Shown: in pieces, positions 1 through 64,000 of the stretch
Layout: each line of letters begins with the position of its first letter
How positions within the stretch are numbered: position 1 is the first letter of the stretch
DNA from: Betaproteobacteria bacterium
GTDB taxonomy: Bacteria > Pseudomonadota > Gammaproteobacteria > Burkholderiales > SG8-39
NCBI GenBank assembly: GCA_052386675.1
Contig: JBQTJX010000014.1
Span: forward strand, 18,120 to 82,119
Length of the DNA: 64,000 nucleotides
Direction of reading: 5' to 3'
Notes under the pieces: model-generated
Databases searched by the model: none
Told to the model about the DNA's origin: nothing
What the model saw: only the letters and a program-made list of their open reading frames with translations
Made by a program: the position numbers and the translations under genes

Positions 1-799
1 TCCGCCGCCGGTGCTTTACTGCCGGGGCCGCGTTGAGCTGCTCGCGCGCCCCGCGCTGGCAGTGGTCGGAAGCCGAAACGCCACCGCGCAAGGCAAGCGT
101 GATGCGGAGACCTTCTCGCGAGCCTTCAGCGCCGCCGGCATCGCCATCATCTCGGGTCTTGCGCAGGGCGTGGATGCCGCCGCGCACCGTGGCGGGCTCG
201 CCGGAAGCGGTTCGACCATCGCGGTGCTGGGCACCGGCGTCGATCGCGTGTATCCGCATTCCAACGCGGCGCTTGCCGCCGACATCGAACGCGACGGACT
301 GCTGCTGTCGGAGTTCCCGCTTGGCACGCGGGCGCTGCCGCACCATTTTCCGCGCCGCAACCGGCTGATCAGCGGGCTGTCGCAAGGCTGCCTGGTGATC
401 GAGGCTGCGCTCGCCTCGGGTTCCCTGATCACCGCGCGCGCGGCAGCCGAGCAAGGCCGCGACGTGTTCGCACTGCCTGGTTCCATCCATTCGCCGCTCA
501 GCAAGGGCTGCCACGCGCTCATCAAGTCCGGCGCCAAGCTGGTCGAATCCGCAGAGGACGTGCTTGCCGAACTGCCAGGGTTCCGGCCGATCGCCCCAAG
601 CGCTCCAGGCACGTTGCCCGGGCGCGCCGTGGATCCAAGTCCATTGCTGGCGCACATGGACGTCAACCCAGTCGACGTCGATTCCCTCAGCGCGCGCTCC
701 GGGCAGGCCGCGCAGCAGGTCAGCGCCGAACTGCTTCGCCTGGAACTCGCCGGACTGGTCGCGGCATTGCCCGGCGGGCTCTACCAGAAATTGCATTGA
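1..799 (+). CDS. dprA: DNA-processing protein DprA/Smf, C-terminal ~265 aa (5' end outside window)
   Basis: Frame stays open to base 2. Translation carries DprA core motifs (ALAVVGSRNATAQG, IISGLAQGVDAAAHRG, VLGTGVDRVYP, FPRRNRLISGL). Confidence 0.9.
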   Translation, partial: PPPVLYCRGRVELLARPALAVVGSRNATAQGKRDAETFSRAFSAAGIAIISGLAQGVDAAAHRGGLAGSGSTIAVLGTGVDRVYPHSNAALAADIERDGLLLSEFPLGTRALPHHFPRRNRLISGLSQGCLVIEAALASGSLITARAAAEQGRDVFALPGSIHSPLSKGCHALIKSGAKLVESAEDVLAELPGFRPIAPSAPGTLPGRAVDPSPLLAHMDVNPVDVDSLSARSGQAAQQVSAELLRLELAGLVAALPGGLYQKLH

Positions 800-877
800 A
801 AACAAGGTTGCGCGGCTGACGAGGTTGTAAGGCCGCGCGCTTTGCAGGTATCCTCTGCCCCCTTTTCGGGCAAGCCC

Positions 878-3457
878 ATGTCGAAGAAGCTCATCATCGC
901 CGAGAAACCTTCCGTCGCCGCCGACATTGCGCGCGCGCTGGGCGGATTCACGCGCAAAGGCGACTACTTCGAGAGCGACGACTACGTGCTGTCCTCGGCG
1001 GTCGGCCACCTGCTGCAGCTCGCCCTGCCCGAGGAACACGACGTCAAGAAGGGCAAGTGGTCCTTCGCGCGCCTGCCGGTGGTGCCGCCGCATTTCGACC
1101 TGGCGCCGATCGAGAAGAACGAGCCGCGCCTCAACGTGCTGCTGAAGCTGATCAAGAGGAAGGACATCACCGGGCTGATCAATGCCTGCGACGCCGGCCG
1201 CGAGGGCGAGCTGATCTTCCGCTACATCGCCCAGTACGCGAAGGTGAAGAAGCCCATTGAGCGCCTCTGGCTGCAGTCCATGACGCAGGGCGCGATCCGG
1301 GAAGGCTTCGCGTCGCTGCGCCCTGATCGCGACATGCTGCCGTTGGCCGACGCCGCGAAATCACGCTCGGAAGCAGACTGGCTGGTGGGCATCAACGGCA
1401 CCCGCGCCATGACCGCCTTCAACTCGAAGGAAGGTGGCTTCTACCTCACCACGGTCGGTCGGGTACAAACTCCGACACTCGCGATCCTGCTCGAGCGCGA
1501 AGAAAAAATACGCGCCTTCAAGCCGAGGGACTACTGGGAAGTGCACGCTCGCTTCGGTGCCAAGGCAGGCGAATACCCGGGCCGCTGGTTCGATCCGAAG
1601 TTCAAGAAGGACGAGGACGGCGAGCGCAAGCAGGAGCGGATCTGGGACGAGAAGCGCGCGGTGGCTGTCGCGGCGGCGTGCACTGGCAAGATCGGCGTCG
1701 CCAGCGAGGAGACCAAGCCCTCCACCCAGGCCTCGCCGCTCCTGTATGACCTGACCAGCCTGCAGCGTGAGGCCAACGGCCGCTTCGGTTTTTCCGCCAA
1801 GGGCACGCTCTCGCTCGCCCAATCCCTGTACGAACGCCACAAGGTCCTCACCTATCCGCGAACCGACGCGCGCGCCTTGCCCGAGGACTACATCGCGACG
1901 GTGAAGAAGACCATGGACGCGCTCGCGCTGGCGAAGGAGTACGCACCCTTCGCGAAGCAGGTCCTGAAGGGCGGCTGGGTAAAGCCCAACCGCCGCATAT
2001 TCGACAACAGCAAGATCTCCGACCACTTCGCCATCATCCCGACGCTGCAGGCGCCAGGCCACCTGTCCGAGCCCGAGCAGAAACTCTACGACCTGGTGGT
2101 ACGGCGCTTCCTCGCGGTGTTCTTCCCATCGGCCGAGTTCCTCCAGACCACCCGCATCACCACCGTCGGCGAGGAGCAGTTCCGCACCGATGGCCGCGTC
2201 ATGCAGAGCCCGGGCTGGCTCGCGGTCTACGGCAAGAGCCTGCAGGACGAGACCGTCACCCTGCCTGCGATCGAACAGCGCGAGAAGGTCAAGACGGTCG
2301 AGGTGAACGCGATCGCCAACCAGACCCGGCCGCCCGCGCGCTACAACGAAGCCACGCTGCTCTCGGCGATGGAAGGCGCGGGCAAGCTGCTAGAGGATGA
2401 CGAACTGCGCGAGGCGATGGGCGCCAAGGGCCTGGGCACACCGGCGACGCGCGCCGCGGTGATCGAGGGCCTGATCAACGAAAAGTACCTCGAGCGCCTG
2501 GGCCGCGAGCTAAAGCCCACCTGGAAAGCCTTCCGGCTGTTCTTCGCGCTGCGCCACTTCGGCGTCGACGAAATCACCTCGCCCGAGCTCACCGGCGACT
2601 GGGAATCCAAGCTCAAGCAGATGGAGCAGGCCCGGCTGCCGCGCGAGAAGTTCATGGAGCACATCGAGCAGGTGGCGCGCGACCTGGTCGAGCGCGTCCG
2701 CAAAGGCACCATCCCTGAGACAGCCTTTGCAACGGTGTCCGCGCCCTGCCCGAAATGCGGTGGCGTGATCCAGGAGACCTACCGCAAGTTCCAGTGCCAG
2801 AACTGCGATTTCTACATCTGGCCGGTTCTGCTCGGTCGCGAATGGTCCCCCGAGGAGGTCGCCGAGCTGGTGACCAACAAGTTCATCGGGCCCCTGAACG
2901 GATTTCGCAGCAAGCAGGGACGGCCTTTCTCGGCCGGCTTGAAGCTCTCCCCGGAGCACCGCATCGAGTTCGATTTCGGCCAGCCGCTGGACGGCGAGGG
3001 CTCCGAAGCCCCCGATTTCAGCGGCCAGGAAGCACTCGGCGCCTGCCCGAAGTGCGACTCGCGCGTGTTCGAGCACGGGGTGTCGTATATCTGCGAGAAG
3101 TCTGTGGGGCCCAAGCGCAGCTGCGACTTCCGCAGCGGCCGCATGATCCTGCAGCAGCCGGTGGAGCGCGAGCAGATGCAGAAGCTGCTTGCCACCGGGC
3201 GCACCGACCTGCTGGTCAACTTCGTTTCCCGCAAGGGGCGCAAGTTCAAGGCCTTCCTGGTGAAAACCCCGGGTGGCAAGGTGGGCTTTGAGTTCATGGC
3301 GCGGACCGAGAAGCCCGGCGCCGCAGCCAAGGCGGCGAGAACCGCCGCCAGGGCTGAACCGGAAGCCGCACCCGAAGTGAAGCCGCTGAAGAAGAAGGCG
3401 ACCACGAAGGCCAAGCCGGCTGCAAGGCCGGCCGCCAGGAAGCGCCGCGCCGCCTAG
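878..3457 (+). CDS. topB: Type IA DNA topoisomerase, topoisomerase III-like
   Basis: ORF opens at 842, but ATG 878 gives MSKKLIIAEKPSVAADIARALG (TOPRIM AEKPS). Also DAGREGE, active-site Tyr context LTYPRTDARALPED, two C-terminal Cys4 zinc ribbons (CPKCGG..CQNCDF; CPKCDS..CEKS..CDF) and a Lys/Ala/Pro-rich basic tail. Confidence 0.85.
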   Translation: MSKKLIIAEKPSVAADIARALGGFTRKGDYFESDDYVLSSAVGHLLQLALPEEHDVKKGKWSFARLPVVPPHFDLAPIEKNEPRLNVLLKLIKRKDITGLINACDAGREGELIFRYIAQYAKVKKPIERLWLQSMTQGAIREGFASLRPDRDMLPLADAAKSRSEADWLVGINGTRAMTAFNSKEGGFYLTTVGRVQTPTLAILLEREEKIRAFKPRDYWEVHARFGAKAGEYPGRWFDPKFKKDEDGERKQERIWDEKRAVAVAAACTGKIGVASEETKPSTQASPLLYDLTSLQREANGRFGFSAKGTLSLAQSLYERHKVLTYPRTDARALPEDYIATVKKTMDALALAKEYAPFAKQVLKGGWVKPNRRIFDNSKISDHFAIIPTLQAPGHLSEPEQKLYDLVVRRFLAVFFPSAEFLQTTRITTVGEEQFRTDGRVMQSPGWLAVYGKSLQDETVTLPAIEQREKVKTVEVNAIANQTRPPARYNEATLLSAMEGAGKLLEDDELREAMGAKGLGTPATRAAVIEGLINEKYLERLGRELKPTWKAFRLFFALRHFGVDEITSPELTGDWESKLKQMEQARLPREKFMEHIEQVARDLVERVRKGTIPETAFATVSAPCPKCGGVIQETYRKFQCQNCDFYIWPVLLGREWSPEEVAELVTNKFIGPLNGFRSKQGRPFSAGLKLSPEHRIEFDFGQPLDGEGSEAPDFSGQEALGACPKCDSRVFEHGVSYICEKSVGPKRSCDFRSGRMILQQPVEREQMQKLLATGRTDLLVNFVSRKGRKFKAFLVKTPGGKVGFEFMARTEKPGAAAKAARTAARAEPEAAPEVKPLKKKATTKAKPAARPAARKRRAA

Positions 3458-3464
3458 CCGGGCC

Positions 3465-7002
<3,538 letters not shown>

Positions 7003-7045
7003 TCTTGATTCCTTAATTTAAAGTAGTAATAGCTAGTAAGGTATG
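7003..7045. promoter_or_regulatory. AT-rich tract (about 28% GC by hand count) next to DnaA-box-like sites; candidate unwinding element or dnaN promoter/RBS region
   Basis: tcttgattccttaatttaaagtagtaatagctagtaaggtatg has about 12 G/C in 43 nt, in a window that is otherwise about 65-70% GC. Confidence 0.35.
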
Positions 7046-7137
7046 GCCGGATCTTGGATAAGTCGGAATCCCGAACTAGTGCAACAGCTTGCTCAATGAA
7101 TGCCGATCCGGAACCTGTTGATGCTTTCGCGACGGAT

Positions 7138-7146
7138 TGTGGATGA
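7138..7146 (-). promoter_or_regulatory. DnaA-box-like 9-mer (TCATCCACA on the minus strand, 8/9 to TTATCCACA)
   Basis: Plus strand reads TGTGGATGA in the dnaA-dnaN spacer. Confidence 0.35.
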
Positions 7147-7173
7147 TTGCTGCGGCTGCGCGCGGCAGCCTCC

Positions 7174-7182
7174 TTATCCACA
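7174..7182 (+). promoter_or_regulatory. Perfect consensus DnaA box TTATCCACA
   Basis: Exact 9-mer read in the 212-bp dnaA-dnaN spacer, 32 nt downstream of the dnaA stop. Confidence 0.55.
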
Positions 7183-7214
7183 TTTCTTCCCGCGCTTGCG
7201 CACAACTTGTTCAT

Positions 7215-8567
7215 TCAGCCCTTCAGAACCTGTTCGAGCAGGTGGTAGTCGCGATTGAGACCCTGGTCCGTCTTGCGTAGCGTGGCGATGGTGCGGCAAG
7301 CGTGCAAAACAGTGGTGTGATCGCGGTTGCCGAAGGCTTCGCCGATCTCCGGCAAACTCATCTGGGTGAGGTCCTTGGCGAGCGCCATGGCCACTTGTCG
7401 CGGCCGGGCGACATTGCGCGTGCGCCGCTTGGAATGCATATCCGACATCTTGATCTTGAAGTACTCCGCCACGGTTTTCTGGATGCCCTCGACGCTGATC
7501 TGGCGGTTGGCCACGTGCAGGATATCGCGCAGCGCCTCGCGCGCCAGTTCCAGAGACAGTTCGCGCCCGGTGAAACGCGCGTAGGCGAGCACCTTCTTCA
7601 GCGCACCTTCCAGTTCGCGGACGTTCGAGCGGATGTGCTTGGCGATGAAGAAGGCGATGTCTTCGGGCAGCGCGGTGGTCTCTACTTCCGCCTTCTTCAG
7701 CACGATCGCGACCCTCATCTCCAGTTCCGGGGGCTCGATGGCCACCGTCAGCCCCCAGCCAAAGCGCGAAATGAGGCGCTCCTGCATGCCCGCGATTTCC
7801 TTGGGGTACGTGTCGCACGTAATCACAATCTGCTTGTGAGCCTCCACCAGGGCGTTGAAGGCATAGAAGAACTCCTCCTGGGTGCGGTCCTTGTTGGAGA
7901 AGAACTGGATGTCGTCGATCAGCAGCAGGTCAAGTGAATGGTAGTAGCGTTTAAATTCCTCGAAGGATTTCTGCTGGTAGGCGCGCACCACGTCGGTCAC
8001 GTACTGTTCCGCGTGGGAGTAGCGAATCCTGGCCTCAGGCCGGGCCGCGGCGACGCAGTTGCCGATGGCGAGCAGCAGGTGCGTCTTGCCCAGACCGACG
8101 CCGCCGTAGATGAACAGGGGGTTGTAGGATATCCCGGGGTTCTCGGCCACCTGCACCGCGGCGGCGCGGGCGAGTTGGTTGGCTTTGCCGGTTACCAGAC
8201 TCTCAAAGCTGAACTGGCTGTTGAACTGCGCCCGCTCCGGGACGACGCGCGTCGGTCCACGCGCGGTGCCGGGTGCCGCCCCGGGCGCGGCGGAAAGGGT
8301 GCCGCGGATGGGGTTCTCTGCCGGCCGGGCGAGCACCACCTTGACGAGCGTTTCGCGACCGCAGGTCTCCTCCGCCAGCCTGCCGATGCGGGCGACGAAG
8401 CGCTCACGCACCATTTGCAGCACGAACCTGTTCGGGGCGGTCAGAACCAGCGCCGCTGGGTCGGCCGCGTCGGCTTCCGGGGCCAGGGGCCGGATCCAGG
8501 TGTTGAACTGTTGCGCGGGCAGCTCCTGCTCGAGTCGGCGCAGGCAGGCATGCCAGAGGGTCTGCAT
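7215..8567 (-). CDS. dnaA: Chromosomal replication initiator DnaA
   Basis: 450 aa. AAA+ Walker A ([11 protein letters not shown]), Walker B (LLLIDDIQF) and C-terminal DNA-binding helix region ([12 protein letters not shown]). Confidence 0.97.
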
Positions 8568-8687
8568 CGTGTTCGCGGGGTCCGGTCGGGCGCTGGTTCG
8601 TTGTATTCGGGGAGATTCTTCGGGAGGAAGTAGCCGCTTCGAAGATAATGCACCGGCGGGAGAGAATTTTACTCGTTCCGGGACGGG

Positions 8688-8696
8688 TTATCCACA
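8688..8696 (+). promoter_or_regulatory. Perfect consensus DnaA box TTATCCACA upstream of dnaA
   Basis: Exact 9-mer in the 242-bp divergent dnaA/rpmH spacer, 121 nt from the dnaA start. This position fits dnaA autoregulation. Confidence 0.55.
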
Positions 8697-8752
8697 GGCC
8701 GGGACGCAATCGATCTCCCTGATTCCGACGCGACGGCCAGAATAAGGAACAT

Positions 8753-8782
8753 TTGACAAGGCTTTGATGCGCGGGCTCTAAT
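8753..8782 (+). promoter_or_regulatory. sigma70-like promoter for rpmH (TTGACA-N18-TCTAAT)
   Basis: Perfect -35 at 8753-8758 and a 5/6 -10 at 8777-8782, 27 nt upstream of the rpmH ATG. Confidence 0.45.
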
Positions 8783-8809
8783 ACCGCCCTTTTTCAATCG
8801 AGCGCGACG

Positions 8810-8944
8810 ATGAAGCGAACTTACCAACCCTCCAAAACCCGGCGCGCGCGCCGCCACGGATTTCTTGTGCGCAAGCGCACGCGGGGCGGCCGTGCCGTGC
8901 TCGCCGCGCGCAGGGCGAAGGGGCGCAAGCGCCTCGCGCTCTAG
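8810..8944 (+). CDS. rpmH: 50S ribosomal protein L34
   Basis: 44-codon ORF below the track cutoff, translated by hand: [44 protein letters not shown]. Confidence 0.95.
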
Positions 8945-8958
8945 ACCGGCCGCCCGGC

Positions 8959-9324
8959 GTGCCCGACAGGCCGGAGCGGGCACGGCTGGGACTGGGGCCG
9001 GAGCGTCGCATCCGCGGCACCGGCGCGTTCGGACCGCTGCTGCGCGAGGGAAAGCGCAGTACCAGCAGGGGATTCGTGTTCTTCCTGGTGCGGCGCGAAT
9101 CCGGGCCGCCGCGGCTGGGAATCCTGATATCACGCAAGCATTCGGCAAAGGCGACCGTGCGCAACCACATCAAGCGCTGTATCCGCGAGGCCTTCCGGCT
9201 TGAGCAGGCGGCGCTCGCTTCGCTGGGTGCCGTGGACCTGCTCGTGCGGCCGCCCTACGGGGCGATGCCCGGGCCGGGGATGATCGTGCTTCTGCGCGGC
9301 TTGCTGGCGGGGCTCAAGGCATGA
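8959..9324 (+). CDS. rnpA: RNase P protein component
   Basis: 121 aa with a GTG start. Contains the RNR-type basic motif region [17 protein letters not shown]. Canonical position between rpmH and yidD. Confidence 0.8.
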
Positions 9325-9575
9325 TCGCCGGCGCGATGCGCCTGCTGGTGCGCGGCTACCGCTATTGCCTCAGCCCGCTCCTGCCGCCGTCCTGCCGATT
9401 CCATCCGAGCTGCTCGGCCTATGCCGAGGAGGCCCTTGGACGATACGGCGCAGCGAAGGGTGGCTGGTTGGCCGCGCGACGCTTGTGCCGCTGCGGCCCC
9501 TGGAGCCAGGGCGGCTTCGACCCGGTGCCGGATCCGGCACCCGCCGCGGAGCCGGCGGTTACCGCGCAACCTTGA
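9321..9575 (+). CDS. yidD: Membrane protein insertion efficiency factor YidD
   Basis: [31 protein letters not shown] matches the YidD signature. Its ATG overlaps the rnpA stop (ATGA). Confidence 0.9.
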
Positions 9576-9588
9576 TCGGGAAATTCCA

Positions 9589-11289
9589 TTGGATACGCAG
9601 CGACTGATCCTGTTCTTCGTCTTCAGCTTCTCCCTGCTGCTGCTTTGGGACGCATGGGAAAAGCAGAACCGTCCCAAACCGGTGGCGGCACAGGCGCAGA
9701 GCGCGGCCGGGGTGCCGGCGCCCGCAGCGCCGGCGGCACCTTCGTCCGGGCCCGCAGCCACCGCACCGGCCGCGCCCGGGGTTCCGGGCCAGCCGGCCGC
9801 TGCGCCCGCGATTGCCACGCCTCAGGCCGCCGCCGCGACCAAGGGCGAGATCGTTCGGGTCCGCAGCGATCTGCTGCTGGCCGAAATCGACACCGTTGGC
9901 GGAACGTTGAAACGCGTTGAGCTCCTCAAGCACAAGGACACTGTCGACGAAAAGAAGAACTTCGCCCTGCTCGGGCCCGAGTTCGCCTACGAGGCGCAGA
10001 GCGGCCTGGCGGGCGAAGGCGGCCCCAACCACCGCAGCGCGTGGCGGCTGCTGCCGGGTGCTCGCGCGCTCGAGCCCGGCCAGGCGAGCTTCGAGGTTCG
10101 CCTAGCCGCCGAGGGTCACGACGGCCTCGCGGTAGAGAAGACCTACACCTTTCGCCGCGACAGCTACATCGTCGAGGTCGCCTTCGAGGTCCGCAACAAC
10201 GGCGCCGCGCCGGCGTCGCCTTTTGCCTACTTCCAGCTGACGCACAACGGCAAGCTGCCTGCGGGCGGCGATTCCCTGGCGCAGTCCTTCGGCGCCCAGA
10301 GCTTCTTCGGCTTCGCGGTCTACACCGAGGAGAAGAAATTCCAGAAAGTGGCGCTCAGCGACATCGACAAGGGCAAGCCGGACCACGTCCGGCAGGCGAA
10401 GGACGGCTGGCTTGCCTTCGTGCAGCACTACTTCGTCACCGGCTGGCTGCCGGCGGCCGGCATCGCGCGCGACTATGCGATGGAGAAGCGCCAGGACGGG
10501 AGCTACGCCGCGCGCGTCATGGTGCCCTCAGCGGCAATCGCCCCGGGCGCCAGCGCCAAGCTGTCGGCGCCGCTCTACGTCGGGCCACAAGAACAGCGCC
10601 GGCTTAGCGCAGCTGCTCCCGGGTTCGAGCTGGTGGTGGATTACGGCTGGCTCACCATAATTGCCTGGCCGCTGTGGGCGGTGCTGGAGTTCTTCCACCA
10701 GATGTCGGGCAACTGGGGTGTGGCCATCATCCTGCTGACGGTGACTATCAAGCTGGTGTTCTTCCCGCTGTCTGCGGCGAGCTACAAGTCGATGGCCAAG
10801 ATGAAGCTGATCACGCCGCGACTCACCAAGATCCGCGAGATGTACGAGCACGACCGCAACAAGATGAACCAGGCGATGATGGAGTTGTACCGCACCGAGA
10901 AGATCAACCCGCTCGGCGGCTGCTTCCCGATCCTGGTTCAGATCCCGGTGGTCATCGCGCTGTACTGGGTGCTCCTGGCCGCTATCGAGCTCAGGCACGC
11001 GCCGTTCATCCTCTGGATCCACGATCTGTCGGCGCTCGACCCCTACTACGTGCTGCCGGTGCTGATGACCGTCACCATGATCATCCAGACCAAATTGAAT
11101 CCGGTGCCGCCGGATCCGGTGCAGGCGAAGGTGATGCAGTTCATGCCCTACGTCTTCAGCGTGTTTTTCTTCTTCTTCCCGGCCGGGCTGGTGCTGTACT
11201 GGCTGATCAACAACATCCTCTCCATTCTCCAGCAGTGGCAGATCCAGCGCATGTTCGAGCGCGACAAACCTGCCCATGCCAAGCGGTGA
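9589..11289 (+). CDS. yidC: Membrane protein insertase YidC
   Basis: ORF is open from 9421, but a YidC-like N-terminus ([23 protein letters not shown]) begins at TTG 9589, 13 nt after the yidD stop. The C-terminal insertase core is present ([39 protein letters not shown]). The start codon is uncertain. Confidence 0.9.
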
Positions 11290-12637
11290 TCTGACGAAGG
11301 AACCGCTAGCCCCCGACACGATCGCCGCCATCGCCACGCCCCCGGGGCGGGGCGGGATCGGCGTGGTGAGGGTCTCCGGGTCGCGCGTACCGGACATCGC
11401 CCGCGTGCTTCTGGGCGTGCTGCCCAAGCCCCGCGCGGCGGTCCTTGCCACGGTGCGCAATGCCGGCGGCGACAAGCTGGACCGGGGCCTGGCCCTCTAC
11501 TTTCCCGCGCCGCACTCCTATACCGGCGAAGACGTGCTCGAGTTCCAGGGACATGGCGGGCCGGTGGTGATGCAAGCGGTACTGGGCGCGGTGCTGGATG
11601 CCGGCGCGCGCCTGGCCGATCCGGGCGAATACACGCGCCGGGCTTTTCTCAATGACTGCCTCGACCTCGCCCAGGCTGAAGCCGTAGCCGACCTTATTGA
11701 TGCCGCCAGTTCGGAGGCGGCGCGCTCGGCGATGCGGTCGCTGGACGGGGAGTTCTCCGCGGCGGTGCGACAGCTGGTGGCGGAACTGACCGAGCTGCGC
11801 GCACTTACCGAGGCCATGTTGGATTTCCCGGAGGAGGAGGTGGACGAGCTGCACCGCGACGACGCGCACGGACGGCTGGCGTCGACGCGGACCGCGCTGG
11901 AGACCGTGCTGGCGCGCAGCCGGCAGGGAAGGCTGCTTCGGGAAGGGCTGCACGTGGTGATCGCCGGTCGGCCAAATGTCGGCAAGTCCAGCCTGCTCAA
12001 CCGGCTGGCGGGCGCCGAGCGTGCCATCGTGACGCCGGTGGCAGGTACCACGCGCGACCTGGTGAGGGAGGACATCCGCATCGAGGGCGTGCCGCTGCAT
12101 GTGGTGGATACCGCCGGCTTGCGGGATGCAGCGGATCCGGTGGAGAAGATCGGGATCGAGCGCGCCTGGCAGGAGATCGGACGGGCAGACGTTGTGCTCG
12201 CTGTGCAGGAAGCGGGAACGCCGCGTGACGATGGGGCGCTATCCGCGAGATTGGAGGCGATTTTGCCAGGGGGTGCGGTCCGGATTCGCGTCGTCAACAA
12301 GATCGACCTGGCCGGGGTGGCCGCCGGACGGCGCGAGGGCGAGGTCCGGCTGTCCGCGAGGACAGGGGAAGGGATTGACCTGCTTCGCGAGGCACTGCTG
12401 GAAGCCGCCGGCTGGACGCGAAGCGGGGAATCGGTGTTCCTCGCCCGCGAGCGGCACCTGCGCGCGCTGGGTCGCGCGCGGACGCATCTTGCGGCAGCCG
12501 CGGCACAGGGCGGTCGCTGGGAACTGTTCGCCGAGGAACTGCGCCTGGCGCAGGAGGCGCTGTCCGAGATCACCGGCGAGGTCACCTCCGAGGACCTGCT
12601 GGGCGAGATTTTCGGCCGGTTCTGCATCGGGAAATAG
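11276..12637 (+). CDS. mnmE: tRNA modification GTPase MnmE/TrmE
   Basis: 453 aa. [23 protein letters not shown]-domain motifs [12 protein letters not shown] and DTAGLR, C-terminal CIGK. Confidence 0.96.
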
Positions 12638-12664
12638 GGGCGCGCCAGGCGCGGTGGACGGATG

Positions 12665-12703
12665 GATGTAACCGATCGGGGCGAGTATATACTTGACAAA
12701 CGC
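12665..12703 (+). repeat. Left terminal inverted repeat of the IS element
   Basis: GATGTAACCGATCGGGGCGAGTATATACTTGACAAACGC. Contains TTGACA (12693-12698), which with CAGAAT (12716-12721, 17-nt spacer) could drive the transposase. Confidence 0.8.
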
Positions 12704-12743
12704 ATAACAGGGGGCCAGAATAGGGTCACTTTCAGAGGCCCCC

Positions 12744-13676
12744 ATGACCAAAGCACCCGCCAGCCATACCGAAGCCCACTTCCACGACGAGGAAGCCGCC
12801 CGCGCCCACCTTGAGGCCACCCGCTGGCCCAATGGCCCGGAATGCCCCCACTGTGGCGGCGTGGAGCGCATCAGCCGCATTGAGGCGAACCCGGCGAAGA
12901 AGGTCCGCGCTGGCCTTCTGTTCTGCGGGGACTGCCGCCAGCAGTTCTCCGTTACCGTGGGGACGGTCTTCGAGGACTCGAAGCTTCCCATCCACAAGTG
13001 GGTGTACGCGATTCACCTGATTTGCGCGTCCAAGAAGGGCATCAGCTCGAAGCAGCTTGAGCGCGTTCTTGGCGTGACCTACAAAACGGCGTGGTTCATG
13101 TCGCATCGCATCCGTGAGGCGATGGGCAAGGCCTACAGCACTCCGATGGGCGGCAAGGGCAAGATTGTTGAGGTTGACGAGACCTACTACGGCAACCTTC
13201 CGGGCAAGGAAATCCGCCCCGGCTCGAAGAAGCACAAGAACAAGATCATGGCCCTTGTGGAGCGCGGCGGGGACGTTCGCGCCATGCACGTTGCCGAGGT
13301 TGACGGGCGCAACGTGAAGGACATTCTCCAGGCCCAGGTCGCGGACCAAACCCACGTCATGACGGACGAGGCCCGTATCTACGCTTCCATCCCCTACAAG
13401 CACAGCACGGTTAATCACAGCATCTACGAGTACGCCCGTGGCAACGTGACCACGAATACCGTGGAAGGCTTCTTCTCCATCCTCAAGCGCGGCCTTACTG
13501 GCGTTTATCAGCACGTCAGCGAACAGCACCTCCAGCGCTACGTCTCGGAATTCGAGTTCCGTTACAACAATCGTGAGGCGCAAGGGATTGACGATCAGCA
13601 GCGCGCCGCGATCCTGATGAAAGGCATTCAGGGCAAGCGTCTCACCTATCGGCGGACTCACGAAGCCTCCGCGTGA
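12744..13676 (+). CDS. IS1595-family (ISXO2-like) DDE transposase
   Basis: 310 aa. N-terminal zinc ribbon (RWPNGPECPHCGG...LFCGDCRQQFSVTVGTVFE), then a DDE-type core (VEVDETYYG, VMTDEARIY, NTVEGFFSILKRG, YVSEFEFRYNNR). GAGG lies 5 nt upstream of the ATG. Confidence 0.9.
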   Translation: MTKAPASHTEAHFHDEEAARAHLEATRWPNGPECPHCGGVERISRIEANPAKKVRAGLLFCGDCRQQFSVTVGTVFEDSKLPIHKWVYAIHLICASKKGISSKQLERVLGVTYKTAWFMSHRIREAMGKAYSTPMGGKGKIVEVDETYYGNLPGKEIRPGSKKHKNKIMALVERGGDVRAMHVAEVDGRNVKDILQAQVADQTHVMTDEARIYASIPYKHSTVNHSIYEYARGNVTTNTVEGFFSILKRGLTGVYQHVSEQHLQRYVSEFEFRYNNREAQGIDDQQRAAILMKGIQGKRLTYRRTHEASA

Positions 13677-13766
13677 GGCTTTGCTAGTGACCATCATCGC
13701 CATGCTCCGAGAGATAGCCAAGCGAAAGACGCCGGAGCAATTGAGTTTGGATTTTTACCGCTAGTC

Positions 13767-14597
13767 ATGACAGTTGAGGAAAAACTTTCGGGGGTTAAGG
13801 TCAAAATTGAACGGGCCAACAAGCACATCCTCGAACTCGATGAAGCGATCAAGGGATTCCGAAATGCTCGCCCATACAAAATTGCGCTCAACCACGATTT
13901 GAAGACCGGAAAGCCTATTAGCGCAAAACTGATCAGCATTGAAGGCGTTCCCGATCCCCTCGCCGCTATTGCTGGTGACGTCATCCAAAATCTGAGGAGC
14001 GCTTTGGATCATCTCGCTCACCAGTTGTGGCTCATGGTCCCTGGCGCAGACCCGACGGTTGAGGTCAATTTCCCATTCTGGAACGAGCCCGCGAAATTCA
14101 AATCCGCGCTTAGCAGAAAAATAAAGCGCTGTCGGCAGGACGCGATAGATGTCCTCGGAGCGGTCGAACCATGCAAGGGACTTAAGGGTCACCAGTTGTG
14201 GGTTCTCAATCGCCTTAACAACGTCGACAAACATCGGCTGCTTATTACGATTGCCAGCAGTTGGTTCCACGACATGAGTTTTGAGGACCTGTTCAGCAAT
14301 ACTGGTATCGCAGACTTCTTCGCCGGGGCTGGAATCAGGGAGAAGATCAAGTTCCCCCCGATGGTTATTCGCGCCGCCAATCCGAGCATCAGCGCATTGA
14401 AAGCAGGCGACGTATTGCCGCTGGTTGTATTTGACCGCTCCGCGGAGTCGGAACTCGGCAAGAATCTGTACTTGAGATTTGAGATAACGCTCAACGAACC
14501 TGGCGTTATCGAGGGTAAGCCGATCTTGGAAACGGTCAAGCAACTCGCTGGCTTGGTTAACCGCACTGTTGACGCCTTCAGGCCCTGTCTTGTCTAG
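13767..14597 (+). CDS. Hypothetical 276-aa passenger protein of unknown family; possible HEPN-like Rx4H motif, function unknown
   Basis: Co-oriented with the transposase and 90 nt downstream of it. About 48% GC against about 70% in host flanks. Purine-rich first codon positions. Motifs QNLRSALDHLAH (R77-x4-H82) and LNRLNNVDKHRLL (D154-R157). No obvious SD, and a 317-aa antisense ORF overlaps it fully, so the strand call is not absolute. Confidence 0.6.
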   Translation: MTVEEKLSGVKVKIERANKHILELDEAIKGFRNARPYKIALNHDLKTGKPISAKLISIEGVPDPLAAIAGDVIQNLRSALDHLAHQLWLMVPGADPTVEVNFPFWNEPAKFKSALSRKIKRCRQDAIDVLGAVEPCKGLKGHQLWVLNRLNNVDKHRLLITIASSWFHDMSFEDLFSNTGIADFFAGAGIREKIKFPPMVIRAANPSISALKAGDVLPLVVFDRSAESELGKNLYLRFEITLNEPGVIEGKPILETVKQLAGLVNRTVDAFRPCLV

Positions 14598-14626
14598 AGT
14601 CTTATTCACAGCCAAACTCCAAAGCC

Positions 14627-14743
14627 ATGAATAAACGCCCAATGCCTTCGCCGGATGACGTACTGCGGACGATGCTGAACACGAAGCCGCAGCCTCGCGC
14701 CCAAAAGGCGACACCGAAGAAGAAGCCCAAGAAGGCCAAGTAG
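14627..14743 (+). CDS. Possible 38-codon lysine-rich small ORF (MNKRPMPSPDDVLRTMLNTKPQPRAQKATPKKKPKKAK)
   Basis: Read by hand; below the track cutoff. Lies 29 nt after the passenger stop and still inside the right IR. No recognisable SD, so coding status is doubtful. Confidence 0.2.
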   Translation: MNKRPMPSPDDVLRTMLNTKPQPRAQKATPKKKPKKAK

Positions 14744-14782
14744 GGGCTAGTCACTTTGCCCCCTTCGCGGGCTGTGGTGCCC

Positions 14783-14821
14783 GCGTTTGTTTCGTATACA
14801 GTCGCCCCGATCGGTTACATC
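14783..14821 (-). repeat. Right terminal inverted repeat of the IS element
   Basis: Reverse complement reads GATGTAACCGATCGGGGCGACTGTATACGAAACAAACGC, 34/39 identical to the left IR. Confidence 0.8.
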
Positions 14822-14897
14822 ATGGCAGATTTTAGCGGGTTCATGGATTGACCTTGACCATACTTGTTCCACAAGCAGGCACCGGGTCGCGCGCCAA

Positions 14898-15941
14898 GTG
14901 AGGCCCGCCCGCGAAAGTTGGCTCAACCCCGCACTCGCGCTGGCGCTGTGCGCCGCAGCCGGCGCGCTGATGCAGGCGGTGCGTGCGCCGCTGCCGTGGA
15001 TGATCGGACCGCTGCTTGTGATGGCGTTGTGCAACTTCGGCGGGGCGCGCCTGCGTGCCCCGGGACCGGCGCGCCCGGTCGGGCAAGTGATCATCGGAGT
15101 CGCGCTGGGCCTGTACTTCACGCCGGCGGTCGCGCGGGAGGTGCTTTCGTACTGGCCGATCCTTGTCGCGGGCGCGCTGCTCGCGATGCTGCTCGCCTGG
15201 GCCTGCGCATGGCTGCTGGCAGCCGTGGGCGGCGTGGACCGCATCACCGCGTTCTTCGCCAGCGTGCCTGGAGGCGCCACCGAGATGGCGGTGCTGGGTG
15301 AGCGCTACGGCGGACGAGTGGACCGCGTCGCGCTGGCGCAGAGCCTGCGCATCCTAACCGTGGTGGTCGTGGTTCCGTTTGCGCTGGTCTGGTCCGGCGC
15401 GCGCGGCGAGGACAGCTATCTGCCCGGAGCTGCTGTGGCGTTCGACGCCGGCGGCCTCGCGGCGCTGCTTGCGCTCGCGGCGGCGGCGGGCGGTCTGCTT
15501 TCGCTTGCGCGGCTGCCCAATGCATTCATGTTCGGGCCGCTCATCGCGACCATTGCGCTCACCGTCGCCGAGCAGAGCCTGTCCTCGGTTCCAGGATGGT
15601 TATCGGGTCTGGGGCAATTGCTGCTTGGCTGCGCGCTGGGCTCACGCTTCGAGCGCGCGTACCTCTCCAGCATGGCGCGATACGTCGCCGCGGTTTTCGC
15701 GAGCATCCTGTTCGCCATCGTCCTCGCTGCCGGAAGCGCTTTTGCGCTGGCCTGGCTTTCGGGCCTGCCGGCGGCCACGCTGGTGCTGGCCACCGCGCCC
15801 GGCGGCATTGCCGAGATGTGCATCATGGCCAAGGTGCTGCAGTTGGGCGTGCCTCTGGTCACGGCCGCGCACGTCACCCGGGTGATCGTGCTGCTGGCCA
15901 CCACAGCCCCCGTATTCCGCTTCATGCGGCGATTCCTTTGA
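14898..15941 (+). CDS. AbrB-duplication family polytopic membrane protein (PF05145-like; often annotated 'putative ammonia monooxygenase')
   Basis: Very hydrophobic with a visible internal duplication (PLPWMIGPLL / PNAFMFGPLIA; ASVPGGATEMAVL / ATAPGGIAEMCIMA). The track ORF starts at 14787 inside the IS right IR, so the in-frame GTG at 14898 is preferred. Start uncertain. Confidence 0.8.
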   Translation: MRPARESWLNPALALALCAAAGALMQAVRAPLPWMIGPLLVMALCNFGGARLRAPGPARPVGQVIIGVALGLYFTPAVAREVLSYWPILVAGALLAMLLAWACAWLLAAVGGVDRITAFFASVPGGATEMAVLGERYGGRVDRVALAQSLRILTVVVVVPFALVWSGARGEDSYLPGAAVAFDAGGLAALLALAAAAGGLLSLARLPNAFMFGPLIATIALTVAEQSLSSVPGWLSGLGQLLLGCALGSRFERAYLSSMARYVAAVFASILFAIVLAAGSAFALAWLSGLPAATLVLATAPGGIAEMCIMAKVLQLGVPLVTAAHVTRVIVLLATTAPVFRFMRRFL

Positions 15942-16079
15942 CTGTGTATCTCGTTGTCGGGAAAGGGAAATATCGTTCAGTTCCCGGGCCGTCCCCAGCG
16001 CGGTAAAATCCGCCCCCACATAAAATCATGCCGGCCCGGGTTCTTGCCCAGGGCCGTTTTGCTTTCAGGAGTGAACGCG

Positions 16080-17897
16080 ATGCCCGAATCCCTCGCCCGG
16101 CCTGACTGGGTGCGCCACCGGAAACTGGTCGATTGGGTCGCCGGATTCGTGAAGCTCGCCCAGCCCGCGCGCGTGGTCTGGTGCGACGGTTCGCAGGATG
16201 AGTATGACCGCCTGTGCGTCGAACTGGTGCAGTCCGGCACGTTCCTCAAGCTGAACGAGAAGCTCCGCCCGGGCAGTTTCCTTGCGCGATCGCACCCGAA
16301 TGATGTCGCGCGCATGGAGGACCGTACCTTCATCTGCTCTGCGAAGAAGGATGACGCCGGCCCGACCAATAACTGGATCGAACCTGGCGAGATGCGTGAC
16401 ACGCTCCAGCGCCTGTTTGACGGTTGCATGCGCGGCCGCACCCTGTACGTGGTGCCGTTTTCAATGGGCCCGATCGGTTCGCACATCGCTCAGGTGGGCG
16501 TGGAACTCACCGATTCGGCATACGTCGCGGTGAACATGAAGTTGATGACGCGCATGGGTCGCGCGGTGGTGGAGCACATGGGCGAGGACGGCGCCTTCGT
16601 GCCCTGCGTGCACTCGGTCGGCGCGCCGCTGGCGCCAGGCGCCAGTGACGTGCCCTGGCCCTGCAATGACAAGGAAAAGTGGATCGTGCATTTCCCGGAG
16701 ACGCGGGAAATCTGGTCCTTCGGTTCCGGCTACGGCGGCAACGCGCTGCTCGGCAAGAAGTGCCTTGCCTTGCGTATCGCTTCGGTGATGGCCCGCGACG
16801 AGGGCTGGCTGGCCGAGCACCTGGTGATCCTCGGGGTGGAATCGCCCGCGGGCGAGAAGCACTACGTCACTGCGGCTTTCCCGAGCGCCTGCGGCAAGAC
16901 CAACTTCGCCATGGTGATCCCGCCGGCGTCCTTCGCCGGCTGGAAGGTGACCACGGTTGGCGAGGACATTGCCTGGATCAAGCCGGGCAAAGATGGCCGC
17001 TTCTACGCCATCAATCCGGAAGCGGGATTCTTCGGTGTCGCGCCGGGGACCTCGGAGAAGACCAACTCGAACGCGATGAAGATGCTTCGCGCGAACGTCA
17101 TTTTCACCAACGTCGCTCTTACCCCGGAAGGCGACGTCTGGTGGGAGGAGATGACCAAGGAGCCTCCTGCGAGGCTCATCGACTGGCAGGGCAAGGAGTG
17201 GACCCCGGGCTGCGGTCGCCCGGCGGCGCATCCCAATTCGCGTTTCACCGTCGCGGCCTCGCAGTGCCCCTCGATCGACCCGGCATGGGAGGATCCCCAG
17301 GGTGTGCCGGTTTCGGCATTCATTTTCGGCGGCCGGCGTTCCTCCACGGTGCCGCTGGTGGTCGAGGCCTCGAACTGGGAGGAAGGTGTGTACATGGGCG
17401 CGACGCTGGGTTCGGAAACCACGGCGGCGATTACTGGCAAGGTGGGCGTGGTACGGCGCGACCCAATGGCCATGATCGCGTTCTGCGGCTATCACATGGC
17501 GGACTACTTCGCGCACTGGCTGAAGATGGGCAAGGCGGTGGCCAGGCCGCCGCGCATCTTCCGGGTCAACTGGTTCCGCAAGGATGCGAGTGGAAAGTTC
17601 ATCTGGCCGGGTTTCTCCGAGAACATGCGCGTGCTGAAGTGGGTCGTGGACCGGTGCGCCTCGCGCGCTTCCGGCGCGGAGACGCCCTTGGGGGTCATTC
17701 CGCGCTATGAGGACCTGCAGTGGTCCGGGCTGGAGGGCTTCGGACGGGCGAACTTCGAGGACATTTCCCGGGTCGAGGAGCCAGCCTGGGCGGAGGAGCT
17801 GAAGTCGCACGACGAGCTGTTCGGCAAGCTCGGCAGCCGCATGCCGACGGTACTCGAGAAGCGCCGCGGCACCATGCATCAGAAGCTCGCCGCGTAG
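16080..17897 (+). CDS. pckG: Phosphoenolpyruvate carboxykinase (GTP)
   Basis: ATG 16080 is preceded by AGGAG. Motifs [26 protein letters not shown] (kinase P-loop) and [15 protein letters not shown]. About 605 aa. Confidence 0.95.
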
Positions 17898-17898
17898 C

Positions 17899-19083
17899 TC
17901 AGGTCCTCGGCCGGATCATCGGCAGCGCCAGGGCGGCGGCGAGTACCGCAATGGCCGCCGCTGCCGCGAACACCGTCGGCGATCTGGTGAACTCCAAGAG
18001 CTGACCCCCCAGAGTCAGCCCGACGCCGACGCCAGCGAGCAGTCCCGTCGCCGACCACGTGAACGCCTCGGCGGCGTGCTCCGGCCGCGAGGTCTTCGCC
18101 ACCAGCATGGCCTGCATGATCAGCGCCGGCGCCATCACCACGCCGGCGACGACGCAGTAGAGCGCGAACAACCACTCCGGCAAGCCTATCGCGAGTGGCG
18201 CGACGCCCAATCCCATCAAGGCCAATGTCAGCGGGAACTGGCGGTTTAGGGGCATGTGCCAGGTGCGGCTGCCGTAGAACAGGCCGCCCACGGCGCTGCC
18301 AATACTCATGATCCCCAGCAGCACGCCGGCATACGCGGGCATGCCGGCCTCGGCAGCGTGCGCGGTGGCGCCGATCTCGATCAGGCCGAAGGCGCTCGCG
18401 TAGCAGAGGATGACGATCAACAGGCGTGAGAAGGCGGGTTCGGTGAGCGGACCGAACAGGTTCGCGCTGCGGCTTGGCTCGATGCGCCATTGCGTGATGG
18501 CGCGCGCGCGCAAGAACAGGATCGGGCCGAGGAAGCCGCAGGCCGCTGCGAACAGGACGGCCATCGAGGGCGAGGAAAAGGCGACGAACATCGCCACCAG
18601 CATCGGACCGGTGATGAAGATGAGTTCGATCAGCACCGACTCCAGCGAATAGGCAGTGGTGAGCTGGACGTCCTCTTTCAGCTGCTGCTTGAAGAAGGTA
18701 CGCATGCAGGCGGTGATCGGCGGGAAACTCGCGCCGGATGCGGCTGCGCAGCCGAGCGCGACCCAGAGCGGCGCCTGGATCGAATAGGCGAGCACAAGAC
18801 CGACCAGCGCGGACGGAAACGCGAAGGCGCATGCAAGCAGCGTCGGCCGCGGTCCGAAGCGGTCGATTGCGCGCCCGAGCAGGGGCGCAACGGCCGCGAG
18901 CCCAATGACATAGCTCGCACTGGCGATGCCGCCTTGGGCGAACGATCCGGTGACCGATTGCGCGAGCAGCAGGATCGCCAGGCCCAATATGCCTATCGGC
19001 AGCCGCCCGAGAATCGAGGCAAGGATCAGCGAACGCAGGTGCGGGCGCTCAAGCAGCGTTGCATACCGGGACAGGGAAATCAT
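17899..19083 (-). CDS. MFS transporter
   Basis: About 394 aa of repeated hydrophobic helices with short basic loops (e.g. GRAIDRFGPRP after TM2). ATG 19083 is preferred over the TTG at 19116. Confidence 0.8.
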   Translation of the reverse strand: MISLSRYATLLERPHLRSLILASILGRLPIGILGLAILLLAQSVTGSFAQGGIASASYVIGLAAVAPLLGRAIDRFGPRPTLLACAFAFPSALVGLVLAYSIQAPLWVALGCAAASGASFPPITACMRTFFKQQLKEDVQLTTAYSLESVLIELIFITGPMLVAMFVAFSSPSMAVLFAAACGFLGPILFLRARAITQWRIEPSRSANLFGPLTEPAFSRLLIVILCYASAFGLIEIGATAHAAEAGMPAYAGVLLGIMSIGSAVGGLFYGSRTWHMPLNRQFPLTLALMGLGVAPLAIGLPEWLFALYCVVAGVVMAPALIMQAMLVAKTSRPEHAAEAFTWSATGLLAGVGVGLTLGGQLLEFTRSPTVFAAAAAIAVLAAALALPMIRPRT

Positions 19084-19146
19084 CAGGTGCGAACCCCGCG
19101 GAGGGGGGCGGCGCAAAAGGGCGGCGATTGTCTCACGTCCAACGCT

Positions 19147-19155
19147 TGTGGATAA
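19147..19155 (-). promoter_or_regulatory. Perfect consensus DnaA box (TGTGGATAA on plus = TTATCCACA on minus)
   Basis: Exact 9-mer in the 207-bp divergent spacer between the MFS gene and mnmG. Confidence 0.5.
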
Positions 19156-19191
19156 GTATTGCTGCAGTGCAACAGGCGTCGCTGCCTGGAA

Positions 19192-19207
19192 GGTTTCACG
19201 TGGAACA
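19192..19207. other. parS centromere-like site (GGTTTCACGTGGAACA, 15/16 to TGTTTCACGTGNAACA)
   Basis: Read directly. Differs from the ParB-binding consensus only at position 1. Lies 2.6 kb upstream of parAB. Confidence 0.7.
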
Positions 19208-19240
19208 TCAAACGGTGCCGCATCCTGGCCGAATCAGGGT

Positions 19241-19256
19241 GGTTCCACGTGGAACG
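19241..19256. other. parS-like site (GGTTCCACGTGGAACG; inner 14 bp is a perfect palindrome)
   Basis: 14/16 to the degenerate palindromic form TGTTNCACGTGNAACA. Located 33 nt downstream of the first parS. Confidence 0.6.
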
Positions 19257-19290
19257 CTCACGTATGATTGCGCCTCTTCAGATCCTGCCC

Positions 19291-21204
19291 ATGCGATTTC
19301 CAGACACCTTCGACGTCATTGTGATCGGCGGCGGCCATGCCGGCACCGAGGCGGCGCTGGCGGCCGCGCGTGCCGGCTCGAAGACGCTTCTCCTTTCGCA
19401 CAGCATCGAGACGCTTGGGCAGATGTCCTGCAACCCGTCCATCGGCGGCATCGGCAAGGGGCATCTCGTCAAGGAGGTGGACGCCCTGGGCGGCGCCATG
19501 GCACTGGCCACAGACGAGGCGGGCATCCAGTTCCGGACCCTCAACTCGTCCAAAGGGCCTGCTGTTCGGGCCACCCGCGCGCAGGCCGACCGGGTGCTCT
19601 ATCGCAGGGCGATCCGCAGGCGATTGGAGTATCAGCCCAATCTCACCCTGTTCCAGCAGGCGGTGGACGACATTCTGATAGAGGGCGGTCGGGCTACCGG
19701 GGTCGTGACCCAGCTCGGGATCCGGTTCTGTGGCCGGACCGTGGTCCTGACGGCCGGGACTTTCCTCTCAGGGACAGTCCACGTCGGGCTCATGAACACC
19801 ACCGCAGGACGGGCGGGTGACCCGGCGTCCGTGACTCTGGCCGCCCGGCTCCGGGAATTGAAGTTGCCGGTAGGACGGTTGAAGACCGGCACCCCGCCCC
19901 GGCTGGATGGCAAGACCATCGAATTCAGTCTGCTCGAAGAGCAGCCTGGGGACACGCCCGAACCGGTGTTTTCGTTCCTGGGCCGGCGCGACATGCACCC
20001 GCGGCAATTGCCTTGCTGGGTCACCCATACCAACGCCCGTACGCACGATGTGATCCGCGACGGCTTGGACCGCTCGCCGATGTTTACCGGCGTCATAAAA
20101 GGAGTCGGGCCGCGCTACTGCCCGTCCATCGAAGACAAAATCCACCGCTTCGCAGGCAAGCAGAGCCACCAGATCTACCTCGAACCCGAAGGCCTGGACA
20201 CGAGCGAGATCTACCCCAACGGCATTTCAACCAGCCTGCCATTCGACGTCCAGGTGGATTTGGTGCGATCCATACGGGGCCTGGAGAACGCGCACATCCT
20301 GCGGCCGGGCTACGCCATCGAGTACGACTACTTCGATCCTTGCGAGCTGAAGTCCTCGCTGGAGACCAAGTCCATTCCGGGTTTGTTCTTTGCCGGCCAG
20401 ATCAACGGCACCACCGGCTATGAGGAAGCCGCTGCACAAGGCCTGCTGGCGGGGCTGAATGCGGCCCTGCAGGCGAATGGGCGGGAGCCGTGGTGCCCGG
20501 GACGCGAGGAAGCGTACATGGGCGTCCTGATCAGCGACCTTGTCACGCGTGGCGTGTCCGAGCCCTATCGGATGTTCACCAGCCGAGCCGAGTATCGGCT
20601 CATGCTCCGCGAGGACAACGCCGACCTGCGCCTGACGGAAATGGGACGCAAGATGGGTCTTGTGGACGACATGCGCTGGGACGCGTTCAATCGCAAGCGC
20701 GATGCGATCGCGCGCGAGCGCGAGCGCTTGCGGAGCACCTGGGTCAACCCGAGAACGCTTCCGCCAGAGGTGGCCGAGCGCCTCCTGGGCCAGGCCATCG
20801 AACATGAGTACAGCCTCGAGAGTTTGCTGCGCAGACCGAATGTGAGTTACCACACACTTAACGAATTGGCGGCATCTTCAAAGGGCGTAGTAGATCAGGT
20901 GGTAGCCGAGCAGGTGGAGATTCAGACAAAGTACGAAGGCTATATCGCCCGACAGCGGGATGAGGTCGCGCGCCGCGCCGCACAAGACTCCCTGCGCTTG
21001 TCGGCCGACTTCGACTATGCGTCGGTGCGAGGGCTATCAGTAGAAGTGCGCCAGAAGCTAGCGCACTTTCGCCCCGAAACTATCGGTCATGCGACGCGCA
21101 TTTCCGGCATCACGCCCGCAGCGATCGCGCTGTTGCTGGTGCACCTGAAGCGCACCGGGGCCGGCGCCTCGCGCCGTGCCTCGCCCGAGCAATCCGCCGC
21201 ATGA
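19291..21204 (+). CDS. mnmG: tRNA uridine 5-carboxymethylaminomethyl modification enzyme MnmG/GidA
   Basis: [29 protein letters not shown] at ATG 19291. In-frame alternatives exist at 19264 and 19159. About 637 aa. Confidence 0.95.
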
Positions 21205-21836
21205 CGCCGCAGGCTGCGCTGTTGAGCGGGCTGTCGGAACTCGCGCCGAGACTCGTCGCGCCGCTGCCGGAAAGCGCGCCAGCCAAGCTCATGGCCTACC
21301 TCGAACTGCTCGCAAAGTGGAACCGCACGCACAACCTGACCGCGATCCGCGACCCTCTGCGCTCCGTGAGCCATCACCTGCTGGACAGCCTCGTCGTCCT
21401 TCCTGAGTTGCCGCCTGGCGCGCTCGCCGATGTTGGCGCCGGTGGCGGATTGCCGGGCATTCCGATCGCCATCGCCGAGCCCGCGCGCCGCGTGGCACTG
21501 AACGACGCCAACCAGAAGAAGGGCGCCTTCCTGCGCCAGGCGGTGATCGAGTTGGGCCTGGCCAACGCCGAAGTGCACGTCGGCCGCGTGGAAGAGTGGA
21601 CTCCGTTCGAGCGTTTCGCGGTCGTGATCTCTCGCGGCTTGTCGGAATTGGGGCAATTCATCGTCTCCTGCAGGCACCTCGTCGCCCCCGGAGGCGTGCT
21701 CGCGGCAATGAAGGGCGTGCACCCGGAAGCAGAACTTGCCGCAGTGAACGGCTGCGATTGCAGTGATGTGCGCAGGCTCCGTGTTCCCATGCTCGATGAA
21801 GCGCGCCACCTGGTTCTTTGCAGGCCGGGCGGCTGA
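21201..21836 (+). CDS. rsmG: 16S rRNA (guanine527-N7)-methyltransferase RsmG/GidB
   Basis: 211 aa with SAM motif [19 protein letters not shown] overlap with the mnmG stop. Confidence 0.93.
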
Positions 21837-21838
21837 CC

Positions 21839-22603
21839 GTGGCGCGCATCATCGCGGTGGCGAACCAGAAGGGCGGCGTGGGCAAGACGACGACCAGTGT
21901 CAACCTCGCTGCGGGTCTGGCCAAGTCTGGCAAGCGGGTGCTGCTGGTGGACCTGGATCCGCAGGCCAATGCCACCATGGGCAGCGGCGTGGACAAACGC
22001 GCGCTCCAGCGCACCGTGTACCACGTGCTGCTCGGATTGGGCGAGATCGCCGGCATTCGCGTCCGCGCGGAGAACTCCGGATACGACCTGATCCCGGCCA
22101 ACCGCGAGTTGGCCGGCGCCGAAGTGGAGCTGGTGGACCTGCCCAACCGCGAAGGCCGCCTGCGCGCCGCGCTGGCGACCGTGGAGCGCGAGTACGAGTA
22201 CATCCTTATCGACTGTCCGCCGTCGCTCAGTCTTCTGACGGTGAATGCCTTCGTAGCCGCAGCGGAAGTGCTGATTCCGATGCAGTGCGAGTATTACGCG
22301 CTGGAAGGCCTGTCGGACCTGGTCGGCACCATCAAGCGCGTGCGCGGCAATCTCAATCCGCGCCTGGAAATCGCTGGCCTGCTGCGCACCATGTTCGACC
22401 CGCGCAACACGCTCGCGCACCAGGTTTCGCAGCAGCTCGAGCAGTATTTCGGCGACAAGGTCTACCGCACAGTCGTGCCTCGCAATGTGCGCCTAGCCGA
22501 GGCGCCCAGCTACGGCGCTCCGGCGGTGATCTGGGACCAGGCGTCGAAGGGTGCGCAGGCCTACCTCGCGCTGACGGGCGAGATTATCGGGAGGGCCGGA
22601 TGA
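21839..22603 (+). CDS. parA: Chromosome partitioning ATPase ParA/Soj
   Basis: VARIIAVANQKGGVGKTTTSVNLA (deviant Walker A). GTG 21839 lies just after the rsmG stop; the track ORF starts at 21818. Confidence 0.93.
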   Translation: MARIIAVANQKGGVGKTTTSVNLAAGLAKSGKRVLLVDLDPQANATMGSGVDKRALQRTVYHVLLGLGEIAGIRVRAENSGYDLIPANRELAGAEVELVDLPNREGRLRAALATVEREYEYILIDCPPSLSLLTVNAFVAAAEVLIPMQCEYYALEGLSDLVGTIKRVRGNLNPRLEIAGLLRTMFDPRNTLAHQVSQQLEQYFGDKVYRTVVPRNVRLAEAPSYGAPAVIWDQASKGAQAYLALTGEIIGRAG

Positions 22604-23466
22604 GCACGAGACAAAAGGGACTCGGGCGAGGCTTGGACGCGTTGCTGGGCGCCGACACTGGCGCGAACGCGAGCAGGCGCAAGGATGAGGTAGGGACACT
22701 CGCCGTGCACGCAATCCAGCCGGGCAAGTACCAGCCGCGGACGAAAATGGGCGAAGCCTCGCTCAATGAGCTCGCGGCCTCGATCCGGGCACAAGGCCTG
22801 ATGCAGCCGCTGCTGGTGCGTCCGATCGCTGGTGGCCGGCATGAAATCATCGCCGGGGAGCGTCGCTGGCGCGCCGCGCAGTTGGCCGGGTTGAGCGAGG
22901 TGCCGGTGCTGATCCGGGAGGTGCCCGACGAGGCCGCGCTGGCCATGTCCCTGATCGAGAACATTCAGCGCGAAGACCTCAATCCCATGGAGGAGGCCGC
23001 CGGCCTGCAGCGCCTTGTGGACGAGTTTCACATGACCCACGAGCGTGCCGCGGACGCCGTGGGCCGCTCGCGCAGCGCCACGACCAACCTGCTGCGCCTG
23101 CTGAGGCTGGCGAGGCCGGTGCAGGGAATGCTGATGCAGGGACAGCTGGAAATGGGACATGCGCGCGCGCTGTTGTCTCTGGACCCCGCGCGGCAGATCG
23201 AAGCCGCAAACCGCATCGCGGCACGCGGCCTTTCGGTGCGCGAGGCCGAGGCCCTCGCCGGTCACATGGCGCGTGGCCCCGTGTCGGTCCGGCGCAAGGC
23301 TGGCGGCGGTCGCGGCGACCGGGACCTGAAGCGCCTGGAAGAGGACGTGTCGGGGAGCCTGGGGACCACTGTGGAAATTCACCCGGGTCGCAACGGCGGC
23401 GGTAGGGTCGTCCTGCACTATTCGGGGCTTGATCATCTTGACCAGTTGCTGAAGAAGTTGCGCTGA
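22600..23466 (+). CDS. parB: Chromosome partitioning protein ParB/Spo0J
   Basis: MSTRQKGLGRGLDALLG, IIAGERRWRAAQLAG and an HTH region. The ATG overlaps the parA stop (ATGA). The upstream part of the 567-aa track ORF is out-of-frame read-through over parA. Confidence 0.93.
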   Translation: MSTRQKGLGRGLDALLGADTGANASRRKDEVGTLAVHAIQPGKYQPRTKMGEASLNELAASIRAQGLMQPLLVRPIAGGRHEIIAGERRWRAAQLAGLSEVPVLIREVPDEAALAMSLIENIQREDLNPMEEAAGLQRLVDEFHMTHERAADAVGRSRSATTNLLRLLRLARPVQGMLMQGQLEMGHARALLSLDPARQIEAANRIAARGLSVREAEALAGHMARGPVSVRRKAGGGRGDRDLKRLEEDVSGSLGTTVEIHPGRNGGGRVVLHYSGLDHLDQLLKKLR

Positions 23467-23498
23467 GCGAACGCGCACCTTTTTTGCATCGCAACACG

Positions 23499-23528
23499 TT
23501 GACCCGAAGTGCGTGAAGCAAATATAAT
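23499..23528 (+). promoter_or_regulatory. Near-consensus sigma70 promoter-like element TTGACC-N18-TATAAT at the head of the atp operon
   Basis: Read directly. It overlaps the GTG 23509 start proposed for atpI, so either this promoter or that start assignment is wrong (see findings). Confidence 0.35.
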
Positions 23529-23904
23529 CCCGCCGCTTCGCACCGTACTTCGGTGGCAATTGATCGCCACTGCCGCCCTGACGCTATTGGCCGGGGTTCT
23601 GGCCGGCGCGCACGGCGCAGTTTCCGCAGCCTTGGGTGGCGCGGTCAGCGTCGGGGCCGGGTGGGCGTCGGCGAGGGTGGCGTCGGGTAAGTCAGGCAGC
23701 AAGTCGGCCTCCGCAGTGGGGGTTCTGGTCATCGCGTTGAAGGCCGAGGGCGTGAAGCTTGGCGTGATCGCGGTCCTGCTGTGGCTGGTACTGGCCTTCT
23801 ACCCGGATGTCGTGGCGACGGCGTTCCTCGGGTCCTTCATGGCGACGGTCCTGATTTTTTCGATGGCCCTTTTTGTGCGTGAACACAACCAGTCCGGATC
23901 CTGA
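23509..23904 (+). CDS. atpI: ATP synthase protein I
   Basis: Small hydrophobic protein directly upstream of atpB. Its N-terminal region [20 protein letters not shown] resembles the AtpI layout. Start is uncertain: GTG 23509 or in-frame TTG 23560. Confidence 0.7.
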
Positions 23905-23909
23905 TCCCG

Positions 23910-25023
<1,114 letters not shown>

Positions 25024-25048
25024 GGCATCTCGCCCCGCGGGAGGACGC

Positions 25049-25519
25049 ATGAATTTCAATCTCACGCTCATCACCCAGGCGATCGTCTTCGCCGCCTTCA
25101 TCTGGTTCACGGTCAGGTTCGTGTGGCCGCCGCTGTTGCGCGCCATAGAGGCGCGCCAGAAGCAGATCGCCGACGGCCTCGCTGCCGCCGAGCAGGGCAA
25201 GAAATCACTGGAGATCTCGAGCAAGCAGGCCGACCAGGCGATCGCGGAGGCGCGCGCGCGCGCGGCCGAGATCATTGCGCAGGCCGAGCGCAGAGACGCG
25301 CAGATGGTCGAGGCGGCTAAGGTTGCCGCCAAGTCCGAAGGCGATCGCGAGAAGGCCGCCGCCAAGGCCGACATACAGCAGGAAGCGCAGCGCGCGCGCG
25401 AGCAGTTGCGCGAACAGGTTGCCGCACTCGCGGTGGCTGGCGCCGAGAAGATCCTGCGCCGCGAGGTGGATGCCAAGGCGCACGCCGAGCTCCTCGACGG
25501 GATCAAGAAGCAGCTCTGA
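25049..25519 (+). CDS. atpF: F0F1 ATP synthase subunit b
   Basis: [29 protein letters not shown], followed by a long charged Ala/Glu/Lys/Arg helix. ATG 25049 follows GGAGGA. Confidence 0.92.
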
Positions 25520-25542
25520 CAGAGAAACCCGGCGGAAATCCC

Positions 25543-26079
25543 TTGGCTGAACCCTCCACTATCGCCCGCCCGTACGCGGAAGCTGCCTTCCGGCTCGCGG
25601 ACGCGCAAGGCAAGCTCGCGGACTGGTCGGCGACGCTGTCGAACCTCGCCGCGGTCGCGGCCGACGCCCGGGTGCGCGCGGCGATCGGCGACCCGAATGT
25701 CCCCGCCGCGAAGGTCGCCGGAATGCTCATTTCCATCCTCTCCGGGAAGCTCTCCAGCGAGGCGGACAACTTCGTGCGCGTGCTGGCCGAGAATGGCCGG
25801 CTCGAGGTGCTCTCCGAGATCCGCACCCAGTACGAGGCGCTGAAGAACGAGCGCGAAGGCCTGGTCGAGGCCGAGATCACCAGCGCGTTCGACATGGACC
25901 AGGCGCAGCTGGCCGACCTGGTGTCGCGACTGGAGAAGAAAACCGGCCGCAAGGTGAAGGCGCGCGTCAGCGTGGACAAGTCCCTCATCGGCGGGGTGAA
26001 GATCGCCATCGGCGACAAGGTCATCGACGGTTCCGCGCGCGCGCAACTTGCCGCGCTCGAGACCGCGCTTAAAGCATAG
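25543..26079 (+). CDS. atpH: F0F1 ATP synthase subunit delta
   Basis: TIARPYAEAAFRLA N-terminus, 178 aa, TTG start. Confidence 0.9.
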   Translation: MAEPSTIARPYAEAAFRLADAQGKLADWSATLSNLAAVAADARVRAAIGDPNVPAAKVAGMLISILSGKLSSEADNFVRVLAENGRLEVLSEIRTQYEALKNEREGLVEAEITSAFDMDQAQLADLVSRLEKKTGRKVKARVSVDKSLIGGVKIAIGDKVIDGSARAQLAALETALKA

Positions 26080-26128
26080 ACGCAGGCAAATACGCAGGCA
26101 TAGAAGGCAGGACGCTTAAGGAGCAGTC

Positions 26129-27676
26129 ATGCAACTGAACCCCTCCGAAATCTCGGAACTGATCAAGAACCGGATCCAGAACATGGATGCCGGGACGCAG
26201 ATGCGCACCCAGGGCAGCGTGGTCTCCGTAACCGACGGCATCTGCCGCATCCACGGCCTCTCGGACGTGATGCAGGGCGAGATGCTCGAGTTCCCGAAGA
26301 ACACCTACGGCCTCGCGCTGAACCTGGAGCGCGACTCGGTCGGCGCCGTGATCCTGGGCGAGTACGAGCACATCACCGAGGGCGACGTCGTCAAGTGCAC
26401 CGGCAAGATCCTGTCTGTGCCCATCGGCCCGGAGCTGCTCGGCCGCGTGGTCAATTCGCTGGGCGCGCCGATCGACGGCAAGGGCCCGATCAACGCCAAG
26501 CTGACCGACGTCATTGAGAAGGTCGCCCCGGGCGTGATCGCGCGCCAATCGGTGTCGCAGCCGGTGCAGACCGGCTTGAAGGCGATCGACGCCATGGTAC
26601 CGGTGGGCCGCGGCCAGCGCGAACTGATCATTGGCGACCGCCAGACCGGCAAGACCGCGGTGGCGATCGACACCATCATCAACCAGAAGGGGAAAGACCT
26701 CTTCTGCGTCTACGTCGCCATCGGCCAGAAGGCCTCGACCGTGGCCAACGTGGTGAGAAAGCTGGAAGAACATGGCGCGATGGCCTACACCATCGTGGTC
26801 GCCGCCACCGCCTCCGAATCCGCCGCAATGCAGTTCATTGCGCCCTACTCGGGCTGCACCATGGGTGAGTATTTCAGGGACCGCGGGCAGGACGCGCTGA
26901 TCATCTATGACGACTTGACCAAGCAGGCCTGGGCCTATCGCCAGGTGTCGCTGCTGCTGCGCCGCCCGCCGGGCCGCGAAGCCTACCCCGGCGACGTGTT
27001 CTACCTGCACAGCCGCCTGCTGGAGCGCGCCGCACGCGTCAATCCGGCCTACGTGGAGAGCTTCACCAAGGGCGCGGTCAAGGGCAAGACCGGCTCGCTC
27101 ACCGCGCTGCCGATCATCGAGACCCAGGCGGGGGACGTCACCGCGTTCGTGCCGACCAACGTGATCTCGATCACCGACGGTCAGATCTTCCTGGAAACCG
27201 ACTTGTTCAACGCCGGCATCCGGCCTGCCATCAACGCCGGCGTATCGGTATCCCGAGTCGGCGGTGCCGCGCAGACCAAGATCATGAAGCGCAAGGACAC
27301 CGGCGGCGGCGTGCGCCTGGCGCTGGCGCAGTACCGCGAACTCGCGGCCTTCGCGCAGTTCGCCTCCGATCTGGACGAGGCCACCCGCAAGCAGCTGGAA
27401 CTGGGCAGGATGGTGACCGAGCTCATGAAGCAGGCGCAGTACCACCCGCAGCAGGTGTGGGAGATGGCGCTGACGCTGTTCGCGGTCAACAACGGCTTCT
27501 TCAACGACATCGACGTCAAGAAGGCGCTGGCCGCCGAGCGCTCGATGCGCGACTACGTCAAGTCCAAGTATGTCGACCTGATGAAGCGCATTGAGGACAA
27601 GGCCGACCTGTCCGCGGACGACGAGAAGACGCTAAAGGACGCCATCGCCGACTGGAAGAAGAACGGCAGTTTCTAG
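26129..27676 (+). CDS. atpA: F0F1 ATP synthase subunit alpha
   Basis: 515 aa with Walker [16 protein letters not shown]. Confidence 0.97.
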
Positions 27677-27692
27677 GCCGGACTGACACGCC

Positions 27693-30022
<2,330 letters not shown>

Positions 30023-30031
30023 GGGATTGCC

Positions 30032-30454
30032 ATGGCCGCGCACACCATGCACGTCGACGTCGTCAGCGCCGAGGAAGCGATCTTCTCCGGCGAGGCGGAG
30101 TTCGTCGTCCTGCCGGGCGAATCGGGCGAGCTGGGAATCTACCCGCGCCACACCCCGCTCATCACCCGCATCCGGCCCGGCGCGGTACGCATCCTGCCCC
30201 CCGGCGGCGGCGAGGAGCAGCTGATATTCGTCGCCGGCGGCATACTGGAGGTCCAGCCCAAGGTGATAACCGTGCTCGCCGATACCGCCATCCGCGGGCA
30301 TGACCTGGACGAGGCCAAGGCCAAGGAGGCCATCGCGCGCGCCGAGGAGGCCCGGCGCAACGCCAAGGACAAGCAGGAAATTGCGACCGTGGAAGGGGAG
30401 CTGTCCATGCTCGCCGCCCAGCTCGCTGCGATCCGCAAATTGCGCAAGAAGTAG
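30032..30454 (+). CDS. atpC: F0F1 ATP synthase subunit epsilon
   Basis: 140 aa. [31 protein letters not shown]. Confidence 0.95.
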
Positions 30455-30509
30455 CCAGGCCGGCCCCCGGGGCGCGTCCGGCCCCCTCTTCTCCTCTAGA
30501 ATCCAACGG

Positions 30510-32189
30510 GTGCGAGACCTCCTGCACCGGTTCCGACCCTGCCTGATCTGGGCCGGGCTGTTCAGCATCGCGGTCAACCTGCTCATGCTGGTGCCGGCGC
30601 TGTATATGCTGCAGTTGTTCGACCGGGTCATCACCAGCCGCAGTGGTGAAACTCTCCTGCTCCTGACTCTCGCGGCAGTGCTGGCACTGGCGATCATGGC
30701 GGCGCTGGATGCGCTTCGCGCGCGTTTGCTCGCCGTGGCCGCCGCAGGCCTGGACCGCCAACTGGGTCCGCAGGTGCTCGAGGGAGTGGTCGCGCAGGCA
30801 GCGCGGCTGGGGGGCAACGACTATGCCATCGGGCTGCGCGATGCGCGAACGCTGCGCGGCTTCCTGGTCAGTCCCGGCATCCTCGGTCTGTTCGACGCGC
30901 CCTGGTTGCCGCTGTTCCTGTTGATCGTGTTCCTGATGCACCCGATGCTCGCGCTGGTCGGCCTCGCGGGCGCGGTTGCGATGATTCTGCTCGCGGTCTT
31001 CAACGAGCGCTTCACGCGCCGGCCACTTGAGCGCGCGCAAGCGGAAGCGCGCCGCGCCAGCCGCTTTGTCGAGGCTGGCGTGCGCAATGCCGAAGTCATC
31101 ACCGCGCTCGGCATGCTGCCGGCACTGGCGCGGCGCTGGTCCGCCCTCACCGAGGGCGCGTCGCGCGAGCAGGCCGCCGCGGGTACGCTGGGAAGTTCCT
31201 TCGCCGCGGCGACCAAGTTCGCGCGACAGTTGGTGCAGGTCGCGATGCTCGCCGCCGGCGCCTGGCTCGTGGTGGAGCAGCAGGTCACACCCGGCGTGAT
31301 GATCGCCGCGAGCATCATCCTCGGAAGGGCACTCGCGCCAGTCGAAATGCTGGTGGGAAGCTGGCGCACGCTGGTCGAGGCGCGCGCGGCGTGGGAGCGG
31401 CTGGAGCGCCTGCTCGGCGCTGCGCCTCGGCTTCAGTCTTCCACCGAGCTGCCGGAAACGAAGGGCGCGCTTTCGGTCGAGCGCGCGGTGTTCGCGCTAA
31501 AGCCCGGCGATAGACCAATCCTGCGCGCGATCAATTTCGACCTCGATTCCGGCGAGTCGCTGGGCCTCATCGGACCCAGCGGCGCCGGCAAGTCGACGCT
31601 CGCGCGCCTGATGGTCGGCATCTGGTCGCCGCAGGGCGGCGCCGTGCGGCTGGACGGCGCGGACGTGTCGACCTGGCCTCGAGACCGCCTCGGGCCGCGC
31701 ATCGGCTACCTGCCGCAGGACGTCGAGTTGTTCGGTGGCACGGTGGCGGAGAACATCGCGCGCCTCGACGAAGTGGATTCCGCCGCCGTGGTCCGCGCCG
31801 CGCAGCGCGCCGGCGTGCACGAGCTCATCCTGCGCCTGCCGAACGGCTACGACAGCGACGTCGGCGAATCCGGAGGCGCGCTTTCGCCCGGGCAGCGCCA
31901 GCGCATCGGGCTCGCCCGCGCGCTCTATGGCGAGCCGCGCCTGGTGGTGCTGGACGAGCCCAACGCCAACCTCGACAGCGAAGGCGATGAAGCGCTGCTG
32001 CGCACATTGAGGGACCTCAAGCAGTCGGGCGTGACCACGGTGGTGGTTGCACACCGCCCCTCCCTGCTTGGCGGCGTGGACAAGTTGCTGGTGCTGCGTG
32101 ACGGCGCGGTCGAGCTGTTCGGGCCGCGTGCCGAAGTCATGGCCCGGGTGACGCGGGCCGCCCCGCACCAGGTGGGGGCTGCGGGATGA
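30510..32189 (+). CDS. Type I secretion system permease/ATPase (PrtD/AprD/HasD-like; no C39 peptidase domain)
   Basis: GTG 30510 gives VRDLLHRFRPCLIWAGLFSIAVNLLMLVPALYMLQLFDRV, a typical T1SS ABC N-terminus. Walker A GPSGAGKST, signature LSPGQRQRIGLARAL, Walker B LVVLDEPNANLD. Start codon inferred. Confidence 0.9.
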   Translation: MRDLLHRFRPCLIWAGLFSIAVNLLMLVPALYMLQLFDRVITSRSGETLLLLTLAAVLALAIMAALDALRARLLAVAAAGLDRQLGPQVLEGVVAQAARLGGNDYAIGLRDARTLRGFLVSPGILGLFDAPWLPLFLLIVFLMHPMLALVGLAGAVAMILLAVFNERFTRRPLERAQAEARRASRFVEAGVRNAEVITALGMLPALARRWSALTEGASREQAAAGTLGSSFAAATKFARQLVQVAMLAAGAWLVVEQQVTPGVMIAASIILGRALAPVEMLVGSWRTLVEARAAWERLERLLGAAPRLQSSTELPETKGALSVERAVFALKPGDRPILRAINFDLDSGESLGLIGPSGAGKSTLARLMVGIWSPQGGAVRLDGADVSTWPRDRLGPRIGYLPQDVELFGGTVAENIARLDEVDSAAVVRAAQRAGVHELILRLPNGYDSDVGESGGALSPGQRQRIGLARALYGEPRLVVLDEPNANLDSEGDEALLRTLRDLKQSGVTTVVVAHRPSLLGGVDKLLVLRDGAVELFGPRAEVMARVTRAAPHQVGAAG

Positions 32190-33541
32190 CAGCGCCGATG
32201 CGCAATCCCGTGCACGATGCACTTGCGTTGGCGGCCAGGAACGGCACCGACGCCGAGGCCCGGGCGATCATCCGTTCCGGCTTGTTGGTCGTTGGCGCCG
32301 GCGCGGTCGCGTTTGTCCTGTGGGCCTCCCTCGCGCCATTGAGTGGCGCCATCATCGCGCCGGCGTTCGTCAAGGTCGACATGAACCGCAAGGTGGTCCA
32401 GCACCAGGAAGGAGGTCTGGTGAAGGAGATCCGCGTGCGGGACGGCGACCGCGTCAAGGCAGGCCAGCCGCTTATCCTGATAGAGGACGTGCGCGTGGAC
32501 GCGGCGGTGGAGTTGCTGCGCCAGCAACTGGATGCCGAGCGCGCCAAGGCGGCGCGCCTGGAGTCTGAGCGCACGTTCGCATCGAAGCTCGTTTTCCCCG
32601 CGTCGCTGGAGTCGCGCCGCTCGATGGCGCGGACCGCCGAGACACTGGAGCGGGAGACGGCGCAATTCCGCGCCCGCCGCGAGGCCCTCGACGGCCAGGT
32701 CGCGGTGCTGCGCAAGCAGATCGCCGAGACCCAGGAGGAGGTACGGGCGCTCGACGACCAGATCGCCGCCGAGGCGCGCGCCATCAAGCTGCAGAAGGAC
32801 GAGCTGGCGGTCAACGAGAAGCTGCTGAAGGAGAACTTCGTGCAGCGGACCCGATTGATGGCTCTGGAGCGAGCTGTGGCGGAGTACGAGGCGCGCTGGG
32901 GCGAGCACCGTGCCGAGCTTGCCAAGACGCGCCAGCGGACCTCCGAACTCGAACTGCGCGTCCTGTCCATGCGCAACACCTACATGCAGGGCGCGACTGA
33001 CGAACTGAAGGAAACCACGGCTCGCATCTTTGACCTGGAGGAACGCCTGAGGCCATCGCGCGACGCCGCCGAGCGCCAGACCATCCGCGCACCGGCTGCA
33101 GGGGAAGTCGTCGGGCTGCGCGTGTTTTCCGCCGGCGCCGTCGTCGGTCCGCGCGATGTGCTGCTCGAGGTGGTGCCGGACGACCGTACGCTGATCGTCG
33201 AGGCGCGCATCCGGCCCGAGGACGTCAACCACGTAAAGCAGGGTTCCATGGCCGACGTCCGGCTGACCGCATACCAGCAGCGCAGCACGCCTCTGGTAGA
33301 AGGCCGCGTGCTCTACGTTTCGGGCGACCGACTGGTGGATGGACAGGGCACCAACGCCCAAGCCTACTATGCGGTGCACGTGGAGGTCCCGGCGTCCTCT
33401 CTCGCGGCGGCGGGAAACCTGCACCTGCAGGCGGGAATGCCGGCCGAGGTCTATATCCGGACCGACTCCCGCAGCACGCTCGACTATGTGCTCGCGCCAA
33501 TCACCAATTTCCTGCGGCGTGGCATGCGGGAGCCGCTGTAG
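32186..33541 (+). CDS. HlyD-family type I secretion periplasmic adaptor
   Basis: 451 aa: N-terminal TM, VVQHQEGGLVKEIRVRDGDRVKAGQPL lipoyl-like hairpin, long coiled coil, C-terminal beta domain. ATGA overlap with the ABC gene. Confidence 0.9.
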   Translation: MTAPMRNPVHDALALAARNGTDAEARAIIRSGLLVVGAGAVAFVLWASLAPLSGAIIAPAFVKVDMNRKVVQHQEGGLVKEIRVRDGDRVKAGQPLILIEDVRVDAAVELLRQQLDAERAKAARLESERTFASKLVFPASLESRRSMARTAETLERETAQFRARREALDGQVAVLRKQIAETQEEVRALDDQIAAEARAIKLQKDELAVNEKLLKENFVQRTRLMALERAVAEYEARWGEHRAELAKTRQRTSELELRVLSMRNTYMQGATDELKETTARIFDLEERLRPSRDAAERQTIRAPAAGEVVGLRVFSAGAVVGPRDVLLEVVPDDRTLIVEARIRPEDVNHVKQGSMADVRLTAYQQRSTPLVEGRVLYVSGDRLVDGQGTNAQAYYAVHVEVPASSLAAAGNLHLQAGMPAEVYIRTDSRSTLDYVLAPITNFLRRGMREPL

Positions 33542-34222
33542 CTACTCGGGCGGGTCCGCGTAGGGCTCGTCTTCCTTGAAGAACTCGGTTTCCTTCAGGC
33601 CTTCCACGGTCCATTCCCGGACCGCCGGACACTGCAATAGCGCCTGCTGGTACGCCTTCGCCACCCCGACCAGTTCCACCGCGTAGGTCGCAAAGCGCGT
33701 AGCGACCGGGGCGTAAAAGGCATCAGCGGCGCTGAAGGCGCCAAACAGATAGGACCCGCCTTTGCCGAACTTCGCGCGCGCTTCGGTCCATATCACACTG
33801 ATGCGGGCGATGTTCTTCGCCACGTCCGGATTCATGCCCATGCCAGGGTGCCTGCCGCGAAGGTTCATGGGCATCGCATCGCGCAGCGCGCGGAAGCCGG
33901 AGTGCATCTCGGAGGCCACGCTACGCGCCCACGCGCGCGCGTGCGGATCAACGGGCCACAGGCCCTTGTCCGGAAACAACTCGTTGGCGCGTTCTACGAT
34001 GGCCAGGGTGTCCCAGGTGGGAAAGCCGGAACCCGGCGCGCCTTCCCACAGGACCGGCACCAGGCCGGAAGGCGACAGCGTGCCGATGTTTGCCTTCCAG
34101 TCCTCCGACTCGAACTTGACGACGCGCTCAGTGAACGGCACGCCGCAGCCGCGCAACGCGACCCAAGGACGCATGGACCAGGAGGAGTAGTTCTTGTTGC
34201 CGACGACGAGGGTGAGGCTCAT
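33542..34222 (-). CDS. Glutathione S-transferase family protein
   Basis: 226 aa. N-terminus LVVGNKNYSSWSMRPWVAL is typical of a proteobacterial GST subgroup. Its stop abuts the HlyD stop. Confidence 0.8.
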   Translation of the reverse strand: MSLTLVVGNKNYSSWSMRPWVALRGCGVPFTERVVKFESEDWKANIGTLSPSGLVPVLWEGAPGSGFPTWDTLAIVERANELFPDKGLWPVDPHARAWARSVASEMHSGFRALRDAMPMNLRGRHPGMGMNPDVAKNIARISVIWTEARAKFGKGGSYLFGAFSAADAFYAPVATRFATYAVELVGVAKAYQQALLQCPAVREWTVEGLKETEFFKEDEPYADPPE

Positions 34223-34356
34223 GCCGTGATTTCACCGCGCCCGCGGGACGATGGCAAGAGCAAAGGTGTCTGCCGAAGCGGCGGGGCTGCGCCTTCCTGT
34301 TCTTGGTCCTCCTTTCTGGAAGGTGCGCCCCGCGCCGCGGTTCGTGTGTTCTGGTG

Positions 34357-35007
34357 CTAGGTCCCCTCGGCGATCACGACGTAGCGCCCCGGCCCGCCAG
34401 CGCGCAGCGCGTCGAAGGGCCAGCAGGTGACCAGCGTGAGGCGGGCGCCACCGGTGTTGCGCGCCACCCAGGTGTCCGACTTGTCGAGCACGTCCAGTTG
34501 CGCGACGCGATACTCCGCGTGCGTGCCGTCGGCGCGCTGGATGCGGAGGACTTCGCCTTTCCTCAAGTGCCGCAGGAAAGACAGGTGGGTATCGCGATGC
34601 CCGCCGATCACGCTGTTGCCCCTGGTGCCGGGCAGCGCGGTCCCGTCCTGGAGGCCCGGGCCGAACGCCATGGTGCGGCCGCTCACGCCGGCGAGGACCA
34701 GCAGCGACACGCCCTGCGCGGGGGCCTCCAGCTTCGCCACCGGCCAAGTGTCCGCCCAGGGCCAGGGCTTGACGGCGGCTTCGCCCGCGAGCGTGCGCGT
34801 CCAGGCGCGCTCGATCAGGACCTGCGCGAGTTGTGCCTTGGCGTGGATCCATGCGCCCTGGCCGAACTGGTACGCGCCGGCGAAGAGTAGCAACGCGGCC
34901 ATCCAGGGCAAGGCCCGCCACTTCGGCACCGCTCGCCATTCCTGGGGCGGAAGCGCGCATTCCACGCCCAGCGCGACATCGCCGTAACTGTTCGATCTGC
35001 AGTTCAT
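34357..35007 (-). CDS. Class GN (proteobacterial) sortase
   Basis: Catalytic Cys motif RLTLVTCWPF, His in VIGGHRDTHLSFL, N-terminal TM helix. ATG 35007 overlaps the stop of the upstream target gene (ATGA). Confidence 0.9.
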   Translation of the reverse strand: MNCRSNSYGDVALGVECALPPQEWRAVPKWRALPWMAALLLFAGAYQFGQGAWIHAKAQLAQVLIERAWTRTLAGEAAVKPWPWADTWPVAKLEAPAQGVSLLVLAGVSGRTMAFGPGLQDGTALPGTRGNSVIGGHRDTHLSFLRHLRKGEVLRIQRADGTHAEYRVAQLDVLDKSDTWVARNTGGARLTLVTCWPFDALRAGGPGRYVVIAEGT

Positions 35008-37082
35008 TCCCACCTCTGGCTGCGGCGATAGAGCAGGAGTCCCAGGAGGAGGAGCAGCGATCCCAGGAGCAGGTCGAAGCGCGCGCTGGTCGCGCCGCGC
35101 GGCAGTTCGCCGTGCACTTGCCCTACATTCCCTTCCATGGTCCAGCCTTCGGGCAGGTTGGTCGGCAGGGACGCCGACTTGAGCAAAGCCTCCGCGGTGC
35201 GCGCCGGAGTCTTGTCTACCGCCACCAGGCTGGTGTAGCGGGACACCAACTGATGCTCCAGCGCCAGCTTCAGCACCGCCTCGCGAATGTCGTCCTCAGG
35301 GACGCCTTCGCGCATGCCATCCATCAAGGCGCCGATCCGTTCGCGCGCCCACAGTACCGACAGGGCATTCGCGCTTTCGGCTGGCGCTACCGGCACGCGG
35401 GCCATCCAGGCCTTGTCGCCCGCGGTCGCGGACACGGTGAGCGCCCCACCCAGCTTTTCCGCCGAGAACAGCACCATCACGGGCTCGCCGGCGTAGAGGT
35501 CGGGGACCTGCTTCGGCCACGCCTCGATGCCGACGGCGCCGCCCCAGTCGATGCGTACCCCCTTCAGAACCGGAGACTCCAGTTTCGAGAACAGCGCGTC
35601 CATCTTCTGCTTCACTTCCTCGATGCGGCCGATATAGGTAAAACTGCCGGCGCCGAACCGCGCGGCCCTGGACATGAAATGGCTGTTCGGCGCCGAGCCG
35701 ATACCGACGGTGAACAGGCGAGAGTCGCCGAGGCGCTCGCGGATCATGCGGAACAGCTGGTCCTCGTTTCCCACAGCGCCATCGGTGAGGAACACGATCT
35801 GGCGGATCCGCCCCGGCGTCTCCTTCCCGTCCAGCGCGAGGTCCAGAGCCCTTGCCATTTCGGTACCGCCGTTGGCGCGCAGGTCGCGCACCCAGCGTAT
35901 CGAGGCCTCGAGGTTGTCGGGAGAGGCCGCTCTCGCTTCCGCGAAAAGCGGCCGTGCATGGCTGTTGAACTCGATGATGTTGAAGCGGTCGACGGGAGCA
36001 AGGCGTCGCACGGCGAGTTCAAGCGCCTCCTTCGCCTGCGCGATGGACGCGCCCTGCATCGAACCCGACGTATCAATGACGAAGATGGCCTCTCGCGGGA
36101 TGGTGCTGTCAGGGCTCGCCTGGGCCGGCGGCACCACCATCACCAGGCCGTAGTGCCTGCCGTGCTTCAGTTCGGTGATTGCCGCGGCGGCGGGGACACG
36201 CCCGGACTCGAGTGTCCACTCCAGGACAAAGTCCTTGTTGGCGGGCGTGCCGGACGAAAGTGGATCGTGCAGCACTGCGCGGCACCCCGCCTCGCCGCAG
36301 GGACCGGTCTCGATGCGATGGGACGGGCTTCTAAGTTCCGCGACGGAGACGCCGGCATGGACGTCCACGCGAAGCGTCACCGGATTGCGCACGACGGATT
36401 TGCTCGCCGGCCGGAACAACGCCGTGGTGACGCGAGCGGCATCGGAGCCCTTGGCTTCGGCGGCCGGAAAGTACCGCGGGCCGACCACCATCGGAAAGCG
36501 CAGCGAGTAGCGCCCCTGGTCGTAGCGTAGCGTCTGCTGGTACTCGATCTCGATCTGGACCTCTTCGCCGGGGGCGATGTTGGCAACACTGGAGGTGAAG
36601 ATGTTCGGCCGCTCCTGCTCCAGCAGCGCCGCACGCCGGCCCTCAGCCTTGGCTTGGGCGTAGGTGGCCCTGGCCTTCTCCTTTTCGCGGATTTCGCCTT
36701 CGACAAGCCGCTCGCCGATGCGCATCCGCAGCCGGTCCACCGCAGCGTCCTCGGGCAGCGGAAACACATAGGTGCCCTCGTACCAGTCTGGCTGCGTGTT
36801 GCGGAAGCGCTGCGTCACCTTTGCCCGGGCCACGTGGCCGACCACCTGGATCTCGACATCGGTGGCGAGGAGCGGTGCGGTGAGCACGGCGCCTCCAGCC
36901 CGCGGCATGAGCAGCAGGCCACCATCGCGCTCGTGCTGGGCGGCCTGCGCGCTGCCAGACAGCAGCAGCACGGTGCCGGCCAGCACCAATCCGACCGACA
37001 GCGCGATGCAGGCGGCCAGCGAAACGAAAGTGAAAAGGTCGAGCAGGGCGAGGCGGGTAAGACTAGGGTTCTGGGTTTTCAT
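35004..37082 (-). CDS. Proteobacterial sortase target protein (VIT + von Willebrand A domains, C-terminal sorting signal)
   Basis: 692 aa: N-terminal TM/signal and a VIT-like region (VEIQVVGHVARAKVTQRF...YVFPLPEDAAV). vWA MIDAS motif FVIDTSGSM. C-terminus is LPRGATS, then the hydrophobic LLLGSLLLLLGLLLY, then RRSQRWE. Confidence 0.9.
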   Translation of the reverse strand: MKTQNPSLTRLALLDLFTFVSLAACIALSVGLVLAGTVLLLSGSAQAAQHERDGGLLLMPRAGGAVLTAPLLATDVEIQVVGHVARAKVTQRFRNTQPDWYEGTYVFPLPEDAAVDRLRMRIGERLVEGEIREKEKARATYAQAKAEGRRAALLEQERPNIFTSSVANIAPGEEVQIEIEYQQTLRYDQGRYSLRFPMVVGPRYFPAAEAKGSDAARVTTALFRPASKSVVRNPVTLRVDVHAGVSVAELRSPSHRIETGPCGEAGCRAVLHDPLSSGTPANKDFVLEWTLESGRVPAAAAITELKHGRHYGLVMVVPPAQASPDSTIPREAIFVIDTSGSMQGASIAQAKEALELAVRRLAPVDRFNIIEFNSHARPLFAEARAASPDNLEASIRWVRDLRANGGTEMARALDLALDGKETPGRIRQIVFLTDGAVGNEDQLFRMIRERLGDSRLFTVGIGSAPNSHFMSRAARFGAGSFTYIGRIEEVKQKMDALFSKLESPVLKGVRIDWGGAVGIEAWPKQVPDLYAGEPVMVLFSAEKLGGALTVSATAGDKAWMARVPVAPAESANALSVLWARERIGALMDGMREGVPEDDIREAVLKLALEHQLVSRYTSLVAVDKTPARTAEALLKSASLPTNLPEGWTMEGNVGQVHGELPRGATSARFDLLLGSLLLLLGLLLYRRSQRWE

Positions 37083-37227
37083 GGGATGCCATTACGCTCG
37101 CCAGGAAAGGCGCGGCGGCGGCGCGATGCGGGCAAGGCGGAGAAGAATTCTGGCAAACCCGTGGCAGGGGGGCTTTGCGCCGGCGCGCGCCGAGTTTTCG
37201 TTGCTATAGTCGGCTCCGGTCCAGCCC

Positions 37228-37917
37228 ATGCGCCGCATCGCCATCGTCGAGGATGACCCCGCCATCCGAGCCAATACCTCGGAGGCGCTGCGCAAGCACG
37301 GCTTCGAAGTGGCCGCCTTTTCGGGGCGCGCCGAGGCACTGGCGGCGCTGCGCTCGCGTTTGCCCGAACTTGCCATCATCGACATTGGCCTGGGGGACGA
37401 TATCGATGGCGGCTTTTCGCTTTGCCGCGAGCTGCGCGCGCTGTCGGCGACGCTACCCATCATCTTCCTCACCGCGCGCGACAGCGATTTCGACGTCGTC
37501 TCCGGGCTGCGTCTGGGCGCGGACGACTACCTGACCAAGGATGCGAGCCTGCCTCACCTGCTGGCGCGCATTGGCGCCCTGTTCCGCCGCGCCGAGTTGT
37601 CGCGCGAGCCGCAGCAGGAGGAGGAGAGACTGGAGCGAGGATCCCTGGCGCTCGACCTCAAGCGCTTCACCGTGGCGTGGAACGGAAAACCGGTGGAACT
37701 CACGCTCACCGAATTCTGGATGGTGCACGCGCTGGCCCGGCACCCGGGCCACGTAAAGAACCGCGAGCAGTTGATGAGCGAGGCGCAGTTGGTGGTGGAC
37801 GACGCCACCGTCACCTCGCACGTCAAGCGCATCCGGCGCAAATTCCAGGTCGTGGACCCGGACTTCGACCACATCGAGACCGCGTACGGCATGGGCTACC
37901 GCTGGAAGAGCCCTTGA
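37228..37917 (+). CDS. OmpR-family response regulator (dedicated sortase system type)
   Basis: Receiver domain (IAIVEDDP...LAIIDIGLGDD) plus winged-helix output (GYRWKSP end). Divergent from the sortase target gene. Confidence 0.9.
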   Translation: MRRIAIVEDDPAIRANTSEALRKHGFEVAAFSGRAEALAALRSRLPELAIIDIGLGDDIDGGFSLCRELRALSATLPIIFLTARDSDFDVVSGLRLGADDYLTKDASLPHLLARIGALFRRAELSREPQQEEERLERGSLALDLKRFTVAWNGKPVELTLTEFWMVHALARHPGHVKNREQLMSEAQLVVDDATVTSHVKRIRRKFQVVDPDFDHIETAYGMGYRWKSP

Positions 37918-37935
37918 CGCGCCGATGACATTCGC

Positions 37936-39564
37936 ATGAGATCCATCGGCCTGCGCGGCAAGCTCGCGCTGGTGGCCCTGGTGCTGCTGGCGCTGCCCTG
38001 GGCTGGCGTGATGTACGTGAACGAGATGGAGCGTGTCCTGCTGGACGGCCAGGAGCGGAACCTGCTCGCCACCGCGCGCGCGGTGGCCACTGCGCTGCAC
38101 GACCGGCCGCAGCTCCTCAACGCGGCACCGGTGCGCGACGATCCGATGCGTCGCGAGGCCGAAGCGGAGTTGCGGCGGCTCGCGGAGCGCGCGCTGGAGC
38201 TGCCGGCGGAGCAGGTGATCCTTGAGCGCGAGCAGGCCCTGGCGGCGCGTGCGGCGCAGGAGGACATTGCTGCCATCCTGAAGGGCGTCGAGCGCACCGA
38301 GTCGCGCATCTGGGTGGTGAACCGGAAGTATCAGGTGCTGGCGCTGGCGGGCAGCCTGAAGAAGCCGGCGCGACACGGCGAAGACGACGAGGAATCAGGC
38401 CTGCGGCGTCTCTGGCGCAGCTTTGTTGGCGCGCTCATCCAGAGGCCCAGCGAGGAGTTCGCCGAGGCGGTACCCGACGACGCGCTCGCCAGCGGGCGCG
38501 ACATCGGCGCCGCGCTTCAGGGCGCGCCCGGAACGCGGGTACGCCGAACGCCGGACGGGCGCGCGATCGTGATGTCCGCGGCCAGCCCAATCTGGAATCG
38601 GGACCAGGTCGTGGGTGCGGTAGTGGTGGAAGAAACCACCAACCCGATTGCCACTTTGAGGAGTGGGGCGCTGGAACGCCTTCTGGTGCTGACCCTGACG
38701 GTGTTCGCGGGCGCGGCGGCGGTACTCCTCGCCTGGGCGACACGCCTGTCGCTGCGTATCCGGCGCCTTCGCGACGAAGCCGAGTCGGCGATCGATGCCC
38801 GCGGTCGGTTCACACGTCTCGCTTCTGGCTCGAACGCGGGTGACGAGATCGGCGACCTGTCACGCAGTTTCTCCGCGGTGCTGGGCAAGCTCGCACAGCA
38901 CCACGCCTACCTGGAGAGCATGGCCGGGCGCCTGTCGCACGAACTGCGCACACCTATCGCTGTGGTGCGCTCGTCGCTGGAGAACCTGAAGCTGGCGCCG
39001 ACGCCGGAGGAAAGCCGCACCTACATTGCCCGCGCCGAGGAAGGCCTGGCGCGCCTGTCGCGGATCCTGGAGCGCATGGGCGAAGCGAACCGCCTGGAGC
39101 AGGGCTTGTCGGCCGCAGCGCGCGAGCGCTTCGACGCGGTGCCGGTGGTGCGAGGCTGCGTGGAGGGCTACCGGATGGCCTACGCGCCGCGCGCATTCGA
39201 CCTGGAGCTTCCGGGCTCGCCAACCCTCGTTGACGGCGCACCCGATCTGCTGGCGCAGATGCTGGACAAGCTGGCGGAGAACGCCGCCGACTTCGCCGCG
39301 CCGGGGACGCCGGTCCGCGTCTCGCTCGCCGTGATCGGCGGCGGCGTCCGGCTGATCGTGGAGAACGAGGGACCGCCTATCCCTGAGGCGGTCAAGGACA
39401 CCCTTTTCGGCTCCATGGTGTCCGGCCGCGCCGGGCATTCGGGCACCGATCCCCACCTCGGGCTGGGCCTCTACGTGGCGCGGCTGATCGCGGAGTTCCA
39501 CGGTGGCGGCGTCGCCGCTGAGAACCTGTCGCACGGCGTGCGTGTCACCGTGACGCTGCCTTAG
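37936..39564 (+). CDS. Sensor histidine kinase (dedicated sortase system type)
   Basis: 542 aa: N-terminal TM, large periplasmic segment, second TM and HAMP-like region. H-box RLSHELRTPIAVV. ATPase G-boxes include GLGLYVARLI. Confidence 0.9.
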   Translation: MRSIGLRGKLALVALVLLALPWAGVMYVNEMERVLLDGQERNLLATARAVATALHDRPQLLNAAPVRDDPMRREAEAELRRLAERALELPAEQVILEREQALAARAAQEDIAAILKGVERTESRIWVVNRKYQVLALAGSLKKPARHGEDDEESGLRRLWRSFVGALIQRPSEEFAEAVPDDALASGRDIGAALQGAPGTRVRRTPDGRAIVMSAASPIWNRDQVVGAVVVEETTNPIATLRSGALERLLVLTLTVFAGAAAVLLAWATRLSLRIRRLRDEAESAIDARGRFTRLASGSNAGDEIGDLSRSFSAVLGKLAQHHAYLESMAGRLSHELRTPIAVVRSSLENLKLAPTPEESRTYIARAEEGLARLSRILERMGEANRLEQGLSAAARERFDAVPVVRGCVEGYRMAYAPRAFDLELPGSPTLVDGAPDLLAQMLDKLAENAADFAAPGTPVRVSLAVIGGGVRLIVENEGPPIPEAVKDTLFGSMVSGRAGHSGTDPHLGLGLYVARLIAEFHGGGVAAENLSHGVRVTVTLP

Positions 39565-39574
39565 AATCGGCCGC

Positions 39575-41056
39575 TTGCAGACGCAAGCTCCCCTGTCGGA
39601 TAGCCTGGACCTCCTGGTCGTCGGCGGCGGCATCAATGGCGCCGGGATCGCGCGCGACGCGGCCGGCCGCGGGATGACGGTGCTGCTGGTGGAGAAGGAT
39701 GACCTCGCCTCAGCGACCTCGTCGTGGTCCTCCAAGCTCATCCACGGCGGCCTGCGATACCTGGAGCAGTACGAGTTTCGCCTGGTCGCGGAGGCGCTCG
39801 CCGAGCGCGAAGTACTGCTCAAGGTCGCGGCGCATCTGGTCTGGCCGGCGCGTTTCGTCATGCCGCACGTGCCCGAACTGCGGCCTCGCTGGATGATCCG
39901 CGCCGGACTGTTCCTCTATGACCACCTGTCACGCCGAGCCAGCCTGCCGGGCTCGCGTGCAGTGCGACTCGACGCGCCGCCGTACAACGCGGGCCTGAAC
40001 GAGCGCCTGAAGCATGGCTTCATCTATTCCGACTGCCGGGTGGACGATGCCCGGCTGGTGATTGCCAATGCGCTGGACGCACAGTCCCGCGGCGCCCGAA
40101 TCCTGACGCGGGTGGCCTGCCTGGAGGCGCGACGCGAGGGCGCGCTGTGGTACGCGACGCTCTCCAACGGCGAACGGGTGCGCGCCCGCGCCGTGGTCAA
40201 TGCCGCAGGCCCGTGGGTGAAGCGGGTCCTGAACGAGCGACTCGGCCAGGCGTCCGAAGACCGGGTGCGGTTGGTGAAGGGCAGCCACATCATGCTGCCG
40301 AGGCTGTACGAGGGAGAGCACGCCTTTATCCTGCAGAACAATGATCGACGTGTCGTGTTCATGATTCCCTACGGCGACCTGCACACGCTGGTCGGCACCA
40401 CTGACGTGCAGCAGGCGGACGAGAACGAGCAGCCGCGCGCCACCGAGGAGGAAGTGGGGTATCTGTGCCGCGCGGTGAACCGATACCTGAAGCAGCCCGC
40501 GCGCCCGCAGGACGTGGTATGGCGCTACTCCGGCGTGCGACCCCTGTACGACGACGGTTCGGACGATCCGTCTGCGGTGACGCGCGACTACACGCTGCGC
40601 GTGGACGACGCCGGCGGCACGGCGCCGGTGTTGTCGGTCTTCGGCGGCAAGATCACGACCTATCGGCGCCTGGCCGAGCATGCGATGGAGAAGCTGGCGC
40701 CGTACTTCCCTGGCATGAGGCCCGCGTGGACCGACGGACCGCCACTATTGGGCAGCGATTTCGGGGGTGTCTCGCGCAGGGAGGCCCGTGACGCCTTCTT
40801 CCAGACCCATCCGCATATTCCAGAGTACATCCTGCGCGGCATCTTCCGACGCCATGGCGTGCAGGCGCCGGCGGTGGTGGGAGACGGTGACCTGGGCGAG
40901 GACTACGGCGCGGGCCTCACTGCGCGCGAGGTGCGCTGGCTCATGGAGAACGAGTGGGCGCGCACCGCCGAAGACGTGCTGTGGCGGCGCACCAAGGCCG
41001 GGCTTCTCATGACCGGCGCGCAGCATGAACGCGTCAAGGCTGCAGTGGGCGACTGA
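39575..41056 (+). CDS. glpD: Glycerol-3-phosphate dehydrogenase (FAD-dependent)
   Basis: LLVVGGGINGAGIARDAAGRG dinucleotide fold, about 493 aa. TTG start 10 nt after the kinase stop (start inferred). Confidence 0.9.
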   Translation: MQTQAPLSDSLDLLVVGGGINGAGIARDAAGRGMTVLLVEKDDLASATSSWSSKLIHGGLRYLEQYEFRLVAEALAEREVLLKVAAHLVWPARFVMPHVPELRPRWMIRAGLFLYDHLSRRASLPGSRAVRLDAPPYNAGLNERLKHGFIYSDCRVDDARLVIANALDAQSRGARILTRVACLEARREGALWYATLSNGERVRARAVVNAAGPWVKRVLNERLGQASEDRVRLVKGSHIMLPRLYEGEHAFILQNNDRRVVFMIPYGDLHTLVGTTDVQQADENEQPRATEEEVGYLCRAVNRYLKQPARPQDVVWRYSGVRPLYDDGSDDPSAVTRDYTLRVDDAGGTAPVLSVFGGKITTYRRLAEHAMEKLAPYFPGMRPAWTDGPPLLGSDFGGVSRREARDAFFQTHPHIPEYILRGIFRRHGVQAPAVVGDGDLGEDYGAGLTAREVRWLMENEWARTAEDVLWRRTKAGLLMTGAQHERVKAAVGD

Positions 41057-41841
41057 TGAAGCCGATCGCCGAACTGTCCGGCGCCACCCGCCTGAAGGGC
41101 CTGCTGTTCGATATCGACGACACGCTCACCACCGGCGGCGCGCTGACGGCCGAAGCCTATGGCGCCATGGAGCGATTGAAGCGCGCCGGCAGGCTGGTGG
41201 TGCCCATCACCGGCCGTCCGGCGGGCTGGTGCGACCACATCGCGCGCATGTGGCCGGTGGACGCAGTTGTGGGCGAGAACGGCGCGTTCTATTTCCTGAT
41301 GGCGGGGGGCAGGCTGAAAAAGTGTTTCCAGGATGATGCCGCGACGCGCGCGGAAAAGCGCTCGCGGCTGGATGCGATTGCGCGCCGCATCCTCGCTGAA
41401 GTGCCCGGCTGTGCGATCGCTTCGGACCAGGCGTATCGCGAGACCGACCTCGCGATCGATTTCTGCGAGGACGTGCCGCCGCTGGGCCTGGAGTCCGCGA
41501 CGAGGATCAAGACCCTGATGGAGGCCGGGGGCCTGACAGCGAAGGTCAGTTCCATTCATGTCAACGGCTGGTTCGGTGCCTACGACAAGCTGGGAATGGC
41601 GCGGCGCCTGTTCGTGGAACGCTTCGGCGTGGACCTCGAAGCGGCCAATGGCGAGTACGCGTTCGTCGGAGATTCGCCCAACGACGCGCCCATGTTCGTG
41701 TTCTTCGAGAACTCGGTGGGCGTAGCCAACGTGCGGCGCTTCGGCTTGCGGCCGGAGTCGGCGCCGAGGTACGTCACCCGCGCCAAGGCAGGCGAGGGTT
41801 TCGCGGAACTGGTCGCGCACCTGCTCCAGGGACCGGGCTGA
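41056..41841 (+). CDS. HAD-IIB family phosphatase
   Basis: Motif I LLFDIDDTLT and motif IV FVGDSPNDAPMF. Its start overlaps the glpD stop (TGATG). Confidence 0.85.
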   Translation: MKPIAELSGATRLKGLLFDIDDTLTTGGALTAEAYGAMERLKRAGRLVVPITGRPAGWCDHIARMWPVDAVVGENGAFYFLMAGGRLKKCFQDDAATRAEKRSRLDAIARRILAEVPGCAIASDQAYRETDLAIDFCEDVPPLGLESATRIKTLMEAGGLTAKVSSIHVNGWFGAYDKLGMARRLFVERFGVDLEAANGEYAFVGDSPNDAPMFVFFENSVGVANVRRFGLRPESAPRYVTRAKAGEGFAELVAHLLQGPG

Positions 41842-42632
41842 TGGACTGGTGGCCGGCCTACCTCGCCATCGGGGCGACGGTGGGTTTCCTGGCCGGGCTG
41901 CTGGGCATTGGCGGCGGCATGGTGATGGTGCCCATGCTCGTCTTCGTTTTCACCGCCAAGGACTTTCCGCCGCAGCACCTGATGCATCTGTCGCTCGCGA
42001 CCTCGATGGCGACAATCCTGTTCACCTCGGTCGCCTCGGTGGGCGCGCACCATCGCCACGGCGCGGTGGACTGGGCGGTGGCGAAATCCATGGCGCCGGG
42101 CATCGTAGCCGGAGCGCTGGTGTGTTCCATCGGCGCGGGCTTCGTGCCGACGCGGCCGCTGGCCATTTTCTTTTCCTGCTTCATGTTCTATGCCGCGCTG
42201 CAGATGTTTTTCGAGGTCAAGCCGAAACCTTCGCGGCAACTGCCGGGGCCGGGCGGGTTGTTCGCCGCCGGCGCCGCGATCGGCGGCTTCTCCAGCGTGC
42301 TCGCAGCGGGCGGCGCGTTCCTGTCCATTCCGTTCCTCGCACGCTGCAACGTGCCGCTGAAGCGCGCCATCGGCACCGCCGCGGCCAACGGCTTCCCGAT
42401 CGCGGTCGCGGGAACGGTGGGTTACGTGGTCCAGGGCTTTCGTACGAGCGGGCTGCCCGAGTGGTCGCTGGGCTATGTCTACCTGCCCGCGCTGGCGCTT
42501 GTCGTGGTGACCAGCATGCCGCTGGCGCCGCTGGGCGCGCGCCTTGCACATCGACTGCCGGTAAAGCCGCTGCGCATCCTGTTCGCGCTCACGCTGCTCG
42601 CGCTCGCTCTGCGCATGGCTTTCGCCGTGTAG
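41841..42632 (+). CDS. TauE/SafE-family anion (sulfite-type) exporter
   Basis: 263 aa, about 8 hydrophobic helices with Gly-rich TM motifs (GLLGIGGGMVMVP). Its start overlaps the HAD stop (TGATG). Confidence 0.8.
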   Translation: MDWWPAYLAIGATVGFLAGLLGIGGGMVMVPMLVFVFTAKDFPPQHLMHLSLATSMATILFTSVASVGAHHRHGAVDWAVAKSMAPGIVAGALVCSIGAGFVPTRPLAIFFSCFMFYAALQMFFEVKPKPSRQLPGPGGLFAAGAAIGGFSSVLAAGGAFLSIPFLARCNVPLKRAIGTAAANGFPIAVAGTVGYVVQGFRTSGLPEWSLGYVYLPALALVVVTSMPLAPLGARLAHRLPVKPLRILFALTLLALALRMAFAV

Positions 42633-42641
42633 GTACGGTCG

Positions 42642-42929
42642 TCACGTTTCGTAGTCGGCGATCCAGTGTTCGTCGGCGAGTGGATCCACGATGGCGCGCG
42701 TCTCCGCGTGCGCCGGGTGCCGATGGTATGCGGCAAGCGCCTCGCGGCTCTCGAATTCCGAATAAAGCGCAAAGTGCACGCCGCGACGCCCGGTGTTGAA
42801 ACTCGCGCCGGCTTCGATTCGGATGAGGCCCGGGATGCGCCCGTTCTGCGCCTCGAGCGCGCGCTTCACCCGGCCCAGACTGTCGCCATCCGGCGACTTG
42901 AATTTCCACAGAACGATGTGCTTCACCAT
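42642..42929 (-). CDS. Dabb (stress-responsive alpha/beta barrel) protein
   Basis: 95 aa. MVKHIVLWKFK ... AAYHRHPAH ... pattern. Confidence 0.8.
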   Translation of the reverse strand: MVKHIVLWKFKSPDGDSLGRVKRALEAQNGRIPGLIRIEAGASFNTGRRGVHFALYSEFESREALAAYHRHPAHAETRAIVDPLADEHWIADYET

Positions 42930-42974
42930 GTGTCGAATGAGGGCAGTCCCGTATCAAAACCAATGGAGGCATGC

Positions 42975-43433
42975 ATGAGGAAGCTGATCGTAATCGCTTT
43001 GGCCGCCGCCTGTGCGGGTCCCGTGTCTGCGCAGCAGAAGAAGGAGTCGGGCAACGCGGCGTTTGATGCGCTCGACCGCAATGGAGACGGCGTGCTCAGC
43101 CGCGAGGAGCTCGCGGCCGACAACGAGCTCGCCAAGCGCTTCAGCAGGTTCGACGCCAACAGAAACGGGAGCTGGGATGCCAATGAGTATGTGACCGCGA
43201 ACCGGGACAACGATGGCCGAGTCCTTGCCGACACCGCCGTGACCACGAAAGTCAAGGCGTTGCTGCTCGCGGAGAAAGGGATTCCCTCGACGGCGATCTC
43301 GGTGGAGACCTATGAAGGCCGCGTGCTGTTGTCCGGCTTCGTCGAGTCAGAGACCGTGCGGTCGAAGTCGGGCAAGGTGGCCGCCGGCGTCTCCGGAGTG
43401 AAACGGGTTCAGAACAACCTGGTCGTGAAGTAG
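42975..43433 (+). CDS. Secreted EF-hand + BON domain protein
   Basis: GGAGG lies 5 nt upstream of ATG 42975. Signal peptide MRKLIVIALAAACAGPVSAQQ. Two canonical 12-residue EF-hand loops (DRNGDGVLSREE, DANRNGSWDANE). C-terminal BON domain (VKALLLAEKGIPSTAISVETYEGRVLLSGFV...VKRVQNNLVV). Confidence 0.85.
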   Translation: MRKLIVIALAAACAGPVSAQQKKESGNAAFDALDRNGDGVLSREELAADNELAKRFSRFDANRNGSWDANEYVTANRDNDGRVLADTAVTTKVKALLLAEKGIPSTAISVETYEGRVLLSGFVESETVRSKSGKVAAGVSGVKRVQNNLVVK

Positions 43434-43438
43434 CTTTC

Positions 43439-43457
43439 GCGGCGTTGCGCCGCTTTT
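43439..43457 (+). terminator. Small rho-independent terminator-like hairpin after the EF-hand/BON gene
   Basis: GCGGCG-TTG-CGCCGC (6-bp GC stem, 3-nt loop) followed by TTTT. Confidence 0.4.
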
Positions 43458-43477
43458 CGTCGGTACAATCGCGGGCC

Positions 43478-44701
43478 ATGCCCGGTCCGCTTTCCCACGT
43501 CCGCGTCCTAGACCTGTCCAGGGTGCTTGCCGGGCCCTGGGCGGGACAGAACCTCGCCGACCTTGGCGCCGAAGTGATCAAGGTGGAGCGCCCGAAGGTG
43601 GGCGACGACTCGCGTGCCTTCGGCCCGCCCTGGGTGAAGGACGGCGAGGGCCGAGACACGAAGGACTCCGCCTACTTCACCTCCGCGAACCGAGGCAAGA
43701 AATCGGTGACCGTGAACCTCGCGTCCCCCTCTGGACAAGCGCTGGTGCGGGAACTGGCCCTGAAATCGGACGTCCTCATCGAGAACTACAAGTTCGGCGA
43801 TCTCGTGCGCTACGGCCTGGGCTACGACGACCTGGCGAAGCTGAACCCACGCCTGGTCTATTGTTCCGTGACCGGCTTCGGCCAGACCGGGCCGCAGCGC
43901 GAGCACCCTGGCTACGATTTCATGATCCAGGGCATGGGCGGCATGATGAGCGTAACCGGCGAGCCCGATGGCGCGCCCGGCGGCGGCCCGCAACGCGCCG
44001 GCGTCCCTGTGGCCGACATCATCACCGGCATGTATGCCTCGATCGCGATTTGCGCCGCGCTTGCCAGCCGCGCGGAGACGGGGAAGGGCCAGCACCTCGA
44101 CCTCGCGTTGCTGGACTCGCAGATCGCGCTGCTCGCCTACCAGAACACCAACTACTTCGCGACCGGCACGCCTCCGAAGCGCATCGGCAATCTCCACCCG
44201 AACATCGTTCCCTACCAGCCGTTCAAGACTGCGGACGGTGACGTCATCCTTGCCTGCGGCAACGACAATCTGTACCGCAAGTTCTGCGACGCGGCGGGCT
44301 GCGGCGAACTGGCGGTGGACCCGCGCTTCGTGACCAACGCCAAGCGCGTTGAGAACCGGGTCGAAATGACGCAACTGCTGCAGGAGATATTCCTCAAGCG
44401 CGGGACCAAGGAATGGCTCGCGCTGCTGGAGGCCGCTGGCGTGCCCAATGGGCCGATCAACAACGTCGCGCAGGTGTTCGAGGAGCCGCAGGTGAAGGCA
44501 CGCGGCATCCGCCTCAAACTGGACCACCCGGCGGCCGGGAAACTGGATTCGGTGGCGAGTCCGATGCGCTTCTCCGGGACGCCGCTCGCGTTTGAACGCG
44601 CGCCCCCCCTGCTGGGGCAGCACACGGACGAGATCCTGCGGGGGTTGCTGGGCAAAAGCGACGCGGAGCTGGCAAAGCTCCGCGCCGATGGGGTCGTTTA
44701 G
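43478..44701 (+). CDS. Family III CoA-transferase (CaiB/BaiF family)
   Basis: MPGPLSHVRVLDLSRVLAGPWAGQNLADLGAEVIKVERP, about 407 aa. Confidence 0.9.
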   Translation: MPGPLSHVRVLDLSRVLAGPWAGQNLADLGAEVIKVERPKVGDDSRAFGPPWVKDGEGRDTKDSAYFTSANRGKKSVTVNLASPSGQALVRELALKSDVLIENYKFGDLVRYGLGYDDLAKLNPRLVYCSVTGFGQTGPQREHPGYDFMIQGMGGMMSVTGEPDGAPGGGPQRAGVPVADIITGMYASIAICAALASRAETGKGQHLDLALLDSQIALLAYQNTNYFATGTPPKRIGNLHPNIVPYQPFKTADGDVILACGNDNLYRKFCDAAGCGELAVDPRFVTNAKRVENRVEMTQLLQEIFLKRGTKEWLALLEAAGVPNGPINNVAQVFEEPQVKARGIRLKLDHPAAGKLDSVASPMRFSGTPLAFERAPPLLGQHTDEILRGLLGKSDAELAKLRADGVV

Positions 44702-44707
44702 CCCCGC

Positions 44708-45685
44708 TTAGTTGTCGACCTTCGCGCCGGCATCCTTCACTACCTTCGCCCACTTCGCCATCTCGGTTTTCACCAGTGCGGCCATCTCGGCGGGCGGCAT
44801 GCCGCCCGGGGTGGCGCCCTGCTCGGCCCAGATCTTCTTCAGCTCCGGGGTGTTCATCGCCGCGACCATGTCCTTGTAGATGCGATCCTTGGCAGCCTGA
44901 GGCGTGCCCTTGAGTGCCCAAAGTCCGTACCAGGTGCGCACCTCATAGCCCGGCACGCCGGCCTCGGCCATCGTTGGCACGTTGGGCAGCACCGGGTTGC
45001 GCGCGACACTGGTGATCGCGAGCGGGATCAGCTTGCCGCCTCGAACCTGCACCGATGAGGTGCCCAGCCCGTCGAAGGCCAGGTCCACCTGTCCCGCCAG
45101 CAGGTCGAGCATCAGCGGGCCGGCGCCGCGGTAGGGAATGTGGACGATGAAGGTCTTGGTCATGGTCTTGAACAATTCCACCGCAAGGTGGTGCGTCGTG
45201 CCGCTGCCCGCGGATCCATAGTTGAGCTTGCCGGGGTTGGCCCGGGTGTAGTCAATCAGGTCCTTGAGGGTCTTGAACTTGTCCGCATGCTTGGGATGCA
45301 CCACCACCACGTTCGGAACGAACGCCGCGACCGTGATCGGTTCGAAATCGCGCTCCAGGCTGTAGGGTAGCCGTGTGTAGAGGCTCTCGGCGATGGTGTG
45401 GTGTACCGCGCCGAAAAACCAGTTGTAGCCGTCGGGCGCGCGCTTGGCGACGTTGGCCGCTCCGACCGTGCCGCCGGCGCCGCCCTGGTTCTCGATGATG
45501 ACCTGCTGGCCGAGTGTCTGCGACATACGCGCCGCGATAGGCCGTGCAAAGGTGTCGGTCCCGCCGCCGGCGGGGAACGGGTTCAGGAACGTGATCGCCT
45601 TGGTGGGCCAGGCCTGCGCCTGGGCGGGCAGGGCGGTGGCGACCGCGGTGGACATGAGGCCGGCAGCAAAGATTCTCTTAAGCAT
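44708..45685 (-). CDS. Tripartite tricarboxylate transporter substrate-binding protein (Bug/TctC family)
   Basis: Signal peptide, then WPTKAITFLNPFPAGGGTDTFARP. 325 aa with a strong SD (GGAGGAGGA). Confidence 0.9.
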   Translation of the reverse strand: MLKRIFAAGLMSTAVATALPAQAQAWPTKAITFLNPFPAGGGTDTFARPIAARMSQTLGQQVIIENQGGAGGTVGAANVAKRAPDGYNWFFGAVHHTIAESLYTRLPYSLERDFEPITVAAFVPNVVVVHPKHADKFKTLKDLIDYTRANPGKLNYGSAGSGTTHHLAVELFKTMTKTFIVHIPYRGAGPLMLDLLAGQVDLAFDGLGTSSVQVRGGKLIPLAITSVARNPVLPNVPTMAEAGVPGYEVRTWYGLWALKGTPQAAKDRIYKDMVAAMNTPELKKIWAEQGATPGGMPPAEMAALVKTEMAKWAKVVKDAGAKVDN

Positions 45686-45755
45686 TTTTCCTCCTCCGGA
45701 AATGGGTGGAACGATCTCCCGCGAAAATCATAACATCCGGCCGCCCAGGAACCCC

Positions 45756-46538
45756 TCAGCGACCTGCGAACTTCGGTTTTTCCTTGGCGAGGAACGCGGC
45801 GACTCCGATCCTGAAGTCCTCGGTGTCGAAGCAGGCGTAGCCTTCGTCCCGTTCGGCATCCGTGATCGGGCGCGGGTCGAGCAGGCGGCGGATGAATTTC
45901 TTGTGCCAGCGCGCCACCAGCGGCGCCCCGGCGGCTATGCGCTGCGCGGTGGCGCAGGCTTCCTCAACCACCTTGTCGTCGGCGATGACGCGGTTGACGA
46001 GGTTCTTCTCGTAGGCCTCGCGCGCACCCCAGATGCGTCCCTCGAGCAGCATTTCCAGCGCCACGTTCGGGCCGGCGGCACGCAGCATGCCCGCGAGCTC
46101 GTCGTAGGACTCCGTGAGGCCGAGGTTCTTCACCGGAACGCCGAACCGCGCCGATTCGTTGCAGATGCGCAGGTCGCACTGGGAAGCAATCAGCAGCCCG
46201 CCGCCGATGCAGGCGCCCTGGATCAGTGCAACTGTCGGGTGCCGGCAGCCGGCCACCGCCGCCATCCAGTTGATGCCCTCGCGGCTGTATTTCCGCGCCT
46301 GAGCCGAGTTGGCGCGTTCCTTGTGGAACTCGGCGATGTCGGCGCCTGCGGCGAAAGCCTTGTCGCCGGCGCCGCGGAGGACGACACAGCGCAGGCTCTC
46401 GTCCGCGTCCAGTTCCTGCATGATTTCGCCCAGGCGCTGCCACATCGCCTTGTCGAGCGCGTTCATGCGCCCCGGGCTGGACAGGGTGACGGTGGCGATG
46501 GCGCCGTCACGCGCGAGCAGGACGCTGCCGCCCGCCAC
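45756..46538 (-). CDS. Enoyl-CoA hydratase/isomerase (crotonase) family protein
   Basis: 260 aa. VVLRGAGDKAFAAGADI and ALIQGACIGGGLLIASQCDLRI. GTG start. Confidence 0.88.
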   Translation of the reverse strand: MAGGSVLLARDGAIATVTLSSPGRMNALDKAMWQRLGEIMQELDADESLRCVVLRGAGDKAFAAGADIAEFHKERANSAQARKYSREGINWMAAVAGCRHPTVALIQGACIGGGLLIASQCDLRICNESARFGVPVKNLGLTESYDELAGMLRAAGPNVALEMLLEGRIWGAREAYEKNLVNRVIADDKVVEEACATAQRIAAGAPLVARWHKKFIRRLLDPRPITDAERDEGYACFDTEDFRIGVAAFLAKEKPKFAGR

Positions 46539-46541
46539 GGG

Positions 46542-47738
46542 TCAGGCCGCCACGCGCGCGGGTTTGGCGTGGAACTCCGCGAGGTATTCCATCGCTGCTT
46601 GCACGCCTTCCTTCCTGAGCGGCACGCCGGCTAGTTGCATGCCCATTTCGCAGCCCGCAAGAGTGCCCATGAGCGTCAGGTCGTTGAAATCGCCCAAGTG
46701 CCCGATGCGGAACACCTTGCCGGCGAGCTTCGATAGCCCGGTGCCCAGCGACATGTCGAAGTTCTCCAGTATGACCTTGCGCAGGCGGTCGGCATCATGG
46801 CCCGCGGGCATCAGCACCGCGGTGAGCGAACCGGAATATTCCGCCGGGTTCTTCGCCAGCACTTCCAGGCCCCAGGCGCGCACGGCGCGCCGCGTGGCTT
46901 CGCCATGGCGTTGGTGGCGGGCGAACACGTTCTCCAGGCCTTCCTCCTCGAGCAGCATCGTCAGCGCCTCGCGCAGGCCGTAGAGCAGGTTGGTGGCCGG
47001 CGTGTACGGAAAATAGCCGTCCTTGTTGGAGGCGATCATTTCATTCCAGTCCCAGAAGCTGCGCGCCAGCTTCGCGGACTTCGACGCCTCGAGCGCCTTC
47101 GTGGAGACCGCGTTGAACGACAGCCCTGGCGGGAGCATCAGGCCCTTCTGCGAGCCCCCGACGGTGACGTCCACGCCCCACTCGTCATGGCGGTAGTCAA
47201 GCGACGCCAGCGACGAGATCGTGTCCACCATGAGCAGCGCCGGGTGCTTCGCTGCGTCGATGGCCTTGCGGACCTCAGCGATGCGCGACACCACGCCGGT
47301 CGAGGTCTCGTTGTGCACCACGCACACGGCCTTGATCGCCTTGGCGCCGTCCCCGCGCAACCGCTTCTCGATTGCCTCCGGATCGGCGCCGGTCCGCCAG
47401 TCGCCGGCGATGAACTCGGGCTTCAGGCCCAGCTTGAGCGCCATTTTCTGCCACAAGGTGGCGAAATGCCCGGTCTCGTACATGAGGACCGAGTCTCCCG
47501 GGGAGAGCGTGTTGGCGAGCGCGGCCTCCCAGGCGCCGGTGCCCGAGGCGGGGTAGATGACGACGTGGCTGCTGGTCTTGAAGATGCGCTTCATGCCCTC
47601 CAGGACGGTCTTGCCCAGGGGCGCGAAGTCCGGCCCGCGGTGGTCCATGGTCGGCATGTCGATGGCGCGCAGGACCCGGTCGGGGACGTTGGTCGGCCCG
47701 GGGATCTGGAGAAAATGGCGTCCGGCTGCTCTTGGCAT
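46542..47738 (-). CDS. Class V aminotransferase (serine/alanine-glyoxylate aminotransferase-like)
   Basis: 398 aa. FLQIPGPTNVPDRVLRAI N-terminus, PLP-Lys context VGGSQKGLMLPPG. SD AGGAGA. Confidence 0.88.
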   Translation of the reverse strand: MPRAAGRHFLQIPGPTNVPDRVLRAIDMPTMDHRGPDFAPLGKTVLEGMKRIFKTSSHVVIYPASGTGAWEAALANTLSPGDSVLMYETGHFATLWQKMALKLGLKPEFIAGDWRTGADPEAIEKRLRGDGAKAIKAVCVVHNETSTGVVSRIAEVRKAIDAAKHPALLMVDTISSLASLDYRHDEWGVDVTVGGSQKGLMLPPGLSFNAVSTKALEASKSAKLARSFWDWNEMIASNKDGYFPYTPATNLLYGLREALTMLLEEEGLENVFARHQRHGEATRRAVRAWGLEVLAKNPAEYSGSLTAVLMPAGHDADRLRKVILENFDMSLGTGLSKLAGKVFRIGHLGDFNDLTLMGTLAGCEMGMQLAGVPLRKEGVQAAMEYLAEFHAKPARVAA

Positions 47739-47777
47739 CTCTGTCTCCTACGTTTGCATGCAATTTTATCTATTGTG

Positions 47778-47802
47778 CGCAACATAAGGGCAAAATGTTG
47801 CG
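47778..47802. promoter_or_regulatory. Inverted repeat CGCAACAT-N9-ATGTTGCG in the divergent aminotransferase/GntR spacer; candidate operator
   Basis: Perfect 8-bp arms read directly. The spacer is AT-rich and also contains two copies of TGCATGCAA (47755-47763, 47826-47834). Confidence 0.35.
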
Positions 47803-47835
47803 TGATGCCCATATTTTTTGTATTCTGCATGCAAA

Positions 47836-48525
47836 ATGAGCCCTCCGCAAGAGTCCACCCCTATCATCCGCCGCCCCCTCCACGAGGAGGCTGCGGATCG
47901 CGTCCGGGACCTGATCGTACAGGGACAGCTTGCACCGGGCGCCCGGCTGAACGAACGCCTGCTGACCGCCGAACTAGGCCTTTCTCGCACGCCATTGCGG
48001 GAGGCCTTCAAGGTACTCGCCACGGAGGGATTGATTGAACTGCTGCCCAACCGCGGCGCGATCGTGTCGCAGATCGACGCCGCTCGCCTCGCGGAGACGC
48101 TGTCCGTCATGGGCGCTCTGGAGGCGCTCGCAGGCGAACTTGCCTGCCGCCAGGCCACCAGCGCGCAGCTGAACGAGATCCGCGCCTTGCATTACGAGAT
48201 GCGAGCGCACCACGCGCGCGGGGATCTCGCCGGCTACTTCAAGTTCAACCAGGCCATCCACCTCAAGATCGTCAAGTACTCCGGCAACGCCGTGCTCAAC
48301 ACCACCTACCGTCAGATGAACGGCTACGTGCGCCGCGCGCGCTACATGGCCAACCTCTCGCAAGAGCGCTGGGACGCCGCGGTGCGCGAGCACGATGAGA
48401 TCCTCGCCGCACTGGGCGCGAGGGATATCAACCGCATCAAGGCGCTGCTCTCGGATCACCTTGCGCACAAGCTGGCCAGCGTGCTCGCGGAACTCGGCCA
48501 ACCCGCCGCCCGGCAGGCGGCATGA
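47836..48525 (+). CDS. GntR-family (FadR/FCD-type) transcriptional regulator
   Basis: wHTH RLNERLLTAELGLSRTPLREAFKVLATEGLIE plus a helical C-terminal FCD-like domain. ATG 47836 is preferred over 47818. Confidence 0.88.
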   Translation: MSPPQESTPIIRRPLHEEAADRVRDLIVQGQLAPGARLNERLLTAELGLSRTPLREAFKVLATEGLIELLPNRGAIVSQIDAARLAETLSVMGALEALAGELACRQATSAQLNEIRALHYEMRAHHARGDLAGYFKFNQAIHLKIVKYSGNAVLNTTYRQMNGYVRRARYMANLSQERWDAAVREHDEILAALGARDINRIKALLSDHLAHKLASVLAELGQPAARQAA

Positions 48526-51335
48526 GCACGTTGGAGCAGAGGCTTCGCAAGGAAGTCGACGGCGAAGTCCTGTTCGACACCGCCTCGTGCGGCCGCTATG
48601 CCACCGACGCCTCCATCTACCAGGTGATGCCGGTGGGCGTGGTGGTGCCGAGGACAGAGGAAGCGGCGCGCATCGCGATCTCGGTAGCCGCATCGGAGGG
48701 CGTGCCCGTGCTGCCGCGCGGTGCCGGCAGCTCGCAATGCGGCCAGACCGTGGGCGAGGCCCTGGTGATCGATACCTCGAAGCACCTTAACCGGGTCATT
48801 GAAGTGAATGCGGCCGAACGGACTGCGGTGGTGCAGCCCGGCCTGGTGCTCGATGCGCTAAATGCCAGCCTCCGTGCGCAGGGCCTGTGGTTCCCCGTGG
48901 ACGTGTCCACCAGCGCCCAGGCGACGCTGGGCGGCATGGCCGGCAACAACTCCTGTGGCTCCCGGTCCATCGCCTACGGCAACATGGTTCACAACGTACT
49001 CGCCATTGATGCGTTGACCGCAGATGGCGTGGCCCGCCGCTTCGGCCCGATGAGCGACGGCTCCGAGCTCTCACGCAAGCTGAAGGCGATCTACCAGCGC
49101 GACCGGCAGGAAATCGAGGCGCGCTTCCCGAAGGTTCTGCGCAAGGTCGCGGGCTACAACCTCGATCACCTTGGTCCGCCCTACGAGAATTCGGCTCACC
49201 TGCTGGTGGGATCGGAAGGCACGCTTGCCTGGTTCGAGCGCCTGCACTTGAAACTTTCGCCGCTCCCCGCGGCACGCGCACTGGGCGTCGTGCACTTCCC
49301 GAGGTTCTATACCGCGATGGACCTGACCCGGCACATCGTGAAGCTGGGTCCCTCGGCAGTGGAACTGGTGGACCGGACGATGATCGGCCTGGCGCGGGAG
49401 ATCGACGCTTTCCGAGCCACGGTGGACGCCATCATCAAGGGTGAGCCCGACGCCATCCTGCTGGTGGAGTTCTCCGGCGCCGACCAATCCGGGCAGAACG
49501 CCAAGCTGAGGCAACTGGTGCAGCTGATGGGGGACCTCGGCCTGCCCGGAAGCGTAGTGGAGCTAACCGGCCAGAAGCAGCAGAAGGACCTGTGGGAGGT
49601 GAGGAAAGCCGGCCTCAACATCATGATGTCCATGAAGGGCGACGGCAAACCGGTGTCCTTCATCGAGGACTGCGCGGTGCCGCTGGAGCACCTGGCCGAA
49701 TACACCGACCGTCTGACGCAGGTGTTCGAAAAGCACGGCACGCGCGGCACCTGGTACGCGCATGCCTCAGTGGGCACGCTGCACGTGCGCCCGGTGCTGG
49801 ACATGCGTCGCGACGGAGCGGAGAAGATGCGCGCCATCGCCGAGGAAGCCAGCGCCCTGGTGAAGCAGTACAAGGGCGCGTACTCCGGTGAGCATGGCGA
49901 CGGCCTGGTGCGTTCCGAGTGGATCGCACCGTTCTTCGGCCCGCGCCTCACCTCCACGCTGGCGGAGATCAAGGGTCTGTTCGATCCGAATGGCCTCATG
50001 AATCCCGGCAAGATCGTGAACCCGCCGAAGATGGACCAGCGCACGCTGTTCCGCTTTCCGCCGGGCTACGCAACGCAGCCGCCGTCCGCGGCCCTGGACT
50101 GGTCCGAATGGGGCGGCTTCGACAAGGCCGTGGAGATGTGCAACAACAATGGCCATTGCCGCAAGCGCGACGCCGGCACCATGTGTCCTTCCTACCGCGC
50201 CACCGGCGACGAGCGGCACGTGACGCGCGGTCGCGCCAACACGCTGCGGCTGGCGCTGTCCGGACAACTGGGGACGCAATCGGACGAGCAGGTGAAGGAG
50301 GCGCTCGACCTGTGCGTGTCCTGCAAGGGCTGCAAGCGCGAATGCCCTACCGGCGTGGACATGGCACGCATGAAGATCGAGTTCCTCGCCCACTACAAGA
50401 AGCGCCATGGTCATACGCTGCGCGACCGCGTCGTCGCCTGGCTGCCTCGCTACGCCCCGCTCGCCTCGAGCCTGGCCCCGCTCGCCAACCTGCTGCAGCC
50501 GCTGGGTGCGCGCATCGCCGGGTTCACCGGCAAGCGCGCGCTGCCGCAGTGGCGCCGCGATCGCTTCGTGGACGGCGCCTGGCCCAAGCGCGGCAAGCGC
50601 GAGGTGGTGTTGTGGGTCGACACGTTCAACCGCTACTTCGAGCCGGACAACGCGCGCGCCGCGGTCCGCGTGCTGGAAGCGGCGGGCTACCGCGCCCGTG
50701 ACGTCGAGGCTCCCGGCGGCGGCCGGCCGCTATGCTGCGGCAGGACCTTCCTGTCGGCGGGCATGGTGGACGAAGCGAAGGCCGAAGCGCGGCGCACGCT
50801 GGAGGCGCTCGCGCCTTGGGTGGTGAACGGCGTGCCGGTCCTCGGACTTGAGCCTTCCTGCCTGTACACCCTCAAGGATGAGCTCACTGTGCTGCTGCCA
50901 GGCGAGGAATCGAAGTCGCTGGCGGCGAACGCCATGCTGTTCGAGGAGTTCCTGGTGCGCGAGAGCGAGGCCGGCCGCCTCAAGCTGGCGCTCAAGCCGC
51001 TCGCCACCGACGCCCTGCTGCACGGCCATTGCCACCAGAAGGCATTCGGCGCAATGGGCGCGGTGCAGAAGGCGCTCGCGCTGGTACCCGGACTGACGAC
51101 CGCCACAGTCGACTCGAGCTGTTGCGGCATGGCCGGAAGCTTCGGCTACGAATCGGAACACTACGATGTGTCGATGAGCATGGCGGAAGCGGACCTGCTG
51201 CCCGCGGTGCGCAAGGCATCGAGAAACGCGGTCGTGGTCGCCGACGGCACCAGCTGCCGCCACCAGATCGCCGATGGCGCTGGCCGCGACGCGCTGCACG
51301 TCGCGCGCGTGCTGGAAATGGCGTTGGCAGGATAA
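48522..51335 (+). CDS. FAD-binding plus (Fe-S)-binding fusion oxidoreductase (GlcD-GlcF / YdiJ-like 2-hydroxyacid dehydrogenase)
   Basis: 937 aa: N-terminal FAD PCMH domain (GVPVLPRGAGSS), Cys clusters CNNNGHCRKRDAGTMCPSY and CVSCKGCKRECPTG, C-terminal CCG-type repeats. ATGA overlap with the GntR stop. Confidence 0.88.
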   Translation: MSTLEQRLRKEVDGEVLFDTASCGRYATDASIYQVMPVGVVVPRTEEAARIAISVAASEGVPVLPRGAGSSQCGQTVGEALVIDTSKHLNRVIEVNAAERTAVVQPGLVLDALNASLRAQGLWFPVDVSTSAQATLGGMAGNNSCGSRSIAYGNMVHNVLAIDALTADGVARRFGPMSDGSELSRKLKAIYQRDRQEIEARFPKVLRKVAGYNLDHLGPPYENSAHLLVGSEGTLAWFERLHLKLSPLPAARALGVVHFPRFYTAMDLTRHIVKLGPSAVELVDRTMIGLAREIDAFRATVDAIIKGEPDAILLVEFSGADQSGQNAKLRQLVQLMGDLGLPGSVVELTGQKQQKDLWEVRKAGLNIMMSMKGDGKPVSFIEDCAVPLEHLAEYTDRLTQVFEKHGTRGTWYAHASVGTLHVRPVLDMRRDGAEKMRAIAEEASALVKQYKGAYSGEHGDGLVRSEWIAPFFGPRLTSTLAEIKGLFDPNGLMNPGKIVNPPKMDQRTLFRFPPGYATQPPSAALDWSEWGGFDKAVEMCNNNGHCRKRDAGTMCPSYRATGDERHVTRGRANTLRLALSGQLGTQSDEQVKEALDLCVSCKGCKRECPTGVDMARMKIEFLAHYKKRHGHTLRDRVVAWLPRYAPLASSLAPLANLLQPLGARIAGFTGKRALPQWRRDRFVDGAWPKRGKREVVLWVDTFNRYFEPDNARAAVRVLEAAGYRARDVEAPGGGRPLCCGRTFLSAGMVDEAKAEARRTLEALAPWVVNGVPVLGLEPSCLYTLKDELTVLLPGEESKSLAANAMLFEEFLVRESEAGRLKLALKPLATDALLHGHCHQKAFGAMGAVQKALALVPGLTTATVDSSCCGMAGSFGYESEHYDVSMSMAEADLLPAVRKASRNAVVVADGTSCRHQIADGAGRDALHVARVLEMALAG

Positions 51336-51371
51336 GGAAATAACCGGTCTTCCCGCGTTAGCATTGGGCGC

Positions 51372-54137
51372 ATGACTCCCGCGCCCCTGCCGGAGGGAAC
51401 CGAGACCGAACCGGCGCCGATCCGCGTCCTGCTGCTCGAGGACAATCCGGACGACGCGTTTCTGATCCGGCGCGCGTTCGGATCGCCTCGATTGCGGGGA
51501 TTCGAGTTGATGGACACCGCGCAGCGCGTCAGCACGGCAGTCGCCGCCCTCGCGAAGAACCGGGGCCGGGCCTTCGACATCGTGCTGACGGACCTCGACC
51601 TGCCTGACAGCGTCGGTGTGGAAACGGTGACGGCGCTGCACCGCACCGCGCCGGACATGCCGATCGTCGTTCTCACGGGACAGCCGGACGAGGCGCTTGG
51701 CGTGGCGGCGCTCCGGCGCGGCGCTCAGGACTACCTGATCAAGGGGCAGGTGGAGCCCACGCTGCTCGCGCGTACGCTTCGCCACGCAATAGAACGCAAG
51801 CGCCTGCTGGTCGAGCTCGACCGCGCCCGCGGCGAACTGGAGGAACGGGTGAGGGAGCGCACTGCCGCGCTGGTCCAGGCCAACCAGAGCCTGCGCGAGA
51901 CCGAGGAGCGCTACCGCAAGCTTATCGAGATGTCGCCGGACGCAATCCGGGTGCAGAAGGGCGGACGCATCGTGATGGCCAACCCCGCCGCCCTGGCGCT
52001 GTATGGCGCACGCAGCGAGATCGAGATCCTCGGTCGCTCGCCGCTTGATTTCATCGACCCTGCCTTCCACGGCATGGCACATGAGCGGACGGCCCTGCTG
52101 GACCGGCCCGGCACAACGATGGCGCCGCTGGAGCAGGTGCATCGACGCCTGGACGGCACGCGCCTGCAGGTCGAGGTGCGCGGCGCCTCGGTCGAACTGG
52201 GCGGGGAGGTGCATGCGTTGATCGTGGTGCGCGACATTGGCGAGAGAAAGGCGCAGGAAGAGCGCATCGCGCGACTGCACCGCATCCAGGTGATGCTGTC
52301 GGCAATCAACTCGGCGATCGTGCGCATCCGCGACCGCGGCGAGCTGTTCCAGGAGGCCTGCCGCATCGCGGTGGAGCATGGCGGGTTGCCCATGGCCTGG
52401 ATCGCCGCGCGCGACGGCGCCGGCAGCGATTTCCGCCCGGTGGCGGGCGCCGGGTTCGACGTCACCGGGCTGGGAAGCGTGCCGATGCGCCTGGAGGCGG
52501 ACGCACCCGAGGCGCGAGGCGTGGCGGGCAGGGCGATTCGCGAGAAGCGAACCGTGGTGGACAACGACATCCTGGCCAATCCCGGCGTCGGCTACTACCG
52601 CACCCACGCCATCCAACGCGGTTTCCGCTCTTCGATCGCGCTGCCGCTGGCGGTGGAGGACCAGGTCGTAGGCGTCTTCATCATGTACGCGGAGGGGTCC
52701 GGGTTCTTCACCACGGAGGAAGTGAAGCTTCTGGAGGAACTCGCCACCGATGTGTCCTTCGCGCTCGACTACCTCGAGAAGGCGGCGCGCGCCGACTATC
52801 TCGCCTACTACGATCCGCTCACTGGCCTGCCCAACCGCACCCTGTTCCACGTCCACCTCGGCCAGCACCTGCGAACGCGCGGCGCCGAGCAGGCCATGGT
52901 GGCGGTCCTGCTGTTCAACATCGACCGATTCCGCAGCGTCAACGAGACCCTGGGACGCGAGGCCGGGGACAAGCTGCTGAAGAAAGTGGCGGCGCGGCTG
53001 AAGGCGGCAATGGAGGGCAGCGAGATGCCGGCGCGAGTCAGCGCCGGTGCCTTCGCGCTCATTCTGCGTGGTGCGTCGCATGCGGGGGACCTCGCGCGCG
53101 CGGTCGAGGGCATCATCCGCGCGTGCTTCGACCCGGCGTACGAGATCAACGAGCATGAACTGCGTGTCTCGGTCCGCGTTGGCATTGCCCTGTACCCGTC
53201 TGACGGGCGCGACGCGGAGCGCTTGTTCCGCAATGCCGAGGCAGCGCTCGCCAAGGCCAAGGCGGGCGGAGAGCGCGTAGAGTTCTACGCGCCGGAGTTC
53301 AACGCCCGAGTCGCCGAAGCCCTGGTGCTGGAAACGCGGCTGCGGCGGGCCATCGACCGTGGCGAGTTCATCCTCCACTACCAGCCGAAGCTGAGCCTGG
53401 AGAGCGGCCGCATCACGGGCGTGGAAGCGCTGATGCGCTGGCAGGATCCGGTCGACGGGCTGGTGCCGCCGGGCAAGTTCATCCGGGTACTGGAGGACAC
53501 CGGCCTCATCCTCGAGGCCGGGCGCCAGGTACTGGCGCGCGCCCTTGCCGAGCGTCGCACCTGGGAAGGCACGGGCCTTGCGGTGCCGCGGGTGGCGGTG
53601 AACGTCTCGTCGATCCAGTTGCAGCGGCGCGACTTTGTGCGAGAGGTGCTCGACGCAATCGAGGCCGCGGGCAGCGGCGGCTCGGCGCTGGAGCTGGAGA
53701 TCACCGAGAGCCAGGTGATGCGCGAGCTGGATACCAACATCGCCAAATTGCGCGAACTGCGCGCGCTGGACATCGAGGTGGCGGTGGATGACTTCGGCAC
53801 CGGCTATTCGTCGCTCAACTACGTCGCCAAGCTGCCGGTCACGGCGCTGAAGATCGACCGCTCGTTCATCGTTGGCATGACCGAGGGCCCGGGCGGCCTG
53901 GCGATCGTGTCTACCATAGTAGGCCTGTCGCATTCCCTGGGTTTCCGCTCGGTAGCCGAGGGCGTGGAAACCGAGGAGCAGGCCGGCCTGCTGCGCTCCC
54001 TGCGCTGCAACGAGATGCAGGGCTACCTGTTCAGCAGGCCGCTGCCTCCGGCGGAGTTCGAGGCGCTGCTGCGCAAGACCAACGGGCAGGAACCGGGCCT
54101 CGCTAGGCCAGCACCGACATCACCACCGACACCGTGA
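51372..54137 (+). CDS. REC-PAS-GAF-GGDEF(degenerate)-EAL signalling protein
   Basis: 921 aa. Receiver (IRVLLLEDNPDD...VLTDLDLPD), PAS (RYRKLIEMSPDAIRV), GAF. The GGDEF domain has SAGAF in place of GGDEF. The EAL domain keeps EALMRW, DDFGTGYSSL, KIDRSF and EGVETEEQ. Confidence 0.9.
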   Translation: MTPAPLPEGTETEPAPIRVLLLEDNPDDAFLIRRAFGSPRLRGFELMDTAQRVSTAVAALAKNRGRAFDIVLTDLDLPDSVGVETVTALHRTAPDMPIVVLTGQPDEALGVAALRRGAQDYLIKGQVEPTLLARTLRHAIERKRLLVELDRARGELEERVRERTAALVQANQSLRETEERYRKLIEMSPDAIRVQKGGRIVMANPAALALYGARSEIEILGRSPLDFIDPAFHGMAHERTALLDRPGTTMAPLEQVHRRLDGTRLQVEVRGASVELGGEVHALIVVRDIGERKAQEERIARLHRIQVMLSAINSAIVRIRDRGELFQEACRIAVEHGGLPMAWIAARDGAGSDFRPVAGAGFDVTGLGSVPMRLEADAPEARGVAGRAIREKRTVVDNDILANPGVGYYRTHAIQRGFRSSIALPLAVEDQVVGVFIMYAEGSGFFTTEEVKLLEELATDVSFALDYLEKAARADYLAYYDPLTGLPNRTLFHVHLGQHLRTRGAEQAMVAVLLFNIDRFRSVNETLGREAGDKLLKKVAARLKAAMEGSEMPARVSAGAFALILRGASHAGDLARAVEGIIRACFDPAYEINEHELRVSVRVGIALYPSDGRDAERLFRNAEAALAKAKAGGERVEFYAPEFNARVAEALVLETRLRRAIDRGEFILHYQPKLSLESGRITGVEALMRWQDPVDGLVPPGKFIRVLEDTGLILEAGRQVLARALAERRTWEGTGLAVPRVAVNVSSIQLQRRDFVREVLDAIEAAGSGGSALELEITESQVMRELDTNIAKLRELRALDIEVAVDDFGTGYSSLNYVAKLPVTALKIDRSFIVGMTEGPGGLAIVSTIVGLSHSLGFRSVAEGVETEEQAGLLRSLRCNEMQGYLFSRPLPPAEFEALLRKTNGQEPGLARPAPTSPPTP

Positions 54138-55014
54138 ACACGGAAAGCGCGGTGGACAGCACCGCGCTGCACGAGGTCTCCACTTCCAGCAGCTTGTAGC
54201 GCTGCGCCAGCACGAACGCGGTCGCCCCCAGCGGCAGGCTCGCGCCCACCACCGCGACCTTGGCCCACAGAGGATCCACCGCCACTGCGCCGTAGAACAC
54301 CGCGGCCGCGATGATCGGGTGCAGCGCGAGCTTCAGGGCCACTCCCGGCCAGGCGGCCGCCATGCCCTCGCGCATGGATTGGCGCGAAACGAACAGGCCG
54401 AGCGCGAACAGCGCACCCGGTCCGGCGGCGGCGGCGAGCAGGTCGGCGAGCCGCATTGCCGGCAGCGGCAGGCTGAGACCCACCGCCACCAGCGCGATGG
54501 CGAGCGCGATCGGCCATATGAGCGGGCTGCGCGCGGTCGTGAGCAGCGCGAGCACGATATCCTTGCGGTGGTTGGCATGCTGCCGGTCGAACAGTTCCAG
54601 CAGCGTCTGCCCGGTGGCGAACAGCATGATGTTGGTCGCCACCGTGGCCATCGCCGCGGGCAGCGCCGCCTCCGGGCCGTAGGCCACGGTCACCAGTGGG
54701 ATGCCTAGGTAGCCGGTGTTGCTGAAGGAAGCATTGAGCGCGCGCAGGCTGTGTTCCTGAGGGGTGCCGCCCTGCAGCCAGGCCGAGACGGCGAAGCCCG
54801 CCGCGGCACAGGCAAGCGTGGTCGCCACGACGCCGGCGAGGAACGGCCAGTCGAGGATCTGGTCGAGCGATCCGCGCGACACGGCGGCGAACAGCATCGC
54901 CGGCAGCGCGAAGTAGTAGACGAACTGGTTCAGCGCGTCGCTCGACTCCGCCCCCACCAGGCGTGCGCGGCCGGCGCCCCAGCCGCACAGCACCAGGCCG
55001 AACACCGGCAGCAC
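54103..55014 (-). CDS. AEC (auxin efflux carrier) family transporter
   Basis: 303-aa polytopic membrane protein with a GTG start. Its 3' end overlaps the convergent EAL gene by 35 nt. Confidence 0.8.
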   Translation of the reverse strand: MLPVFGLVLCGWGAGRARLVGAESSDALNQFVYYFALPAMLFAAVSRGSLDQILDWPFLAGVVATTLACAAAGFAVSAWLQGGTPQEHSLRALNASFSNTGYLGIPLVTVAYGPEAALPAAMATVATNIMLFATGQTLLELFDRQHANHRKDIVLALLTTARSPLIWPIALAIALVAVGLSLPLPAMRLADLLAAAAGPGALFALGLFVSRQSMREGMAAAWPGVALKLALHPIIAAAVFYGAVAVDPLWAKVAVVGASLPLGATAFVLAQRYKLLEVETSCSAVLSTALSVFTVSVVMSVLA

Positions 55015-55025
55015 CGAAGAGAGGA

Positions 55026-55580
55026 TCAGTTCCAGGGGATCATCCGGCCGGCGACCCGGAATCCTTCCCTGCCGCCGGGAGAGAGGACCACGATCTCGCC
55101 CGTGGCGGGGCTCACGCCGGTGAGGGCGTGGGTGGTTGAGCCGTGCGTCACCAGCACCAGGTTCTCATTGCCTCGATGCGCCGCGACGCGCGGGCGCAAC
55201 GCCTTAAGTTGCGCGGCCACGTTTTCAGGTCGCCCGAATACGTTCGAAAGGGCGTCCCACCGCTCGCTGCGGTCGAAGGCGAGGCGCGCGGTCTCGACGC
55301 AGCGGCACCATGGGCTCGACAGGACCTGTCCGAGCGGGATGCGCCGGGCCTTCAACGCCGCGCCGAGCTTGCGCGCCTCGTCGCGACCCTCGTCCGACAG
55401 GTTGCGCTGCGTGGCGCAGTCCTCGAGCCTGAACCCGGTCGGGTCGCCCACGCCAGGCGTGGTCAGGGCATGGCGGATCACGAGCACCTGCCCGCCCTTC
55501 GCGAGGAGTTTCCACAGCGCCTCGTCGGCCAGAGCGAGCGGCTGCCACAGCACAAGCGCGAGCAGCGCCAACAGCCTCAT
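55026..55580 (-). CDS. Secreted histidine phosphatase superfamily protein
   Basis: ATG 55580 gives signal peptide [18 protein letters not shown], then VLVIRHALT (RH catalytic motif) and LVTHGST. The start overlaps the lgt stop (ATGA). The upstream track extension runs out of frame over lgt. Confidence 0.8.
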
Positions 55581-56353
55581 TTCTGCCTGGTGCTCCACAC
55601 GAAGAGGGCGATGCCAGCGCCGATCATCGGCAGGCTGAGCCACTGGCCCATGGAAAGGTTGAAGGCGAGCAGGCCGAGGAAGGCATCGGGCTCGCGCGCG
55701 AACTCGGCCAGGAAGCGGAACGTGCCGTATCCCAGCAGGAATACCGCTGACACTTGCGCGCGCGGCCGTGGCCTCGAGGAGAACCACCACAGAATCGCGA
55801 ACAGCGCTACACCTTCGAGCGCGAACTGGTAGAGCTGCGACGGATGGCGCGGTTCAGGCCCGGCGCCGCGGAACACCATGCCCCAGGCGAGATCGGTGGT
55901 GCGGCCCCAGAGCTCGCCATTGATGAAGTTGCCCATGCGGCCGGCGGCAAGCCCGAGCGGCACCAGCGGCGCAACGAAGTCCATCACCCGCCACCAGTCC
56001 AGCCGATTGCGCCTGGCATAGATGGCCATGGCGATGAGCACGCCGAGGAAGCCGCCGTGGAAGGCCATGCCGCCCTGCCAGATGTAGAGCACCTCCAGCG
56101 GGTGCGACAGGTAATGCGCGGGCTTGTAGAACAGCACGTAGCCCAGGCGCCCGCCAAGGATGATTCCCAGAACTGCGGCGAACAGAAGGTCGTCGAACTG
56201 CTCGCGCGTGACCGGTGCCAGGCCCTGCGCAATGCGGCGCCGCCCGAGCCACCAGCCCGAGGCGAACGCGGCGAGGTACATAAGGCCGTACCAGCGCACC
56301 GCCAGCGGGCCCAGCGAAATCGCGATCGGATCGAAGTTCGGGTGGATGAGCAT
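55577..56353 (-). CDS. lgt: Prolipoprotein diacylglyceryl transferase
   Basis: 258 aa. [53 protein letters not shown]. Confidence 0.95.
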
Positions 56354-56408
56354 GGCGCCGGGCGCAGGTTAGCGTATTACACTCGCGTTTCAACATCAGG
56401 AGAGCAAC

Positions 56409-58118
56409 ATGGCAGCGAAAAAACCGGGCGGCGATTCGGCCGTGAACCGCCGTTCCCAGCTCATCACCAAGGGTCCGGCACGCGCGCCCAACCGCGCCAT
56501 GCTGCGCGCGGTCGGCTTCAGGGACGGGGACTTCGACAAGCCCATCGTGGGCGTGGCCAATGGCCACTCCACCATGAATCCCTGCAATGCCGGGATCCAG
56601 CCGTTGGTTGACAGCGCCATGGCGGCGCTGGAGGCTGCGGGCGCGAAGCCCCAGGTGTTCGGCGTGCCCACCGTGACGGACGGCATCGGCATGGGCACCG
56701 AGGCCATGAAGTATTCGCTGGTGTCGCGCGAGGTCATTGCCGACGCCATCGAGACCTCGGTCAACGGCCAGGCCATGGACGGCGCGCTGGTGGTGGGCGG
56801 CTGCGACAAGAACATGCCCGGCGGCATGATGGCCATCGCGCGCATGAACGTGCCCGCGATCTACGTCTATGCCGGCACCATCAAGCCGGGCAAGTGGAAG
56901 GGCGTGGACCTCACCATCGTGTCCGCTTTCGAGGCGGTGGGCGCCTACAGCGCCGGCAAGATGAGCCAGGAGGACTTCATCGGTATCGAGAAGAACGCCT
57001 GCCCGTCGGTGGGCGCCTGCGGCGGCATGTACACCGCCAACACGATGTCGTCGTCCTTCGAGGCGCTGGGCATGAGCCTGCTGGGCTCCTCGCAGATGGC
57101 CTCGCCGGATTCCGAGAAGGCAGACTCGGCGGCCGAATCCGCCAAGGTGCTGGTGGCCGCGGTCAGGAACAACCTGCGACCGCGCGACATCATCACCCGC
57201 AAATCCATCGAGAACGCGGTGGCGCTCATCATGGCCACTGGCGGCTCCACCAACGGCGTGCTGCACTACCTCGCGATCGCCTCGGCGGCGGGCGTGAAGT
57301 GGACCATCGACGACTTCGAGCGCGTGCGCCGCAAGGTTCCGGTGCTGTGCGACCTCAAGCCCTCCGGGAAGTACGTCGCGGTGGATTTCCATCGCGCCGG
57401 CGGGGTGCCGCAGGTACTGAAGGTCCTCCTGGCCAATGGCGTCCTGCATGGCGAGTGCATGACCATCCACGGCAAGACGATGGCAGAGATGCTCAAGGAC
57501 GTGCCCGCCCAGCCGCGCGCCAATCAGGACGTCATCCGGCCCTGGTCCAAGCCCATCTACAAGCAGGGCCATCTCGCCATCCTGAAGGGCAACCTCGCGC
57601 CGGAAGGCTGCGTGGCGAAGATCACCGGCCTGAAGAACCCGGTTATTACCGGGCCGGCAAAGGTGTTCGATTCCGAGAACGCGTGCATGCAGGCCATCAT
57701 GGCGCGGAAGGTCAAGGCGGGCGACGTCATCGTGATCCGATACGAGGGTCCAAAGGGCGGGCCGGGGATGCAGGAAATGTTAGCACCCACTTCTGCGTTA
57801 ATCGGCCAAGGGCTTGGAGAGTCTGTGGGCCTTCTGACCGACGGTCGGTTCTCGGGCGGGACCTGGGGCATGGTCGTGGGACACGTCGCGCCCGAAGCCT
57901 ATGCCGGCGGCCTCATCGCGCTGGTGAAGAACGGCGACTCGGTCACCATCGACGCGAAGAAGCAACTCATCCAGCTGAACGTCCCGGCGAAGGAGATTGC
58001 CGCCCGCCGGAAGAAGTGGAAAGCGCCCAAGCCGCGCTACACGCGAGGCCTGCTGGCGAAGTACATGCGCCTGGTGTCCAGCGCCTCGAAGGGCGCGATC
58101 ACCGACTCAGAAACTTGA
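56409..58118 (+). CDS. ilvD: Dihydroxy-acid dehydratase
   Basis: 569 aa. [45 protein letters not shown]. Confidence 0.96.
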
Positions 58119-58706
58119 GCCGGGTTCCTTGAGGAACTCGATCTCGGCCGGGTTACTTTGCCGGCCGAGAATGTCGTTCCGATGCGGAAACCGCCCGAAG
58201 CGCCGGATGATGTCCAGGTGCGCCTGTGCCCATTTCGGCAGGTCGGCGGTCTCCGGAAACACCGCGATCTCCCGCATCAGTTCAAGGCAGCGTTCCTGGT
58301 CGGCGAGCGATTCGGAATGCTCCAGCGGCAGGTACAGGAACTGCCGTTCCACCGGCAACATCGCCTTGTCGAAGCCGAGGGCGATGGCGTGATTGGCGCA
58401 ATCCCGGGCCAACGGGTCGGCGGCGAAGGCGCGCGCGCTGCCCCGGAACATGTTGCGCGGGAACTGGTCCAGCACGACGACCAGCGCCAGGCAATCCCCA
58501 GCCGAGCGCTTCCATGCGGAGAGTCCGCCGCCGGCCGCGGTCTCGTACAGCGGCAGGAACCGGTCTCGGATCGACGCATCGAAGGCCGGATCCTTCTCAA
58601 ACCACGCCTTGCGCTTCTCCGGCCCGCGGAACCAGAATGACAGCACTTCGGCTGCGCGCGAATCCCTGGCGACGAACTGGGCGCCTGTTCCGGTTTCTCG
58701 AGTCAT
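58107..58706 (-). CDS. DUF924 family protein
   Basis: ATG 58706 gives about 199 aa with VLSFWF...[18 protein letters not shown]...[15 protein letters not shown]...[12 protein letters not shown]. Its 3' end overlaps ilvD by 12 nt. Confidence 0.85.
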
Positions 58707-58745
58707 TTGGCGGTTCCCCGGGCCTGTCGTTGCGGTGCCGCCATT

Positions 58746-59702
58746 ATGCGGTCGCCGGCTGACGGGAGAGGGAACTTGGGACGACGCCGTGACATCCTGG
58801 AACTCGCAGCCGCGTCCGCGCGGCTGCGCGACCACGCCGGCGCGGCGCGCGAGGCAAACTGGCTGTACCGGCTCGTCGGCGCGGTTCGCGCCAGAGCCCG
58901 CCGCAAGCTCGTCGATGGCTGGCGCCGGTTCGAGGGCGCGTATGTGCCGCTGCAGGATGGGACGCTGTTTTTTGTTCCGCGCGAGCTCGACCTGCATGGC
59001 TACACCGTGCTCACGAAGGGCGATGCGGACCAGGTCAACGCACCGATCCTGGCGCGGTTCTGCGCGCCGGGGAACGCGGTGATCGATGTTGGCGCAAACA
59101 TTGGCGAGCTGACCGTGCCCTTCGCCCGCTCAGTCGGCGCCGGAGGCGCCTGCCTTGCCATCGAGCCGATCCCGTTCCTCGCCGACGCAGTGCGCAGGAC
59201 CGCGTTCGCGAACGGCCTCGACTGGGTAGAGGTGTTCCAGTGCGCGGCTTCCGCCGATGCAGCCTCGGCGAACCTGGAACTGCGCTACCGCGAGGGCCAG
59301 GTGCTCGATACCGGCGGCTCCCGCCTGGTGGATGCAGCCCCCACGGGCACCATCCAGGTTGCGACCGAAAGGCTGGACGACATCGTCCGCCGCTCTCGCA
59401 TCGGCGCGCGCAGGGTCAGCCTGATCAAGGTCGACGTGGAGGGGCATGAGCTTCCGGTCCTGCGCGGGGCGGAGGGCACCCTGCGCCAGCACCGGCCGGC
59501 CCTGGCGATAGAGGTCGGCAACGAGACGCCCGCGGCGCGCGCCGAGATGGTCGCGCTGCTGCAAGGGCTCGGCTACGAGCCTGTCGGCGCGCTGTTCCGC
59601 CACGCGGTCCTTCCGGTGACCTGGCGGGCGCTGCATGAGAACACCTTCCCGCTCGGGGAGGACGGTGTTGTCGACATCCTGTTCCGCACGAAAGGACCGT
59701 AG
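58746..59702 (+). CDS. FkbM-family methyltransferase
   Basis: VIDVGANIGELTVPFA (SAM-binding) and SLIKVDVEGHELPVLRGA motifs. Start uncertain: ATG 58746 or TTG 58707. Confidence 0.8.
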   Translation: MRSPADGRGNLGRRRDILELAAASARLRDHAGAAREANWLYRLVGAVRARARRKLVDGWRRFEGAYVPLQDGTLFFVPRELDLHGYTVLTKGDADQVNAPILARFCAPGNAVIDVGANIGELTVPFARSVGAGGACLAIEPIPFLADAVRRTAFANGLDWVEVFQCAASADAASANLELRYREGQVLDTGGSRLVDAAPTGTIQVATERLDDIVRRSRIGARRVSLIKVDVEGHELPVLRGAEGTLRQHRPALAIEVGNETPAARAEMVALLQGLGYEPVGALFRHAVLPVTWRALHENTFPLGEDGVVDILFRTKGP

Positions 59703-59836
59703 ACCAGGGCGGTCTTGCGCATATCCCGTCAACTGGAGGTAGATTTGGCGCGTTATGGAGGCTCGGCGGCGAAGCGTCAGCTTGCAAAACCGGCACGTTC
59801 CGGTAGCATGGCGGCCGAATCGATAAAAGGAACCCC

Positions 59837-60148
59837 ATGAAGAATCAAACACTTGTGTTCGCTGCGGTAGCTGCCCTGTTCGCCGTTCCGGGCCAGGCCA
59901 GCGAGGACCTCGCCAAGAAGCACGCCTGCGTCGCCTGCCACAACGTGAAAGGCGCCAAGACCGTCGGGCCAACTTATGCCGAGGTGGCCAAAAAGTACGC
60001 TGGCCAGAAGGACGCGGCGGCCAAGCTCGCCGACAAGGTGAAAAAGGGCGGCACCGGGGTCTGGGGGCAGGTTCCGATGCCGCCGAACGCTGCCGTGCCG
60101 GATGCTGACATCCAGACGCTGGTGAAGTGGGTGCTGTCGGTCAAGTAG
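59837..60148 (+). CDS. Class I c-type cytochrome (c551/c552-like)
   Basis: 103 aa: signal peptide, single heme site CVACHN, distal Met region VPMPPN. Confidence 0.9.
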   Translation: MKNQTLVFAAVAALFAVPGQASEDLAKKHACVACHNVKGAKTVGPTYAEVAKKYAGQKDAAAKLADKVKKGGTGVWGQVPMPPNAAVPDADIQTLVKWVLSVK

Positions 60149-60173
60149 CTGGATAACCACGTTCGTTGAACGG

Positions 60174-60207
60174 AAAAAGGTCGGGTTCGCCCGGCCTTTT
60201 TGTTTTT
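60174..60207. terminator. Rho-independent terminator after the cytochrome c gene
   Basis: AAAAAGGTCGGG-TTCG-CCCGGCCTTTTT (12-bp stem including one G-U), followed by TGTTTTT. A-tract and T-tract flanks would allow bidirectional function. Confidence 0.8.
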
Positions 60208-60221
60208 CCTTCCCGGCTGTA

Positions 60222-60237
60222 ATATGCGCGCGCATAT
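60222..60237. promoter_or_regulatory. Perfect 16-bp palindrome ATATGCGCGCGCATAT upstream of the liv-type operon; candidate operator
   Basis: Read directly, 67 nt upstream of the substrate-binding protein ATG. Confidence 0.3.
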
Positions 60238-60304
60238 CAGGCGCACGTCATGTAACTGTGCCCGACCGCCTTATTTCCAACCCAACCCCGAATCCGGAGA
60301 ACCC

Positions 60305-61567
60305 ATGAAGCTGAAGCTTGGACTGACTGTCCTTGCCGCCTCGCTTGCCGTGATCGGCTGCGGCGACAAGCCGGCCGACACGAAGAAGACCGCGGAAGTC
60401 AAGAAGGATGCGCCGCCCCCGCCGCCCCCGTCCATCGAGATCAAGATCGGCCACGTCGGCCCGCTCACCGGTGGCATCGCGCACCTGGGCAAGGACAACG
60501 AGAACGGCGCGCGCCTCGCGATCGACGAAGCCAACGCGGCCAAGATCAAGATCGACGGCAAGGATGCGAAGTTCATCCTCGTGCCCGAGGACGACCAGGC
60601 CGACCCGAAGGTCGGCACCACCGTCGCGCAGAAGCTGGTGGACGCGAAGGTCGCCGGCGTGGTCGGCCACCTGAACTCTGGCACGTCCATCCCTGCCTCC
60701 GACATCTACAACAAGGCGGGCGTGCCGGTGATCTCCGGCTCGGCCACCAACCCCAAACTCACCGAGCAGGGCTTCAAGGTGCAGTTCCGCGTCGTCGCGC
60801 GCGATGACCAGCAGGGCCCGGCGGTGGCGAACTACATCGCCAGCGCCGCGAAGCCCAAGCTGGTGGCGGTGATCGATGACGCCACCGCGTACGGCGAAGG
60901 CCTCGCCAACGAGGTGGAGAAGTCCCTCAAGGGCTCCAACATCAAGGTGCTGCCGCGCGAGAAGGGCACCGACAAGACCACGGACTGGAAGGCGGTGCTC
61001 ACGAAACTCAAGGGCCGCAACCCGGACGCGATCTTCTACGGCGGCATGGATGCCACCGGCGGGCCGATGCTCAAGCAGGCGCGCGAGCTGGGCATCAAGG
61101 CGGTTTTCTCGTTCGGGGACGGAGCCTGCACCGACGAGATGCCGAAGCTGGCCGGCGCCGCGGCCGACGGCATGCTGTGCTCGCAGGCCGGCCTGCCGCC
61201 CCAGGCGGCGGACAAGAAGTTCCTCGAAGCCTACAAGAAGGCGTTCAATGTCGACCCGATCATCTACGCGCCGTTCACCTACGACGCCGCGAACCTGCTG
61301 ATCGAGGCGATGAAGAAGGCGAACTCGGCCGAGCCGGCAAAGTACCTGCCGGAGCTGGCCAAGATCGACTTCAAGGGCGCCACCGGACAGATTTCGTTCG
61401 ACGACAAGGGCGACCGCAAGGGCGCCGAGATCACGATCTTCACCATGAAAGGCGGCAAGCTGGAGCCGACCGCGATCGTCAAGGACGGCAAGAGCATGTC
61501 CTACGCTGAGTTCGTCGGCGGCGCCGCGCCCGCGGCCGCGCCGGCGAAGGAAGAGGCCAAGAAGTAA
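60305..61567 (+). CDS. livK: Branched-chain amino acid ABC transporter substrate-binding lipoprotein (LivK/LivJ family)
   Basis: GGAG upstream of ATG 60305. Lipobox LAVIGC, Pro-rich linker (PPPPPPS), then a type I periplasmic binding fold (IKIGHVGPLTGGIAHLGKDNENGARLAIDE). Confidence 0.88.
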   Translation: MKLKLGLTVLAASLAVIGCGDKPADTKKTAEVKKDAPPPPPPSIEIKIGHVGPLTGGIAHLGKDNENGARLAIDEANAAKIKIDGKDAKFILVPEDDQADPKVGTTVAQKLVDAKVAGVVGHLNSGTSIPASDIYNKAGVPVISGSATNPKLTEQGFKVQFRVVARDDQQGPAVANYIASAAKPKLVAVIDDATAYGEGLANEVEKSLKGSNIKVLPREKGTDKTTDWKAVLTKLKGRNPDAIFYGGMDATGGPMLKQARELGIKAVFSFGDGACTDEMPKLAGAAADGMLCSQAGLPPQAADKKFLEAYKKAFNVDPIIYAPFTYDAANLLIEAMKKANSAEPAKYLPELAKIDFKGATGQISFDDKGDRKGAEITIFTMKGGKLEPTAIVKDGKSMSYAEFVGGAAPAAAPAKEEAKK

Positions 61568-61588
61568 AGCAGGCTTCACCGGCAATCG

Positions 61589-61618
61589 AAAACGGCGCCT
61601 TCGGGCGCCGTTTTTTTT
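61589..61618 (+). terminator. Rho-independent terminator/attenuator between livK and livH
   Basis: CGGCGCC-TTCG-GGCGCCG perfect 7-bp GC stem followed by TTTTTTTT. Confidence 0.8.
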
Positions 61619-61632
61619 GCTAGGCTCGCCGC

Positions 61633-62610
61633 GTGGACATCTTCGTCCAGCAGATGGTGAACGGGCTGACCCTGGGCGCGGTATACGCCGTGGTCGCGCT
61701 CGGCTACACCATGGTGTACGGCATCATCCAGCTGATCAACTTCGCGCACGGCGAGGTGGTGATGATCGGCGCCATGGTCGCCTTCACCATCATCAACCTG
61801 CTCGCCGCCGGCGGCCTGCCGCCGCTTGCGGTGGTGCTGATCGGAACCGCCTGCGCCGTCCCGGTGTGCATGCTGGTGGGCTACGGCATGGAGAAGCTCG
61901 CCTACCGGCCGCTGCGCCGCGCGCCGCGCCTGGCGCCCCTGATCACCGCCATCGGCGTGTCCATCATCCTGCAGCACCTGGCGATGCTGGTGTGGAGCCG
62001 CAATGTCCTCGCCTTTCCACAAATAATTCCGCTGAAGACATTCCACTTCTTCGGCGCCACGGTGACCGGGGTGCAGCTCACCATCCTCGGCCTGTGCTTC
62101 TCGCTGATGGCCGGCCTCGCGCTGCTCGTTTACCGCACGCGCCTTGGCACCGCCATGCGCGCCACGGCACAGAACCCGCAGGTGGCCGGGTTGATGGGCG
62201 TGGACATCAATCGCATCATCGCCTCCACCTTCGTGATTGGCGCCGCGCTCGCCGCAGTGGCCGGGGTCATGGTCGGCACCTACTACGGCGTGGCGCAGTA
62301 CACCATGGGCTCCATCCTCGGCCTCAAGGCGTTCGCCGCGGCGGTGCTGGGCGGCATCGGCAACGTGCCCGGCGCGATGGTGGGCGGGTTGGTGCTCGGC
62401 GTGGTGGAGGCGCTGGGTGCGGGCTACATCGGCGAGCTCACGGACTTGTGCCGGTACGGCCTGGGTCCCGCCGAAAAATGCGCCGACGGCGGCCACTTCA
62501 TCCTGTTCGGCTCCAATTACCAGGACGTGTTCGCGTTCGTGGTGCTGATCCTGGTGCTGGTGTTCCGGCCCTCCGGGTTGCTCGGCGAGCGGGTGGGGGA
62601 CCGTGCATGA
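61633..62610 (+). CDS. livH: Branched-chain amino acid ABC transporter permease LivH
   Basis: GTG start. MDIFVQQMVNGLTLGAVYAVVALGYTMVYGIIQLINFAHGE. 325 aa. Confidence 0.92.
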   Translation: MDIFVQQMVNGLTLGAVYAVVALGYTMVYGIIQLINFAHGEVVMIGAMVAFTIINLLAAGGLPPLAVVLIGTACAVPVCMLVGYGMEKLAYRPLRRAPRLAPLITAIGVSIILQHLAMLVWSRNVLAFPQIIPLKTFHFFGATVTGVQLTILGLCFSLMAGLALLVYRTRLGTAMRATAQNPQVAGLMGVDINRIIASTFVIGAALAAVAGVMVGTYYGVAQYTMGSILGLKAFAAAVLGGIGNVPGAMVGGLVLGVVEALGAGYIGELTDLCRYGLGPAEKCADGGHFILFGSNYQDVFAFVVLILVLVFRPSGLLGERVGDRA

Positions 62611-63674
62611 CTACGGCGGTTGCGACGCCGCGCCGGATCTGGATCGCGACCGCGCTGGTTGCGTTGGCGCTGATCGCGCTGCCGTTTGCGCTGTCCTATG
62701 CCGGCACCGCCTGGGTGCGGATCGCGAACTTCGCCGTGCTCTACGTGCTGCTCGCGCTCGGCCTGAACATCGTGGTCGGCTTCGCGGGTCTGCTCGATCT
62801 GGGTTACATCGCGTTCTACGCCGTGGGCGCCTACGCCTATGCGCTGCTCGCTTCGCCGCATTTCGGCCTGCACCTGCCGTTCTGGGTCATCCTGCCCATA
62901 GGCGCGGCGCTCGCGGCGCTGTTCGGCGTCATGCTGGGCGCGCCGACGCTGAAGCTGCGCGGCGACTACCTCGCCATCGTCACCCTGGGATTCGGCGAAA
63001 TCGTGCGGATTTCCCTGAACAACCTTTCGCAACCGGTGAACATCACCCGCGGACCGCAGGGCATCGCGCAGATCGACCCGTTTCGCGCCGGGGGCTTCGA
63101 TTTCTCGAGCACCGACACCGTGCTGGGGGTCGCGATCAGCGGACCGATGAAGTACTACTGGCTGCTGGTGGCGGTGGCGGTGGTGATCATCGTCATAAAC
63201 ATCCGGCTGCAGAACTCGCGCATCGGTCGCGCCTGGGAGGCGGTGCGGGAGGACGAGATCGCGGCGCGCGCCATGGGCATTGACACCACCGCGGTCAAGC
63301 TGCTCGCCTTCGCCATGGGCGCTTCCTTCGGTGGCATTGCCGGGGGCATGTTCGCCGCCATCCAGGGGTTCATCTCGCCCGAGAGCTTCGTGCTGGTGGA
63401 ATCGGTGCTGATCGTCTCGATGGTGGTGCTGGGCGGCATGGGCAACATCTGGGGCGTGATCCTGGGCGCGGTGCTGCTGTCCTTCGTGCCGGAGATCCTG
63501 CGCTACACCGTGACGCCGCTGCAGAACGCCCTGTTCGGCAGGATCGTGGTCGAGCCGGAGGTGATCCGGATGCTCATTTTCGGCCTCGCGCTGGTGCTGG
63601 TCATGCTCTACCGCCCGGCGGGCCTGCTGCCCTCGGCGGTGCGCAAGCGGGAACTGGCAGGGGAGACGCAGTGA
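62607..63674 (+). CDS. livM: Branched-chain amino acid ABC transporter permease LivM
   Basis: ATG 62607 overlaps the livH stop (ATGA). Motifs LLDLGYIAFYAVGAYAYALL and GDYLAIVTLGFGEIVR. The upstream part of the track ORF runs out of frame over livH. Confidence 0.92.
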   Translation: MTTAVATPRRIWIATALVALALIALPFALSYAGTAWVRIANFAVLYVLLALGLNIVVGFAGLLDLGYIAFYAVGAYAYALLASPHFGLHLPFWVILPIGAALAALFGVMLGAPTLKLRGDYLAIVTLGFGEIVRISLNNLSQPVNITRGPQGIAQIDPFRAGGFDFSSTDTVLGVAISGPMKYYWLLVAVAVVIIVINIRLQNSRIGRAWEAVREDEIAARAMGIDTTAVKLLAFAMGASFGGIAGGMFAAIQGFISPESFVLVESVLIVSMVVLGGMGNIWGVILGAVLLSFVPEILRYTVTPLQNALFGRIVVEPEVIRMLIFGLALVLVMLYRPAGLLPSAVRKRELAGETQ

Positions 63675-64000
63675 CGGCATTGCTGGAGGCGACCGGCATC
63701 GGCAAGCGTTTCGGCGGCGTGCAGGCGCTCTCCGGGGTGTCGTTCGCCATCGCGCGGGGCGAGATCTACGGTCTTATCGGCCCCAACGGCGCAGGCAAGA
63801 CGACGTTGTTCAACGTGCTGACGGGCATCTACATGCCGGATGCGGGCAGTTTCACGTTCGACGGCGACCCGCTGGCCGGATTGCCTCCGCATCGGGTCGC
63901 CGCGGCCGGCATCGCGCGCACCTTCCAGAACATACGCCTGTTCGCCAACTTGTCGGCGCTGGAGAACGTGATGATCGGCCGCCACGTGCGTACGCGCGCC
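63671..64000 (+). CDS. livG: Branched-chain amino acid ABC transporter ATP-binding protein LivG (3' truncated by window edge)
   Basis: Hand translation from GTG 63671, which overlaps the livM stop: MTALLEATGIGKRFGGVQALSGVSFAIARGEIYGLIGPNGAGKTTLFNVLTG... (Walker A). Open to the window end. Confidence 0.9.
   Translation, partial: MTALLEATGIGKRFGGVQALSGVSFAIARGEIYGLIGPNGAGKTTLFNVLTGIYMPDAGSFTFDGDPLAGLPPHRVAAAGIARTFQNIRLFANLSALENVMIGRHVRTRA

What the first reader, a model, noticed from the sequence alone, without database searches (positions are those of the whole stretch)
12665..14821. IS1595-family 'transporter IS': 39-bp imperfect inverted repeats enclose the transposase plus about 1.1 kb of cargo
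Seen in sequence:
- 12665-12703 reads GATGTAACCGATCGGGGCGAGTATATACTTGACAAACGC. The reverse complement of 14783-14821 reads GATGTAACCGATCGGGGCGACTGTATACGAAACAAACGC. They match at 34/39 positions, the outer 20 perfectly.
- They bracket 2,157 bp: a 310-aa zinc-ribbon plus DDE transposase, the 276-aa ORF and a 38-codon ORF, all on one strand.
- The left IR carries TTGACA-N17-CAGAAT pointing into the transposase gene.
- GTCACTTT followed closely by GCCCCC recurs in direct orientation just inside both ends (12725 and 14750).
- The element sits 27 nt after the mnmE stop and 76 nt upstream of the likely start of the AbrB-like gene, so it could alter that gene's promoter.
- No clean 8-bp target duplication: the flanks are GACGGATG and ATGGCAGA, sharing only ATGG.

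Established knowledge (as I recall ISfinder): plain IS1595 members are about 1 kb, and some subgroups carry passenger genes.
Basis: partly seen in the sequence, partly recalled or inferred. Interest (0 to 1): 0.6.

Follow-up and report, generated by a model that had tools for sequence, protein, structure and literature searches.

The report
Cargo-carrying IS1595 insertion sequence

Summary
The inverted repeat is real, but only its inner 24 nt belong to the element. The IS spans 12680-14806 (2,127 bp), with ends GGCGAG.../GGCGAC... and a perfect 8-bp target duplication, CCGATCGG. The outer GATGTAA/TTACATC is host DNA. Four relatives that lack the IS keep mnmE-AbrB synteny and carry GATGTAACCGATCGGTTACAT intact at this spot.

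The transposase has the IS1595 zinc ribbon and DDE domain (D145, D208, E241, K248). Every related element I could delimit (transposase 47-73% identical) is 1.85-3.2 kb, so the whole clade carries cargo. Left and right modules are conserved and the middle is swapped for unrelated genes.

The 276-aa passenger belongs to a very large unannotated family (19,418 clusters) with no Pfam, PADLOC or PDB-fold match. An IS1595 transposase lies within 4 kb in 27 of 80 genomic copies. The family also occurs in transposase-less cassettes with inverted repeats and 8-bp duplications, and in phages. Its function is unknown. A conflict-type effector is my best guess, weakly supported.

The 38-codon ORF is a real, conserved backbone gene of the clade.

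Verdict: a new member of a known kind (a transporter IS). Interest is moderate.

The parts
12680..14806 (+). Complete IS1595-family transporter IS (2,127 bp)
   Evidence: Ends GGCGAGTATATA / GGCGACTGTATA align with the ends of relatives L090, L091 and L092. Removing this span plus one CCGATCGG recreates the sequence found in IS-free relatives. G+C is about 0.48-0.67, against about 0.70 in the flanks.
12672..12679 (.). Left copy of the 8-bp target-site duplication, CCGATCGG
   Evidence: Identical to 14807-14814. Twenty-eight related elements (29 loci; L090 and L091 are copies of one element) show perfect 8-bp duplications at the equivalent position.
14807..14814 (.). Right copy of the 8-bp target-site duplication, CCGATCGG
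12665..12671 (.). Host DNA: left arm (GATGTAA) of the conserved target palindrome
   Evidence: Present, contiguous with CCGATCGGTTACAT, in IS-free relatives L174, L175 and L176.
14815..14821 (.). Host DNA: right arm (TTACATC) of the conserved target palindrome
12680..12703 (+). Left inverted repeat (IRL), GGCGAGTATATACTTGACAAACGC
   Evidence: 19/24 match to IRR. It differs at 1 of 24 positions from the IRLs of L083 and L090.
14783..14806 (-). Right inverted repeat (IRR); reverse complement reads GGCGACTGTATACGAAACAAACGC
   Evidence: The GGCGAG (left) versus GGCGAC (right) asymmetry is shared with L090 and L092.
12693..12721 (+). Promoter-like site, TTGACA-17-CAGAAT; the -35 hexamer lies inside IRL
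   Evidence: 10/12 match. ACTTGAC is conserved in the IRs of most of the clade. Function is inferred.
12744..13676 (+). Transposase, 310 aa (zinc ribbon plus DDE)
   Evidence: PF12760 1.4e-12 and PF12762 1.9e-30. NF033547 1.3e-56. D145, D208, E241 and K248 are invariant across 40 homologues.
13677..13761 (+). Conserved post-transposase segment containing a +1-frame micro-ORF (TIIAMLREIAKRKTPEQLSLDFYR*)
   Evidence: Conserved in L083, L090 and L092, including an in-frame 6-nt indel. Its stop lies 2 nt before the cargo ATG. Its role is unknown.
13767..14597 (+). Passenger gene, 276 aa, from an uncharacterised family
   Evidence: 246 homologues and 19,418 cluster representatives at E<=1e-3. No Pfam, NCBIfam, PADLOC or PHROG hit. 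AF2 pLDDT 87.6. Invariant K13, R77, L80, D81, K155, H156 and R157.
14627..14743 (+). Small basic protein, 38 aa (PDDVLRTMLNT... followed by a Lys-rich tail)
   Evidence: 66-76% identical peptides in L083, L090 and L092, next to unrelated cargo. A profile finds it in about 40 loci of the transposase clade, on either strand.
14766..14795 (+). Terminator-like hairpin CGCGGGC-TGTGGT-GCCCGCG followed by TTTGTTTCGT, overlapping the inner end of IRR
   Evidence: Function is inferred.

Best explanation
Window 12680-14806 is one intact copy of a transporter IS of the IS1595 family. By its ends and DDEK signature it looks ISNwi1-like.

How it works (shown and inferred steps are marked):
- A zinc-ribbon/DDE transposase recognises 24-nt imperfect terminal inverted repeats. 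It inserts with an 8-bp staggered cut, which here duplicated CCGATCGG. The structure is shown; the chemistry is inferred from the family.
- The target was the centre of a 21-22-nt perfect palindrome. That palindrome sits in the mnmE-AbrB spacer and is conserved in related genomes. This is shown.
- All three genes face the same way. They lie behind a promoter whose -35 is inside IRL and ahead of a hairpin terminator inside IRR, so they probably form one transcription unit. This is inferred.
- In this transposase clade the left module (IRL, transposase and about 80 nt beyond it) and the right module (small basic protein to IRR) are conserved. The segment between them is replaced by unrelated genes. 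So the 276-aa gene occupies an exchangeable cargo slot. This is shown by comparison; the exchange mechanism is unknown and is presumably recombination between the conserved flanks.
- The 276-aa protein is a stand-alone member of a huge unannotated family. It has a conserved N-terminal helical domain of about 160 aa, rich in invariant K/R/H/D residues, and a variable C-terminal half.
- My best guess for its role is a conflict-type effector (phage exclusion, or addiction of the host to the element). This last step is inference with weak support.
For: Family assignment:
- Domain and family hits.
- Invariant D145, D208, E241 and K248.

Ends and target duplication:
- The left-end alignment starts at GGCGAG in L083, L090 and L012.
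- L090/L091 have ends GGCGAG/GGCGAC with duplication CTAAAAAG. L092 has duplication CTTTTTAG.
- Twenty-eight related elements (29 loci; L090 and L091 are copies of one element), plus this one, have perfect 8-bp duplications.
- In L001, the closest cargo relative, right-end similarity stops at GTCGCC.
- IS-free relatives (mnmE 83-85% identical, same yidC-mnmE-AbrB-PEPCK order) carry the uninterrupted palindrome.

Cargo-bearing clade:
- All 42 elements delimited by IR pairs are 1,851-4,351 bp, and the IRR lies 845-3,400 nt past the transposase gene.
- Mosaic structure against L083, L090 and L092: element positions 1-1076 are 72-84% identical, the right about 100-190 nt are 78-90% identical, and the middle shows no similarity.

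The passenger is a real, mobile gene family:
-.
- An IS1595 transposase lies within 4 kb in 27 of 80 genomic loci, in tandem or convergent layouts with several different IR sequences.
- The transposase is the only recurrent neighbour.
- Cargo-only cassettes with IRs and 8-bp duplications exist: L004 and L011.

Conflict flavour:
- Cargo in sister elements includes an N6_N4 methylase fused to Mrr, SocA/Panacea, NYN, DUF4145, MtlR-like, DUF3800 and Clp/Asp proteases, a PADLOC HEC-09 match and a PIN protein.
- Family members sit beside the serine integrase in Gordonia phages and on 17 viral contigs.
Against: - Only one copy is visible in the window, and mobility is not demonstrated.
- IRR differs from IRL at 5 of 24 positions.
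- The cargo function is not established. There is no PADLOC hit, no Pfam hit for any of 94 members and no significant PDB fold neighbour.
- Neighbours of transposase-less copies are mostly housekeeping genes, not defence islands.
- Most sister cargo genes have no annotation either, so 'conflict-type' rests on a minority of them.
- The ISNwi1 subgroup assignment rests on my recollection of ISfinder signatures. It was not compared with reference sequences.
Confidence: 0.85

Rival explanations
1. One reading: a 2,157-bp element (12665-14821) with 39-bp IRs whose outer 20 nt are perfect, inserted without a target duplication.
For: The 34/39 inverted match is real and far beyond chance.
Against: - IS-free relatives contain GATGTAACCGATCGGTTACAT at this site, so the outer 15 nt are host sequence.
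- Relatives 70-87% identical in transposase begin at GGCGAG with unrelated flanks.
- The 8-bp duplication CCGATCGG appears once the ends are moved inward.
Confidence: 0.02
2. The 276-aa passenger is a HEPN-type RNase (an Abi-like toxin). Its R77-x4-H82 motif would be the catalytic Rx4-6H signature. The cargo slot would mainly carry HEPN-like genes.
For: - R77 is invariant and H82 nearly so, and both lie in a long helix.
- Alternative cargo in the closest elements carries RNYLAH (L083) and RNKIAH (L090).
- L083's cargo has a weak HEPN_Apea match at the motif, E=0.23.
- Sister cargo genes hit DUF4145 and MtlR.
- HEPN chains 2hsb and 7bxo appear among the weak Foldseek hits.
Against: - No HEPN Pfam model matches any of 94 family members, even at E<=1.
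- The Foldseek HEPN hits have E=9 and probability 0.06.
- hhalign of the family profile against the two alternative cargo proteins gives probability below 1%.
- By my arithmetic, an Rx4-6H string is expected about once by chance in a protein of this size.
- Further invariant residues (K13, K155, H156, R157) are not part of the HEPN signature.
Confidence: 0.2
3. The passenger and the small protein are accessory factors of the element itself (regulators of transposition or target choice), not cargo.
For: - The small basic protein is conserved across about 40 elements regardless of cargo. It could well be such a factor.
- The micro-ORF stop abuts the cargo start, suggesting expression coupled to the transposase.
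Against: - The 276-aa gene is replaced by unrelated genes in elements with 70-87% identical transposases.
- About two thirds of genomic copies have no IS1595 transposase within 4 kb.
- It also occurs in phages and on a plasmid without a transposase.
Confidence: 0.07
4. The element is an immobile relic: a once-active IS now fixed at this site.
For: - IRR has 5 mismatches to IRL, including the TTGACA region.
- There is a single copy in the window.
Against: - The target duplication is perfect.
- The transposase is full length with its catalytic residues intact.
- All three ORFs are intact.
- The G+C content is still foreign.
- Genus-level relatives lack the element, so the insertion is recent.
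- The IRL/IRR differences are partly shared with L090 and L092, so they are lineage features rather than decay.
Confidence: 0.15

Closest known systems
IS1595 family transporter ISs (tIS), ISNwi1-type with passenger genes (Siguier, Gagnevin & Chandler 2009, cited in PMC3129680 and PMC11891212; family features summarised in PMC8101967)
   Same: - Zinc-ribbon plus DDE_Tnp_IS1595 transposase.
- 8-bp target duplication.
- Terminal IRs beginning GG.
- Passenger gene(s) inside the IRs.
- By my recollection of ISfinder, the size fits the 'ISNwi1+' range (about 1.75-4.75 kb), and so do the DDEK signature and the GGnnatTAT-like ends.
   Different: - This is a new sequence. The nearest transposase is 87% identical, and the nearest element with the same cargo has a 51% identical passenger.
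- The subgroup was not checked against ISfinder reference entries.
- I found no description in the held literature of the conserved small basic protein or of the sharply bounded exchangeable slot.
Mobile insertion cassettes (MICs, e.g. IS231-MIC231 of Bacillus cereus; cited in PMC3129680)
   Same: Relatives L004 (1,066 bp) and L011 (1,030 bp) carry only the passenger gene between IRs, with 8-bp duplications. That is the MIC layout.
   Different: - The window element is autonomous, with its own transposase.
- The IRs of L004 and L011 differ from the window's, and mobilisation in trans is untested.
Integron gene cassettes and other variable cargo slots of mobile elements
   Same: A conserved backbone flanks one position where unrelated, mostly single-gene, often conflict-related cargo is exchanged.
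   Different: - There is no integrase and no attC-like site. No Rfam match was found, and the conserved junction folds no better than shuffles.
- Exchange probably relies on ordinary recombination between related ISs.
Stand-alone HEPN/Abi-type effectors (e.g. AbiV, DUF4145 proteins; PMC3710099)
   Same: - A single gene carried on mobile elements and phages.
- A conserved Rx4H in a helix.
- A conserved N-terminal domain with a variable C-terminal half.
   Different: There is no sequence-profile or fold match to any HEPN family, so membership is not supported.

Membership tests
IS1595 family | Transposase with a DDE_Tnp_IS1595 (ISXO2-like) catalytic domain | tested here: met
   PF12762 1.9e-30 over residues 141-275. 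NF033547 1.3e-56, score 191.9 against a cut-off of 75.
IS1595 family | N-terminal zinc-ribbon domain (absent only from the IS1016 group) | tested here: met
   PF12760 1.4e-12 over residues 15-67. C34, H36, C37, C61 and C64 are invariant.
IS1595 family | 8-bp target-site duplication | tested here: met
   CCGATCGG at 12672-12679 and 14807-14814. The empty site in relatives has one copy.
IS1595 family | Terminal inverted repeats, beginning 5'-GG | tested here: met
   24-nt IRs, 19/24 identical, both starting GGCGA. The same ends occur in relatives.
ISNwi1 subgroup (signature as I recall it from ISfinder) | DDEK catalytic tetrad, with K seven residues after E | tested here: met
   D145, D208, E241 and K248 are invariant in 40 homologues. 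The signature itself is recalled, not checked against ISfinder.
ISNwi1 subgroup (signature as I recall it from ISfinder) | Ends of the form GGnnatTAT, and sequence relatedness to ISNwi1 reference entries | tested here: inconclusive
   The window has GGCGAGTAT. Most of the clade has GG(C/G)(A/G)ATTAT. No ISfinder reference sequence was available for comparison.
Transporter IS (tIS) | Gene(s) additional to the transposase located inside the IRs | tested here: met
   The 276-aa and 38-aa ORFs lie between the transposase gene and IRR.
Transporter IS (tIS) | Passenger not involved in transposition | not testable with these tools
   Indirect support only. The gene is swapped for unrelated genes in close relatives, and it occurs without any transposase.
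HEPN superfamily | Conserved Rx4-6H motif | tested here: met
   R77 is invariant and H82 is conserved in at least 90% of sequences. On its own this motif is weak evidence.
HEPN superfamily | Match to a HEPN sequence model or to the HEPN four-helix fold | tested here: not met
Known anti-phage defence systems (PADLOC-DB v2) | Match to a defence-protein model | tested here: not met
   No PADLOC family at E<=1 for the transposase, the cargo or the small ORF.

The most novel reading that the evidence does not exclude
This IS1595 clade may be a dedicated shuttle for single-gene conflict effectors. It would have a fixed backbone (IRL with promoter, transposase, small basic protein, terminator, IRR) and one sharply bounded slot in which unrelated effectors are exchanged.

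On this reading, the 276-aa passenger founds a very large, unannotated effector family (19,418 clusters at 50% identity, no fold neighbour among solved structures). It would act in phage exclusion or host addiction. The conserved small basic protein would be its, or the element's, regulator.
Probability: 0.3. Interest if true: 0.7.

Novelty: new member of a known kind. Interest (0 to 1): 0.4.

Why it matters
For annotation: the exact ends, the target duplication and the empty site make this a clean, registrable IS. They also show how a palindromic target can masquerade as a long, perfect IR.

For host biology: the insertion splits a palindrome that is conserved between mnmE and the AbrB-like/PEPCK genes in related genomes. 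This may have changed their regulation.

More broadly: the passenger belongs to one of the larger protein families still lacking any annotation. Its repeated capture by IS1595 elements, cassettes and phages marks it as a good candidate for functional study. A whole IS clade with an exchangeable cargo slot and a conserved tiny protein would, if confirmed experimentally, extend the idea of cassette-type gene flow from integrons to simple insertion sequences.

Tried and rejected
- **Common origin of the three cargo types.** hhalign gave probability below 1%, so I rejected it.
- **Defence-island context for transposase-less copies.** The neighbours are mostly housekeeping genes, so there is no support.
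- **Subterminal direct repeat GTCACTTT as a functional site.** It is within chance and absent from relatives.
- **RNA element in or near the IS.** No Rfam match. The post-transposase segment folds no better than shuffles, z = -0.45.
- **General palindrome targeting by the clade.** Most reconstructed targets show 0-7 of 14 symmetric pairs. Six show 8/14 and only the window shows 11/14, so this is not established.
- **Near-identical DNA copies on plasmids.** None found.
- **Right end of the closest transposase relative (L083-L089).** Not found; similarity stops after the small ORF.
- **Literature.** The Siguier 2014 review was not held. No paper in the held library links IS1595 cargo to defence.
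Full report
**Observation.** The sequence shows the reported inverted repeat. Arms 12665-12703 and 14783-14821 match at 34 of 39 positions, the outer 20 perfectly. The outer 20-mer occurs nowhere else in the window and in none of 100 shuffles. Between the arms, all on the + strand, lie three ORFs:
- a 310-aa ORF at 12744-13676;
- a 276-aa ORF at 13767-14597;
- a 38-codon ORF at 14627-14743.

The 310-aa protein carries Zn_ribbon_IS1595 (1.4e-12) and DDE_Tnp_IS1595 (1.9e-30), and it passes the NCBIfam IS1595 model. The segment has about 0.48-0.67 G+C, against about 0.70 in the flanks. The flanks are mnmE (upstream) and an AbrB-family membrane protein gene (downstream). TTGACA-17-CAGAAT at 12693-12721 is the best promoter-like site in the region. 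A hairpin with a T-rich tail lies at 14766-14795.

**Where the element really ends.** I collected relatives in two ways:
- through the passenger protein (80 genome loci);
- through the transposase (look-ups; 80 metagenome loci).

In the closest informative relatives, sequence similarity to the window begins exactly at GGCGAG, and the DNA outside that point is unrelated. L090/L091 (transposase 70% identical) have ends GGCGAG.../GGCGAC... flanked by the 8-bp duplication CTAAAAAG. L092 (73%) has the same ends and CTTTTTAG. Across the clade, 28 related elements (29 loci; L090 and L091 are copies of one element) have perfect 8-bp duplications next to ends of the form GG(C/G)(A/G)A(T)TAT.... Applying the same rule to the window puts the ends at 12680 and 14806. 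That gives a perfect duplication, CCGATCGG (12672-12679 and 14807-14814). In L001, which has the closest passenger (51%), right-end similarity also stops at GTCGCC.

**Empty sites.** The closest mnmE homologues (83-85% identical) lie on contigs with the same yidC-mnmE-AbrB-PEPCK order. In three of them (L174-L176) the mnmE-AbrB spacer is only 57-110 nt, with no IS. In L177 the AbrB-like gene is absent. Their spacers contain GATGTAACCGATCGGTTACAT uninterrupted (L177 has a near copy), while the surrounding spacer has diverged. The window with 12680-14806 and one CCGATCGG removed reads the same.

This has three consequences:
- The IS is 2,127 bp with 24-nt IRs (19/24 identical).
- It inserted precisely at the centre of a conserved 21-22-nt host palindrome.

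The reconstructed target has 11 of 14 symmetric pairs. By my binomial arithmetic the chance of this is about 4e-5. Most relatives' targets are not palindromic (0-7 of 14, six at 8 of 14), so a general preference is not established.

**Family membership.** The features that the literature gives for IS1595 are all met. PMC8101967 lists 8-bp duplications, the zinc-finger domain and the DDE domain, and notes terminal GG for the related Merlin elements. D145, D208, E241 and K248 are invariant in 40 homologues. As I recall them from ISfinder, the DDEK tetrad, the GGnnatTAT-like ends and the size fit the ISNwi1 group with passenger genes. I could not check this against reference entries. The term transporter IS, and its origin in the 2009 IS1595 paper, are documented in PMC3129680 and PMC11891212.

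**The clade carries cargo in one slot.** In all 42 elements for which an IR pair could be found, the right IR lies 845-3,400 nt beyond the transposase gene. Total lengths are 1,851-4,351 bp, and none is a plain element of about 1.1 kb.

I compared the window with L083 (87% transposase), L090 and L092:
- Element positions 1-1076 (IRL, transposase and about 80 nt beyond its stop) are 72-84% identical.
- The last about 100-190 nt (small ORF to IRR) are 78-90% identical.
- The middle shows no similarity.

In that slot the window has the 276-aa gene, L083 a 184-aa gene, L090 a 249-aa gene and L092 a 178-aa gene. Profile comparison finds no relationship among them.

Of 54 cargo ORFs from the clade, most have no Pfam match. 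The rest hit an N6_N4 methylase fused to Mrr, SocA/Panacea, NYN, DUF4145, MtlR, DUF3800, DUF1828, DUF6864 and Clp, Asp or trypsin-like proteases. One matches the PADLOC candidate HEC-09. A cultured example (Roseomonas marmotae plasmid) has a PIN-domain protein after the transposase. This mix leans towards conflict systems but is far from uniform.

**The passenger.** The 276-aa protein has 246 homologues in the word-indexed search. With a profile it reaches 19,418 cluster representatives at E<=1e-3 (14,116 at 1e-10; 2,100 at 1e-30). These are nearly all stand-alone proteins of 250-280 aa, from many bacterial phyla and some archaea.

- Conservation: invariant residues are K13, R77, L80, D81, K155, H156 and R157. 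R16, H20, H82, N151 and D154 are nearly invariant.
- Structure: the AF2 model is confident (pLDDT 87.6, pTM 0.83). It has long N-terminal helices and a mixed C-terminal half.
- Conserved core: distant members in phages, a plasmid and viral contigs align only over residues about 1-163. The N-terminal domain is therefore the conserved core and the C-terminal half varies.
- Annotation: no Pfam, NCBIfam, PADLOC or PHROG model matches. Longer members show no fused domains. Foldseek finds no solved structure better than E=1.6.
- HEPN: the R77-x4-H82 motif invites a HEPN reading, but no HEPN model or fold match supports it.

**Mobility of the passenger family.** In 27 of the 80 genome loci an IS1595 transposase lies within 4 kb. 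It is either upstream on the same strand or downstream and convergent, with several different IR sequences, many of them with 8-bp duplications. The transposase is the only recurrent neighbour; no other family recurs in more than 4 loci. Two loci carry the gene alone between IRs with 8-bp duplications, a MIC-like layout (L004, L011).

Neighbours of the remaining copies are mostly housekeeping genes. This fits single-gene insertion rather than residence in defence islands. In Gordonia phages ZiggyZoo and Samba the homologue is gene 32. It lies in the reverse-strand cluster beside the serine integrase. From general knowledge of actinobacteriophages, that position often holds prophage-expressed exclusion genes.

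**The small ORF.** The 38-aa basic protein is 66-76% identical to ORFs in L083, L090 and L092 that sit next to unrelated cargo. A profile finds the motif (D/E)(D/E)VL(R/K)RMLxTPPxPH(K), followed by a basic tail, in about 40 loci of the transposase clade. It occurs on either strand, always beside the cargo. It occurs in none of the 80 passenger-anchored genome loci, which carry other IS1595 lineages. It is therefore a real gene and part of this clade's backbone. Its role is unknown.

**Verdict.** This is a genuine, apparently intact and recently inserted IS1595-family transporter IS, and a new member of a known kind. It fails on IR length, element length and the missing duplication.

What is of wider interest:
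- the exchangeable cargo slot;
- the conserved tiny protein;
- the size and obscurity of the passenger family.

I give a conflict-effector role as the most likely function, but with low confidence. The tests that would settle it are listed under next steps.

Noticed in passing
window 12665-12679 plus 14807-14821; L174:3862-3920, L175, L176, L177: The host sequence GATGTAACCGATCGGTTACAT(C) is a perfect palindrome. It is conserved in the spacer after mnmE in four related genomes while the flanking spacer diverges. It is likely a host operator or terminator-like element (RNA hairpin -13.8 kcal/mol). The IS has split it.
   Followed up: partly
window 14627-14743; e.g. L083:5647-5751, L090:5862-5975, L164:5158-5349(-), L170:5127-5267(-): A family of small basic proteins (motif DDVLRRMLxTPPxPHK plus a Lys/Arg-rich tail) is conserved in about 40 elements of the transposase clade. 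It sits next to unrelated cargo and on either strand. No database match.
   Followed up: partly
window 13677-13761; L083:4934-5024, L090:4955-5033, L092:3962-4040: About 75 nt after the transposase stop are conserved. In the +1 frame they read TIIAMLRxIAKxK..PEQLSxDF, with an in-frame 6-nt indel in L083. The stop lies 2 nt before the cargo ATG in the window and L083, and forms a TAATG overlap in L092. This may reflect a frameshift extension or translational coupling. It is seen only in the >=70% subclade.
   Followed up: partly
L004:3777-4842; L011:3877-4906: Transposase-less cassettes of 1,066 and 1,030 bp carry only a homologue of the 276-aa gene. They lie between IRs with 8-bp duplications (GGGGATTG; AGTCGGCT). 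L011's target is again a near-perfect palindrome (ACGGTT-AGTCGGCT-AACCGT).
   Followed up: partly
L083-L089 (ENA ERZ272477xx contigs): The closest transposase relative (87%) sits in a phage-like region (RecT-like, DnaG zinc ribbon, DUF1376, ParB_N, methylase). It carries a different 184-aa cargo, and no recognisable right IR follows the small ORF.
   Followed up: partly
L090:3917-3936 and 6053-6064; L092 flanks: Two different elements (L090, L092) are inserted in the same 16-nt target sequence, CAACTAAAAAGTCAAC, in opposite orientations. L125 and L147 also share a similar target (GTCAAG(G/T)GTGCTT). This hints at some target preference.
   Followed up: no
L172 (Gordonia phage ZiggyZoo MW601225.1, gene 32); MN096365.1 gene 32; L173 (Citricoccus plasmid NZ_CP133844.1): Homologues of the N-terminal about 160 aa of the passenger are annotated 'hypothetical protein'. 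In two temperate Gordonia phages they lie beside the serine integrase. On an actinobacterial plasmid the homologue lies between a giant helicase-related gene and a DNA methyltransferase.
   Followed up: partly
It scores within the range of shuffled controls, and relatives have no counterpart.
   Followed up: yes
L178 (Roseomonas marmotae plasmid p1318-1, 190371-192850): In a cultured organism, an IS1595 family transposase (51% identical) is followed on the same strand by a 266-aa hypothetical protein, a PIN-domain protein and a 61-aa ORF. This is another cargo-bearing relative.
   Followed up: no
window 14822-14897: The window's spacer between the palindrome and the AbrB-like start holds about 30 extra nt (AGATTTTAGCGGGTTCATGGATTGACC...) that are absent from the IS-free relatives' spacers. 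It includes tandem TTGACC motifs. Their relevance to AbrB-like gene expression is unknown.
   Followed up: no
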